A stretch of 64,000 nucleotides of DNA from Eremomyces bilateralis CBS 781.70. Lineage: Eukaryota. A program made the translations under genes and the position numbers. Shown here in pieces: positions 1-64,000 of the stretch. Under the pieces are notes generated by a model. It saw nothing but the letters and a program-made list of their open reading frames with translations. It was not told the origin of the DNA and made no database searches. The DNA lies in the NCBI GenBank assembly GCA_010015585.1, contig ML975151.1, one strand, 5' to 3'. Every line of letters begins with the position of its first letter. The stretch's first letter is position 1.

Positions 1-1574
1 TAATATGAAAACATTCCTGTAGGAGTCTCGATGTCATTCGAGCGGGTGGATGACCCCGGGGCCTGGGGGAAGCCTATGACGCAACTCCCTGGTGGGCTGG
101 ATTAGGTACGTACCCACGCTGTTTCCGAGCACTAGTGAAATCAATAATCATAGACTCGGATGGTTTAATTCTAGAGATGGAAAGGTCTTGATATATGAGA
201 AAGAAGGGAAAAAGGAATGGAAGATAGATGGAAGGATAAAGGATGAATACGAGATATTAGGTACCCATGCTCCACACCCCCAAGGTGCGTACTATGCGAC
301 TCGGTTGCCGCCAGCTCCTTATCCAAGGGCACTGAGTTACCTGTTGATTATAGTGAGGTACACCTTGGCATATGAAGGAGAGACTGGAGAGGATAAGAAA
401 TCGAGACGTCTATGAGCCGACTTGGAGTCGAGAAGCCTCAAGGAGAGAAGGCGTTCTTCAAAGCATGAGAATGGTCGATTAACTTAGCACCCCACCACAG
501 GAAATGAGGGAAGCCTATCCAAGGGGAATGAGAAATCCCAATCTATTTTTAAGCATTTACCGGTTCATTGGGATGGCAATACCGTTGTTGATGACGAATG
601 AACAATGAACCAGAATGATGATGCCAGCCTCGTTGTCGTCGTTGATGAGAGAGAGCTCCCTGTAATTATTAGTGAAATGAGGTGCTGGTACATACTACGC
701 CGTGAGAGAGACGAAATCCATCCTATCATCGGCCAGGATATATCCAGTTCTTATTTCGTATGCTGCTCCATCTTTCTTTGACTCCTTAGGCTCATTAGGA
801 CTGGGAACCTTGGGTAGGTACTTCGATGGCTGACCGTTAAGCCACCCAAAGCCCATTTCTGCCCATCCTACTCCGCCCATCCACTCTTATATAAGCCCGA
901 ATCGATGCCAAAAATGCCAACTTTTTTGCCTTCATCTGCAAGTCATCTGCAAGTCATCCGTATTATTGTCTATTTATCCTCGACCCATCATCCTTCGATG
1001 TGTCGTGAGTCTGTGTCTCTTTGAGAGTCTAATATCTGCTATTCGGATGTACCTCCTCTAACCACCACCACCACCACCACTTACAATTGGTACAGACTAC
1101 AGTAGCCAACCCTCCCTCACATCCTCTCCACTCTTCTCTCACTCTCATTCTCCCTCTCTCCTCCGTCTAATCTTCCACCTTCAGTCAGCGGATCCGACGA
1201 TTCTCCGACTCTCCGCCCGTCGTTGCAATACTTCTCCATCATACGGAGCCCGATACTCTCTACACTAATCTCGACCTCGTACTTGGTTGTCACACCTCGT
1301 ATTCATTCGCTTCACTTCGGCAAACTCCTCCCTCTTCCTCTCGTTGACAGGACCGTCGAAACTCTAAGTCCCCCGTCGCGTCGGCGCGTTCAACCTAATT
1401 CCTGCACCCTTCGTTTCACCTCATTTCGGAAACGAGCCACCAACCAACTCGTCCAACAGTCGCTCTCCTTTGCTTTGCGCGCGTGCTTCCCACTCAACCC
1501 ACGCATCTGGCGTACCTTGACGACGCAAAATCCGGTTTGTATCGTTGGATCTCGTCCGCTGCGACCGGTTGGCT

Positions 1575-1609
1575 CTCATCGCTCATCGCTCATCGCTCAT
1601 CGCTCATCG
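1575..1609 (+). repeat. (CTCATCG)x5 perfect heptamer tandem repeat in the putative RhoGAP 5' leader
   Basis: Five exact copies read directly, followed by degenerate GCATC units to ~1628. Confidence 0.9.
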
Positions 1610-1930
1610 CCGCGCATCGCATCGCATCCCTCAGTCGCTCGCTGAGAAAACTGGGAACCACGATCGACACCACGACTCTTCTAACCAAACTCCCTCCGAC
1701 TTATCGCTCCCTGGTCGACTTCCCACTTAATACCAATCCTCCCAAATCCGGCCCAGATTCTCGATTCGTGGTCTCCGGAGTCCTTCGCGCAATCGCCTAA
1801 TTAAATCCATTCCCCTTCCGTCGATTTTCCACCCGGCCGAGCAACGGAACCGTGGAAACACAACCATTCGTGAATCCTTTCGTCTCGAGATATCCGTCGA
1901 TACTTGCCTTGGACAAGGAGAAATATCGCG

Positions 1931-4786
1931 ATGGCGACGCAGCGCGCCAGAGCGGAGCCGTTCCCGGCTCACGCTGCAGAGGTGGCGACGTCAAAGAGGG
2001 ATCTGGCGTCGTGGTGGAAGAATTTCAAACGAGGTGACAGGAAGAGAGAAGACGAGAAGGGTGAGTTTAGAGACGGTGCTTCATTTACATCGTCCAGTTA
2101 CCCGCATGATGGGCACCTCGAATCTTGCGATCCACGAGCTAACATTTCTCGCGCAGAACCACTACCGCCACAGTCGGGCATTTTCGGTGTTCCATTACAG
2201 ACGAGTATTCGATATGCGAATGTTGCCATCTCACTATACGATGCGGAAGGGCGGAGTTATATCTATGGATATGTGCCAATCGTCGTGGCGAAATGCGGAG
2301 TGTTCCTCAAAGAGAAAGGTACGGGATCCATACGGCTCACATCCAGTCCGAATCACTGACTCGTCGCAGCAACCGATGTGGAGGGCATCTTCCGACTCAG
2401 CGGCTCCGAGAAACGAATCAAGGAACTGCGCAACACATTCAACAGTCCAGACCGATACGGCAAAGGCTTGGACTGGACCGGATATACCGTCCACGACGCG
2501 GCGAACATTCTTCGACGTTACTTCAATCAATTGCCGGAGCCGATAATACCCCTTGATTTTTACGACAAGTTCCGCGATCCGTTGCGAAACCATCAAGCGC
2601 AAGCCGTAGGCGAAATCGATGGCCAGAACCCGACAGTGGGCGAATTCGAGGTGAGTGCAGCGATCCGAAGATATCAGCAGCTGATCACGGAACTACCACC
2701 GCTGAATCGCCAATTGCTGCTGTACATCCTCGATCTCCTGGCCGTGTTCGCCTCGAAATCCGATCTGAATAAGATGACGACGCCGAACCTCTCCGCCATT
2801 TTCCAGCCCGGCATCTTGTCTCATCCGGCGCACGACATGTCCCCGTCCGAATACCGTCTCAGCCAGGATATCCTGATCTTTCTGATCGAGAAGCAGGATC
2901 ACTTCCTGATCGGCATGCAAGGGACGGCGGCGGACGAGAAGACCGTGCAGGAAGTCGAAAGCGGTCCGCCGACCCCATCGGTGAAGGGATCGACTCCTCG
3001 ACATTCCAAAGGGGGGCTTATCGCCAGATCGGCGTCGAACTCGAGCGCCGGCGCAGATAGCGTCCGCAAGTTCGGCGGTGCCCGGAGGAACGTCTCAGTA
3101 TCATCACGACATTCCCGAAATTCCATAGTTGTTGCAAGTCCCGTCTCCCCGAATTTCGGGACGTCAACGCCAACCGGCGGCGTTCATCGAGCAAACACGG
3201 TCCCGACCAAAAAGTCGCCAGGATTGCCATCCACCGCGTTCGGCAGAGACGCAGCCTCCCCCTCCCCGAACACGGTTGCGAAAACGCAGGCGACTCTCTC
3301 ACCTCCGCAAGAGCACCTCTCCCCAATGCATCCGGCACCATCTGGCATCACGCCTACCTTCACTGAGGATACCGACACCCTCCCTGCTCCTGCTCTGCAG
3401 ACTCAACATGCAGTAACCCCAGTTCCTATCTCACCGGAGACACCCAGCAAAGACACCCATCTCCATCCCCCCTTTTCCGGCTCACCCTCCCACCCCGGCG
3501 AACCGTCCTCCCGCAACCACCCTGCCAAATCCCTCACTGCCATGTTCAAACCCTCCTCCTCCGACCCCGCCAAAGAACCTGCCCGCCGCCCCAACAAGCT
3601 GCAAAAGCGCCGCGTCGCCGGCAGCCCCAGCCGCAGCACCAACAGCTCCACGCAATCCCTCACCAGCCCCAACGCAGTCGCCGTCGCTAGCACCGTCGCC
3701 AGTTCCGACGCCGATCCGCAGTCCCCCCTCCCTCCCGTCCAGGTCCTCGACCGTGACTCGTTACATCCCAGCATGTTGGACGTCACCCCGGCGAAAAGCG
3801 CGCCGAAGCACGGCGCCAACCTGACCATCTCGCCGACCACCTCGTTTCGCTCGCACTCGACGGTGACGGACCATGATGAGCACGAAGGCGCGCAGGAGGA
3901 GCCGACGACGCCGGGGGTGGCAGGGGAGGAGGAGAGGCGGAGACGGCGGTGGCGGCCGTTTAAGTCGGATAAGGAGAGGGAGGAGGAGAGGTTACACCCG
4001 TCGTCTCCGCCGAGGGCCGGTGGGATGCAACAGTATCCACAGCAGCAACCGCAGCAGCCGCTCCAGTCGCATCCGCAGCCGCTCCAGCAGCATCCCCAGC
4101 AGCCCCAGCAACAGCCGCTCAGTCCTTCCCCGTACGGCGTGAACCCAGCCGCCGGCTGGAGCGGGACCAGCGTGCATAGCAACTCCGCCCCCGCGCATCC
4201 CTCCCCGCTCACCCAACCGCCCGCGACCGTGCCGCGACCTGATCCGCCGGTCGCAGCGCAGCCTGCACCAGCGCCGAATGTCGCGGGGGATGCGTCGTCT
4301 ACTGCGTTGATCAGTCTGGTACCGGGGCCAGACACATTGCTACCAGCACCAGAATCAGAATCAGCGGTAGGGTCAGCACCAGCTCCTGCTGTTGATGTTG
4401 CTGCGCCCTTCCAACCCCCCACCACCGCCCCACCCACCGACCTCAACCCCCCTCCTAACACCTTATCCGACCACCCACCCCCCGACCCGCGCCCAACCGA
4501 CCCCAAAGATGAAAGCTCCCGGGACGGCGAAAAGGGCGACAAGCGCGGTCCTCTCGGCTGGATGCGAGGCAAGCTCGCAGAGCACAAGGAGCGGCAGGCG
4601 GATCGGGCGCGGGCGAAGTCGCCGGAGGGGCAGCGGGGGGAGAGCATCGCGAGCGGGAGTGGGAGTGGGAGTGGGGAAGCGGAGGGGATGGGGGTGGGGG
4701 GGAGTATGCAGAGTTTGGGAGGAGTGGTGGAGGAGGGGGGGAGGAGTGGGAGTGTAGGGAGGGGGGAAGGTGTGAAGGGGTTGTGA
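1931..4786 (+). CDS. Rho GTPase-activating protein, Sac7/Bag7-like; 3 exons (1931-2060, 2157-2318, 2370-4786)
   Basis: RhoGAP motifs IFGVPL, VPIVVAKCGVFLKE, EGIFRLSGS (arginine finger) and NKMTTPNLSAIFQPGIL. GT-AG introns with CTAAC/CTGAC branch points. Long Ser/Pro/Gln-rich C-terminal tail. Confidence 0.9.
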
Positions 4787-5341
4787 GGGTGATGGAAGGG
4801 AAGGAGAATTCGATTTTGGAGTTTCGACGGCATGGGGGTCGGTGGTTTGGTGTTTGGGGTACATATCGTAGCGGTGGACGTTTCGTCAGCCTGGCGTGGT
4901 CTGGCGTGTGCATGGATTGGTTCTGTTTAATGTGTATGGTTTGGAGACTTTTACGCTCGAGATCGAGACTTCTTGGTTGGATGCGATGGTGGTCTCGGGG
5001 ATAAATAGTGGATTCGTGGGTTTTCCCATTTCTGTGTCTTGACTGCAGTGTTGAGCGGATCTATGTATGTAAATCTGAAGATGAAGAGGTGGGTGTATCA
5101 ACACCACCAATTGAACCAGTGATTCCTTCCATCTATTTTCAATATCTTCACTTCATTTGACCGATCTACGACGAAGATATCAACTATATATCACAGCTGG
5201 ATATCATTAACTATAATATTTTGAATCGCATGAGCAAACCCCACCACTAACACCCCATCCATCTCCATCCCCATAGACCACACATCCCATCCCATCTACT
5301 GCCCTCCCCAGCCATAATCTCCAACTCCATCACCAACCACA

Positions 5342-6313
5342 ATGGCCTCCGTCCGTCCCATGGTCGCCTCCGACCTCTTCAAACTCAGTACCTGCAACCT
5401 CGACCACCTCACCGAGACGTACGGCGTGAATTTCTACCTGGACTACCTCACCAAATGGCCGGAGCTGTGTCGGGTGCTGGAGGGACAGGATGGGCAGATT
5501 GAAGGATATAGTAAGCGTTGAATTGGTTTTCCACTTGGGGTTTAATCAGTTATTGGATTTATTGAGTCTCGTTTTAGCGTCGTCTTTGATTTTCTCGTAT
5601 CTTTCGTGCGCGCGTCGTTCTGATTCTTATACAAAAAATCCATATAAAAAGAGAAGCAAAGAAATCCGCAACATCTCCCCTACCTCCTCCCTGCTATCTT
5701 CCAACATAATCTTCCCTCATACATATATCTCATCCCATCCACCAGCTAACCCCCCCTCCCTCCACAGTCCTCGGCAAACTCGAAGCCTCCCCCTATCCCC
5801 CACCCCACCCCCCCTATGACCCGTCCACCAACCCCAACCCAAACTACCTCCCGTGGCACGGGCACATCACGGCGTTGACAGTGGCCCCCGGGGCGCGGCG
5901 GCTGCGGTATGCGACGAAGCTGACGGAGAGCCTGGAGCGACAGAGCGAGGCGGCGGAGGCGTGGTTCGTGGATTTGTTTGTCAGGGAGGAGAATCGGAGT
6001 GCGCAGGAGCTGTATCGGAAGATGGGGTGAGTGGGTGCGGTTACTTTTGTGATTTTGTGGGTGGTTGCGGTTGCTGGTGGTTGGTCTCATGTTGATACGC
6101 GGGAGTGAAAGCAGTTGATGGGGGGGGGGATCGCGCGAACACGATCGTGATGCTAACGGGCGTAGGTACTCGGTCTATAGGCGAGTGGTGGGGTACTACA
6201 ATGATGATGCCGATGCATTTGACATGCGGAAACCGCTGTCGAGGGATAAGGGCCAGAAACACGTTCGAGCGAACGGGGAGAACATCCATGTGGATCCGTC
6301 CGAGGTGTGGTGA
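5342..6313 (+). CDS. NAT3: NatB N-terminal acetyltransferase catalytic subunit; 3 exons (5342-5510, 5768-6026, 6166-6313)
   Basis: Spliced translation MASVRPMVASDLFKLSTCNLDHLTETY..YLTKWP..PWHGHITALTVAP..WFVDLFVR..MGYSVYRRVVGYY..DAFDMRKPLSRD matches the Nat3/NAA20 family. Confidence 0.93.
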
Positions 6314-6690
6314 GAGGAGAGGCTCCACGCAAGGCGTCAAACCGATCACGGTCATTTTAATGCCATTCTATCATCGTGTGGGATATATATGAAAGCGAAT
6401 GGGCGGCGCAGGAAAGCTTCTCTGGCTTGGGAGGTCGGTTTGGGGATGGGTCGATGGCGAACGAAGAACGGTCAACACATAGGATCAAGCAGGATTAGAA
6501 CAGAGGACTTCAGATAGCAGCACAATAAAGTTTTATGATTAGATAACCCTTTGACTCATTGCATGGCCTATTTCCGTCCCGAGGATTCGTGTAGTGTGCT
6601 CCAGGAGGCTATCTTGACTCATTGTCTAGGTATTGAATGTAGCTGGACTGATGGTTGAAGCCATATGAGTCTCTGCTAGACAGCCATATT

Positions 6691-7191
6691 TAGGGCTGGA
6701 CACGAATATTCGACTATTCGTATTCGTACGAATATTCGTAGTCGAATACGAATAAAATTTAGAATTTCCGCTTACTAATATTCGTACGAATAATATTCGC
6801 ATTATTCGTAATTATTCGTAATTATTCGTAATTATTCGTCCATCTCTGAAGCTATTTCCATGTATCTCGCATCGGAGAGATGGTCGACAGAGAGCTTTGA
6901 GCTGGGGTCACTTGGCTTGCTGAATCGTCAGGAGTGATCAATTCGACGCTATTGATATGCTTTGTATCTCTTAGAGCTCAAATCCTCCACATCGTGTTCG
7001 GGTAAACAAAAGTCGCGACTGCTGGGCATTCACTCATTGGCTCGGCTTTTGCCGAATAAGTCTTGGCATTATTTACGAATATTCGCGAATAATACGAATA
7101 AAACGTCTCAAAACTTAGTCGAATACGAATAATCGTTCAAGAGGAAAAGTCGAATACGAATAGCCAAAATCCTTATTCGTGTCCAGCCCTA
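6691..7191. mobile_element. Non-autonomous hAT-type DNA transposon (MITE), 501 bp
   Basis: Perfect 18-bp TIRs TAGGGCTGGACACGAATA (6691-6708) and TATTCGTGTCCAGCCCTA (7174-7191). 8-bp TSD GCCATATT (6683-6690 and 7192-7199). Dense subterminal TATTCG/CGAATA repeats at both ends. Confidence 0.93.
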
Positions 7192-7565
7192 GCCATATTC
7201 ATAAATCACGTCGCTCCATTCCATCATTCTTGTCGGTTAACTAAACTCAGTATTAAGCCAACTTGCACTGGTGGTGACTGTAGTGTCGAGTGTAGTGGTG
7301 AGTGGTGAGATGTGGCGTCGCAACGATTCGCTGGGATTCGGTTATGCGACCGCCGCACAGACCATCACCACAACGGCTGACTAACCACACGGCTAGCGAA
7401 TTTCTGCAACTCCTCATTTGACATCTGGACACCGCCCAATTTCTACAATTTCCCTCCTCAGGACCGTCATCCGCACCACAGCTCCATCGATACTTCATCC
7501 ACCCGACCGATATACCAATTTCCAATTCAAAAGCGAAGTAATCGAAAGATCTACCAGCTGTCAAG

Positions 7566-8095
<530 letters not shown>

Positions 8096-8775
8096 ATGTG
8101 CGAAGTCATGGTTGAATGAGCTTCGGGTGGCGGAGGCGCAATAGACGAGGCGATTACGGACGACCGCAAAAGCGAAACCACTTGTGGATACCTCGAGAGC
8201 AATGGGCAAAACATCATCACGCAAATTCGGGAATACATCTTTGCATGATCGTTATTCGGTGGGGGAACACACCATGATGCATTTCCATGAGCGTCGTTTT
8301 GGGCGTAATGACGGAAATGTTATGTACCATTATGGGACGACGCTATGCCAGGCCCATTATTATTATCATTAAGTTCAGTGAGGTTCGATGGTATTAGGGA
8401 TCGGGAAAAGTCAAGATGAACAAACCAATGTTCTGGATCTCCTGCAAGTGGATCGTGATAGTGATATCAGCGTTGACAATATATGCTTCGTCAAGCCGGA
8501 ACACTCGCCCAACGTCATGCAATGCAATATTGATAACCTAGTTCATCTACCAGTATCGATCATTGAAGTCATATTCCCAGCTTTTGTAACTGAACCTGAA
8601 TCCGGTGTATTATTAGACTCGTGTCCTATGAATCCGGAACACATATCACGTGACTGTCTCGTCCAAGGCTTCCACTCTTTCTCTCACGATCCAGATATCC
8701 AAACATTTCAACCCGTCATAAGGAATCGTCCAAACCGATAATCTCACCAGCGACAGAAACGCCTTCCATATCAAC

Positions 8776-9271
8776 ATGGGTTCCGTCGTCCTCCCCCATC
8801 TCGTCAGCGGCTGGCACGTCGACCAAGCCATCCTCAGCGAAGAAGAACGTCTCGTGGTGATCCGCTTCGGCCGTGATTGGGACCCCGACTGCATGCGGCA
8901 GGACGAGATGCTCTACCGGATCGCCGACCGTGTGAAGAACTTCGCGGTGATCTACCTCTGCGACATCGACCAGGTGCCGGACTTCAGCAACATGTACGAG
9001 CTGTACGACCCGATGACGATCATGTTCTTCTGGCGGAACAAGCACATGATGTGTGATTTTGGGACAGGGAATAATAATAAGTTGAATTGGGTGCTAGAGG
9101 ATAAGCAGGAGTTGATCGATATCATCGAGACGATTTATCGAGGGGCGAAGAAGGGGAGAGGTTTGGTAGTTAGTCCGAAGGGTACGTGATTGGATTTCCT
9201 TCGTCGATATGCCGGCCTTGGAGCAGGATGCTAACTAGGATATAGACTATTCCACACGATATAGATACTAG
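8776..9271 (+). CDS. DIB1: U5 snRNP 15 kDa thioredoxin-like protein Dib1/Dim1 (intron 9182-9245)
   Basis: MGSVVLPHL..WHVDQAILSEEERLVVIRFG..GTGNNNKLNW..GRGLVVSPK-DYSTRYRY*. Confidence 0.97.
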
Positions 9272-10939
9272 AGACACCCTCTCCATCTCTGGATATCCGA
9301 TTCCTCAACGTTACGCAGTTACGCAGTGCCGGGGGGGCAGAGGACATGGGTTCACGCATGGCGCGATTGGCGTTCTGAAGTCTTAAGTATGGCAACGCCG
9401 TTCACGGAGTTCGGATCTAGACATACTCAATTCAATTGATTGTTATACAGGAATAAGCCAACCTTTTCCGTTCTTCGTCCTTTCCACGACTGTTGCTCGT
9501 CCACGACTGATATCTATGGTCTCCTGAGGTTCTCGGCGTCACCCGGGGCTTAGCCACCATCAGATGCTAACATGAGCGGCAGATTCTGCAAGTTTGCGAC
9601 TGCTACTCGCCTTGAGTGTAAGGATCTTTTGTTTTGCCAATCCTGTTCGATGAACGTGTGAAACCTTCTCTGCTGGCTTGTTACCAGGCTCCGATTGCAT
9701 CTCTCCACGTCAACATGCGAATGGTCGATGAGCTAATAAACAGACGTCCTCTCCCACCTTGCCCCGGGGCCGATCTACGCTCTTCAGCCTTGCGGATCTA
9801 GGCTCCGTTTTAGGAGATCTAGCGACATGTGCCGGACGGACAGACAAACCGTTCTGCGACTATGCAGCCCAGAAAACAAGCAAAAGCTTAGTACATGATA
9901 CCTTCCGCCTGTTTTATGGTCGAAGCTCTTGAATGCAGTCTTGTCCGACTCTTAATTGACTTGGCAGTACTACGTAGTAGATTTGAACAAGGGAGGGATT
10001 CAAGTATTCAACCTCTGGCCATGAATATGAAACATTCCATTATCAAACACCGAGGTATCTCTATATGGTTAACTATATGGTAAGCCAATTAATATATATA
10101 ACGACCTACGTCCACGCGATCTCGGTTTGATGTTTTCGGATATATTATTTCCACTTTTGATACAGAGTCCATCCCAGTCTGTCCATGTTTGCTCAACACT
10201 CCTATCTCTCAAAGCTGTTGTCTCACCATATCTACGTGGATAGTTTCTTTCTTGAATAAACTAGCGTTCGATGCGACTGGCTTTCGGGACCGGGACGCAT
10301 CCTTGATCTTGTCTTTCTGTGGCCAGCTGCTCGCCGCGTGGGACATCGCTCGCCCCATCATCAGCAGTCGAGACGCCAACCAGTGGGGAAGATATTGCTA
10401 TCAATTTCTTCTATCCCAGATGTGCAAATCCACTTCCGCCTCGCCACGTCGATCGGCCTCTGATATGAGCGCATCCCGCAATGCTTGTTCTCCTCACTCA
10501 AGGGCACTTCTTCCTCGGGATAATTTATCTCCAACTGCCCCGTCCAACGGACCAATTGAGGACTGTGTTTCTCCTCCACGCATCATCGTATCAGCATCCG
10601 TCGCCTCCTCTCGCTTCAATATATTTCCTCCGTTCCGTATATGGGGTGGATAGGCTTGCCAAGCCCGCCTTCCTTGTGGAGGTAGATATTGGCTTCGCTT
10701 GGCATAATAAGCTTGACTCCGGCCAAGCCCCGTATCTGGACCTCGTCGTGGATAGTCGACGATCGGTGGAAGATCATGAGAGACGTAATATATGTATAAG
10801 AGCGTTCTTCAAAAGTTCCATGGTGTCGCTTGCCAACACTCATTTTCGTCTCATACACGTTTGAGGCTGTCCATTCGCTCCTTTCTACGACAGTCTTTCG
10901 TTGACCTTTTGCTGAAGCGTGCTATTTACAATTTCCACG

Positions 10940-12369
10940 ATGAAGTTCTTCGTGGGGTCTGTCTTGGCCGGTTGTGCCTTGGCTCAGACCGTCGCGCCAG
11001 CCGGTACCGAGCTTCCGGGAACTGCAGTAATGCCTCGCTTGGAAACCCAAGAGTATGTTGAATTGTATGCCAATTCCCACGCTTGTAGCTAAGTCTGGTA
11101 CCCAAGCATTATCGATGGAGGCACCCGAAAGACTATCAAACACGGCCCCTGGGTCATGCCGGCCAACAAGATGACCACCAAGACGGTCCGCGGTGAGCCT
11201 CCGTGCACGAGCTGTTACATCACCGCGATTCAGGCGAAGATCAGCTTCCTGGACGGCAAGGAGGCGAACGCGGATCAGGGCGCCTGGTGAGTTCCTCGAT
11301 TTTCGGGAGTGAATTGCAGACTTATCATAAAATAGGCTCCATCATATCACCCTCGGCAAAGGCCTTTCCATGTTCTGGGCGGCCGGAAACGAGCGTCCCA
11401 CGCTAAGACTGAACAGGAAGCATAAGTATGGCCTCGATCTGGAAGGCTCTACTAGTGCTGGCGGTGGATTCGCTGGCCTTGGGGCTGGCCTAACGTCTGC
11501 GGGAGGCAGTGGTGCCGCCGGTGGATCTGGGGGTCTATTGAGCGGCCAAGGTAGTTTGTTCGGAAAAGGCAGGGCCGCGAAGCGCCAGCTTGGCTTGTCC
11601 AGTGGTCTTTTTATCATGGCGGATTTGATGAGCATGGCTGCTGAGGACATGCAGGTGACGTTGGATATTACGTATGAGTGGGTGCCGAAGACGAACACGG
11701 AATACAAGGGAGCCAAGATGGTGGGTCATCGGATTCCACGCCCCTGGCGCCAATCGCTGACTTCGTCAAGGAATGGCTAACTGTCGGCGAGCCCAAGGCT
11801 CGTGAGGGAACTTACAAGTTTGATAGCCAGAAATGGACCGCCCCATGGAGTGCAGAGCTTCTATACGCCATCGGCCATATGCATGACGGAGGTACGAGCC
11901 AACCTTCCCCCATCCCTAGAAATCTACTCACTTCCTCAATCTAGCCACCCACTCTTCCCTCTTCCTCGACAACAAGGAAATCTGCCGCTCTATCATGTAC
12001 TACAACGCCCGCGATGGCTATGGCGGCGCGGCCGGCGAGGGTCACGGCCACGACATGGAAGGCATGGACACCGGCGCGGCGGAGCACTCGCACCGCCGCC
12101 GTGACCGGATCGCCCGTGCGGATAACGCCAAGCGAGACGGACCGTCGCATCTGTCGGATCCGGGTGTGTGCGAGAATTTTGGGGCCGTTCGAACTGGTCA
12201 GAAGCTGCGGATGGAGGTAAGTTGATGGTTGACGTAGTTTGGTGGTGGATATGGCCGTGCTGACGTTGTTTAGGGGTGGTATGACACGGCAAAAAATCCG
12301 CTGATGGGACATAATGGGGAGCTGGAGGACTTGATGGCCAATATGCGTGTGTACATGGGCCCAACCTAA
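10940..12369 (+). CDS. Secreted protein of unknown function, putative copper-monooxygenase (PHM)/SURNod19-like; exons 10940-11052, 11107-11286, 11336-11720, 11771-11891, 11945-12216, 12274-12369
   Basis: Signal peptide MKFFVGSVLAGCALA. Motifs PCTSCYIT, GAWLHH, FWAAGNER, GHMHDG and C-terminal EDLMANMRVY. Five GT-AG introns give a continuous frame. The family assignment is inferred from motifs. Confidence 0.75.
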
Positions 12370-12565
12370 AATTTAGGATGGTGCTAGGGATGGCCGTTGC
12401 GTGGCGAAAGATAGGAGTGTGGTCCCTTGTTACGTCTAATGGGCCGCAGGTACATATGTTGAATCATAGACCTCGAACTCCATCAATTATGTCCAAGCAT
12501 TTCGGAAAGAAACAGTATTTGAACTTCTAGGGTATCGCAGTCAAGTCCGCTATGTGGCCGCACAT

Positions 12566-14362
12566 TCATCTACATCGCCGTTTCCATCCTACACCGCCAT
12601 CTGAGGTTCTCTCCGAAACGTACAGTGATTTGTCTGTACGGGTACTCTCCCTGGTATCCTCCAGGTGATTCAACTCTTCAAACTGCCTCTTTCGCCTCGC
12701 CACCGAGCACTTCACCTTCTTCTCCCATTGATCGCCACCATCCTTCCCCGGTTCTCCGCTGACAACAGCCAGCGCCTCGTCCAACAGAGCGCGCCAGTAC
12801 TTCCGCTCGCCCTCCCGGGCCGTCTTCAGTATGCCGTCCGTGAGCACCGTTGCCCAAGGGTTCACAGCATTGAGTACACATTCGCTTAAGGTCAGCTCGA
12901 CAACCGACCGAACTTCTTCCTTGGGGAGTGTCTCTCGGGTAGCCTTGCACGAGGGGTGGGTAAGGATGAAGAGAAGCCAGGCTGCGACGGCTTGTCGGAA
13001 AGGATCTAGACATGGGTCGAGGGATGAGAACAGCTGTTCGAAGAGTAGGCTGAGTGCATGCTTGGTAAATGTCTCCAGGAATTGATATGAGTGTGATGAT
13101 CGGGTCGGAATGCAGAGACTAGTAAGAAGAGGTGACCAGAGGTGGAAAGCACCTGTGAGAGGGTCATTCCAACTATCATCGGCGTGTTAGTAGGTTGCCC
13201 AAATTGTAAGAGTGTTTCGAGTCATTCAATTTACCTTCGGTTTGCCGGGATAAGCATCTTCTCTTGGAACAGCGCTTCAATCAGAGCCTGCCTCCCCGAG
13301 TAGGTCTCCAGCCATGCCAGACACCTTGTAACTGTTTCAGGTGTCCCCGTTCCACTCCCGGTTTTCTGAGATGAGTTCTTTTTCACCTCCGCGATCCGAG
13401 CATTTCGATACGCCTTCAAAGAACTCTTCACCTCCTCGGCCAGCCGCCCGCCATGGACTGGCACATGTCGCTTCTGTGGCGTGAGGACTGGTTCCTCCAG
13501 CTTCTTCCAGAACTCATGCCAGAGCCAATCGAGGGCTTTCTCAAGCGCTGGAAGTAGCAGGGTGGTGGGTGGCATCTCGTGGTGGGCGATTCGATTCCGG
13601 AGGAAGACGAGGTTTCTTGGAAGACCGGTTCGGATTGCCGCGCTGAGGAGTGGCATATGGGGTGCATAATTGTCGCAGGTAGTTGTGACAACACTGTAAT
13701 TGATTATTAGACGGTGCCGTTCTCGTGATTTATGGCTTTCATGCGGAATATTGGATGTGGGGGGCCATCCATTTCGTCTCTTCCCATGGCCCGTCCCCCC
13801 TGTGTTCCCTTTGAGAGATCGGGACGGGAGCAACCGATATAATCATTCAACTAAAAGGGGATGACCATGGCGAAGGATGGAAGAAGGATTCTACCGCGTG
13901 ATGGACAGTTCGGCGGCCGGACGGTATGTTTTAAATCTTTAACAGCAGGACCGCAAACTTACCGATGCAGGGCAAGGGCAAGCATGGACTTCTTTTCATA
14001 TTGATCCAGCTCCTTTTTCTCTTGCCTCAGCAGCGCATCCACCAGGATAGCCGTACATTCGACTGCAATGGGGACATTTCGGCCGCAGTATTCATAGATT
14101 TGGACCTGTTGATATCAGCCTGGATTCAACCATAAGGAAGACCGAAGTTGAACGCGAATTGATCAAAATCATTTCATCCCGAGCCGTAAGACATCATTCA
14201 AGCTTTAAACTCGACATAGAATGGATATAAACTTACGGTCTCGACGGCATGAGCCTTAGCGGCGCGGGCATCACCGCCTGCACGGTTTGCGGTGAAGAAT
14301 TCATCACGAAGAACCAGCAGCTCTTCGAAAGACTCGAAAGCGGTTGCTTCCCGATATACCAT
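12566..14362 (-). CDS. LAS1: Las1-family HEPN pre-rRNA (ITS2) endoribonuclease; exons 14362-14237, 14105-13963, 13693-13235, 13172-12566
   Basis: N-terminal Las1-like pattern (EELLVLRDEFF, VPIAVECTAILVDA, GLPRNLVFLRNRIAHHEMP, ALDWLWHEFW) and C-terminal GAFHLW, NPW and GVGWK motifs. Confidence 0.8.
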
Positions 14363-15134
14363 TGTCAATTATGTTATAAGAATGCCTTCATATCCTCGAC
14401 AAGTAAATAGTACAGATACTTGATGTAGTTGTTTTGCAGTTGGACGTGGGTGTGAAATTCCAAGTTTGGTGGCAATATCGGGCCAGATCGATGGGGAACC
14501 AACCTCCAATGAGAACTCACAATCCACCTATTTACCTGTTTTGGCGGTATGAACTCGCTGACACCCAAATTCCGGCATTGTATGTCTGCTTTTAAATGCG
14601 ATATAGAGAAAACCACTGTCAATTCATTTGAAGCCCCTAGAATATTCAATGAGTGGGAGGAATTGGAGCCTAGATCTGTGCGGAGTTCCCATAACATCCA
14701 GAAAGGAATCGTTATCATTGTCCCCCTACACGACACAACCAAGTCGAGAGTAGGAGACATTAGCCCCATCGATCCAAACACATGGACTACCATAATCAAC
14801 GGGTGTAGGTCGAGGGCTGCTCCTCGCAGAGAGACATGGTTTCACATCAGAGTATCGTGGTAATGAACTCAACAAACTGGTCTCGATGAGCCACTACCCT
14901 TCCGCAAATATCAAGCAGTATGAAAGGTATATGCACTTGTGTAAGATTCAGAACAAGGCGGATGTTGCGGTCAGTTCATCTCATTCAAGACACCATTGAT
15001 GGCTCTCGGGTATGCTCTATAATACAACCAATCATAAGGGCGTTATCTAGATCTATGTCATAAACCAGGTTCGTCAATTATAACTGCGTCCTGACGCATC
15101 CCCGCGTATCAATCCAATCCAGCAGACATCCACG

Positions 15135-16460
15135 TCAAGCCCAATGCCCATATCGACGCACATCGATTACATCTCCCCCGCGCTGGCGCCCTTCAGGCTG
15201 CCAACCTCTCAAATCCCTCTCCCACCACTCCCCTCCCACCACCCCGACTTTCCCGCCATCGCCCGTCACCACCACGTCTTCCTCGTCAAAGAAAAACGAC
15301 TGCCCAGACATATTCGTTGGAATCTCGCCGGCCACCAAGTGCTGCAGTGCAGGATCCAGTGCCGTCTCCTGGGGCTTCTGCATTCTGGACACTCCACCCC
15401 CTATTCTAGCCATAGTGTTCGCCTGAGCCATGGTCGCCATCGACATTTGCGACATCCAGGGCGCATCGTCTGGTGTCAGTGTGGCTTTCTGCTCGAGTTC
15501 GGCCACGCTAGAGTCGGAGGCAGTGGAACCGGTCGCATCGTTCTCGACGTCCGCAGGGTTATCGTCGGCGTCCGCATCGGCCATCTCCGAATCGTCGCCG
15601 TCGCTCGAGGGGGCGGGCTCGAATGTTTCGGCGAGCTTGAGGCCTTTGCCCGTGATGGAGTGCAGGTCGGAGAATAAGGAAGCCACGGCATTGGGTGCGT
15701 CGTACAGGCCCATGCCAATGAGTTCATCGGAAGGCTTGCGTGATAATGACGGATGAGGTGAGGAGGTACGGTCCTGTTGATTTTTCTGTTCGACTCTGTC
15801 ATGAGGTGATATGTGCGCTTCGGAATGCAAGTGTTGAATGGGTAGACAGTCGATACGAGGGTGGGAGCGGGGGTGGGTGAAAGGTTCCCTTTTAGAGGAC
15901 GGATGGTTCCAAGTGCGAGAGCGGTATGAAGAGGTCTCGACCGCCGAATGTGGGTGCCGACGGAGACCATGATAAGGGAGTGGTTCAGAGGGAACACACG
16001 ATTGGCGCCAGGTGTCGATATCTCTGGCAGATCCCGCCGGACCTTGGCGTTGGAGGAGCCCCAGGTTCTCATTCGTGAGGCTTGCGATGTTGGGGACTCC
16101 TACAGCATAGTCCGCAGCGGTTTGGTCCGCAAATTCCTGTTGTTGCCGATAAACTCCAGGGGCAGATGGTCTTTCTTGCATGGGCGTATGACCCAGGTTC
16201 GTAGTTGGATGCCAGCTCAATGGTCTCGACGAAGCTGGTCGAGGCGCCGGGTGGAGGGTGATGGCGCCCTGGTCATCACCAAATATGAACCGGTAATGTT
16301 CTTCGAGTCCTCCATACTGCTTTGACGATACGGTCGTCCGTCGCTTGTCAAGGACTCTCGGACTGCTTTGGATGCTTCGAGATTTCTCGATACCATTGGG
16401 TCGAGCTGAATGGGAGAGAGACCCGCGGGAATACCGCCGTATATTCTGAGTTGATGACAT
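15135..16460 (-). CDS. Conserved fungal hypothetical protein (441 aa, mostly disordered)
   Basis: Long ORF with ATG start. The short motifs RPLSWHP, DELIGMGLYD and GKGLKLAETFEP resemble an uncharacterised Pezizomycotina family. An upstream exon is possible. Confidence 0.7.
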   Translation of the reverse strand: MSSTQNIRRYSRGSLSHSARPNGIEKSRSIQSSPRVLDKRRTTVSSKQYGGLEEHYRFIFGDDQGAITLHPAPRPASSRPLSWHPTTNLGHTPMQERPSAPGVYRQQQEFADQTAADYAVGVPNIASLTNENLGLLQRQGPAGSARDIDTWRQSCVPSEPLPYHGLRRHPHSAVETSSYRSRTWNHPSSKREPFTHPRSHPRIDCLPIQHLHSEAHISPHDRVEQKNQQDRTSSPHPSLSRKPSDELIGMGLYDAPNAVASLFSDLHSITGKGLKLAETFEPAPSSDGDDSEMADADADDNPADVENDATGSTASDSSVAELEQKATLTPDDAPWMSQMSMATMAQANTMARIGGGVSRMQKPQETALDPALQHLVAGEIPTNMSGQSFFFDEEDVVVTGDGGKVGVVGGEWWERDLRGWQPEGRQRGGDVIDVRRYGHWA

Positions 16461-18032
16461 TCAGTAATGATGGGATCACACCAGGAGTTGGACTAATGGT
16501 GATGGGAGGGAGGGAGAAGGATATGGCAGGATATATGGCTTTATTCTCAGCACATGATCAATAGGTCCGAGGTGAGGGCTGATGTCCCATATAGGGTCCG
16601 AATGATCCCACGTAATGAAGTGGGATATGAAGAGGACTCGGATGACGGGATGATGTATAAAAAGGAATGGTCAACTCCGATCCGCTAGGGATGCTCCGAA
16701 CCAGATAAACGTGGTGAAGCGCAATCTACTAATGACTGGGTCAAAGGAAACGACTCAAACGATGGGTCTGAGCACGGCAAGCTTGATATTAGGGGCCCTT
16801 TATGGATAAGGAAAAGAATATGGAAAACAATATCAGCCATTCGGGCATTAATGAAAAGGGACTTTGGGACAAAGTGTGGGTATAAACCTAGACCCCGTTC
16901 CTCAGCTCCGTGGCACGGGCAAGGGCAAGGAGAAGAATGGATGCTGGGCGGTGTTAGTTCAGACTTCACAAACGGGACAGGATGAGCAAGGAAATTGCAG
17001 CAGGCTCGATCCTGAGCATCGACAAACCCGTGTGAACCGTTAGAGTTCGTGGGCGGCGGGATGCCGCCGGTGTTGATGCGATGGAACGAATAGTCAGGAT
17101 AGACCACGGTGAAACTAGCGAGGTCCAGTGCCTGATGGACGTTGTCATTGTCGCACCCCTGGGCTAGGATCCGGACCACTTTACTTCCAGCGGTTGCTAA
17201 GGGTGCGGACGGGCTGAGGTCTATTACGGGTGTGGATGTGTTGCGTCAGGGTTATGCATGTGTGAGCGGGAAAGTGGGAGGAAACAAGAGAAGTATGAAG
17301 AGACAAGGTGCGTGCGTGGAGCGGGTAGTGTTGCATGAAGAGGGGCTGTGACATTCGGAGTCGTGAGCCATTGAGCTCGGAGAGTGGAGAAGAGACAAGA
17401 GACGATCAGACGACGAAGGAAAGGCGTGGACAGGCCTCACAGGACTGGATGAGAGGGTCAAATGCTCCAAGAGTCAAAGCATGGTGTGCCGTGCCGATGG
17501 TGACAGGGCCTTAACGAAAAGGAAACGAAACTGAAAGTCAGGGATGGTGCTACCTTGAAAGTAGTGCTGTAGTTACAAAGCCGCTTGGTCCACCGGTCGA
17601 CAAAGGCTAAACATCTGGCAAGTGGCAGGAAAAGAAAAAGGCTGTAGAGGGGCTGGCAATCGGTTTCGGTGGTCCGCTGAGAATAGCTGCAGGAAGGGGG
17701 GAAGGATTGGGTGCAGGCGGATGTAAAATTGGCGACCTGGGATCAAATCACGCTTGGCAGGCCGAAGGCCTGAATCTGAGGGGCGACGAAAAAGGCGGGG
17801 CCGTCCATGACCATCTTCGTGTTCTCGGTCCTGAGTCCTGGCGAGGACGTTGGTTCAAGGTCATGGGGAAATGGAAAGGAGGGATGAAGGGCCGAGCGAA
17901 TCACGAACCATCGCCGGGTCTGGCATCATAAAACGCTCAAACCCATCAAAGGAAGCAAAAGCGGTCAAAGGAGCCGGTTAGCGCTATCATGGCTCGATCG
18001 CAAATTCCCAAGGGCTCAAGGAGGCGAAGGCG

Positions 18033-18062
18033 CCAGTCGGCCAGTCGGCCAGTCGGCCAGTC
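18033..18062. repeat. (CCAGTCGG)x~3.7 octamer tandem repeat
   Basis: ccagtcggccagtcggccagtcggccagtc read directly. Confidence 0.8.
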
Positions 18063-21000
18063 CTCCAGCCGTGTCATGATGGGGGTTTCCTCATTTGTTG
18101 AATGGGAATTGATTGACGTCTGACGATGAATGGAAATCCAGGGGCCCTTGTGGAGCAATGAGCAAAGGACTACACGCTGCAGGTCAGCAAGGTCCATCAA
18201 AAGGAAAGGTGTGCACTGTGGGTTGTGGACTTGTGGAATGTGGTCCCATGGACCATGGATAACATGCTGCTGCAACGAAGATGCGTCCGGCAGACGAGGA
18301 CCAGTACCAAACACGGATAGATCAGGGGACAGGTAGCCGGCGCGACTCCGGGATATTGCTGGAGTGTAGACTGAAGACTCTGATTAGAGAAGATGCTTTG
18401 ACACCCATCATGATAAACCACAAGGCCGCAACGGAACCTAGCATGGAACGACCGGCATCAGCCAGTCACCTGTTTGGCGAGGAGGCCGGGAAGAATCCGA
18501 CAAGCCAAAGAAATTATTGAACAGCAAGGAGCCAAGGACTTACCGAGTAAGGTGGTGCATCAAAGTACGTTAGCCGCATGGGCTTAACGGCGCCACCGTT
18601 TTAACCAATCATGCCATGCCGAAATGCCTAGTTGGATGGTTTTTGGGTGAGGGGGCGGCGATCTTGCATCGGAACCGTGGGACTGGGGATAGAAGATACA
18701 TGTACGAGACTCTAACGAGAGGCATGGTCGGCTTAAGCCTCACAGGCTGGCGTTTCGGGAAGAGAGCCATTTCTGAGTCGCATTTGCACCACCGGTAATC
18801 CACCATCCTGCTCAATTTGCCTATAGCCCCATACCCCCGCCGGCGCCGCCATCCATCCAAAGGCCAAAGTCCTTCTGAGTTCTGATCTGCCTCTCGGTCC
18901 CTCCCCAGTTAGTATCATCACGGTGTCCACTCTACGTATAGAGTGGCCAGAGCGGGACCTTTTCCAGCCGACGGGATCCTGCTGGCGGCTACCCACTCCC
19001 GGTCGGGCAAGCCCTGTGCCAAACTGCCAATGCAGGACGCGTGCACTAATATTGGTCCTTTACACAATTAGCGTCAATTACATGGTAGTGGCTTAATGGG
19101 TGATGGATCAGCATTTGGGCATGCGATGCCCATGGTCTAGCAGGGACATGCGGTTGCCTTCGCGTGTTCCGCCGCGTCCCATCAATTCCATGTCCCAATT
19201 TTGGCTCAGCCGCAGCCCCAGTTCGGGTCCACAAGAGCAGGCTTCCAGAACCGCCGAGTAGAGAATCACGGTCCAACGGGTTGCTGATGCACCGAACCGT
19301 ATGGAGGACTTTGATTTGAATATCGTATTGCATTGAAATTGACAGGGTACGGAGTGCAATTGTGCTGCCTGCGTCGGTGCTCCAAGATGTGAGATGAAGC
19401 CCGTGGCCAAATGAAGCGAAAGTTATTGATCATTTATCTGGACCGCAGGAGCCGGAGAGCTTGTGTAGCGTGTCAGGTTTGCAACAAGCCCAAGACAATC
19501 GTAATTGCTCGGGTCGCCGGCCAGAACGCCTTGAACCTTTGATGCGGAGCCTCGTGAAAGAAATGCCATTTTTGGCGAACAGCCGGAGAAGATCTTTCTT
19601 TCCTTCACACTAATAATCAGTGATGAGGTTGAACTGTCCTGTATTACTGCGCTTCCGTGAAAACCACAAGACGTATTCCGTGTTTGTGTCAGCAATCCGC
19701 TTAGCACAGTAGCAGCACCATCTCACGACTCACGTCACATCGCTCAAGCATGACAGCCCGTCTCGTCGATCTTTTCGTACAAATGAAACGTAGGCTCAGT
19801 CAGAACTTGGAACTTGGAATTGAAAATTGAAAGCTTTTGATGGAGAATTACCTCGACTAACAGAGAAATCCTCCAGAAAGCGCCACCATCCACGGATGCT
19901 TCAAGTTTTAGTACCCACTACACTTTGACTGTTAAGAGACATGCATGTGGGATGCAAGCGATCAACTCAAGTTCCTGTGGACTGTGCAGACAATCTGAAT
20001 CTTCGTCGGCTTCGGCGCCTTCAGGCCCTCAGGCCTTTAGCAGACCGCAGTGTAATACAAAGTATCTTCACTTTGGTCTACTGGAGACAAGTCAGCCAAT
20101 CCCGTGCGGTGACGGAGTACAGGCATCTGAATGCCGCAGCCCGCAAACCTTTCAGTCAAGCAGGAATAATTCCTGGTGGTGTGGCGCTCATCAGTGGCCC
20201 TGCCGTCTGCTGAGGACATCATCCTCTGATATGGAGGCTCGGGGAGAGTTTACGGACCGCGATCTCTGTTTGCAACCCTTAAAACCCCAGTTTATGATAA
20301 TTGCCTAGGTTTCAAATATTGCTTGGAGCCTTGAACGCCACCTTCGCGCTTTGGGTGACTCACAAGTATCGTAAGTGACACGCTTCTCGTCGATCGCTAT
20401 TATCTGGCCAACCTGATGCTGCTTGTCGGGGAACGTACTTGTCGGCCCAGTTGTCTCGGTTAGCATGGGATAGCCTTGTCTGCGCCGTGCTCATGGTTCG
20501 GTTGGATGTCAGGTGTTTAACCTCAATTGGATAACTCCGATATTATACCTAGGTGCATGGAGGGTGGATGCAGATTGCGGAGGATCTGATACAGGTCTGC
20601 CGCAATGTCGCGTATGACAGTCACACTGCTCGATCCCTTCCTGCTTTTCCTGCGTGGCTGTCTAGTTAACGTGGCACATGTTTCGGTAGAGACATAGTCA
20701 CTTCGACCCTGCAAGTTGTACAGGTTTGCACAGGTGATAGCATGCTCCATTGGCCTCAGGAGACGATGATATTGACGCCTCGTAGGACCCGTTGGCCCTT
20801 CTGGAAAGAACCGAGATCATTCGACTAAACGAGTCGACGGAGTCATCCGTTCGCACGCTTGCATCAAATAGTTTGTTGGCGCCTGTCTTCCGTCTTGGGA
20901 GATGGTTTCCCTACCGGAATTTAGCGTCTTTGTAAGGTTAGAGTGCTAATATTTCCAATTCATTGCACATCTGCACGGCTTCGCAGTTACAAGGATGTGG

Positions 21001-24000
21001 AAAATGGAACCGCCGTTGAAACTCAAATGCCTAGAACAAATGTCTTCAATCTCGATGAAGCTGCAATGATCGACAATTAAGTTGGCCAAGCCACAGGGAT
21101 CAGTAGATGGACGCCTTCTGGAGTTTGGGCATATTATGGTCACTGGTGATAGTCGGCGTGTCCGGTTGTGGTCTCAATTCGACGAATGATGCTTGAGAAA
21201 ACTAGCCGCATATATCAAGAGTTCTAGCCACTGGGGCAAACAGGTTTGACTTTTGAGGCATGTCCACGCGGCAAAATGAACGGAGAGCAAGGGTTGTCGT
21301 TCCCGCGGACTAGAAATGTCCTAACAGCGATCATCGGCGGTCGGTGGGGTATTCAGATTCAGATATGTCTGTATTCTACGTAGTGGATACCCGGTAGGGG
21401 GGCTTGGAGTATCAGAGATCTAATCACCCACGTACGGGTAAGCGGGAATTATGGTTGGAAACCTGGCGGGACGCATGACGCCCCAAGCATTCGACATGCT
21501 GACGATGGTTCTCGTTTATGGACAGCGGCGTCGTAACACGAAAATAGGTTCGACAATAATAGCGGCATGTAAACAGATCCTCGGATGTGGCTCTGTGCTG
21601 CTAATTTGCCAAAGGAAAACGCAAGTCCGAAGCCTGCTTTCTGTGTGCGAGTTCATGTCATACGCTGGTCTGAAGCATCGAGATTCCTGCTTCGCATAAA
21701 ATTGCGACTCGCATGGCTGGATCTGTGTGGCCACGATTTCTGCGAGTTGATTGACGCCACATCTTGCTTTTCCTCTTCTGACCCCCTGGCATGTTCGGGA
21801 GAGGGCAGAAAGCGGGACATCCGGGGCTAGGAGTGCCAGGATCTGGGATGTGGGCCCAAAGGAACAACAATCAGACAAATATTCACACAATAGAATCCCG
21901 GTCCACTGGGGTATTAAGCGATGGGCATGCAAGGAATGGATTTTCGGTCGTTTCGGTGGCCAAGCGTGCAATATCCCATGTCGCGCCTCTCCCATGGAAC
22001 ACTCGTGGTTGGATGGGATCATTAGACCCCGTCCCAGATGTCGAAGTCCGAACAGGGCAAACATTCTGGGCGTCTGGTCCCTCAGCACGCCATTCGTCGA
22101 TTCAAAGCCTTCGGAGTCTTGAGCATCGTGTGCCATCGAGGTTTGAACACAATCAGGGTATGTAAAGTGATCCAGAACCGAGACAGGATTCAGAGAAATA
22201 TCAATAAAAATGCAAGGGAGCCTATTTCAGCTAAAGCATGTCGGGTAAGCATGTAGGGATTTCAAGCACCCTTCGACCCTCGGTCTATTACTTAGGTATC
22301 CGGCCCTAAGTCCAGTCGTCCTGCAGATCGTTTCATACTGTTGCTTTGTGGATGTGTCGCTTTGAGGCTTTTAGCCTTTAGGAGGGACTTCGCGAGCAAG
22401 GTGGACTCCAGATGATCTGCTCGAAGCCGTCTGATTTTGTGGCTTCCGAACATCTCCGGCTTTCAAACTGTACTACCCCGCGAGAGCGGAGTGCAGTGTT
22501 CAGTAGAACATCACACTCTACAGTTTGTCTTCGGCTCATGTTGTAGGCTTGTCACCGTCTATCCGATCCACAAGTGAACGAATAGTTTTTTCAACTTGCA
22601 AGTTGCAGCCATGCGATGGTGTCGGCCTTTTTTGTGTCTGTCGCCCCACGCCAATATTGATAATCCCGTTGGCTGGACCGAGTCATATGAGTAATGAGAG
22701 AGAAGGGGCTCAAAGTTCAAACTCGGCGTAAGTTAGCGCTGGATCGTCAGAGGATTCGATCTAGTCTTCCCAGAAGATCGGCTCCGAAATGAGGATTTGT
22801 TACAGGAGATTGAAGATGGGAACAAATTGCAGTGGGTGGCTGCATTTTTTAGTTCTCCCACGCCGATAATTAGATCTCAGGGTTTTGAACACCACGCCTT
22901 TCTTGTACAACCGCATCTGAAAGTTGGTCGGCTTCAATTGGTCCCGCATTAACACTGCGTATTCCCACCATAACTGGTCACTGTTGTTTCCTCAGGGAGC
23001 TGATGCGGCAAGGAGCCTTGTGGCGGAGTTCATCTGAACTAGGTAGCCCGTCCATCATCGAGAAGCCAGTTACTAATATCTATATTGCAGCAGGGGGCCT
23101 TGGGCAGAGGACGACTCGTTTAAAGTGACTCCAGAAGGCGGAGGAGGCTGGAACTTTGAGCGACGAGTGATGACGCATTCGGTGTGCGAGCGTGGTACCT
23201 TTCGGCCTGTGAATCTGTGAATCCGTGACTTCGTATCCTCCAGATCCCAGTAACCGTTTCAGACGGCAGATGCTTGGAACTGCCTGCCCAATTGGCAAGT
23301 GTGGGTCTAGTTTTTCCTCACAGGTGCAAATATCCTTGTCTCTGAGGCGGGCAGTTTAACTCAGTGTCTAAACCGTCCAACTATCGTCCGGGACCGTGGT
23401 TCGCGGACACCATACGCAGTATATTTATCCATATCAACCTTTTTATTGACAGTCCTGCCTTTTTGACGGGAACGGCTGACGCATCTTCGCACTTCTCGAG
23501 ATCGCCGCATGAGGCGATATTACTCGGTTCTCCTTACCCCGGACTCTTCATTCAATCCCCATGCGCGATTGTTGTAAGGAGTCGTACAAGGTGCTGCATG
23601 CAATGGCAGGGCGGGCCAAGATCGCTGGGAATATCGTCCGCATTCAATATCTCCAAAGAGACTCCGGATATCGGCGTCAAGCTACAGATTGCCTGGCGCA
23701 CCTCGCCTCCACTGTATCTGAAGGCCGGCCGACCACCACCAGCGCCAAAATGCTGTGCTAGGAAACGCTGTCACCGGTCGGAACAGGGAGGATGCTGAAA
23801 TACGAGAATCGTGCTGACATCCTGAGGAACTTGCTTGACATGTTGCAGTCGTCTCGGCGTTGGCGTCGCCGTAGGATCCGCATGTCTCCTGAGCGCTTCC
23901 ATTATTGCACAATTTCGCGGCTGGGATTAGCACTCTCCTGCGGGAGATGACTGATGAGTGTGGTGTCGGTTCTGCACTCCTGCGGACCCGAATGGAAAGA

Positions 24001-26619
24001 ACAAGGAAGCCTTTAGCTGGGCCCCTTTGGACGAACTCGTCTAACTGACGCAACCATCTACACCTCAAGCCAACGTTACAGCCATCGCCCATCAGTAAGT
24101 TAAGCGATCAACACTGCAACCAGCAGGACCTGAAAGTTGGCATTGGCGATGGGTGACGAGTTATGATAGGTACAGGTTCACTCCTCTCCAAGCGGAGGAT
24201 TGGATGGATTCAGACCAAAAATTTGATCTCCGAAGTAAAGTTCGGCCTTCGCCGGAGCAGTAGTATATTGCCGCTCCTCAGTCACCATAGGGGTGCTCCG
24301 TCATGTGTGAAGTGTGAAGGTTTTAGTGGTTCGTCTCCTTACATCATCGTCAGAACCGAAAACGGCATCGCATTATGCGTCAGGTTTCCAGGCAACACCA
24401 TTTGAGTCCTTTCATTCTGTCGTCTACAATATACACCACCGACATCAGTGACCTTCAACAATCAGTGACAGTATTGTTATCATGGCAAGGAAAAATACCA
24501 GTAAGAGATGTGGGGTTTTTTAGTCGAATTGTTCGATCGAACATTGACTATTACCCCCTTTTCAACCAGTGATTGAATATAATTCTCTCGTGAGGTTTTC
24601 CAACCAACCGAATCCGAACGTTATAGGCTCATTTTGTTTATGTTTGATCATTATCAACTCTGAGTCAATGATCTTCTGCCGAGCAGTGGCACAAAACAGG
24701 GGAGCTCGATGCCCACAGTAACATTCGCTTGAAGTTTGGCAGTTACAACATACTTTACCCTATCCCACCATCTATGGCTATCCGCCCATTGTTGGTGGAT
24801 TCCGTGCCTTTCGCCTCCAGAGAATAGCCTTGAACTGGCTTGGGATACCGTGGAATCAATACATGACCAAGGATTCTCAGCCTCACGATGAAGCAGAGTC
24901 CTACCAGTAACTGAACCACCGAGGAGCCTAGAACTGGCGGACGAAAGAGTCGGAACGTCATGCTTCTTGGGACAACATCGAATATGGCAGACCATGGGGA
25001 TCATCAGACTGCTTTTGGCATTATTGTTGGCATCTAGGCTTTGTTGGAGAACTTTGGGTGTCGGTCAATGAACATCTTCATGACTACGGCAACATACATG
25101 ATCGACAAAGGATGCATTCTACTCGAAGAGTTTGCGAGCACTTCCTACGAAAACCGGGACGGTTGTGACCATTCGGTCCTGCCGTGAGCTTGAAGTGGAT
25201 CTAAGAAAGTCTGATTTGCTTGCACCACCGACCTCAGCAATAACAGGGGTTGCTGGTGAGAAGCTTCTTTAACTCGGCTGAAGAAATGGTCGATTGTTAT
25301 CTGACCGAAAGGCTATCCTCGACGACAGCCGAAATTTACTCAACAGTCTACGCTATCAACGACGAAGTCTGTATACACCCCACTAAACGTCGTTCCATAA
25401 AACGATTTAGAAGGTTTCAATAACACTGATCGTAAAATCCCCTAGAGATTTGAGATTATCTATTGATCTTGTGTAGCAGAGCAAATTTACCGGCTCTTGT
25501 TAACTACTTCGTGTCTTCGAATATAGAATGCCCATATGCGATCCGCATTCCAACAGACCATCAACAGTTCTAGATCTCAAATACCACGACTGTATCACTG
25601 AAGCGAACTGTACACGCACTCGGTCCAGGTACTGAAGACAATAAGGAACTATGACCTTCCCTCCAATTTACTGAACCCTTATCAAGTTCACCGGACTGTG
25701 ACTCATCACGGAGCACAGTGTTTCGCCGTCGTGTTGTGCACTGTTTCCTCAATAGGAGCATGCGTACTCGACTGCTGGTGATGAAACCTGTCCGCGACCA
25801 TGTCGGGAGATGTTGTGATATGGTGACACATGGAGGAACAAGAACACATATTCCACAAACCAAGGTTGTAGAGGGATCCACCCTAACACTTCAACGATAC
25901 CCGAGTCTAGAGAATATGCCACAATTCAAATAGTGCAGAGTCGGGACATCCGGACTTTCCCACCGCTTGATATTACAGTCAAGGCAATCACTGTGGATGC
26001 AGTGTTCTTCAATTCCCGTCCATATTTTTCGGACACCATCGAGTACTTCACTAGTAGCACTGTGCATGATCTTTCCATGCCACCCTACTCAATCCAAATA
26101 TTTCTCGTCCGCTTGTGTATGCGGAAGTTCTCGACTCCTGGACAATGCGGGCTACTGTTGACGTACAATGCCGGGATACAGGCCACAGGAAGTGTTCAAG
26201 ATTTAAGGACCAGTGCAGAATTTCCATATCATTTCTTTGAAGCTCAAATCCAAAGTAACGGAAGCGCTTCCGTTGTGTCATTCAGATCATCCTGTTGAAG
26301 ATCGGTTCCAGGGAGTTGGAACCTCCTAACTTCATTTTCGTTGATATCATGTCGGAAATTAAGTCTTCCGGAACTTCAGGGGTTTAGTCATGGCCCAGCA
26401 CATCCACTAAAGTGTATCAGTAGCGCTGGTGGCAGTACGATGCCGGAGACTACGAAACTGGTTGTAGTCCGAGGATTGGATACTGATATGGCTACACGTT
26501 CAAAAGGGAACCCTTGATCTGTGTGATTTGCGGATCGCCCGACTACACCCGGAAGATACACTTCATTGTAGCGGCAACCATTCATTCCCTTCGTATTGCA
26601 CTGCGAGGAAAAATCTTCC

Positions 26620-29600
26620 TTAGTTATTCTTCATCGTCTTCTGTTTCTCCGCATTCTCCACTAACTTCTTCCCTGCAATAAACAACCCCTTCCTCTTCCT
26701 CACCTTCTCTGTATACATCTTCGCCACGTTCTCCCTATCCGCCAACTCTCCCAGATCTTCCAATTGCTCTTCCGTGAACGGCACCCAGAACGGGTCCTGA
26801 TCCAGCATCTCGAACCCATGGAAGACGAGCTGAGGGCTCGCTGCGCCTGAGGTCCGCTTTCGGATCTCCTCGGAGAAGCCGAAGGACTCGGCGACGGGGA
26901 GAACGGCCACGACAGTGAAAAACGGCGTGCCTTCTTTCATGGCCTCGGAGAGGATGCGACCACGACGCCGAGTGATGACGCCATAGACCCGACCAAGGAC
27001 CTCCGCTATGATGGGTTAATCACTATTGTTCAAGAGTGTTGATATAAGACTGTCAACTTACTTGAAGCTTGGATCTCGCAGCTATACATGGCAAGCAACA
27101 TGCGCGGACTCCAGTCCAGGAACCCAGTGCGAATGGAATCCCTGACTGCCTTTATCACTTCACTGGTTAATCGACCAAGTTTGTCACGAGCGCTGGCCGC
27201 TTCATCCATCGAGCTTGAAATGGTGATGTCCTCGAGGAAGACAGCCACGCCTTGCATCGGCTCATTACAGAGCGGCCCCTGAGCTGTTACCAGTTGGAAC
27301 GCGTAGTTGATCTTGTCAGAGAGGTCTTGCGCTGTTAGACCTGCTCTAGAATGTTGGTTTGTGATCGATCCTTCCGAAGCGCCATTTGTCTCGTGTAGTC
27401 TGATGTAAGTTAGCGAATATGTAAGGTAAGGTCGTCGCCGACACTTACACTTTGCTGCATGCGCCGTCCTTCGTCGCGTCGATTAACACGTTCGGACCAA
27501 CTCGCCGTGGACCAAATGCAGCGATCGTGTCAACCACCCCCTTCCATGTGCCATTGTCCTTCTCAGCCACTTCAAAAGCAGACATCAAACGTTTCCTGAG
27601 ATCGTCTCTTGAGCACAGTTCGCCCTGGTCCAAGTCCCCTCCAACTATTAATTCGCTTGTTGAGGCATTTCCAACTCCTTCCCCCACGGGATGCCTCTCG
27701 TCTAAACTCTCGCGCCCCTCTGCCCAGACTTTCCGTATTGACCTCGAGTTCTTGATCAAGCACTCGGTCACATTCTCCGGCAACGGCCTGACCCTCAACC
27801 GGATCGTCACAATGCCGCTAGGCGTCGCTGTAATGACTGTGCCTCGCGGCAGATCTTTCTCCCGAGGGGGATTCATCTCTTTCGCTTCCACAATGCTCTC
27901 CCTATAAGGAACGATCGGTTCTCCGGCCTGGATCTCACATCTCGCGAACCGCTCCCTCAGGTCTTTCAAGCAACGCTCAAGATGCAATTCGCCGGCACAA
28001 CACACCACATGCTCTCCTGACTCCAGAACCTCATATTCAGCACACGGATCCGCCTGTACGAGCAACTTGAGACCAGTGATGAGTTTGTCCAAGTCAGCAG
28101 GGAATACTGGCTCCAGTGCAACCCGAACAATAGGTCGAACGGAGCCAGATATTCCGCCGAGATTGGGGGTCCCGGCCGGTCCGAGGTTTGAAAGCGTGCC
28201 AGCTTTGAGGATATGGCCAGCCAGACCAGCAATCCCCACCACGATTCCTGCTGGCGCTATTTTCAAAGGTTCCAGATGTCGTCCCATAAGAAGATATAGC
28301 CCCGTGATCGTTGCTTTGGTAGGAGGAGCAACGTCCGGTGCATCGGGCATATATTTCGGTCCGTAAGTCCAGACCTCGTCACCAACCGAGAGAGTACCAG
28401 AATAGAGTCGTGCGAATCCAATAAGGTGCTCTGGATCTTCAGGTTCCGCAACACTGTCGTCTTCTGCGCCATTCATATCATTCGCGCCAGTGATAGTGGC
28501 CATTGATAGTGAGTCCGTGACGCCGTCCACCTCAGTGGTTTTAGCAGCAGCGAACTGTGCACGTTTCTTCCTCGCGAGGTCCCGTGCCTCCTCAGCTGTC
28601 AGCATGAATCCACCCCTTTTCTTCTCCTTCGGTAGCTCGCTCTCCTTGACTGCCACCATTTTGCTCACGTACGCAACGAGGGGATCCTCCTTCTTGGAAT
28701 GAAATTCCGTCATGGCGGCCTTGATCTTTGGGTCCACTGCATTGCTTCCGGGACTCGAAGCGACTAAGTCTGGTATCCGTAATGCTTGAGCTGCGGGAGG
28801 GGAGGGGATTTGTTCGATAACGGTGACGAGCACCGCAGTGGAGAGTGGTAGCCAGGCAGCGAAGAGGGCGGTAAGTAATGCGCGTGGGTCGCGGGAACGG
28901 AGGATATGTGGAGGAAGCGTGATATTCAGAGACTTTGTGATCTTTTTCAAAAGTTCCGGATCGCTGTTGGAAGTTAGAAGAAGATAACCACAATGAATCA
29001 TGTATACAACTCACCCCTTGCCATCGTTGCCAGTGACGGTTGCATCGTATACCGCCCAAATGTTCTCAAGAACCAGTTGCACGAACATTGGCTTCAAGGC
29101 ACGACCTTTGAGATGCTTAGAGCTGAGGACTCTCTTGGTCTTTCGATCCAGGAAAAAGTCTCCCCAGAGTACTTTCTCTAAGATTGACCTCTTAATGCCG
29201 AGTTTTTTCTCATATAAACTGGCAAATTGCTTGACAGTAAAAGCCCAGCCGTCAACCGCGCTGCTGAATATGACGTTATTCTTTTCCGGCGCGAAGTAGA
29301 TATCTTCATCGTCCATCTCTACGAAGTCGCCGTCGATGATTTCGCTCGCGTCTGTTCCGCCACTCTTCCCCTTGGCCTTGTCAGCGGCGGCGTTTACTTT
29401 CTGTTCCAATCGCTCCCGCCACCGCAAGTCCTCTTCCATTCGTTCTCCCTGGAAGAAGCCTCCGACTACGGCGTTGACCTGCTCTAGGAGTTTATTGAGG
29501 TGGATGTGTGCTTCGTAAGGGCTCATCTTCAACTCTGTAATGAGCCTATCCATCTTATTGATGACCAAGACGGGCTTCAATTTCTCCGTCCATGTCTGCC

Positions 29601-30138
29601 GGAGGACCGTGACCGTTTGACTACAAACCCCCTCAACTGCATCAACTAACACCATGGCTCCATCGCAGAGACGGGATGCTGTACTGACTTCAGAGCTGAA
29701 ATCGACGTGCCCCGGAGAATCAATGAGGTTGATAAGGTAGTCGTGCTGTTTCGGTTCCGTTTCCGGAGACGACCGGCGCAGCATGGCAAAGTACAATGAG
29801 ATGGCGGAAGATTCCATGGTGATACCACGGAGTTGCTCATCTGGCCGAGAGTCTAGGTAGCGGATCTTTCCTGCGAGTTTGGGAGAGATGATGCCGTTGG
29901 TGGCGATGAGAGCATCTGTGAGGGATGTCTTGCCATGGTCCTTGGATCTTTTGTTAACCTCCTCTTCCTTACTAGAAATCTCTCTGTTCCTGGATGGGAC
30001 TTACGACATGGGCGAGAATGCAAACCTAGATGTTTAGGTTAGTTGGTTCGTGCAGAGGTCGTGGATCGGACGTACATTACGGATGCCGTCTGGAGCACCC
30101 TGAAGCTCTGTGAGCTTCTCAACACCGACTACTGGCAT
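26620..30138 (-). CDS. RIA1: Elongation factor-like GTPase 1 (60S maturation), multi-exon, with a 21-nt exon at 30005-30025
   Basis: [67 protein letters not shown] and [25 protein letters not shown]. Confidence 0.96.
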
Positions 30139-30697
30139 TTCGAAGCCGTGATGTGTGCTGGAATAGGGTGTCCAGCAAGCGGAAGGACGGATGGATGGGG
30201 CAGGTTTACGTATTTGTTCTTATTAACGCACACCAAATTTGCCCTATGATCTAACGGGACGTTTCAATGCACCTGATAACCCTTGATACAAAGCATCGAA
30301 AGTAAAGATATCGGTCGTCGTTTAATTTTATACCGATTGGTAAGGTTTGTGAATCTCGAAACTTTTTTGCTATGACGATGATTCATGATGATACAGATTA
30401 TGTATGTATACCCTTTCGGGGTTAGTTCGGCTTGTTTTATAAATAGAGGCTGGGGCGAAAGGCGAATGGAGTCATATTATGGATAGCACGCGCTCACAGG
30501 TTAGGGTCCTTGCTCCAAACTGGCTTCATAGCCAGCCTTATTCTATCCCGTAGGTACCCTTGATGGGTTCTTTCGAACGTATCCTCCTCGTTCTGCCTCC
30601 ACGTATGTAAGAGTATGGCATAATTCTTGGGAATATCATCCTCGGCCAGGTCTTTCGGACAAGCTAGAATCGCTATTGCTACTGCGATAACAGACAC

Positions 30698-33568
30698 ATG
30701 GCGCACCCGGCAGCCGAAGAGGAGCGGCCGCCAAAGCCCATCAACAGTGGCGTCCGGCTTTCCATCTCCAATCTCTTGAGAGTTCTTGATGGAGTTGCGG
30801 CAGCCACCATACTGACCGAACAAGAAGCAGTGCCTGCCATGGCGTGGGTGCTGGCGCAAAATGAAGTTCCGCAGAACGAACCTGCTGGATCGCAGGGTCA
30901 AATGGGTAACATCATCGACAATGCGTTCCTCTTGAACGAGTGGTTAGACAGAATTGCCTCGAACAATCCTGCTAATGCATCCACTCAGGAAATCGTCAAG
31001 CTGGCTCTTGCTGTTGCATTTCTTCGCCAAAAGTCACGGCTCGAACAAGAAACCACTGGTGAAGAGCTGGAGCAAATTTGGGCCCTGATTCGCGATGCAT
31101 TGTTCAGCACCATATTCTCGCGGCCTGGCTACAGTGCGTCTCGCAGCGCCCAGGGGTTTCTTGCTCTACCTCTTTGCTGCCTGATCAACGAAAACAAAAC
31201 CATCGCCGAGCTATTTCGACTCCACGTTTGGATGCCGGATGGGGTGCGAGGAAATCCTCAGTATTCGATCCATTCTCACCAGCCATACGCACGAAGCTGG
31301 ATCTTGGCTGGGCAAGGAACGGATACCGCCTACACCGTTGAACCCGCGTCGGATCCTTCGGTCGCTACTCACGCAGAATTTGCGCTGAGATGGAAGTCGG
31401 GAGAAGAATTAGGCCAGAGTTACAGCCCGCATCAGCAGTACTCCGTGGTCGAAAACACTGGCAAGCTGGTCTGCGCAATTCCTGGAGAATCAGTGCTGCA
31501 CACGCGCGACATGACATATTCGGTACCAGCAGGCGCGTTTCACACCTCAAATATTCCTTCAGATGAGTTTCATGCCACGCTGTTCTTCTTCGACTCGCAA
31601 CGCAAATTCATAAAGGACGCGCCTGTTCTCGGTCCTATCGATGGCAAGTCGTTTAAGCAAGATCGTAACCCTGCTGGCGTAACTCCGATAGATCTCGTCA
31701 AGACGGTAGACGCATTTCGCGCCTGGGAAGAGCTCATTCAACGAGGGCAGGACTATGCACAATGCGCCGAGTGGGAGTATGCTCTTCGCGAGTTCAACAA
31801 GGCTCTCGATATGTGCAGCGTCCCAGACTTTCCAGCGTCTAAAACGTACCGACTTTCCACCCTTCTCGAGTTTGGCAACACAAATCGTCGTTTTGGGCGT
31901 TACGAGTTGGCTAAGAAGAGCCTGCAAATGGTTGTGGATGAATCGGGTACCAGTGTACTGCGCATCAATGCCAGCGGAGAGCTCGGTGTCATCTATCGAC
32001 ATATGAATCTTCTAGACGATGCAAAGGAAGTGATTGGGCTTCAGCTCAAGACGGCCAAGGAACTCAACTCTGATACCGAAATATGCCGTGCACTGGGGAA
32101 TCTTGGTATGATCAACTACCAGCTGTCGCAACAAAGGGGCGACATGGAGTTATTGGACATGGCCATCAGTCAGCTCAAGGAGCGAGTTAGCACTGCCCGC
32201 AAGATAAAGGAGAGTACAGAAGCGTATTCGCTCGACGGACACATCGAATCGCGCTTGGTCAAGTATGCCATTACGCGAGAGTCTATCGGCCTCGCCCGAC
32301 TCTCCCTATGCTACACAGCTCGTGACGAGCTCGCCAAGGCTGCGGAATTTGCCTTACAGTCGCTGAATATTGCAGCAACGCTCGATGACCCTACCGTGAT
32401 TGCCATGTCACGGTTCTTCTATGGACGCGTTCTGCTTAGGAATGGGCAGCGCGAAGAAGCGCTCAAGCAATTCAACACGCCAGGCACCTGCACTCCTGCC
32501 ATTGCACTGTGCAAAGAGCCTTCAGAAGAGCACGGCCAATATCTGCGAGAGCTGGTGGATGTAGGCGCGGATATGGATCTCACGGACGAACAAGGCTACA
32601 AGGCACTGGATTGCGCCGTGTACAACAACGACACGTCGGTGGTCGACATTGTCCTCGACGGTCTCCGTAAGCAACTCCACGGTGACGTGCCCGGTAAACT
32701 GAAGCAAAGTATGAACGAGGCAAGGCTCAGAAAAAATTATCGCGAAATCTTTCAAGACAGGCTGCGGCCCGTTCTCAACCACAGCAACGCCCAAGATCGC
32801 TTACGGCGCCTGCGGAGGGCGTATGCGGAAATTCTCGCGGATGACGTGGAAAGGAGGAGAATGTTTGATGGCCTCAAGTTTGTGCGCTATTCCCACTTTG
32901 AGCGCTCCAAGCGAATCCCACGATCTAGCGACAAGGTGACCTACGAATGGAGCGCGGAATTTGACCGGAGTCACCCTGGTGCGCGCGTTGACTTTGTTAT
33001 ATTCCTCTCGTATCGGTGGATTGGGAAGGAATCTGGACTAGGCTCTCAGCCGGATGACCAGGACAACACGCAATATCGGCGCATGATTTCTGCCATCGAG
33101 GAGTTTTTGACGAGGCGTCCGGATGTGGATCGGAACACTTTGGGAATCTGGGTGGTAGGCCTATTGCCCATCTGTTCTCCTCGTCATTTCGCTTTCTAAC
33201 TAACACTTCAACAGGATCTTGCGTGTATCGATCAAGACCATGCGGCATCAGGCATCTCGGCACTTCCCATGGTTCTTATGCAATGCAATGTCGTAATCAG
33301 TCTTGTTGATGGCAGTTATTACTCACGAGCTTGGTGCTGCGTCGAGGTGCTGATGATCCAGACGCTGATTAAATCCTACGGCTTGCACCGGTGGTACGAG
33401 CAGGTTCACCCAGACGGATCCAATCAAATACCCGAGGATAATACGAGGTGGATTTTACGTGAGGCATCGCTCGATAGGAAGATCGTTGTGGCCGAGAAGG
33501 ACGTTTCATTTGCCGAAGATAGGCCTAAACTAATGTTTTTAGAACGACAGACGAAGATGCTTGGATAG
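30698..33568 (+). CDS. Multidomain cupin-TPR-ankyrin-HET(TIR-like) protein, ~936 aa; intron 33155-33214
   Basis: Cupin motifs RLHVW..IHSHQ..RSWILAG..PAGAFH. TPR-like helices (ASGELGVIYRHMN, RALGNLGMINYQL). Ankyrin-like DEQGYKALDCAVYNND. HET-like FLSYRW..IWVDLACIDQD..YYSRAWCCVE. Start codon uncertain (30698, 30839 or 30902). Confidence 0.85.
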
Positions 33569-34622
33569 GGAGATGAGAGGATACCTGTTATGATCCTCTA
33601 TCTGACCCGATCTCTCTCCTCGAGAGGATCAAGGGCCGGCATGGAGTGAATGGATCTGCAGGATCCCCAGGAATCCTGATGGCCCCGAATCAACCATCAC
33701 TGTCTGGGTTCAATGAACTGTGAAAGGCACGAGGAGAAGGGTCGGTCCGACGTGTTGCTAGGGGGAAGTATATGGATAGAGATAGGCGACGCGGCGATAG
33801 AGGCGGGCAAGGTTGAGTCAATTGGGCATCGAGATCAACAGGGGAAGAGGAGGGTATCTTTGTGGTAGCGAAAAACCAGAGGAAGCTATTGCGAGCTCTT
33901 TCAGGCCAAGTCGAATATAAAGCCATAGCTATCTCGGCTGTAGGGGTACTTGGTATGGATAGGAAACGGGGAATGTACTGTACCGTATTGAATTTTGAAC
34001 TGTCTCGAACTAGGTGTCAAAGCTATGATTCGGGACTTCCCCTTCTGTAGCATCTCCCCTTCTCTTCAAATCTACGGTCCTCATATCATTAGTAGATTAT
34101 AATCCAACCGATTGCGAAGAGACTTGACTGGTTGTTTTGAAGTTTCAGTGACAGTTTCAATACGCAGTGCTGGGAAAACCTCGGAGATCCCCACCAAGTC
34201 TCTCTCTGCCATGGTCCGGTTTGAAACAACAACCAGGACCACTCCCCATCAGCCTTATGAATGATCAATATCGCAAGTAGTGATCTTGCATTTCGACCTG
34301 GTAGTCAATCCCCGCATCCTACTCGTGCTATGGGCGACATCAACCTGATGGTGGCGGATTGGTGTTGACCAACAAAACGCGTCCCTTCGCGTCTGTTTCT
34401 CCTCGCGTCATCCATCTCGTCTCCTTCAGCCGTCCAGCGGTTAGCTCATGCGCCGTCCACAGAGACTCCACACTAGGGGTGTTGCACTTTATTCACGATT
34501 TCGCATCTCCTTGTGAGGCCACTATTCCACTTAACACCTAGCACCCTGATCGCTCCACCTCTTTTCTCTTGCGGTCATCGATCCAAAGCGTTGCGAACAG
34601 GGCTATCAACCACCAGCCTGCC

Positions 34623-35784
34623 ATGGATATGGACCTCGATTCTGCTCAGGGAGCTCCCCCTCTCACCGAGCCTCAACATAGTACTAGCCCGACGACTAGC
34701 CCACACGATCAGACCATGGACATGGACGACACCATGCAGACCATTACGGCATCAAGCATGCAGCAAGCGGCGGCGGCAGCGGCAGGACAGGAATTCCAGA
34801 CCGATTACAGCAACGGCAACTCCCATGATCCCAGACCGCAAACATCGTACTCGGATACCGCATACCGCCCCTACGATGCTCATAGCCAATATAATACCTC
34901 CGAAAACGACACTCCCCCAAGACCGGGCTACCATAGCCAACACAGCTACTCTCGTGGCGGCTCCCGACCCAGCTCGTTGGCGGGGTCCGGCAATCACTCT
35001 CCGTACGACATGGCCAACCGACAGGCGGGATACCAGGAACAGCAGATGCGGGCACAGCAACCGGAGTCAGCGGCGAAGAACACGAGCGTGGTGATCAAGG
35101 TCGGCATGGTGGGGGATGCACAGATTGGAAAGACGAGTCTGATGGTGAAATATGTTGAGGGCAGCTGGGACGAGGACTACATCCAGACGCTTGGTATGCG
35201 AGGCTACTCGCCATTGAGACCCTTCATGGACCTATACTAACGTAGCTCAAGGTGTTAATTTCATGGAAAAGACCATCTCGATCCGCAACACCGAAATCAC
35301 TTTCTCCATCTGGGACCTTGGTGGCCAGCGCGAATTCGTCAACATGCTCCCGCTCGTCTGCAACGACGCTGTTGCGATCCTCTTCATGTTCGACCTGACT
35401 CGGAAGAGCACCCTCAACTCCATCAAGGAGTGGTACCGACAAGGTCGAGGGTTCAACAAGACAGCCATTCCATTCCTCGTCGGAACCAAGTATGACCACT
35501 TTGTCAACTTTCCTCGCGAAGAGCAGGAGGAGATCTCGAACCAGGTATGGACGTGTCTTAAAAGAATTCATCAAGGCGAGTGAGGTACATGGCTGACAAT
35601 CCCGCAGGCCAAACGATTCGCAAAAGCAATGAAAGCGCCCCTCATATTCAGCAGTACCAGCCACAGCATCAACGTGCAGAAGATCTTCAAGATCGTCCTG
35701 TCGAAGGCGTTCGACCTACGCTGCACAATACCGGAGATCGAGAACGTGGGCGAGCCGCTGCTGCTGTACCAATCGGTGGGTTGA
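34623..35784 (+). CDS. TEM1: Septation/mitotic exit network small GTPase Spg1/Tem1 (introns 35194-35251, 35545-35607)
   Basis: [48 protein letters not shown] and [23 protein letters not shown]. Confidence 0.95.
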
Positions 35785-36283
35785 AAGGGCATCGGTCCCA
35801 ATTTGGATTCACACTGGGCCGAGCCGATGGAAGCGCGAGAAGCTTTTGCGATGAGATGACGCTTTATGAAGAATGCTTATGAGGTCGACACGGGACTGTC
35901 GACCGACGAGACTCGTTCCCAAACCACCCCACCACTCCTGAACACGCACCGATCCATTGCCAGTGTCAAATTGACGAGAGGCGCTGTCCTCTGCTTTTAA
36001 TTGTTCTGTCTAATGAAAGCCGGTGTTACAACCTCACAGACGATGAAGGCTTGTTGGCGTATCCACCGGAGCATGTGTTGGCTGATTTTCTAAAGCGGCT
36101 GGACTTGGACAGAACCATCATGTACCGTAAACCCACCCCATAAGAAACCGTAGGCAGGAGGTTTGAATATCAAGCAAATCTAAATCTGCGTTCCTATGTA
36201 ACTTGGCTGAGAGAACCGAGAACGCAACCACCCTCGCATCGGACCGGAGAGATCCTGCGATCCGCCATATGCATCACCGCACA

Positions 36284-37628
36284 CTACGGCCTCCCCTTCT
36301 GCCGCTTACTCTTCCCCGGCCGCGCCTTCTTCACCTTCGACGACCCTCCAAACTCGTTGCTCTTCATCCCCTTTGCGCTGAACCCTCGCATGTCCGACGT
36401 CGACGTGGCGTCCCCGCTCTTGGAGAACCGCTTCTTCCCACCAAACCCGTACTTATCATCCTTCTTCTGCCGCTTCGGGTTGGCGTCCGCTCCGCCCCGC
36501 TTGCCCGGCCCATCCGACCGGCGCCGCGGCGCCTCTTTCTCGAGCGCGATGTCGAACATGTCCTCCTCCTTCTCATTGGCGATGGGGGCGCCTTGTCGTT
36601 CTGTACAGGAATCAGTCAGCAAACACGCTTGTATGAAATGGAGTGATGGGGGAAACCTACTTCTCTTCAAACTCTCGACCTTCCCCTTCATCTCCCGCCG
36701 CTCCTTCGCCCGCTCCTGCTCCTTCTCCACCTGGACCTTCTTCCCGAACTTCTTCGCGTCCCGCAGCTTCCGCGCTTCCAACGCGGCCTTCTTCGCCGTG
36801 GCGTCCTCCACCAGCCGTGTCTTGATTCGTCCCATGTGCTCGTCGCTCTTCACCATCTCGGCGAAGAAGTCGTTCGGGCGGCTGAACGGGACGCCTTCTT
36901 TCTTCAGCTTCTGGCGGGCGAGCTCGGCGGCGGATTGAGCTTGGTTGTAGAATTGGAGTTCACGGTTGAGGTCGTCCTCCGGGTCGGGGATAGCGTTCGA
37001 GGTCGTGGTGTCGGCGGTGATAGATTGGTGGGCGGAGAAGGGGAGTTTGGCGTAGGGCAGGGAGATGCGGTTGAGCGCGGAGGTGAGGGCGGCATGGTTG
37101 TTAATAGTGAGGCGTTGGTGAGGAACAAGGTCGCCTTTTTCGGTATCGGAAAGAGATTCGAGGTCGGAGAGGGGGATGTCTTCTTCATCTTCTGAATGGT
37201 CGGACTCTGGCTCGTCTTGATCTTTCTCCTCCTTCTCGCCTTCATCGGACGTATATATTGAACTGTCGTCGTCAAGCGCGTTCATATCGTACTATTCTCG
37301 TTAGCATGTATCCATGTTTCTCGAGCGTGAGAAAACCTACCGCCACATCTTCGTCGCTCGACCCCTCCTCATCCTCCTCTTCATCTGGCAGAACGGCCAC
37401 GGTACGCGATGTACCATCCTCCTCAGTGACAAGCATTATACCGCCATCCGAGTCATCTTCGTCTCCAATATCCTCATCCTCATCATGAACTGGTTTCTGC
37501 TGTTGCGCTGCGGCCCGCTTTAGCTTCTCGGCCTCTTGACGCAACTTTTTCTGGTGATCTTTGGTGTAATTCGCGCCCTTTTGTCGGTTCAGCGCCACCT
37601 TCAACTTCAAGTCCTTTCTTTTTGCCAT
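36284..37628 (-). CDS. EBP2: rRNA-processing protein Ebp2 (2 introns)
   Basis: PHQRLTINN, DDLNRELQFY, PFSRPNDFFAEMVKSDEHM, KKFGKKVQ and KYGFGGKKRFSKS. Confidence 0.95.
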
Positions 37629-38171
37629 TTTTGCGACTTGATTGAACCACAATTGAGTATGAAGTTGTGCGATGCCTCTGGAAGGTTCAGTTCAGTTGTC
37701 GCGGCGTGGAAGTCGAAATCTTGGCAGGCGGATTTTTATTATGGGGCACTCGACCCGACATCCCTGCACTGAATTCACTCAACTTTACGCACATCTGTAA
37801 TTCGTATGTTAATTACCATATAGGTAAGTTTACAGTATAGCACAGCGTTCCTTCATCCGTTGGATGTAATCATCGGCTGCTTCACAAGCCCGGAGTAAAC
37901 AATAATAATGAATTGATTGTTGTTGATTCCGCATACTTAGGTTTTTGCCTGGCATGGTAGTTACCCCTGGGTGGAGGACTAATTATATTACGGTACTGAA
38001 ATCCATAGTCGTCCTAGCTGTAATAATAACATGAACATTTAACATGAAGATTGAAGTCCCTGACCTTTACATTTGCAACAAAGACGTCACCCCTTTTTTA
38101 CATCTCATATATAATATTAATAAAAACAACAACGCCCTCGCTGGTTGAATGAATAAACCGGCAGAGAAGCC

Positions 38172-38834
38172 ATGTCAGAAGGTCCACGGAACCGCCGTGA
38201 ACGACGCGCAGCAACGAAAGCCGACAAGAAAAACATGAAACCCACCGATGACATCCCTCTATCCCATCCCGACTGGGATGCGTCCCATCGACCAGCTAAA
38301 ACGCTCTATGACCTCGCGGAGGAGAGGCAAGCTTTGCTGGCGAAGGGGAAGCCGTTCGTAAACGCCGAAGGGACGAGTGACACGAAAAATGGCGATTGGG
38401 AGTTCATGTCTGACGATCCCCTGGGCGCCTTTGGCGAAGCCATTTTCTACACGGCCTCCTTGTCGATGTTACGATTTACCCTGGACGTGCTCGTGTACAA
38501 CCAGTATCGGCAGGAGATCGTCTGGCAGGAGATCTGGTTCCGGAGCCTCCAAGCTTTTCCGGTCCTCCTGCTCGCGACGTACTTCTTGCATACGCCGACC
38601 GCGAAGCGTCTCAAGATATTCCGGGATCTCCTATTTTTCGTCACGTCCGTGGCTGCCGGGGCGTTCATGGTGCACTCGGGGAATAAATATGGTTATTTCG
38701 CTGTCATGAAGAGGGCCCCGCCGATTGGAACGCTCTGGGTATGGAGCGTTGTCGAGATGAATGTGGGCTGGGCAGCGGGCAGTCTCCTGGTCGTTGTTGG
38801 ATATGCATGGTGGAAGGGTTATGGTTTCTTCTGA
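38172..38834 (+). CDS. Conserved fungal membrane protein (~4 TM) of unknown function
   Basis: 220-aa ORF with DIPLSHPD..KTLYDLA, FTLDVLVYNQY and GYFAVMKRAPPIGTLWVWSVVEM plus hydrophobic segments. Confidence 0.8.
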   Translation: MSEGPRNRRERRAATKADKKNMKPTDDIPLSHPDWDASHRPAKTLYDLAEERQALLAKGKPFVNAEGTSDTKNGDWEFMSDDPLGAFGEAIFYTASLSMLRFTLDVLVYNQYRQEIVWQEIWFRSLQAFPVLLLATYFLHTPTAKRLKIFRDLLFFVTSVAAGAFMVHSGNKYGYFAVMKRAPPIGTLWVWSVVEMNVGWAAGSLLVVVGYAWWKGYGFF

Positions 38835-39108
38835 ACCTTATGTGTTAGGTATTCGCAAGGACCATAACAGCGTTTCGAATCGCAAGAGATTGGATTGAGA
38901 AAGAAGAAAGCTAAGATGTCCCATGCAACCATCCCCCCATCCGCCGCATCAAATGATACCAGGCCAATTGTCCAATAGTCACAAAAGAAGGTAAGTTGGA
39001 ACGGGATAGGAAACTGCCTGGTATTGTTTTCCGATTCCACCATTCGCTGTCCCTCGGATGACCACTAGGCGCCTGCATTCATTCCCGCTAACATCAATCC
39101 AGATATCA

Positions 39109-40561
39109 TTAGTCGAGAGGCTTCTGGGCCCATACCGCGTATCTGTCGGCTTATATTAGCGGCCGTTCTCTGGGCCATGTTCTCGAACTTACCCGTCGTG
39201 CTGCATCTGCAGCTTTGAATTTTTAAAATCTTTCCGGACGTCAGCAATGAAGACCATGATCTCCTCCCTCTTCCACCCTTTCATCGTCAGCGGTCGAAGA
39301 GTGAAGCCTTCCAAGTTTTCCATGAACTGGATGGCGTTGATGGTTCCGATTTCTTTCTGGAAGAAGCGTCAGTGCGATCCACATGTAAACAGAGTATACA
39401 CCGATTATAGGCATACCATAGTCTTATCCTTTGGCCAAGTACCAACTGGAATATGGAAAGTTTTTTGGTTGATGTTGGTGAAGCCCGTATCTTTGAACCA
39501 TCCGAGCAATTTTGGACCCGGTTCTGGGTCCAATCCAATGCCGTGCATCAAGTCCTTCAATTCTACAGTCCACTTGTCGACGGGGCAACCTCGCTCGAAA
39601 TGACCACTCGGGGACGCCTTATTGAACGTCATCGTAAAGTCCATAAACTCGACCCACCCACCAGGCTTGGTGAATTTGAAGGCCTGCCGCAGCAACTTCG
39701 GCCAATCTTTCAACGCGCCTCCCATCATCCTCATATGGATATAATCGAACCCCTCCGAATAGATCCATTCTTGCTCGATGTCGTCGATCTCAAAGCGGAC
39801 GTTGGGTGGCACGTTCCGGGGTTGGTTGTCTGCAAGGTCGTTTCCGAGCACGTCGGCGGAAGGATACTGGTCGCCCATATCAATCGCCCAAATTCCCGTG
39901 CCCGTCCCGAGATCGAGGATGCGTTGCGGGTTGTCGCCGATCGGAGCGAAATGCAGTTTGCCGCCAGTGCAGAGGTTCAACATGTGTGAGACGAGGTCCA
40001 GCCGGTCCGCTTCGGTTTCGTCGGCGGGCAGGAAATACTTCTCTTTGCCATAGCCCTGGTATCTTCGTCCATTTTCATACTGGTAGTCTAATAGCGCCGA
40101 TTTCAACGAGGTCGTGACGCTCGCTCTGCGCATTTCCATTTAGATCTGGGCGACAAAGCACATTGACTCCGAAGAAACTCACGTATCGTCTCCGAGCGCA
40201 GAATCGTAATCACTCGTGTCGCCCTAGCGATCATGAAACGATTAGCCCCATGCTCAATTAAGTAAGCTCCAATATCACTAAAGGGAAAAGGACCCACATC
40301 TCCTTCCACCTCAATTGGCACCGCTTGTGAAATTGAAGCAATAGAAACTTGAGCGGGTTGAGCGGGCTCTTCTTGTTGCGACACAGCCGCCTCCGGTGCA
40401 AACTGCGTAACGCCTTCCGCGGGCGCTGTTGCGGGCGCTGGTGCTTCTGTCGCGGGTGCTGGTGCCTCTGTTGCGGGCACTGGCGCCTCCGTTGCCGGCG
40501 CCGTTCCCTCCTCTACCCCGCCTTTGGTCGGATTAGCTGGGGCTGGTTCGCTCGACGACAT
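39109..40561 (-). CDS. Class I SAM-dependent methyltransferase (LaeA-like/TAM family), multi-exon
   Basis: YENGRRY, YFLPADETEADRLDL, RILDLGTGTGIWAIDMGD, VPPNVRFEIDD, KPGGWVE and terminal YAVWAQKP. N-terminal PATEAP repeats. Confidence 0.92.
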
Positions 40562-42868
40562 GGTAGGGCAAGGCACACAAGCGGAACTTAATATCAAGAT
40601 CGCACGAAGACAGTGCAAAAAGCAGAACGCTCAGGTTACACACAGAAACGAAGAGAGTGAATGGAAGTCAAGGGCGAATTGAAAGATCCAGTGGCTAAAT
40701 CAGCCGACAGCTCGATACGGGAATAGTAAGACTTAGACAATGTGATCAGGGCATCAAGGGCAAAGTTACCCAACAATGCGACTTCGCTTCTATGTTCGGT
40801 CTGGCCCATTAGCCCCACGATGGAACCAATATGATTCGCTTCGGGACGGCTAGATCGGGCTGCCTTCCCTGGCTATCGGGCTTGGCTAACGTGACCGACA
40901 GGAGACGGCCACATCGATCTGTTTGTCGTTCCTCGACGGTTCGGGATGGATGGCCCAGTCCATGCGAAGCAAGATCTCACTTGCTCCGATTCCATGGTTG
41001 AAGGGTTGCAACCAAACCCCCTTGTTTCCCATGTGCTAACTGCTAGCGACTCCATTCAACCGATCACTCCATCCAGTCCCACACTATTATTGTAGAATCG
41101 ATTCCATGAACCAGAAGCGAGTGGATGGGGGAGAGCGATCCCGCAGGTCGGAGAGATAGACAAGGGAAAATAGCGAATGATATGCGATCCCGTTGGAGTG
41201 GTCGATGGGACCGCGTTATTTGTCCAGATTTGCACATTCGTACATGCTTAGAAGCCCTGGTCCTATCATACATAGTAGGTCCTTTGTAATTCCTGCACGC
41301 CTGCATGTACTGATGACCACATGATGCTGCCGTAGTTGAGTGGGATACGCATAGGTACTTTGCTAGTGCCGGCCGGTAGGTCTGGACTGCGTGCTGGAGT
41401 ACGTAGTAGATGGGCTTAGGTAGGCTGTAGCCACCATTAAGGGACTGTCCCTGATAGGCGTTGAGGAGCCGCCGGAGAGATATTCGCTCGTCCTAGTAGG
41501 CATCCCGTACATCATACATGAGCTGGAAATTCTTGCGGTGAATCACTTTCTGGTGAAGTATGCCATGCCGAGTCCACGCATGCGTTCACACTTCCGAGGG
41601 ATAACCATCTCAATTTCTTCCCTGCCCTCACTTGCTAACAATGGCCCTCGCCCTGACTATCATCTCCTAAGTCTGGGGCTACGTAAAACCATTTCGTAAT
41701 CCTTTGAGAACGTTCTCCCAAGGCTCCCGCTTGCGTGTGCGGTATGATGACACCGGCGACCGGTTTGGCTCCCCCGAAGACGGCGCAATGCGGGAAATCC
41801 GGCTATGCGACGGGCTCAAGCGGGCCGTCCTTCCTACGATATTCCGTACCAACTTTTGGCCTCGGGACGGTGGGGATGTGGGGAGGGGGCGTTCATTAGG
41901 TATTTGGATACACAGGTGTTCACCCGACAAGAGAAGGGAAAGTCCGAAATAGCTAGATATCTTCGGTGGATTAATTACCTGTAATCCGAACTCCTCAGAG
42001 GATCGTGTTTTCGGCTACGTGGATACGGTAGACTCTGGGACATCCGGGACATCAGAAGACGATCGGAGTTGGTTCACGACCGGATAAGTCACTAATGGAA
42101 TTGCAATGCACAACATCTAGTACCTACCAGACACCAGTACTTATGCCACTTGGAACCATTAGCAATCCTTCCATTGAGTCGACACTCGCTGATCTGGATG
42201 CTAATGCTGGATACCTGTAACATACACTGACAGTCTGGCACTGATTTGAGGACTTTGACCGACCCGAACCGTAATGCAGTCCGTTGTTTTACCGACCCTT
42301 CCCAGATGAACCTTGCCCACGGAACGAAGACCAGCGTGCGGACAGCCAGAAATCGACCCCCAATCCTTACCTCCGACGTCGACGAAGGAGAACTCAGGTC
42401 CGCCATGCGGAAACAGCCACCGAAGAACTCACCATGAACGGAGTTCGGTTCAAGTGACGTCCACGCAGATGGTAATAACGACAAGTAAGAAAAGAAAGAT
42501 ACCATGAACCTTCGATGTGACCAAGTCCAACCACAAACCCGGTGAGTACCATTGAGTGCGCCTTTCCGAGACGAACGATAGGTGGATTTCCGATAGAAGA
42601 AAGTTGGTGCGGGAGAAGACACCGTCGAGTACTGCAAGCTGGATGCGGAAAAGCCGCCGTGATGGGTGCAGCGTGGAGATGCCTTACCGCTTACCCTATC
42701 GCGAGAATGGGGCGAGAGAGAACGCAAGGAGTTACCTCGAGGATACCAACCGTGTGAGCTGTACCGGCACTGACTGGTAGTTCGACCGTTTCGCTCTTCG
42801 GTGCCACGAGAAGACTAACAAGCTTGAAACGGAAGCCTCTTCCCTCAATATTGCGACGCCGCTCTTCA

Positions 42869-44296
42869 TTAATATCGCCGTTTACTCCTGGAGTCGTCGT
42901 AGCCGTCATCATCGTGGGGTCGTTTCCTGTAGTCGTCGCGTCCATACCCACCTTCGCGATCCCGGTCTCGGTATCCGCTGCCTTGTCGGAGGGGTTCGCG
43001 ATTACTCCCGCTTCCGAATCCTCCGCTTCGTCCTCCATACGGTGGGCGATCGTCATACCTTCCACCTCCACCTCCACGATCCCCGCCTCCACGGTCCCCG
43101 CCTCCACGATCTCCATATCCTGATCCATTCGGTCCATCGGGTGGTCCACGGCCACCACCACCATACCCACCGCTTCGCGGTCCTCTCGGTCCGGACGGCG
43201 CACCTTCTGGGGCTCCTCTACCGCCGAAACCGTTCGCTTCGTATCCAATTCCACGGCCGCCGTAGCCGCCTGGTCCGCGATCGCCACCACCGAACCCTCC
43301 TCGTCCACCGGGACCTCGGTCGAATCCCCCCCGGAAACCGCCACGTCCGCCTCGGAAACCGCCCATGCCACCGCGGAAGCCGCCCGGTCCGGTCGGAGGT
43401 CCAAAGCCGCCTGCAACGGCCGGTCGGAGAGGGAGCGCCTTGGTGTAGCCGCGACCACCGAGCCCACCGCCGTATCGGCGTGGTCGCCAACCAGAGACTG
43501 TACGGCCGCGTTCGACGTCTACTAAAACACGTCTGTCTTTGATACGAATACCATCGGTTTCTTTGTATGCGGCTGTATAAGAGAAGCGCGAGTGCCGTGT
43601 GTTAGTCGAAAATACTTTGAAATTACCTTGGATATAGGGATTTGTGGGATGACGGGAGTGTGAAACAGAAAATGGGGAAGATGTACCCTTCATATCCCGT
43701 TCCTTCTCATAGACGATGAAAGCATAACCGCGGTTCTTCTTCTTAGATTTCGAGCCTTTCTTCTCGGATTCATGTGTATCTTGGACGAGCCGAATCTGGT
43801 TGATGTTAGCTTTAATTCTTACTCACAATACTTGTCAAGGCATACCCGCTCAATCGGCCCAAACCTGCCGAATTCCCTCTCCAAGTCCTTGACTTCAGTA
43901 TCGTAGCTGAGCCGCGATACGAAGAGAGTTTTGAACGGATCTCCTCGAATATTCGGGTCATCGCTGGGTTTGTCTAGAATCCGTTAGCTGCCTTGCGCAA
44001 AATCATGTCGTAACCCGCCTGTCGAACTCACAAAGTTTGACTGCCCCGTTGATGATATATTCTCTCTTCTTCTCCTTCTCGAGCTTCACCCTTTCCTTCT
44101 TCTCCAGCCAGCTCTCCGTGTATTTCGACTTATCCTCCTGTGCCTCCTTCTCTTTCAGAGCCGGGAGAAAGGCTGCAACTCCGACTATCGTAGCTGTTTT
44201 TCGTTCTTCGGGCGCGCGGTCAGACGGTGGCATATACCGGAGAGGCGGACGCGGCGCGAAGAGCGCAAGGAGGTTTGGGGGGAGCTTGTCCGTCAT
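42869..44296 (-). CDS. SNP1: U1 snRNP 70 kDa protein (3 introns)
   Basis: [33 protein letters not shown] (RNP2), RGYAFIVYE (RNP1), [22 protein letters not shown] and an RGG/RD-rich tail. Confidence 0.96.
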
Positions 44297-44627
44297 GTTA
44301 GTTGGGAGTCGGGATCAAGTTATGACATGAACGGAAGAGAGTTCAAATGATGGAAGAGTAGAAGGCAAGTCCGAAATGAAAAACGAAGATGAAGGAAGAA
44401 TCAAACGATGGACTTTGGCAAGACACGATGCCAAAAAGTGCAAGTCCACAAAGTGAAAGTCGCGTCGCAACTGAAGTCTGCGATCAATCCATGCAAGGCT
44501 TCAAGGCTGCAAGGATGACACGGAATACGCCGTCTTGGCAATATTTTCAACTTCATCCATTTCACGCAGCTGCGAGTTCTATTCCTCACCCATCCATCGA
44601 GTCCGATAAGTCATGCATTCGTGAACA

Positions 44628-45169
44628 ATGGGCCTGCAAGCGCTTTCTGCGATGGCCAAGGGCCAGGTACGCGTCACCGGAATGTCTTACATGCATTCAC
44701 AAGGCTAACAGCGAAATAGAATGGCGTCGGCGCCTTCATTCTCCAATGCAAGCGAATAGACTTCCACTACTGCGACTACTGGGGCAGCTCAAAGGGCATG
44801 GTGTACGTATTTCCGCTATCGTCTACATGCGACTTGCGTGTCTAATGATCCATAACCAGATCCTTCCTGAAACACCGCCTTGCCCACTTCGCAAAAGAAC
44901 ATCCCTCCATTGAAATCAACGTCTCCCCCAAACCAAACCACCACCCCGTCATCAAAGGCACCTTCATCAACGGACGGATCCGAGCGATATGCGTGAAGAA
45001 TCTGGAGCCGACGCAGATATACCAGAAAGCCCTGATTTTGAGGAACGCGAGTGGTGATAAGGTCAAGCGATGGAATAAGCCCGTCAGGAGCGACAACCCG
45101 AGTGTTAGAGGGATATGGAGTCCGTTCCATGGGGCGAAGGTCAGCCTGTTGTCCGGAAAGGGCTCATGA
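44628..45169 (+). CDS. MRPL51: Mitochondrial large-subunit ribosomal protein mL43 (2 introns)
   Basis: GQ-NGVGAFILQCKRIDFHYCDYWGSSKGM..HPVIKGTFINGRIRAICVKNL..NPSVRGIWSPFH. Confidence 0.92.
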
Positions 45170-46173
45170 ATTGGATTTCGAGGGCATATGGGTGGCGTAC
45201 GGATGCATGTTTGTATATATATGTACGTTGGCAGGAACAGAATGTAATACCATTGTCTTGCTAAGATATGCAATGTGTCTCGTTTATGCCAAGGGAAGTG
45301 TTTTGGCGTCAACATGAACGAGATTGAAGGCGTGGGAGAAATCAGAAGCGAAAGAAAATGAGGGGAGTGAGGGAAAGGCTCTGCTGGAGTTAATTTGGTA
45401 TGCTTCAAAATGGCTGGCCTACGGATCGCCCGAGCTTTGTCTTACAGGTTGCTTCTTGATTAAAGTCTTCCCAATAGTGCTTACTAATGGAGGCTAAATT
45501 CAATATGACATCACGGTGTCCATTTCCTGTTGTGATGGTTACTTAACGGGGATCAGAACAATATACTCCGGCCCTCAATAGGCAGCAACACCCTATGTTA
45601 GGCGCCTTTTTGCACCAAAGAATGAGATAGGACTGGATTACTGGAGTACAAGAGGTGTCATTAAAAAATATTTCCCATACTCTTTCCCCTCTTCCATAAT
45701 AATCATTTAAATCATAGTTCCATGAAACCGTCATCTCTCCACATCGAAGTCCTTGCGCTAGTAGTTGTCCATTGCCAGCATGTTCCAACCCTCCCTTCAA
45801 GATCATGACAGAAACCTTCATCACAAATGAATCATCTAACTGCCGTACATTGGTTGACATCCAGGGTATCATCGGATCAGCGAAGCTTGCGCCTCGTCCC
45901 TGCGTATCCCGCTTCGAAACTGCAACCCATCGCTATGCAGAAATGGCGAATAAAAAGCAACCCCCGCTAAGATGAAAACGAACCATGAGACGAAATGAGA
46001 ATGCCGGGGACAGTACGTATGGAGGGAGGTAGCTGTCCGAATGAAATGATAGAACCCCCGCTTGAACGCAGCAAACCGAACCCGAAAGAAGAGCCATGCA
46101 AAAATAAACGGTGAATGAGTCCGGCTCGCTCTCCATCGAATCGAAAGAAGATAGGAGAATGTCCGGGCGCCTC

Positions 46174-49100
46174 TCAAACACTGACCGTCCTTCGCTTCAC
46201 CACCATCGGCTTCTGCGCATAGCAGATCAACAGCCTAAAATTCGTTCCCCTACGCTCACACTCTCGCAGCAATGTCCGGTCATCCCAGATGCTCTGCCCC
46301 GTCTCTTTATCCGACGATGTTGCACCGCTCTCGTAGCATTGCGTATACCACCATCTTCCAACTCTCGCAACCATTTTGGTGATGTTTGCGTCGCCACCAT
46401 CCGAGGCGTCTGACTCGACACTCTGCTCGTCCGCTTTGGCTTTCCCCTTGCTCCCACCGCTGCTACCTTCCGCATCGCCTTCTTCGCCACTGCCACTTTC
46501 ATCCATGCTGCGCGTGATCGGCCCTGAGATAGGGACGCCGACCACACACCGCTGCAGGCCTTCGAACCCCCTCCTCCCGACGCACCGCATCAAGTTGTCG
46601 GCCACGGGTTTCAAGCTCACCCCCGGTTGCGCAAACTGCATGCGTTCCTTGAGGCTGCGGACGGCGCGACGGGCGCGATTACCCATGTTCAGGAGGTCGA
46701 GGTCCAGGGCGAAGACCTCGAGGTAGCCGCCGGGCCGGAGGACGCGCTTGCACTCGGAGAGGGTGGCGCTGTAAGCAGAGTCGGGGACGGCCTGTGGGAA
46801 GCGGAAGACGGCGCAGGCGAAAAAGCCGCGGGGGAAGGGAAATGGGGCGTTGGGGTACGGGTGATGGATATGGCGATGGTTTGTGGGAGATTGTCCGGCT
46901 GGGTTAGAGGACGTTGGGGAGGCGATGGTGGGGTCGGGACCAAGGCTGTAGATGGTGGCGTTTGGATAAGTGAGGGCGGCGTAGTACGACCAATCTAAGG
47001 GAATGTTAGGGGACACTTGCTAAATAAAAGTCGGGGTGAGGCTTACCCTTTCCAAGCCCATCCAATATCAGGACGCGGTTCTCACTGCGCTCCTGCACTT
47101 CATAATGTGCCGGACTGAACAACACTCGTCCAAAAGACAGCCACTTGCTCGTCATGAGCGCGCCGAACCGCAGATTCCCCATCGATCCCGTCTCTTCCTG
47201 GTCCTGTTGGGCAATTGCAATCGGTCGACTGTCGCGGTCTTTGGTTGAGGGAAGTTGGGATTTGGGATCGGTGTGACGTGGCTGTGAAGGTGATGAGAAG
47301 TGCGAAAGCTCGGAGCCTTGAGAATCCCGCGATAGTAGTGGGCTTTGTTCAGCTGTTTTAAGGTCCCTCAATCCTCTGACAAGACTTCCGACGCGGATGC
47401 TGCCAACTTCTGAGACCGAAGGGCGATCCTCGACTTCCAAACTCTGCTTCGTACCGGAACTGAATCTTCCGTGAGAAGGAGAGCCAAAGCTTGATTGAGT
47501 GTTCCTGTCACCGTATGCATTAAGGAAATCTGTGATAGACAGCGGACTATTCGGCGTAGTAACCGAAAGCCTTGGGATGTCTTCGAGTTGGTCAACTGAA
47601 GGCAACTGAATATGAGGTGGACGCAGTTGTGGAAGTGGTGGAGGTTGTAGATGCTGATGATGCGGAACAGTTATCATGAGGCCGTTGCTGGCGGCTTGGG
47701 CATTTTGAATGGACGTCGGACCAAGCTGTTGATGCCGGATAGCGCTCCCAGGATGCTGTGACATGCCGGCACCGCCCATTACCAAGCCATTAGTAGGATT
47801 ATTAGTCGCCAGATAATGATGGTGGAACGGAGCTCCTAGGCTAGACCCCGTGCCAGGTGTACGCGGCGTGCGGGGGGTAACGACATCGTCAATGAAGTCG
47901 TTGTACTCGTTCCAGACCTCATCTTCAGTCACCGGTGCTCCCCTAGGCGGTATCAAAGCGATTGGAATTGGAATGGCTCCAGTAGTAGAATTGCTCGTTG
48001 TAGAGGCCTCGGAATTTTGTCGAATGGCGAGTCGCAAAAATTCCTGCCCATCGCCGAAAGGAATCCCGTGTCGTGACATTTCCGACATATTTACTTCTTG
48101 TTGTGCTGAAGCAATACCCGGTTCGGAATTGAAGGCTTGTGGATGTGTAGGCGGGAGAGTATTCCCATATCGCACATCCGTGAACGCTAGGGAGCCCTGA
48201 TATTGTTGTCCAAACATACCAGCTCCAAGAGGTCCATCCACTGTAGCCATCTGCTGGAGTGGTGGCGACATGCCCGGCCTTGGTACGTTTGGGACAAATG
48301 GCCGAGAAAAGGAATGCGTCGATGGGGCAATCTCCCTATCCCGTTTCGAGACGACTTGTGGGATTCGGCCAACCTGAGGCAGACGGCTCCGATGGGGTGG
48401 CTGAGGATGAATCTGCAGTTGCCGAGCGTCGCCCGTCTGCCAATGCTCGCCCCCTTCATTATCCGGGCCTTGCATAGGGCTAATTGAAGTCCTCGACTTG
48501 TCAATATACGCTATAGGCCCAACAAGTGGGCTCACATCAGCGGCCCTAGCAAGATTGGAAGGGTTGACGGGAGATTGTTCCTTGCGCAAAAACACCTTAG
48601 GACTAGCAGGTCTTTGAAGCATGCCGTTTTGAAGATCCGAAGGCAGTGAAGGAGGCGGCGGTAATAGCATAGATTGCTTGTATGCGGCTTTATCGTTGGG
48701 TTTCTGCAATCGCTCATTGTCGTCCTGGATTGGCGAGACCAGCGAGTGCGCCCAAATTTCGGCTCCGATCTCTTTCTCTTTGGCATCCTCATCGCATCCA
48801 ATATCAGCTTCGCGCAGGATGTTCTCCAACTCGGCCATATCGATGCGGTCCGGTGCAGACGGATCTGACATAGCATAGTGCGCTACGGTCCTATTGATTG
48901 CGTACTTGGTCGGAGCTACTCCTGTCTCCCCACTGGATGCCATACTCGGAGTGGAGGTTGACCCATCTCTTCGAGGGGAAGCAGCTGCTGCTGCAGAGGC
49001 ACCCATCGTTCTTTGAAAGAAATTCCACTTTTTTGCCGGCTTTTGCGGTTGCAGATGGGATGACTGCGAAGCCTGCGATTGTGCATCGCTGCCCTTGCGG

Positions 49101-51496
49101 CGGAACCAGTTTCGACTGGCGGTGCTGTCGTTACTGTCTGCGCGAGAGGTTGCGCTTCCCAAGGCAGGTTCTGGACTACGTATAGAAGCAGCGACATTGA
49201 GGGGTGTTGGAGCTGGCGTGTTAGAGTCAGGGGTGAGTTGGGATCTCCTCGAGATTCTTCGCGATGCCAAAGTACTCAGTCCATTCGCGAGATATGTACG
49301 TCTCTTAACCGGCTCTGTCATCTGCTGATGCCCGTGTTCCATAGGCGAGGGTAGCAAAGTCAGCTTCCCGCGGATCGGCTTCCGTTGCTCAGTCATCGAC
49401 TCTTGACTGCTAGCACTGCCTTTCCTGTCAACCACCTCTGCGACTCCTTGGCCTCTCAAGGTGACAGGCGCAATCCTTGAACTAAGAAAGTCATCAATTT
49501 CTTGCTCATTATCCACACTACTCTTCCGCGATGACCGACTGCCTGCACTTCCGCTTCGTCCCCCGCTTGCTGCACTGTTGGTCCCGCTTGTAGTACTTCC
49601 ACTTCGGCCTCTGGTCGAAGCTGAATGTCCGTACCGGCCGTAGCCTTCGTGGCCGGTACCCGCCGCAGGACCCTTTCGGAGTTTCTTGTCCTTCCCGGTC
49701 AGATTCTCCATTGGCGTTGCAGGATGTGTAGAGGCAGTGGTTACAGCAGGTTCCGTCTTTCGCCGGAAGAAACCGAAACGCGGCTTGGGACTGGCACCCG
49801 TAGAAGACCCAGCGCTTGGGCGTCGTAATTTGGTGGGAGGCGGCTGCTCACTCTCGCTCAGGTCTGGTGTCTTCAGCCCACTAGTAGAGATATATGAAGG
49901 CGATAGCACCGACACTTTCGAAGAGTTGCTGGGGCTTGGCGACGGATTGCGAGAGGACGTCCTACTAGCGAAGCCGAACCTTGTCCGAGGAGTATTGTTG
50001 AGGGCTGCAGGTGGAGGTCCTGTTGACTGTGATCGAGAATCACTAGAGGATTTCCTGCGGTGAGTTTGGGAAGGAAGATGTGTTAGGTTGCTTTGAATGA
50101 CTGGAGAGGCTTCTCGAAGGGATGACATATCAGGCGTTCCATCCCTACTTGGTCGTATGGGCTTGGAGCCAGCTTTGAGCGGAGATGACGCATTTGGGTG
50201 CTCAGAGACCGCGGGCGGATTCCCCAAATGCGCAAATTCGGGGGGGTTTAATGGTGCGGTCTTATTGAAAGGCGGCTGAGGCGATCTCCTTGGACTTATT
50301 GTCGAATTGACGGTCTGAATATACTCTGGGGCAGTCTTGGCACGAGTGACGACTGGTGGAATAGATGGCTTCTGGAGCGGTGGGCTTGGAGGGGGAGTGG
50401 ATAGTCTTCGTGTCGCTTTCTGGTCCTGCATTCTGGTGGGTTCAGGAGCTCGAATGGTGGACGATGAGCTTGTTGACTCTCTGACAGATGACAACCCATC
50501 ATCGTCGTCCGCAGTACCCTTTCGTCGAGTTATTGGTGGGCGACTTTTTGGGCTCTTTTTCCGGTCCGGTCGAGTATTTGGAATGACGGAGAGGCCCGGA
50601 GCGGCGGCAAGAACTCCTGGCGAGTAAGACGATATCGACGTCGGTGTCGAACTGATGCTAAAGACCCCGGGCGACTCAGAATACCGCGTCGAGGGGCTAC
50701 CGTTGCCAAGAGTAAAATGTAGCGTTGGAGGCGGCAAATTATCGGTCCTTAAAGGAGTTGGATCAGTGGCACCGGAGTAGAAAGGGCTGCTTCCTGCATC
50801 ATGTGGACTCGGCATGGCTGGAGACATGTGGGAGAGCACAGATGTGGAAGTAGGCATGGTGATCCCAAGAACAGAGTCCTGGAACGGGTCGATGAAGCCA
50901 CCGATGGGCTTTCCAAGCCGGCTTTCATCATGGGAAGATGTGGACCCGGATCGATTTCGATTTCCGGGGCGCCCGATTGATGATGCTTTTCTTCGGATGT
51001 GGTTGGAGTTGGGGCTGTCTTGGGTCGATGCCGATGAACCAGAGACCAAAGATGGAGTCCGCGTTGGCTCAAACCGAGTCCGAGGCGCGGCATGAGCCAG
51101 CGGAATCTCCCTCCATGAGTTGGAATCTGGCTGTCGATAACGAGGCGACATAGCTGGAGGATAGGTCGAACTTTTCGTCGGTGGGATCATTTTCGATGGA
51201 GCTGCGTTTATAGCTGGTTTCGACGATGGTCCAGGATTGGAGGAGGGTATCGTTCGCTCAGTCTTTCCATTATTGTCGTCCGATTTCTTTAATTTCCGTT
51301 TCGACAACTTCGACGAAGTCAACGAAGATGGGGTCGGGATACTCGATGGTTGCTTGGAGCTACTGCTCGAGCTAGGACCGCTTTTCGAGGGTGGTATTCG
51401 TGTGGATGGAGCACGCTTCGAATTAGGATTAACCGTCCCGGCGAGCAACTGCTCCGGCCGTCTGGGAACGCCGGTGTGTGATCTATACGATGCCAT
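46174..51496 (-). CDS. Large Ser/Pro-rich protein (~1750 aa) with C-terminal type-11 methyltransferase-like domain; intron 46995-47046
   Basis: The 1496-aa and 280-aa ORFs are joined by a GT-AG intron. Motifs KGPAAGTGHEGYGRY, NLRFGALMTSKWLSFGRVLFSPAH and ECKRVLRPGGYLE. Confidence 0.88.
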
Positions 51497-54400
51497 TTCG
51501 GGATCCTGCTCCGTGTGACTGTAGAGGTCGCATCTATTGCTAGCCTATTGAAGGCGGTGGGACGCGAAGTAGGATCGTTTGCTTCCGAAGTGCTTCATGA
51601 AGTCCGCTCCGAAGGTTCTGGTATTCCCATACTCTGGTTGTGGGTGATACAGTCAGCTGCTGTGCTCCGGACGAAGGCACAAGGAACGAGAAGAAGGATA
51701 CCAGATTGAACCACAAACTGAGCTCGGACTAGGCAGAACAAACACTCAAAGAATTCGCAGGAAGTATTTCACTAGCCTTCCATGAGCTGAGCCCAATATC
51801 CAGCGCCTGAAGTACGAAGGACAATGAGGAGGTGGCGTCTTTAGGCGGCAAAGAGAAGAGACTTTTGAAAGGGCAGGCAAACCAGTGCCTTTAGAAAATA
51901 AGACGACGTACACTGATCAACTACTTCCACTCAAGTTTCCAGCTCTTTTGCCTTGCGGGGATATTATCTTATTTGAAGTTGTCAAAGTTCGTATGATGTG
52001 CTGCGCCACCGGGGCCACCGAGACCGTTGACGCAGTCGTCCACTCGGTTCGCAAGGCTGCTACGACGTGACTCGCCAAATGCGCGTCCACGTTGCGATTA
52101 AACCTAGAAATTCATGCAAACGGATCCTCGCTGCGCAGGTACAATCCTGTCAAGAGAGGGAAAGATCAGGATATCGATGGAGCCGCAGGCGAGTCCGAAT
52201 GTTTTGTACGACTCTCACCAAAGGTACCCCCGCCGTTCCCGCGAGGCCCGAAGCGCGTGGGGCAGAGTGTCTTTCGAAGCGCCGGGATCAATTCAACGTT
52301 GTTCAGGGTACTTCCGAAGATCGAAGTACTAAGAGGCTTGCCACCCTTGCTGTCAGACAGCTTCGTTTGTGTCCGTTCTGCGTTCGTAAGTATATACAAC
52401 CGGAATATGGTGTGTCAACAAAAGAATGAAGAGAGAGCGGGAGAGGCGAAGAGGTGAGAAGCAGGATGCATATGAGTGATCTTCATCAGGCATATTGCCA
52501 GTCTGCGCCTTAGGTATCCCCTCCTGAGGGAATTCGCTCCTCCCTCCTACTCCTCTCAAGTCTCAACAAATGTGTCTCCTCGCGTCTAATCCCTTCAAGA
52601 CCAGTCCCTTGTCGTGGAGCCATGTTGACGGCGTCGCGGGGAGGTTAGAACGCCTCCTTGGAACCACTTTTGACAGGTATCTGGATCCCGCAATGGGCAA
52701 AGCATGCATCATCGAGGCTCAATAGGCACCATGACGGGACGAGACCTGGATTCGGCTCAGCCGGCTGAGGAAAAACTAAAGCCGCGTCCTCCATTCTCAG
52801 GCCAGAAGCGGCGCCAATCCCGCATAGAGCTGGAAGGGTCTTCTCAACTGTGTGGGAGAGAGATTGCTCAACCACGCTGAATGGTCAGTAGGGACAAGTG
52901 GTTGAGCCAGTAAGACGGTGACTTTGGCTATTCAGAAGTCGATTCGCAGCCGCAGTCAAACGAATTGGCCAAAGCTTTGGGCTTACCCCGGTCTTTTCGG
53001 GGCGCTCCTTTTACCAACGTCTTTTGCGAGGGCCGCCAACAGGCCAGAGGTTAGCGTGGGATGGTGGATTATTGGTGGTGTCTGGGTCAACCCCGCAGTC
53101 TTTCTCGAAAAGTGATGTTGAAGACTGTATGGTGGATGGAGGATGTACATCTTGGAGCCTCGTCTATTAGCGGGGATGACTTGCCTACTGCATTCTCTGC
53201 TGATTTGGTCAAAGGAGTGTTAAACGGGAACCGCTAGAGTACACAAGCCGATTATCGTGCTCCAGCTTCCACCGACTCGCATTGTGAGCACTCTGAGAAG
53301 GCTCATGGACCCATCAATCGCTTAAAGCACACTTGTTAGTGCCCTTGGAGCCCTATGGTCAAGAACGAATGGTGTCCAGTATGCTTGAAGGAAGCATGGC
53401 AATGGTCAGAAACACCATCCACATGACTTTGTCGTCTGCCGTCTGTGCTGTAATCCAGTTGGAGTGACCTGAAGGATCTTCTGTCCTGCACAAATTGTCT
53501 GTGGGTAGTGATTGTCCGAGATTTTCCATCCTGATGGCTTTCAGCAGCCATTGTTTACGAGATGGGTTGCTGAGTGATACAATTACTTTGGTTGCTCTTG
53601 GACAAGCCCATTGTGGTATGGTATCAAACAAGGCACGCTTAACCTTGTCTTGTGCATCATCGGGTTGGTGCCAGAGAGTATTTTGATATCCGATGGTGGA
53701 CAGCTTTCGACTCTAAATCACACACGTACAGCCAGGTCACATTGTGCGCATATCCACCTTTGATATACGAACCCGACTCGAGAACATAGGACATGTTTCT
53801 ACCATCATCGTGCTACCTTGAAGTGGCGGGTTTTAATGGGTAACGCCAACAGGAACATTCTGGGGGCGCCTCAGCTGGTGGCCTGGTGCTCCTGATGGGT
53901 CCACAGACCAGCGGACCGTTCCTGATATCAACCAAAGTCTCACAATGGGGCCGGGTCGGAAGGCGGAGCGTCTCGTAGCGTCTTTAAATCCGACCAAATT
54001 GTGCCCATCACGATGATTTCAACCGATACGTCCGTATAGGTAGTAGGTCGACTCCAAGGATGAAGATAGGCGTAACCCGAGTGGGCAATAAACCCCTCTC
54101 CAGGTCTCCAACTCGCCACGATGTCTTACTGCGGGGCCAACCAGCATTGTGTATTAAACACAAGGTCATTCAACGTCCGTATCCCACGTACCAGTATGTG
54201 CAAGGAGACCAAACATGTGGGCTCGCGGCCTGTCGCGCTCTCACATTATTGCTGACGCTCCACGTTTCATAGTTGGTGTAACTCGTAAGGAACCGCATTC
54301 GATATACGAAGGATTATGCAACACAACCCCAGGGCCCAGTTGTCATCAGTGTGACAGTGTCCCTGGAATACGCTGGTTGCTAGGAGTCGTGCCGGATCAT

Positions 54401-56291
54401 GCCCCTTCGGAAACGGATTTCTGCGATGCAATGCCAAGGGATCTTGGGACAATCGTCTGCACTCTGAGATTATCTCTGGACCTTGCCCTGCCATCGAATC
54501 GGACTCCCCGTTCCAACAGTGCTGAAAGCTGCATGGTGCTGCATGGATCGGCATAGTTTGTGGCTGTGCGCCACCAAATATATCCCCAGAAAAAGAGGCA
54601 ATCTTTTCAATGCGCAAATGAACTGCCGCATCTCCGAGCGTCTGGCGATCAACTCGATTCTTTGATATTGACCATGGATGAGTCAAACGATACCCACGTC
54701 CTAAAGGTTGTGGCGTGGTGGAGCATTACAAAATCTCCGAGAAATGGCATAGCTCGTCTCGACTTGCCTTATGATCGCCCACGACATGGTAACGGGCGCT
54801 TAGAGGCGAAGGCACCTGTTCCAGAATCCTGACTCACTTCACTCTGGGTTTGCTTCGGCGGAATTCTGATCTGCAATCGCGGGCGCGAATGCAAGAGATA
54901 AACACTTGATCTGGTCCGGAACGGGAGGGTATGATCCCACGGGTAAGGCGTGTTGCTCGATGGACAAACCAGCTTTCTCATCGTCGAGTCTTTCTCCTCT
55001 TCTCTGGCCGCTAGCGGCAAAGGACGGAAGTTAGGACAAGCCGACCACGGAAGGGTTTCAAGACAGACCACCATGAGGGATAATCGCGAACGACTAAGGG
55101 CCAACCATCACCATTTGATCCAGGATACGGGAATATTAGCACCCTTCCCACACCCCCCCCTCTTCTGGCGATTGGGTCCCAATGCAAACCCTGGCCGCAT
55201 GATAAGTTTATCATGTGACGTCGAAGTGGTGTGCTCATGTTCCTTTTCTTGTCGAGTTGCAGATGATTATTTGTTTTGGCGTTGTGATGTGATTTCGGGT
55301 GTGCCAGAGACTGTTGGGAAGCATCATTGAAGGGATTCCAAGGCTCCCTTGACAAGCTCAACATCTTGGGCAAGCACGGTATTCCTAATGTGATTCGAAG
55401 GACGCGATAACGGCATGCAGATACCGAGAGACTGGCAGGCAGTTGTTCGGCCGGAGAATCGAAGTTATGGCCATGACCCGGCTCACGCGATCCTGGATAG
55501 AGATGGGTTTGTTCAGTCCCCGGTCGTTGACGTGATTGAATAGACTATTGCTCTGTTTTGTCGCAGTCGATAATGTTTTCTAGGGAAGTAAGTACGCAGT
55601 TGAAACTACAATATTCACTGCTCCTGGTTAGTATGGGCACTGCAGCTGACGATAACAGGTTTCCCACTTCAGATTGGGTATATGCCTGTCGTTACCCAAA
55701 CGGACGAAAAAATGGAAATGCTCAATAGCCGCCAGGAGTTGGAACCAAGGCAGACTATGAACCGTAGTCTCCTTCCTAAGATATGACCTTGTAACAAGTT
55801 AGTCTCGAGCTAGAAGGCACATGACAGCATGCCGATCCGTCTTAAATCTCCGAAAGCGACATTGACGCCCTGCACCATTCACTGATTATTCTGCGGAATG
55901 GCGACCATCTTGGATATGGCGAAGGTCGAGACTCTCCTACTTTTGATAAAGTAACAATGACTACGGAACGGTGCTCTACGATGATGGTAGAGGACTGATG
56001 CAAGAGAGGAAAGATGGACAGTTGCTTTTCACTGATGCTGTGAACGGGCGTTAACCGTATGGGAAGGGCTTGGTCAACCTGTGAATATAGGTACGATCAC
56101 AAATGACATGAACCTTTCACGTGTTGTCAAACTGGGAAAGTTATCATCATCGAAATGAGTTTTAAATATCTTCTAAGCATCCCCTCACCATCGTACCAAA
56201 TTATCTTCCTATTTTCTTGACGACACTGGGTCAAACAGCCCTCTACTCCCCCTTCTATTACGAAGAACCAAGCCACCGAAGGGTTCAAGGT

Positions 56292-56407
56292 CACAATAGC
56301 ACCCAACTCAATAGCACCCAACACAATAACACCCAACATAATAGCACCAAACATAATAGCACCAAACATAATAGCACCAAACACAATAGCACCCAACTCA
56401 ATGGCAC
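56292..56407 (+). repeat. 15-bp minisatellite, consensus CA(C/T)AATAGCACC(C/A)AA, ~7.7 copies
   Basis: Units read directly; they would translate as HNSTQ/HNSTK repeats. Confidence 0.9.
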
Positions 56408-56425
56408 TTTGCTTCATCAGCTGCA

Positions 56426-57025
56426 GTGACCTACCAAACATGGTGGAACCCATTGATGAAGAAAAGAGAGAGGAAGACACCAGTGGGGCCAGAAAATATC
56501 TGTGTCCACATTGCTTCTACCCCGAAAGAGGCTGCCCGCGAAGTGCTAAAGCAGATAATGATGACTCCCGCGAATGACCTGAAGCTGAAAGCCAACCTTG
56601 GCAATATAGTATGCAGTTATAGGTGGCGGAAAGGCATACCCAAACATATTCTCACTGGCCTGGCTGAGATGATCAATATTAGCTGTTCCATGGGGGAGGC
56701 GGTGAAGATGGCTCTCGAGAAAGCAGCGGCTGAAGCATATGAGTTTGCAATGGAGCCTCCGACCTATTTCTCCATTCTGACCCTCGGCGTTTTGGCTATC
56801 CTCACTCCTTGGATCATTGAAATTTTGGGCTTTGGCGAGTTGGGACTGATTGAGGGTAAGCAACGCACTAGTCTGTACTTTCGACCCCACGACATACTGA
56901 CTGATTGATCAGGAAGCTTTATCGCAGCGTGGCAGTTCTAATGTTCCGGTTTTGCGCCTCGAGGAGCACTCTTCCAATACTTTCAAAGACTCGGAATGGT
57001 ATGGAAGGAGCCGCAGTGGAAGTGA
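56426..57025 (+). pseudogene. Probable pseudogene of a small membrane protein with IFI6/IFI27-like Gly-rich C-terminus (intron 56856-56912)
   Basis: LGVLAILTPWIIEILGFGELGLIEG-SFIAAWQF*CSGFAPRGALFQYFQRLGMVW has an in-frame TAA at 56939-56941 inside the conserved motif. The 5' part has no clean start. Confidence 0.65.
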
Positions 57026-57641
57026 CACGCACACCAGGCCCTTGAGGTATATCCAGCCTCTTTATCAAACTTACAAGCATTTGCAATCCTGACCGCCAAT
57101 ATTATAGCAAATCAAACCGATTACATGATGGAATCGTCGGAGGGATCAACCTGAATGGGGGTAGAGGCTATGAAGTGTACCTATGCAGCTATCTGATAAC
57201 CCAGTCGATCTTAGGGTTAAAAGACGGCCATAATTCACAGTGGACAAATGGAAATCTCGATATGAAATACCGAAGCTTGCCTTATAAGTACCTCCCTCAC
57301 TACAATGATAGCCATATTACGATCAATTTCCGAACACTTACTACTACGCTTCCCCATCTCTCAGACACTGATAGAAAGCAATGTAACGAATTGATTCCTT
57401 GACATATCAGCACTTGAAAAATATCTCTATCCATTGACTATCACGATTATGATGTAACAAGCGTTAGAGTACTATTATTACCCGGACTTATCAAATGACG
57501 GGCGGTCAAGGTAATTATTCTGCTCAGGGGTAATATATCGCCGAGTCATACTAGAGGTATTCGATGCTACGAGGATACATACTCGCACCCTTCCTAATTC
57601 CTAACCCAGCCCCTGCCCGTAATTCCTTCACAACAACAATA

Positions 57642-58796
57642 TCAGTATTTGTGCGATATTAAAATCTTGATGTGGTCGTCCTTTTTGTTGACCAATTCGC
57701 TAAACGCCTTTGGCGCGTCTTCTAGGGAGATCCGGCTTGTTACCATTGACTTAACATTAAAGCTTCCCTTGGCGAATTCATTGACCACCTCTCCAAAGTC
57801 TTTGTCATCATATGCTAAGGTGCATTTTAGGGTGATTTCCTTGAGAATCCAGTGCATAAATGGAGGGACGATCTAAGTGGCAAGTTAGTTCAGCTCTTGT
57901 CAAGTGGCTCGGGTAGCTCACTGGTTTTGCAGCAACGTTGATAAAAAGACCTCTGTTGCGTAACGCATCCATTGCAGCATCCACTCCAGGCTGGGCTCCA
58001 GAGCAGTCGAAGGCAACATCCACTCCGACACCCTTGGTCAGCGCTCTGCATTCGTCGGGTACACTCTGAGTAATCGGGTCAAGCACAACATCAGCGATTG
58101 TTCTGTTCTGCGCCTGTCTTGTCGCAGTCGGCTCAGAAACGATGACCTTGTCCGCCCTAAAATGCTTCAGACAATGGACCATAGCGATTCCTACGGGGCC
58201 GCCACCAATAATGAGGACAGTCTTGCCCTTGAAATCGGGCAGGTCCGCCTGCTTCGCTGCGTGCCAAGCAACAGCCAACGGCTCAATGAGAGCGGCGTAT
58301 TCCAACGGAACAGAGTCTGGAAGAGGATAGCACATTTTCTCATCTACCGTGACAAACTCTGAGAACCCTCCGCCTCCACCGGACAGTCCGTGGAAGCCAA
58401 ACTGGTGGCAGTTGTTCGTGGCCGACGACTGACATCTGGTGCATGACCCGCAGTAAATCCGTGGATCGACCATTACGGCTTGCCCTTCTTTTAGTGAAGA
58501 ATTGGCGGGAGCTTCCTTGACTCGTCCGCAGAACTCATGCCCCATCGTGACTGGCAGTGTCTCTCCTGTCAGCGGATGGGGTCTTCCAGGGACTGGGACT
58601 GCCACCGGCCCTATACTCTGTCAGTGTTGTTCAATATTCTGAATAAGATCCAGGTACCCATCGTGAATTCCGCCAGGTCGCTCCCACATACGCCGCAGTT
58701 CTCGATTTCAATCAGGACTTCGCCATCCTTTCGCACAGGCTTCGAGACGTCAACCACTCTGATATCACCCTTCCCAAAGAATTGCGCCGCTCTCAT
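57642..58796 (-). CDS. Zn-dependent medium-chain dehydrogenase, (R,R)-2,3-butanediol dehydrogenase-like (2 introns)
   Basis: CGVCGSDL, HPLTGETLPVTMGHEFCG, structural Zn CGSCTRC..NNC, ALIEPLAVAWHA and IGGGPVG. Confidence 0.9.
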
Positions 58797-59849
58797 TCTG
58801 TCTTGTCAGTCCCTACAGTCTTCTATCTAGTATTGAAGAAGCGGGATGACTGTGGTCACTGAAAATATCGAGGCCGAATGCTAATATAAAAGGTGGTTGT
58901 TGCAAACAGCGTGAGAGTTTTCGGTTCTCTTTTCCTCCCTTCCACGGTTCCACCACATGGCATCCGGGGACACTTTTATTACTTTATTCGGAAGTTGCGG
59001 AGCCCCGCATCGTCAGGGACAACCGAACAGACAACCTAAATCACTCCGCAGCGGTAACTTACTTGTACCGACAAGGATAGTAAGAGCGGCGGGAACCAAC
59101 ATGGAGCACGCGGGGTAGCTCAGTATTACCAGTAACCTGATACCGACGCTTGGGTACATTCACACCCACACCACGCATGCAGCTACATGTATTGGTGTAA
59201 ATTGTAATGTCTAGTCTTGCACTGATCCCTAAGCTCGCCAATTCTGACGGTTAACGATATCCTTGGGCCATTGGATTGGTCGGAATTGATCGGGCTGAAG
59301 CATACCTCCTGGACTTAAAAAACACTCGATCGTTATTTCAGTTCCTCTCTCGAGATAAAGAATCGCCGCAATGCTTAGGTATCTGTGGGTTGATACCAGG
59401 TCCCGATTGACTACACTGGAGAAGCACACCAAGGGCGCAGTGCCGTCGATCTCGTCCCTGGATGGACCATTAATGAGACCCGAATCTGCTCTCAGATGCA
59501 AACAATGCGGAAGTTCGGGGATTGACCTTGAATGATTGAAAAACCGATGCCACGGTCAAGGATCACCATCTCCGACTCGCATGATTTTGCGAACCTGCAG
59601 ATTTGGATATAAACGGGTTCCTGGAGTTGTTCTCGTTCCCCGTGTCAAGCCCTCGTTTCCTTAGTTTTCCTTTTTATAGTTTTTCTTTTATTTTCGGAAG
59701 CTTTCCAGTTCAAAGTCTGTCAACAATGTTATTGATTTACTTCAGTTTATTCCCGAAATTCCCGTGTTGTTACACTCATTACGTTCAGTTAAGAAGAGAT
59801 AATGCTGGTCGGCACTCGGCCGATGTACAAGAATCCAAACAAATTACAG

Positions 59850-60459
59850 GCTAGTAAGGTCGAACATTTCACAGCGGCTGTCGTGGCTCACTCGTACTGG
59901 GTTTCCAATACCATGCTTCGTCTTCAAACGCCACGGCAGGTTCCCGTTGGTGGGAAGTGCGATTCTGGGAGTATTATTACTCCTTCCTGCATCGTATTGT
60001 CGAACGAAGCCGGCATACACATTTTCACTTCTCGTGGGGAGAAGAAATATACTCTTAACCACTATTGGTTTCCATCGTGATGTGCTTGTTGGTCCGGCAA
60101 GAATAGCATCGAGGACTCTGGGAAGTCGGTGATCTAGGATGTTTCCCGACTGCTGCAAGGCGACACGGAAAGAGCAAGGGTTTGAGCAACTCGGGATACA
60201 TAACGGAGTTGCGAGGAAATTATGGATCATTGGGGATTGCGTCTTAACAATCTCTCAAAAATGGGAGGATGTGTTTTTGGAGTTCTGGGATGTGCAAGTG
60301 TCCTGAGCGTGTACTCACTTCCCTCAGACGACACACTGTATGGCGGAAATTGCTTCGAAGACTAATTGTTGCTTTATTAAATTTAAATTGACTTACGGGG
60401 GATGAACTGCTATAGATTACATCCAGTTTGGTTAGATAGGTTCGTACATTTTGAACCAT
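59850..60459 (-). pseudogene. Possible decayed BTB/POZ-domain gene
   Basis: Fragment LDVIY..FKFNKATISLRSNF..SGHLHIPE..ILPFL loosely resembles fungal BTB starts. Downstream frames are broken by stops. Confidence 0.25.
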
Positions 60460-60659
60460 ATAACTGCCTGGGCTGGATTTATTTGTTAACGCTACAGTAC
60501 CACCACCGTCGTCTACTGCAGGTGTCCCTATATTGCGGATATGTATCTCGTGTCTTCACACATACTCTGACTTGCAAAGCTGATGGATGTATTTATAACT
60601 CCCTTGCAATATACGCAAAGTATTACTTTGCATTGTGGCGCCACAGGCATTGAAACCTA

Positions 60660-61577
60660 TCACTGCGCTGCCCCAGGTGGGATGACGCTCCCAGCCAACG
60701 AAGTATCCAACTTAAAATCGAAATTCGCCAACGCTGCCGTAACGCTCTGCCTATCCGTCCCTGTCAATCCAATCGGCTTCACCACCGTTCCGTCCGGGTA
60801 CTTCGACTTCCAGTTCGCCGGCGGCCAGCTTCGATCCGTCAAAAACTTCGCCGAATCTCCGAGCTGAGGGAGAGCCTTCAAGGTCTTCGCCCCCGCGGCG
60901 GGTGCGGGTTTCCCAGCGAGGAACTTTGCGGTGATATACTGCGCCGCCACCACGTGCAGCACGTTGTCCTCCGCGCCGTAGAGCATGTGCCCCGACGTAC
61001 CTCGCCCGCCGCATGCTTGGTCGGCGGGATCGCAGGTGTTGATGACGCGGTCGGCGTACGCGGCGGGCCAGCCGATGGCGGTGAGTGGGTCACCGAACAT
61101 GGCGAGGGCGAGGATCCGATCCGCGTAGTCGGGCAGGAGCTGGATTGCGCCGTGAGCGATGTCTGCGCCCTGGCTATACCCCGATATACCGAATAGCATG
61201 TCGGGGCACTGCTGTGACCGCTGACGGATCCTCGCAACCAGGTTGTTCACGCCGGTTTGCGGGCTCTGCGGCAGTTGGAAGCTCGCTGGAAAGACAAGAC
61301 CGATGACGTTGACACGGTTGCCGAGTCGCTGGACGAGTTGATTCTTCAAGTTGGGCCCGAGACGGGAGCCGAGGGAGGCCGGTTCGGTGGTGCCGCGGCC
61401 GTGGATCCATTCGAGGGCAAAGCATTCAGCGCGATCAGCCGTCGTGGGGCCGGAGTTGCTGGCGCCCGGTTCCAGAGAGGAGGATGGGAGGCCGAGGAGC
61501 GCGCCGAGATCGAATTGGGGTGCCGCGAGGGAAGGAATGGCAGTGCCTAAGACGGCCAATGCTAGGATCGACCGCAT
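60660..61577 (-). CDS. Secreted cutinase (CE5 family)
   Basis: Signal peptide, GRGTTEP, catalytic GYSQG, MFGDP, CDPADQAC and GHMLY (Ser-Asp-His triad). Confidence 0.93.
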   Translation of the reverse strand: MRSILALAVLGTAIPSLAAPQFDLGALLGLPSSSLEPGASNSGPTTADRAECFALEWIHGRGTTEPASLGSRLGPNLKNQLVQRLGNRVNVIGLVFPASFQLPQSPQTGVNNLVARIRQRSQQCPDMLFGISGYSQGADIAHGAIQLLPDYADRILALAMFGDPLTAIGWPAAYADRVINTCDPADQACGGRGTSGHMLYGAEDNVLHVVAAQYITAKFLAGKPAPAAGAKTLKALPQLGDSAKFLTDRSWPPANWKSKYPDGTVVKPIGLTGTDRQSVTAALANFDFKLDTSLAGSVIPPGAAQ

Positions 61578-62196
61578 GATAGATGTTTGGAGGTTATGGA
61601 CAGAAGAACGGTGCCCTTGAAGAAGAATAAAACGAGTGACTGGAAGGGAAGAAGGGAGTTTCGCTCAAATAGACGCAAAATAGAAACAGAAACAGCACTT
61701 ATAGACGTCTTTGCAGCTCAACTTACAACACCGATGTTTGAGGTCAAAATTAATGATGTCAAACCGAGCATTCTACGGCAAAGAAAACCGGCATGTTATC
61801 AATTCTGATTCGATCAACAATGAAACGGCAGGATTGGTTACTCGGTAGACTTCCGAGGGTTAGATATAGGCGGCTGTCGGAGCCCTAAATGAATGTCCAG
61901 GTAGGTAGATGGAAACAAATGAATTTGAGAAAGATAGATCGAGGCTAATGAACAATCGACTGGGAAATATACGCGTCCAAGAGGCTTGAAGATTAACCTG
62001 GGGTAGTTAATTAGGGCTGGATTTGCAAGGATCCTAACTCGGATTCGTTCGCGTCTGAAATAGATGTATGCGATCCACCAGTAGGCAAATAATTCGGCAG
62101 ATGTTCCGTAATTGCCGTAAGCTGCTATTCAACAAGTATTTTAATTATAGAAGACCCGCTCTCGTAAGTGGTGAAACTTTGGATTAGTTGATTCCT

Positions 62197-63264
62197 TTAG
62201 ATTTTAGATCCGCGTTTGGCTATTCACCCAGTCAGTTTGCGAACACATGACACCGAGTATCTTGGAAAGGAGGGATATGGCCACTTACATTCCAAAAGCT
62301 TCTTCTTGGCCGCAAATCTCGCGGCCGGCGCATCCTCGACGAACCTCTCGGACAACGCATCCATCGCGTTGGTGACGGCCACAATCCTCCCATCCCTCAG
62401 CGGCGCATTTTGCAACCTCTTCATCTCTATCATGCTCTTCCCATCATTGACATCCAGCTGATCCTCCAAGAACTTCACCACGTGGGCATGGAAGCCCTCC
62501 TTCGGGAAGATGCGGTTTACCATTCCCCACTGCTCCATCTCCTGCACGGTCACTTGCCGTCCGAACATGAGGAAATCGTTCGCCCGGTGCACACCGATGT
62601 GCTGTGAAAACCCGATCGCGCTTCCGTTCTCGGGAACAAGGCCGAGTGCGGAGAAAGGGACCTGCATATATGCACCCTCGGCGGCGAGGACGATGTCGGC
62701 GAAACCTTGGACCCAAGCGGCACCTCCGCCGACGCCGGGGCCGTTCATAGCGAGGACGAAAACCTTCTTATGGTCGATGATGGATCGGAGGAGTTCATAA
62801 GCTTGATTCTGTTAGCGTCCACTTAGTCGTACTGGAGCCACAATGGTCGTTTACTGGGGAGGAAGCCCTGAAGAAAAGAGAGCTTCTTCTCGTGAAGGCT
62901 GTTGAATTGCTGGGGCGTGCCGGTGCCATGGGCTAAAAGAGGTAAGTTAATATGCTCTTCCCGTATATGAATAACTTGGTTACCCTTCACATCTGCGCCG
63001 GAGGAGAAGAAACGTCCCTCGCCAGTGAGTACTGTAAAGACAGTGTCCGGATGCTCATTGAGCTCCCGGATGGCACCAACAGTGTCTTGGATCAGGTTTC
63101 CACCAAACGAGTTAAGGGCTTTAGGGCGATTGAACTGCCATATGTCAGATCGGTTACATGTCCATTCTAGCAGTAGTAAACGAGAGGCATTCGCGGACCT
63201 TGATGATACCAATCTGGCCCTTGATTTCCACAATAATATCGGTGTACTTGTTCTTGAAAGTCAT
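62197..63264 (-). CDS. Peroxisomal delta3,delta2-enoyl-CoA isomerase (crotonase family), multi-exon
   Basis: FNRPKALNSFGG, VLTGEGRFFSSGADV, NGPGVGGGAAW and PFSALGLVPENGS. The spliced C-terminus SKRGSKI* ends in a PTS1-like SKI. Confidence 0.9.
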
Positions 63265-63759
63265 CTTGAATCAAAATATAAAGAACTAGGACTGTATAGT
63301 ACAAGCGTTTCTCACAACAGGAAGGTTCACAAGACACAGCACTCTCAAATGGTTGCAGAAGGATAGCCAAAGATGTAAGATAGTCAGTAGAATTGGTCCC
63401 AATATTGAATGCGCCAGCAAATAGTTAAAGATATTTGAGTTATCCAAAGCTTGAAGATTGAGAAATGGGAATGGAAACCCCGCGTAAGCTACAGCCAGAT
63501 TCGGGGCCAATACACGTTCCCGTCGGCTTGGAGCCGGAGTGTGGAGATGTGCAAAACCGAGAGAGAGCCGAGGACTAAGGAGCATATTAATGGAGTCAGC
63601 CAAAGACCCCACCGGCCACCAGTCATCACGAGCGTAGCGGGTTGCTTCAGTGGTCGAGTCAATACATATCCTCCTTTGCCCTCTGATTGGCTAGTCAGGG
63701 GTTTGTGAACTTAAACTACGTGACTTCCTCTCTACTACTCTTCCTGATCTACAACCCTC

Positions 63760-63927
63760 CTTGGTCTTGTTCGATAACTATTTTAGCTAAATTGATATTA
63801 CTTTCATTTGAAGGCAATTGAACTTGTTGTTGTCGAGGCATCGCGAAAAAAACGGTGATAATCGTTATTTCGGTGGTGAAGTGGCTAACTCGGTGGTTTG
63901 GCTAGCTCGGTGGTAGATTTCCTACGT
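63760..63927 (-). mobile_element. 5'-terminal remnant of a pogo/Fot1 (Tc1-mariner) DNA transposon
   Basis: The minus strand begins TA|ACGTAGGAAATCTACCACCGAGCTAGCCAAACCACCGAGTTAGCCAC: an ACGT terminus, flanking TA and internal direct repeats. ATG at 63841 encodes MPRQQQVQLPSNESNINLAKIVIEQDQ, like a Fot1-type transposase N-terminus, with a stop at 63749-63751. Confidence 0.7.
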
Positions 63928-64000
63928 TATTAACTACTGATCACTTTATTATTACTCCCCACATGGGCCTCGCAGAGAGGCCCAAGGGGCGTATGAATCT

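Follow-up and report, generated by a model that had tools for sequence, protein, structure and literature searches.

A conserved and expressed fungal gene joining a cupin-like domain, TPR and ankyrin repeats and a divergent HET/TIR-like domain: a candidate sensor-effector lacking an NTPase

The window, a stretch of 64,000 nucleotides from contig ML975151.1 of Eremomyces bilateralis CBS 781.70, carries a two-exon gene whose predicted product of 936 amino acids runs from an N-terminal helical subdomain and a cupin-type beta barrel through TPR and ankyrin repeats and a helical linker to a HET/TIR-like domain (Table 1). It lies, as an earlier note made on this DNA had claimed, between an EFL1/RIA1-like GTPase gene (27445-30000, minus strand) and a Ras-family, TEM1-like gene (approximately 34947-35583, plus strand), and its surroundings are those of housekeeping genes.

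Table 1. Features of the cupin-TPR-ankyrin-HET/TIR-like gene, with positions counted along the window
Feature	Position	Strand	Details
5' untranslated leader	30584..30697	+	Transcript contig starts at 30584, the first covered base, not a mapped start site
Exon 1	30698..33154	+	Codons 1-819; ATG at 30698
N-terminal helical subdomain	30755..31105	+	aa 20-136; AF2 model
Cupin-type beta barrel	31160..31663	+	aa 155-322; SAQGF, RLHVW, IHSHQ, PAGAFH; AF2, Foldseek, VIA
His192-Ser-His194, cupin motif 1 histidines, candidate metal ligands	31271..31279	+	
His282, cupin motif 2 (PAGAFH), candidate third metal ligand	31541..31543	+	
TPR region	31727..32476	+	aa 344-593; Pfam TPR_2, TPR_12
Ankyrin repeats	32486..32659	+	aa 597-654; Pfam Ank_4, Ank_2; DARPin matches
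Helical linker	32660..32992	+	aa 655-765
HET/TIR-like domain, first half	32993..33154	+	aa 766-819; FLSYRW, PDD, IWV
Intron	33155..33214	+	60 nt, GT..AG, ctaac branch site, in-frame TAA
Exon 2	33215..33568	+	117 codons plus stop; HET/TIR-like second half, aa 820-936 (DLACIDQD, RAWCCVE, FLERQ)
Glu863, candidate catalytic glutamate	33344..33346	+	Glu of YYSRAWCCVE in the window protein

The open frame of the first exon extends from 30668 to 33199 and the same frame runs on from 33200. A contig of 6764 nt from the public run X1, which is labelled RNA by guess only but whose contig is without the 60-nt intron, showed 0 differences to the window over 30584-33153; from it the GT..AG intron is precisely absent, and the match resumes at 33214 and extends beyond 33900. 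This contig matches both exons with the intron removed and therefore the cupin and HET parts are on one spliced transcript contig. The intron position is kept across the family, where the gene calls of homologs show either read-through or exon 2 only. The prediction of one spliced open reading frame of about 936 amino acids thus agrees with the intron-less contig, and the case named as speaking against it, that the cupin and HET parts are separate transcripts, is not what was found, a single contig spanning the whole gene. This fungal cupin-TPR-ankyrin-HET/TIR-like gene is real and is expressed. In its 5' leader region there are two tiny upstream ORFs.

The first 140 residues are poorly conserved (mean 27% identity), and the domain behind them was modelled by AF2 with a pLDDT of 91.7 and a pTM of 0.88. 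Foldseek matched this model to 36 PDB entries at E ≤ 1e-3, nearly all of them cupins and led by mercaptosuccinate, 3-mercaptopropionate, cysteine and cysteamine dioxygenases (probability 1.0), while VIA aligned 161 residues to 8vni at Z 9.5 and, in a second look, reached Z of at least 8 for 115 chains. Cupins carry their metal ligands in two motifs, HxH in motif 1 and PxGxxH in motif 2. Of the corresponding histidines, H194 and H282 do not vary across 105 sequences, in which H192 is at least 90% conserved, and all three are invariant in 10 bacterial or metagenome relatives; H176, W178 and Q195 are invariant as well, and the sequence of motif 1 has no acidic ligand. The models and alignments point to an N-terminus that adopts a cupin fold with a conserved three-histidine set, much as the earlier note had read it from the motifs, and the domain probably binds metal.

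By sequence this domain stands apart. No Pfam cupin family matched it (Cupin_2 was subthreshold, with a best E of 0.006, in 2 of 20 relatives), no Pfam family covers the N-terminal domain of the window protein, and neither CDO_I (PF05995) nor PCO_ADO (PF07847) matched it or the 20 relatives. A comparison of the cupin-like domain with thiol dioxygenases in the Atlas gave 0.76, a lead only, and the family profile searched against PDB sequences returned no thiol dioxygenase and one unrelated match at E 0.42. Used as the sole query, the cupin-like domain gathered 249 representative clusters, and it is a family of its own, new here, that would merit a Pfam entry.

Behind the barrel, Pfam placed TPR_2 at residues 344-372, TPR_12 at 534-593 and Ank_4 at 614-650, which fits the ranges proposed for these repeats (TPR at approximately 31720-32480 and ankyrin at approximately 32530-32670). 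The final part of the linker packs against the C-terminal domain in the predicted model of a homolog. No Walker A motif was found in the 936-residue product and no NACHT, NB-ARC or other NTPase domain was matched by Pfam in the window protein, in line with the suggestion that it has no P-loop NTPase. Pfam matches, AF2 models and conservation taken together uphold the four-module architecture of cupin, TPR, ankyrin and C-terminal HET-type domain, for which no published description was found in the literature.

The C-terminal domain was harder to place. Four of eight full-length homologs scored 14.3-18.1 bits with the Pfam HET family (PF06985), below its gathering cutoff of 22.5 bits, and one further homolog (P0281) exceeded that cutoff at 24.3 bits; neither of the two pieces into which the intron splits the domain of the window protein matched. 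Among predicted structures in the Atlas, residues 760-951 of a homolog had HET clusters as neighbours at TM 0.60-0.63 by query, with PF06985 on 98-100% of the members of three of these clusters, both sides of the comparison being predicted structures. The AF2 model of a homolog's C-terminal domain (pLDDT 91.8) had TIR domains as 9 of its 10 best Foldseek rows, the best TIR match reaching E 3.8e-3 at a probability of 0.97-0.99 and no row a lower E. The best VIA rows were catalytic TIRs (AbTir at Z 7.2, with an rmsd of 2.9 over 94 residues, and the MapSPARTA TIR with NAD+ at Z 7.0) and TIR entries made up 29 of the 50 VIA matches listed, while in an unbiased VIA search SpbK scored Z 5.8 and no chain reached Z 8. 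Nucleoside deoxyribosyltransferases and fucosyltransferases scored just behind the TIRs in the fold searches.

The glutamate of the RAWCxVE motif (E163 of alignment A2) is invariant in 55 of 55 sequences, as are the RAWC motif itself and some 30 other positions. In the homolog model it sits on a helix (158-174) after the third strand (145-149), a placement made by position along the chain and not by residue-level superposition, and it lies four residues past a tryptophan, a spacing shared with the invariant SWxxxEL of bacterial TIR_2 domains. Sequence comparison gave no link to TIRs: Pfam TIR families (PF13676 and PF01582) matched neither the window protein nor 8 homologs, hhalign of the fungal domain against the bacterial TIR_2 profile gave non-significant probabilities of 0.5% and 0.3%, and the HET-like family profile met no TIR among PDB sequences, its sole matches there being hippocalcin and growth hormone, at E above 0.2. 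The sole local hhalign alignment pairs both tryptophans and both glutamates, which is a hint only. No stand-alone HET-like proteins were found, the shorter matches being mostly exon-2 pieces of about 107 residues and gene calls from this same family that are cut short. We would therefore describe the domain as a divergent HET-type and TIR-like one whose best match, a weak one, is to catalytic TIRs. Of the original HET/TIR-like assignment, the HET scores in homologs, the invariant glutamate and the TIR-led fold matches speak for it, but it found no match to TIRs at the sequence level, and the structural check that had been proposed came out clear for the cupin and TIR-led with middling scores for the C-terminal domain.

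The cupin-like domain also occurs in bacteria. In 5 of 25 distant clusters scanned, TIR_2 lay above the Pfam cutoff and N-terminal to the cupin-like domain, and one such TIR_2-cupin protein is encoded in a Chitinophagaceae genome. Among the six loci with enough downstream DNA to judge, a gene recognised by PADLOC as a 2TM effector (E 7e-19 to 1e-14) directly followed the TIR_2-cupin gene at four and was absent at two. In a Lentzea relative a glutamine replaces the TIR glutamate. A scan of 22 further cupin-like relatives for other effectors gave TPR, one HET match or nothing, and the bacterial alignment A3, used as a protein query, returned 2 proteins only. No report of a cupin on TIR or Thoeris proteins was found in the literature, although the Thoeris preprint may list such TIR proteins in its supplementary tables, which lay outside this search. 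Its repeated association with TIR domains lends independent comparative support to the idea of a functional coupling of cupin and TIR-like domains in the fungal protein. The coupling that the earlier note had supposed thereby gains from the same family being fused to bona fide TIR_2 domains beside 2TM/SLATT genes in bacteria, while the rest of its interpretation is partly supported.

We propose that the fungal protein may be a single-chain, non-NLR sensor-effector with a cupin sensor, a repeat scaffold and a HET/TIR-like, NAD-processing output, a reading that we regard as evenly balanced between right and wrong. The three-histidine, putatively metal-binding cupin, nearest in fold to thiol dioxygenases, would be the sensing or regulatory unit, and the TPR and ankyrin repeats would form a conserved scaffold that holds the off state or mediates assembly. 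Upon activation the HET/TIR-like domain would self-associate and Glu863 would then cleave or rearrange NAD+, giving NAD+ depletion or an ADP-ribose-derived signal, and the cell might die or mount a stress or immune response. The binding of metal, the sensing of a ligand, the NAD chemistry, the gating and the biological role are all put forward here conditionally. The gene is expressed and the same cupin is fused to true TIRs in anti-phage-like operons, which makes the protein a good candidate for an immune or cell-death switch under the control of a small molecule.

How the family is conserved bears on this reading. The homolog search returned 234 sequences at E ≤ 1e-3 (best 4.6e-274, at 97-98% coverage), which speaks against a chance arrangement; full-length identities were 42-55% in Ascomycota, Basidiomycota and Mucoromycota alike, and the matches listed include Neurospora, Sordaria or Podospora relatives. 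Starting with the cupin barrel, the folded modules had mean identities of 42-61%, and the cupin, TPR, ankyrin and HET-like modules of 50-61%, so that the repeats are conserved as strongly as the enzyme-like domains. In a FastTree phylogeny of the family the clades follow taxonomy at the order level. The conserved repeats, the taxonomy-following tree and the housekeeping neighbours make the family appear unlike typical fungal immune receptors, and the description of the gene as accessory-looking in the earlier note does not hold up against conservation in three phyla, constraint on all modules and such neighbours.

These same features would suit a housekeeping or regulatory enzyme with no part in immunity. 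Its cupin would then work as a dioxygenase dependent on oxygen or thiols, whose substrate would be a metabolite or, in the manner of ADO/PCO, a protein N-terminus held out by the TPR/ankyrin scaffold, and the flavodoxin-like C-terminal domain would process nucleosides or nucleotides or have a regulatory role. Conservation over the full length in three fungal phyla, similar constraint on all folded modules from the barrel onward, order-level clades, the housekeeping neighbourhood, the existence of a transcript contig, the thiol dioxygenases at the head of the cupin fold matches and the nucleoside 2-deoxyribosyltransferases, which score no more than about 1-2 Z units below the TIRs, are all compatible with such an enzyme. 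We nevertheless think it unlikely, as the bacterial fusions of the same cupin to TIR_2 beside 2TM/SLATT genes have a defence-type layout, the C-terminal domain is of the HET type that is known to trigger cell death (PMC10197012), and the distribution among the listed fungi looks patchy, with several copies on one Pisolithus contig.

The sensor-effector reading supposes a catalytic output, and it is decidedly less probable that the HET/TIR-like domain has no catalytic activity and serves in assembly or as an adaptor, as the TIRs of animal receptors do, recruiting other HET/TIR proteins while the cupin and repeats give binding specificity only. The TIRs of MyD88, MAL and the IL-1R family were among the fold matches (Z 5-5.9), and the table of PMC12881547 holds no HET domain with known enzymatic activity; however, the 55 sequences show no variation at the glutamate, in the RAWC motif or at some 30 further positions, and the top-scoring fold matches were catalytic TIRs bound to NAD analogues. 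Allorecognition by a polymorphic het gene, with death upon fusion of unlike strains, is very improbable, for although HET domains are common in het genes (PMC10197012), this family is strongly conserved, repeats included, and few HET genes act in this way (5 of 125 in Podospora anserina, PMC10197012).

Returning to the sensor-effector reading, a bolder form of it, which we consider doubtful, would make the cupin-like module an ancient, cross-kingdom sensor partner of TIR-type enzymes and the fungal protein a single-chain counterpart of ThsB. The three-histidine centre would sense its target or oxidise it, be it a thiol, some other small molecule or the N-terminus of a protein, upon which the HET/TIR-like domain would make an ADP-ribose-derived signal such as cADPR, and fungal SLATT-family membrane proteins might read that signal. 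No SLATT domain was found in 80 window ORFs scanned, of 90 ORFs of at least 130 aa (the other 10 lie within 27448-35715). If true, this would for the first time open the switching-on of a HET domain to study at the level of its ligand, HET domains being among the most abundant cell-death modules of fungi, and the cupin-like domain could be proposed as the sensor of a class of ThsB proteins. The family itself is that of a conserved, expressed, NTPase-free HET/TIR-like protein with a compact, putative metal-binding sensor, and this shared sensor domain would tie a fungal HET protein to a bacterial layout resembling type VII Thoeris. There are clear candidate residues in H192, H194 and H282 and in E863, and therefore both ends of the protein are open to point mutants.

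Compared with known systems, the window protein shares some features with each and differs from all. Its best cupin fold matches, including the helices ahead of the barrel, are thiol dioxygenases, with which it has three histidines at the cupin motif positions in common, but it has an extra N-terminal helical subdomain and no sequence match to CDO_I or PCO_ADO. Unlike the NLR/STAND receptors it is without a central P-loop NTPase. SARM1, which is also not an NLR, consists of ARM repeats, a SAM domain and a C-terminal TIR NADase, and in it the N-terminal module binds a small metabolite and a change of ligand frees the TIR NADase from the off state imposed by helical repeats. The C-terminal fold matches of the window family included TIR structures of SARM1 (Z 5.0-5.3), but there is no sequence relationship, the putative sensor is a cupin and not an ARM module, and there is no SAM domain for oligomerisation.

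With the fungal HET proteins (PF06985; the HET-E/D/R NLRs, TOL, PIN-C and HET-6) the window protein shares the HET-type sequence blocks of its C-terminus. HET domains are regarded as TIR-related and sufficient for cell death (PMC10197012, PMC12881547), they are known as cell-death triggers frequent in het genes, of which allorecognition accounts for only a small fraction (PMC10197012), and a table in PMC12881547 lists none with a determined biochemical activity or structure. In contrast to these proteins, the HET-like domain here is C-terminal, lacks a NACHT or NB-ARC partner and stands behind a cupin, TPR and ankyrin repeats, and conservation in the family is far above that of typical HET genes, with most scanned members below the Pfam HET cutoff.

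Type VII Thoeris is a pair of TIR and SLATT proteins, of which the TIR protein both detects the phage and produces cADPR (10.64898/2025.12.03.692087). The bacterial TIR_2-cupin genes, followed by a 2TM/SLATT gene at 4 of 6 loci, resemble its ThsB (TIR) and ThsH (SLATT), and the accessible part of that preprint mentions no cupin-like domain on ThsB (10.64898/2025.12.03.692087). The fungal protein differs in having a HET-like and not a TIR_2 domain, a reversed domain order and inserted TPR and ankyrin repeats, and it is a single gene as opposed to a two-gene TIR and SLATT/2TM operon. It is not a member of type VII Thoeris, but it may work in a ThsB-like manner.

A cupin family that is recurrently paired with TIR-type domains, in two domain orders and in two domains of life, contributes the N-terminal part of the window protein, in which four modules with conserved candidate metal and catalytic residues are encoded on one transcript contig, confirming the fusion gene observed in the earlier note. 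The open frame, beginning at 30668, reaches a TAA at 33197-33199, and the same frame resumes at 33200; the start ATG at 30698 is in good context, and the intron opens with a GT at 33155 and closes with an AG whose last base is 33214, a ctaac branch site lying between them, with a spliced product of 936 aa that agrees with the length of about 936 aa first proposed. Homolog alignments run unbroken over the exon junction (IWV/DLACIDQD versus IWI/DHACINQE, the slash marking the junction) and several prokaryote-style gene calls of homologs from metagenomes either extend through this intron or terminate at it, and therefore the intron position is conserved. One 6764-nt contig from a public sequencing run (labelled RNA by guess) has 0 differences over 30584-33153, skips exactly the 60-nt GT..AG and goes on from 33214 past 33900; it was taken as a transcript because the intron is missing, as expected of a transcript, an assembled contig not being equal to one molecule. 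The refuting result named in the earlier note, a cupin part and a HET part transcribed separately, was not seen, this one intron-free contig spanning both. Two tiny upstream ORFs inside the 114-nt leader that it covers may lower the translation of the main ORF. The contig also extends ~3.5 kb beyond 33900, 3' of 33569-33900, where it probably passes through the same-strand neighbouring Ras-family (TEM1-like) gene, which may reflect read-through or the merging of neighbouring transcripts during assembly.

Features of the gene, its product and the bacterial cupin-family loci
Feature	Location	Strand	Detail
Exon 1	window 30698-33154	+	819 codons
Intron	window 33155-33214	+	60 nt, GT..AG
Exon 2	window 33215-33568	+	117 codons
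Upstream ORFs	window 30604-30624	+	ATG TAA; ATG GCA TAA
Longest unbroken ORF in window	window 47009-51544	-	1512 aa; no Pfam family at E<=1e-5
TPR_2	aa 344-372		Pfam
TPR_12	aa 534-593		Pfam E 2.4e-9
Ank_4	aa 614-650		Pfam E 1.1e-4
2TM effector	L001		E 7e-19
2TM effector	L002		E 1.1e-14
2TM effector	L004		E 3.7e-14
2TM effector	L005		E 2.3e-16
PLD-like nuclease	L001 2432-4156	+	two-domain
Cupin-family relative	L002 5608-6681	+	Actinomycetota MAG
TIR-like/cupin gene	L003 5221-6573	+	Lentzea
WD40 protein	L003 6586-10380	-	1264 aa, 13 repeats

Pfam gave no match in residues 1-340 of the window protein. An AF2 model of residues 1-345 from 105 sequences (pLDDT 91.7, pTM 0.88) predicts helices over residues 23-136, then a beta sandwich (155-322) and a closing helix (330-344), and Foldseek against the PDB returned 36 matches at E<=1e-3, headed by thiol dioxygenases (mercaptosuccinate dioxygenase 8vni, E 2e-5; Pseudomonas thiol, cysteine and 3-mercaptopropionate dioxygenases; Bacillus cysteine dioxygenase; human cysteamine dioxygenase) with other cupins next. 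VIA structural comparison gave Z 9.5 for 8vni (rmsd 3.9, 161 residues, model 95-316), Z 9.2 for 4qm9 (140 residues) and Z 8-9 for small generic cupins; as modelled, the fold is a cupin and its leaning toward thiol dioxygenases over other cupins is modest. Cupins carry two motifs which hold the metal ligands, and H192-x-H194 and P-x-G-x-x-H282 stand at these places as candidate ligands. Positions invariant in the 105 sequences include H176, W178, H194, Q195 and H282, while H192, H225, H268 and H292 reach 90% conservation or more, and with no acidic ligand after the HxH the site would resemble that of three-histidine dioxygenases. The cupin with HSH and a distal His that had been read from the sequence is thus upheld by the predicted fold and by the conservation of H192, H194 and H282.

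When residues 95-345 alone were searched against 1.84 billion representatives, 249 proteins were found at E<=1e-3, 180 of them at E<=1e-10. Pfam TIR_2 was over cutoff, N-terminal of the cupin-like domain, in 5 of 25 distant matches scanned (P0297, P0300, P0307, P0313 and P0323, matching the window cupin-like domain at E 1e-24 to 2e-16), and the RLHxW, HSHQ and FH histidines were invariant in an alignment of ten bacterial-type relatives (of the TIR_2-fusion type). Scanning prokaryote genomes located P0313 in a Chitinophagaceae MAG (L001) and relatives in an Actinomycetota MAG (L002) and a Lentzea genome (L003), and a metagenome scan gave six further short loci. The PADLOC "2TM effector" (PDLC00712) is encoded immediately downstream of the cupin-bearing gene in 4 of the 6 judgeable loci (leaving out L006 and L008, which end too soon, and L007, which has a fungal-type TPR protein) and was not found by PADLOC at L003 and L009; the L001 effector also has subthreshold Pfam SLATT matches. 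At the N-terminus of the Lentzea protein is a degenerate TIR-like region (hhalign probability 81%) in which Gln replaces the catalytic Glu, and the gene of this protein is tail to tail with that of the WD40 protein.

Three further observations were made on these relatives. The L001 PLD-like nuclease, with DrmC-type PADLOC matches, is encoded ~1.8 kb upstream of the TIR-cupin gene, which fits a defence-island setting. The L002 relative, next to its 2TM effector gene, begins mid TIR-like region without the first strand and FCDLxDDP block, and may be truncated or an assembly error. P0318, a 2301-aa representative with no Pfam match, has 19 separate stretches matching residues 174-220 of the window protein and is apparently either a tandemly repeated cupin fragment or the product of faulty assembly.

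Pfam TPR_12 and TPR_2 mark the TPR region and Ank_4 the ankyrin region, as the earlier note had it, designed ankyrin proteins among the PDB search matches backing the latter; a Pfam scan and motif search found no NACHT, NB-ARC or Walker A, agreeing with its statement that there is no P-loop NTPase. The window protein's own two HET-like pieces have no Pfam match because the intron splits the domain. Pfam HET was subthreshold in 4 of 8 full-length homologs (14.3-18.1 bits, cutoff 22.5) and over cutoff, at 24.3 bits, in P0281, a further homolog with the same architecture. As a stand-in, residues 711-951 of homolog P0013 (51% identical overall) were modelled from 55 sequences (pLDDT 91.8, pTM 0.89), and the predicted strands and helices alternate in the order expected of a flavodoxin-like TIR fold. 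Foldseek gave no match to this model at E<=1e-3; TIR domains (RUN1, RPS4, RPP1, RPPT, SNC1, L6) filled 9 of the first 10 rows with probability 0.91-0.99. An unbiased search of 48,161 chains, with none at Z>=8, placed the SpbK TIR first (Z 5.8), then TIRs, nucleoside deoxyribosyltransferases and LOG-type proteins, and VIA gave Z 7.2 for AbTir with bound NAD analogue (rmsd 2.9, 94 residues) and Z 7.0 for the NAD-bound SPARTA TIR, TIR entries making up 29 among the 50 rows listed by our count. Atlas structural neighbours include HET-bearing clusters (TM 0.60-0.63), and the nearest by features is a "putative HET domain" cluster (0.94). Thirty positions are invariant in the 55 sequences (including FxSY, PD, DxxC, QC, RAWCxxE and FLERQ), of which the window protein retains 28, Glu863 among them; the Glu of RAWCxxE is placed by the P0013 model on the helix following the third strand, 4 residues past the Trp, the same spacing as in the invariant SWxxxEL of bacterial TIR_2 domains. 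Since profile comparisons with bacterial TIR_2 domains were not significant (probability 0.5% and 0.3%) despite the likeness in predicted fold, we classed the domain as HET-type and TIR-like and did not place it in the TIR family; of the HET/TIR domain originally proposed, the HET type is supported by homolog Pfam scores and predicted structure, the TIR likeness is suggested by middling fold scores, and sequence comparison gave no support for TIR membership. In passages of fungal immunity reviews HET is distantly related to TIR and sufficient for cell death, usually N-terminal on NLRs or the sole recognisable domain, with activity and structure not determined (PMC10197012, PMC12881547).

A search with exon 1 found 234 proteins at E<=1e-3; the 120 of these that were listed are 42-58% identical, mostly with 88-100% exon 1 coverage (71-85% in 8 rows). 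Named sources include Onygenales, Aspergillus, Sordariales, Xylariales, Hypocreales, lichen-forming fungi, Basidiomycota (Pisolithus, Astraeus, Trametes) and Mucoromycota (Umbelopsis), and the proteins are annotated "hypothetical", "TPR repeat protein 28" or "HET domain-containing". Across 64 homologs of 890-1010 aa, identity to the window protein averaged 0.27 for the N-terminal helices, 0.54 for the cupin, 0.50 for the TPR, 0.61 for the ankyrin, 0.42 for the linker and 0.55 for the HET-like module (60 rows); the repeats are under constraint equal to that of the enzyme-like ends, whereas fungal NLR repeats are hypervariable. A FastTree tree of 65 rows recovered Onygenales, Aspergillus, Basidiomycota and Mucoromycota as one clade each with full local support, with short deep branches lacking resolution and the window protein as a long branch without a close relative among these rows. 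The rest of the genes in the window have housekeeping roles (RhoGAP, DIM1, Las1, EFL1, a Ras-family GTPase, EBP2 and others), and with the conserved family and constrained modules this means that the description "accessory-looking" is not supported. Such strong conservation and gene setting also favour the main rival explanation, that the window protein is a conserved metabolic or regulatory enzyme, but the same cupin-like domain occurs in a bacterial defence-type context, which speaks against it. Separately, P0032 and P0048 share one 2,240,105-bp contig of Pisolithus thermaeus, which makes them local paralogs, and P0094 (772 aa, 46% identity, 3.7-kb contig), labelled Candidatus Bathyarchaeota, seems to be fungal DNA that ended up in the bin of an archaeal MAG.

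The interpretation as a non-NLR sensor with a TIR-like effector, which rests on computation, is largely reasonable, and to it are added here support from a transcript contig, predicted folds that back both end domains, conservation of the gene and a tie between the sensor domain and bacterial TIR and 2TM operons. The cupin may bind metal and a small ligand, or oxidise the ligand; the TPR/ankyrin scaffold would pass this signal to the HET/TIR-like domain, which would then assemble with Glu863 acting on NAD+. SARM1, whose C-terminal TIR NADase is gated by a helical-repeat module that binds a ligand, may be the closest functional analogy to the proposed gating. Our literature search found no paper on a cupin-TPR-ankyrin-HET protein, nor on a cupin on TIR/Thoeris proteins. 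In a December 2025 preprint, whose consulted passages make no mention of a cupin-like domain on the TIR protein, type VII Thoeris is described as a TIR gene adjoining a SLATT effector, the TIR protein sensing phage and producing canonical cADPR which activates the membrane effector (10.64898/2025.12.03.692087). The bacterial cupin-family loci, in 4 of the 6 judged, share this layout of a TIR gene with a 2TM/SLATT gene.
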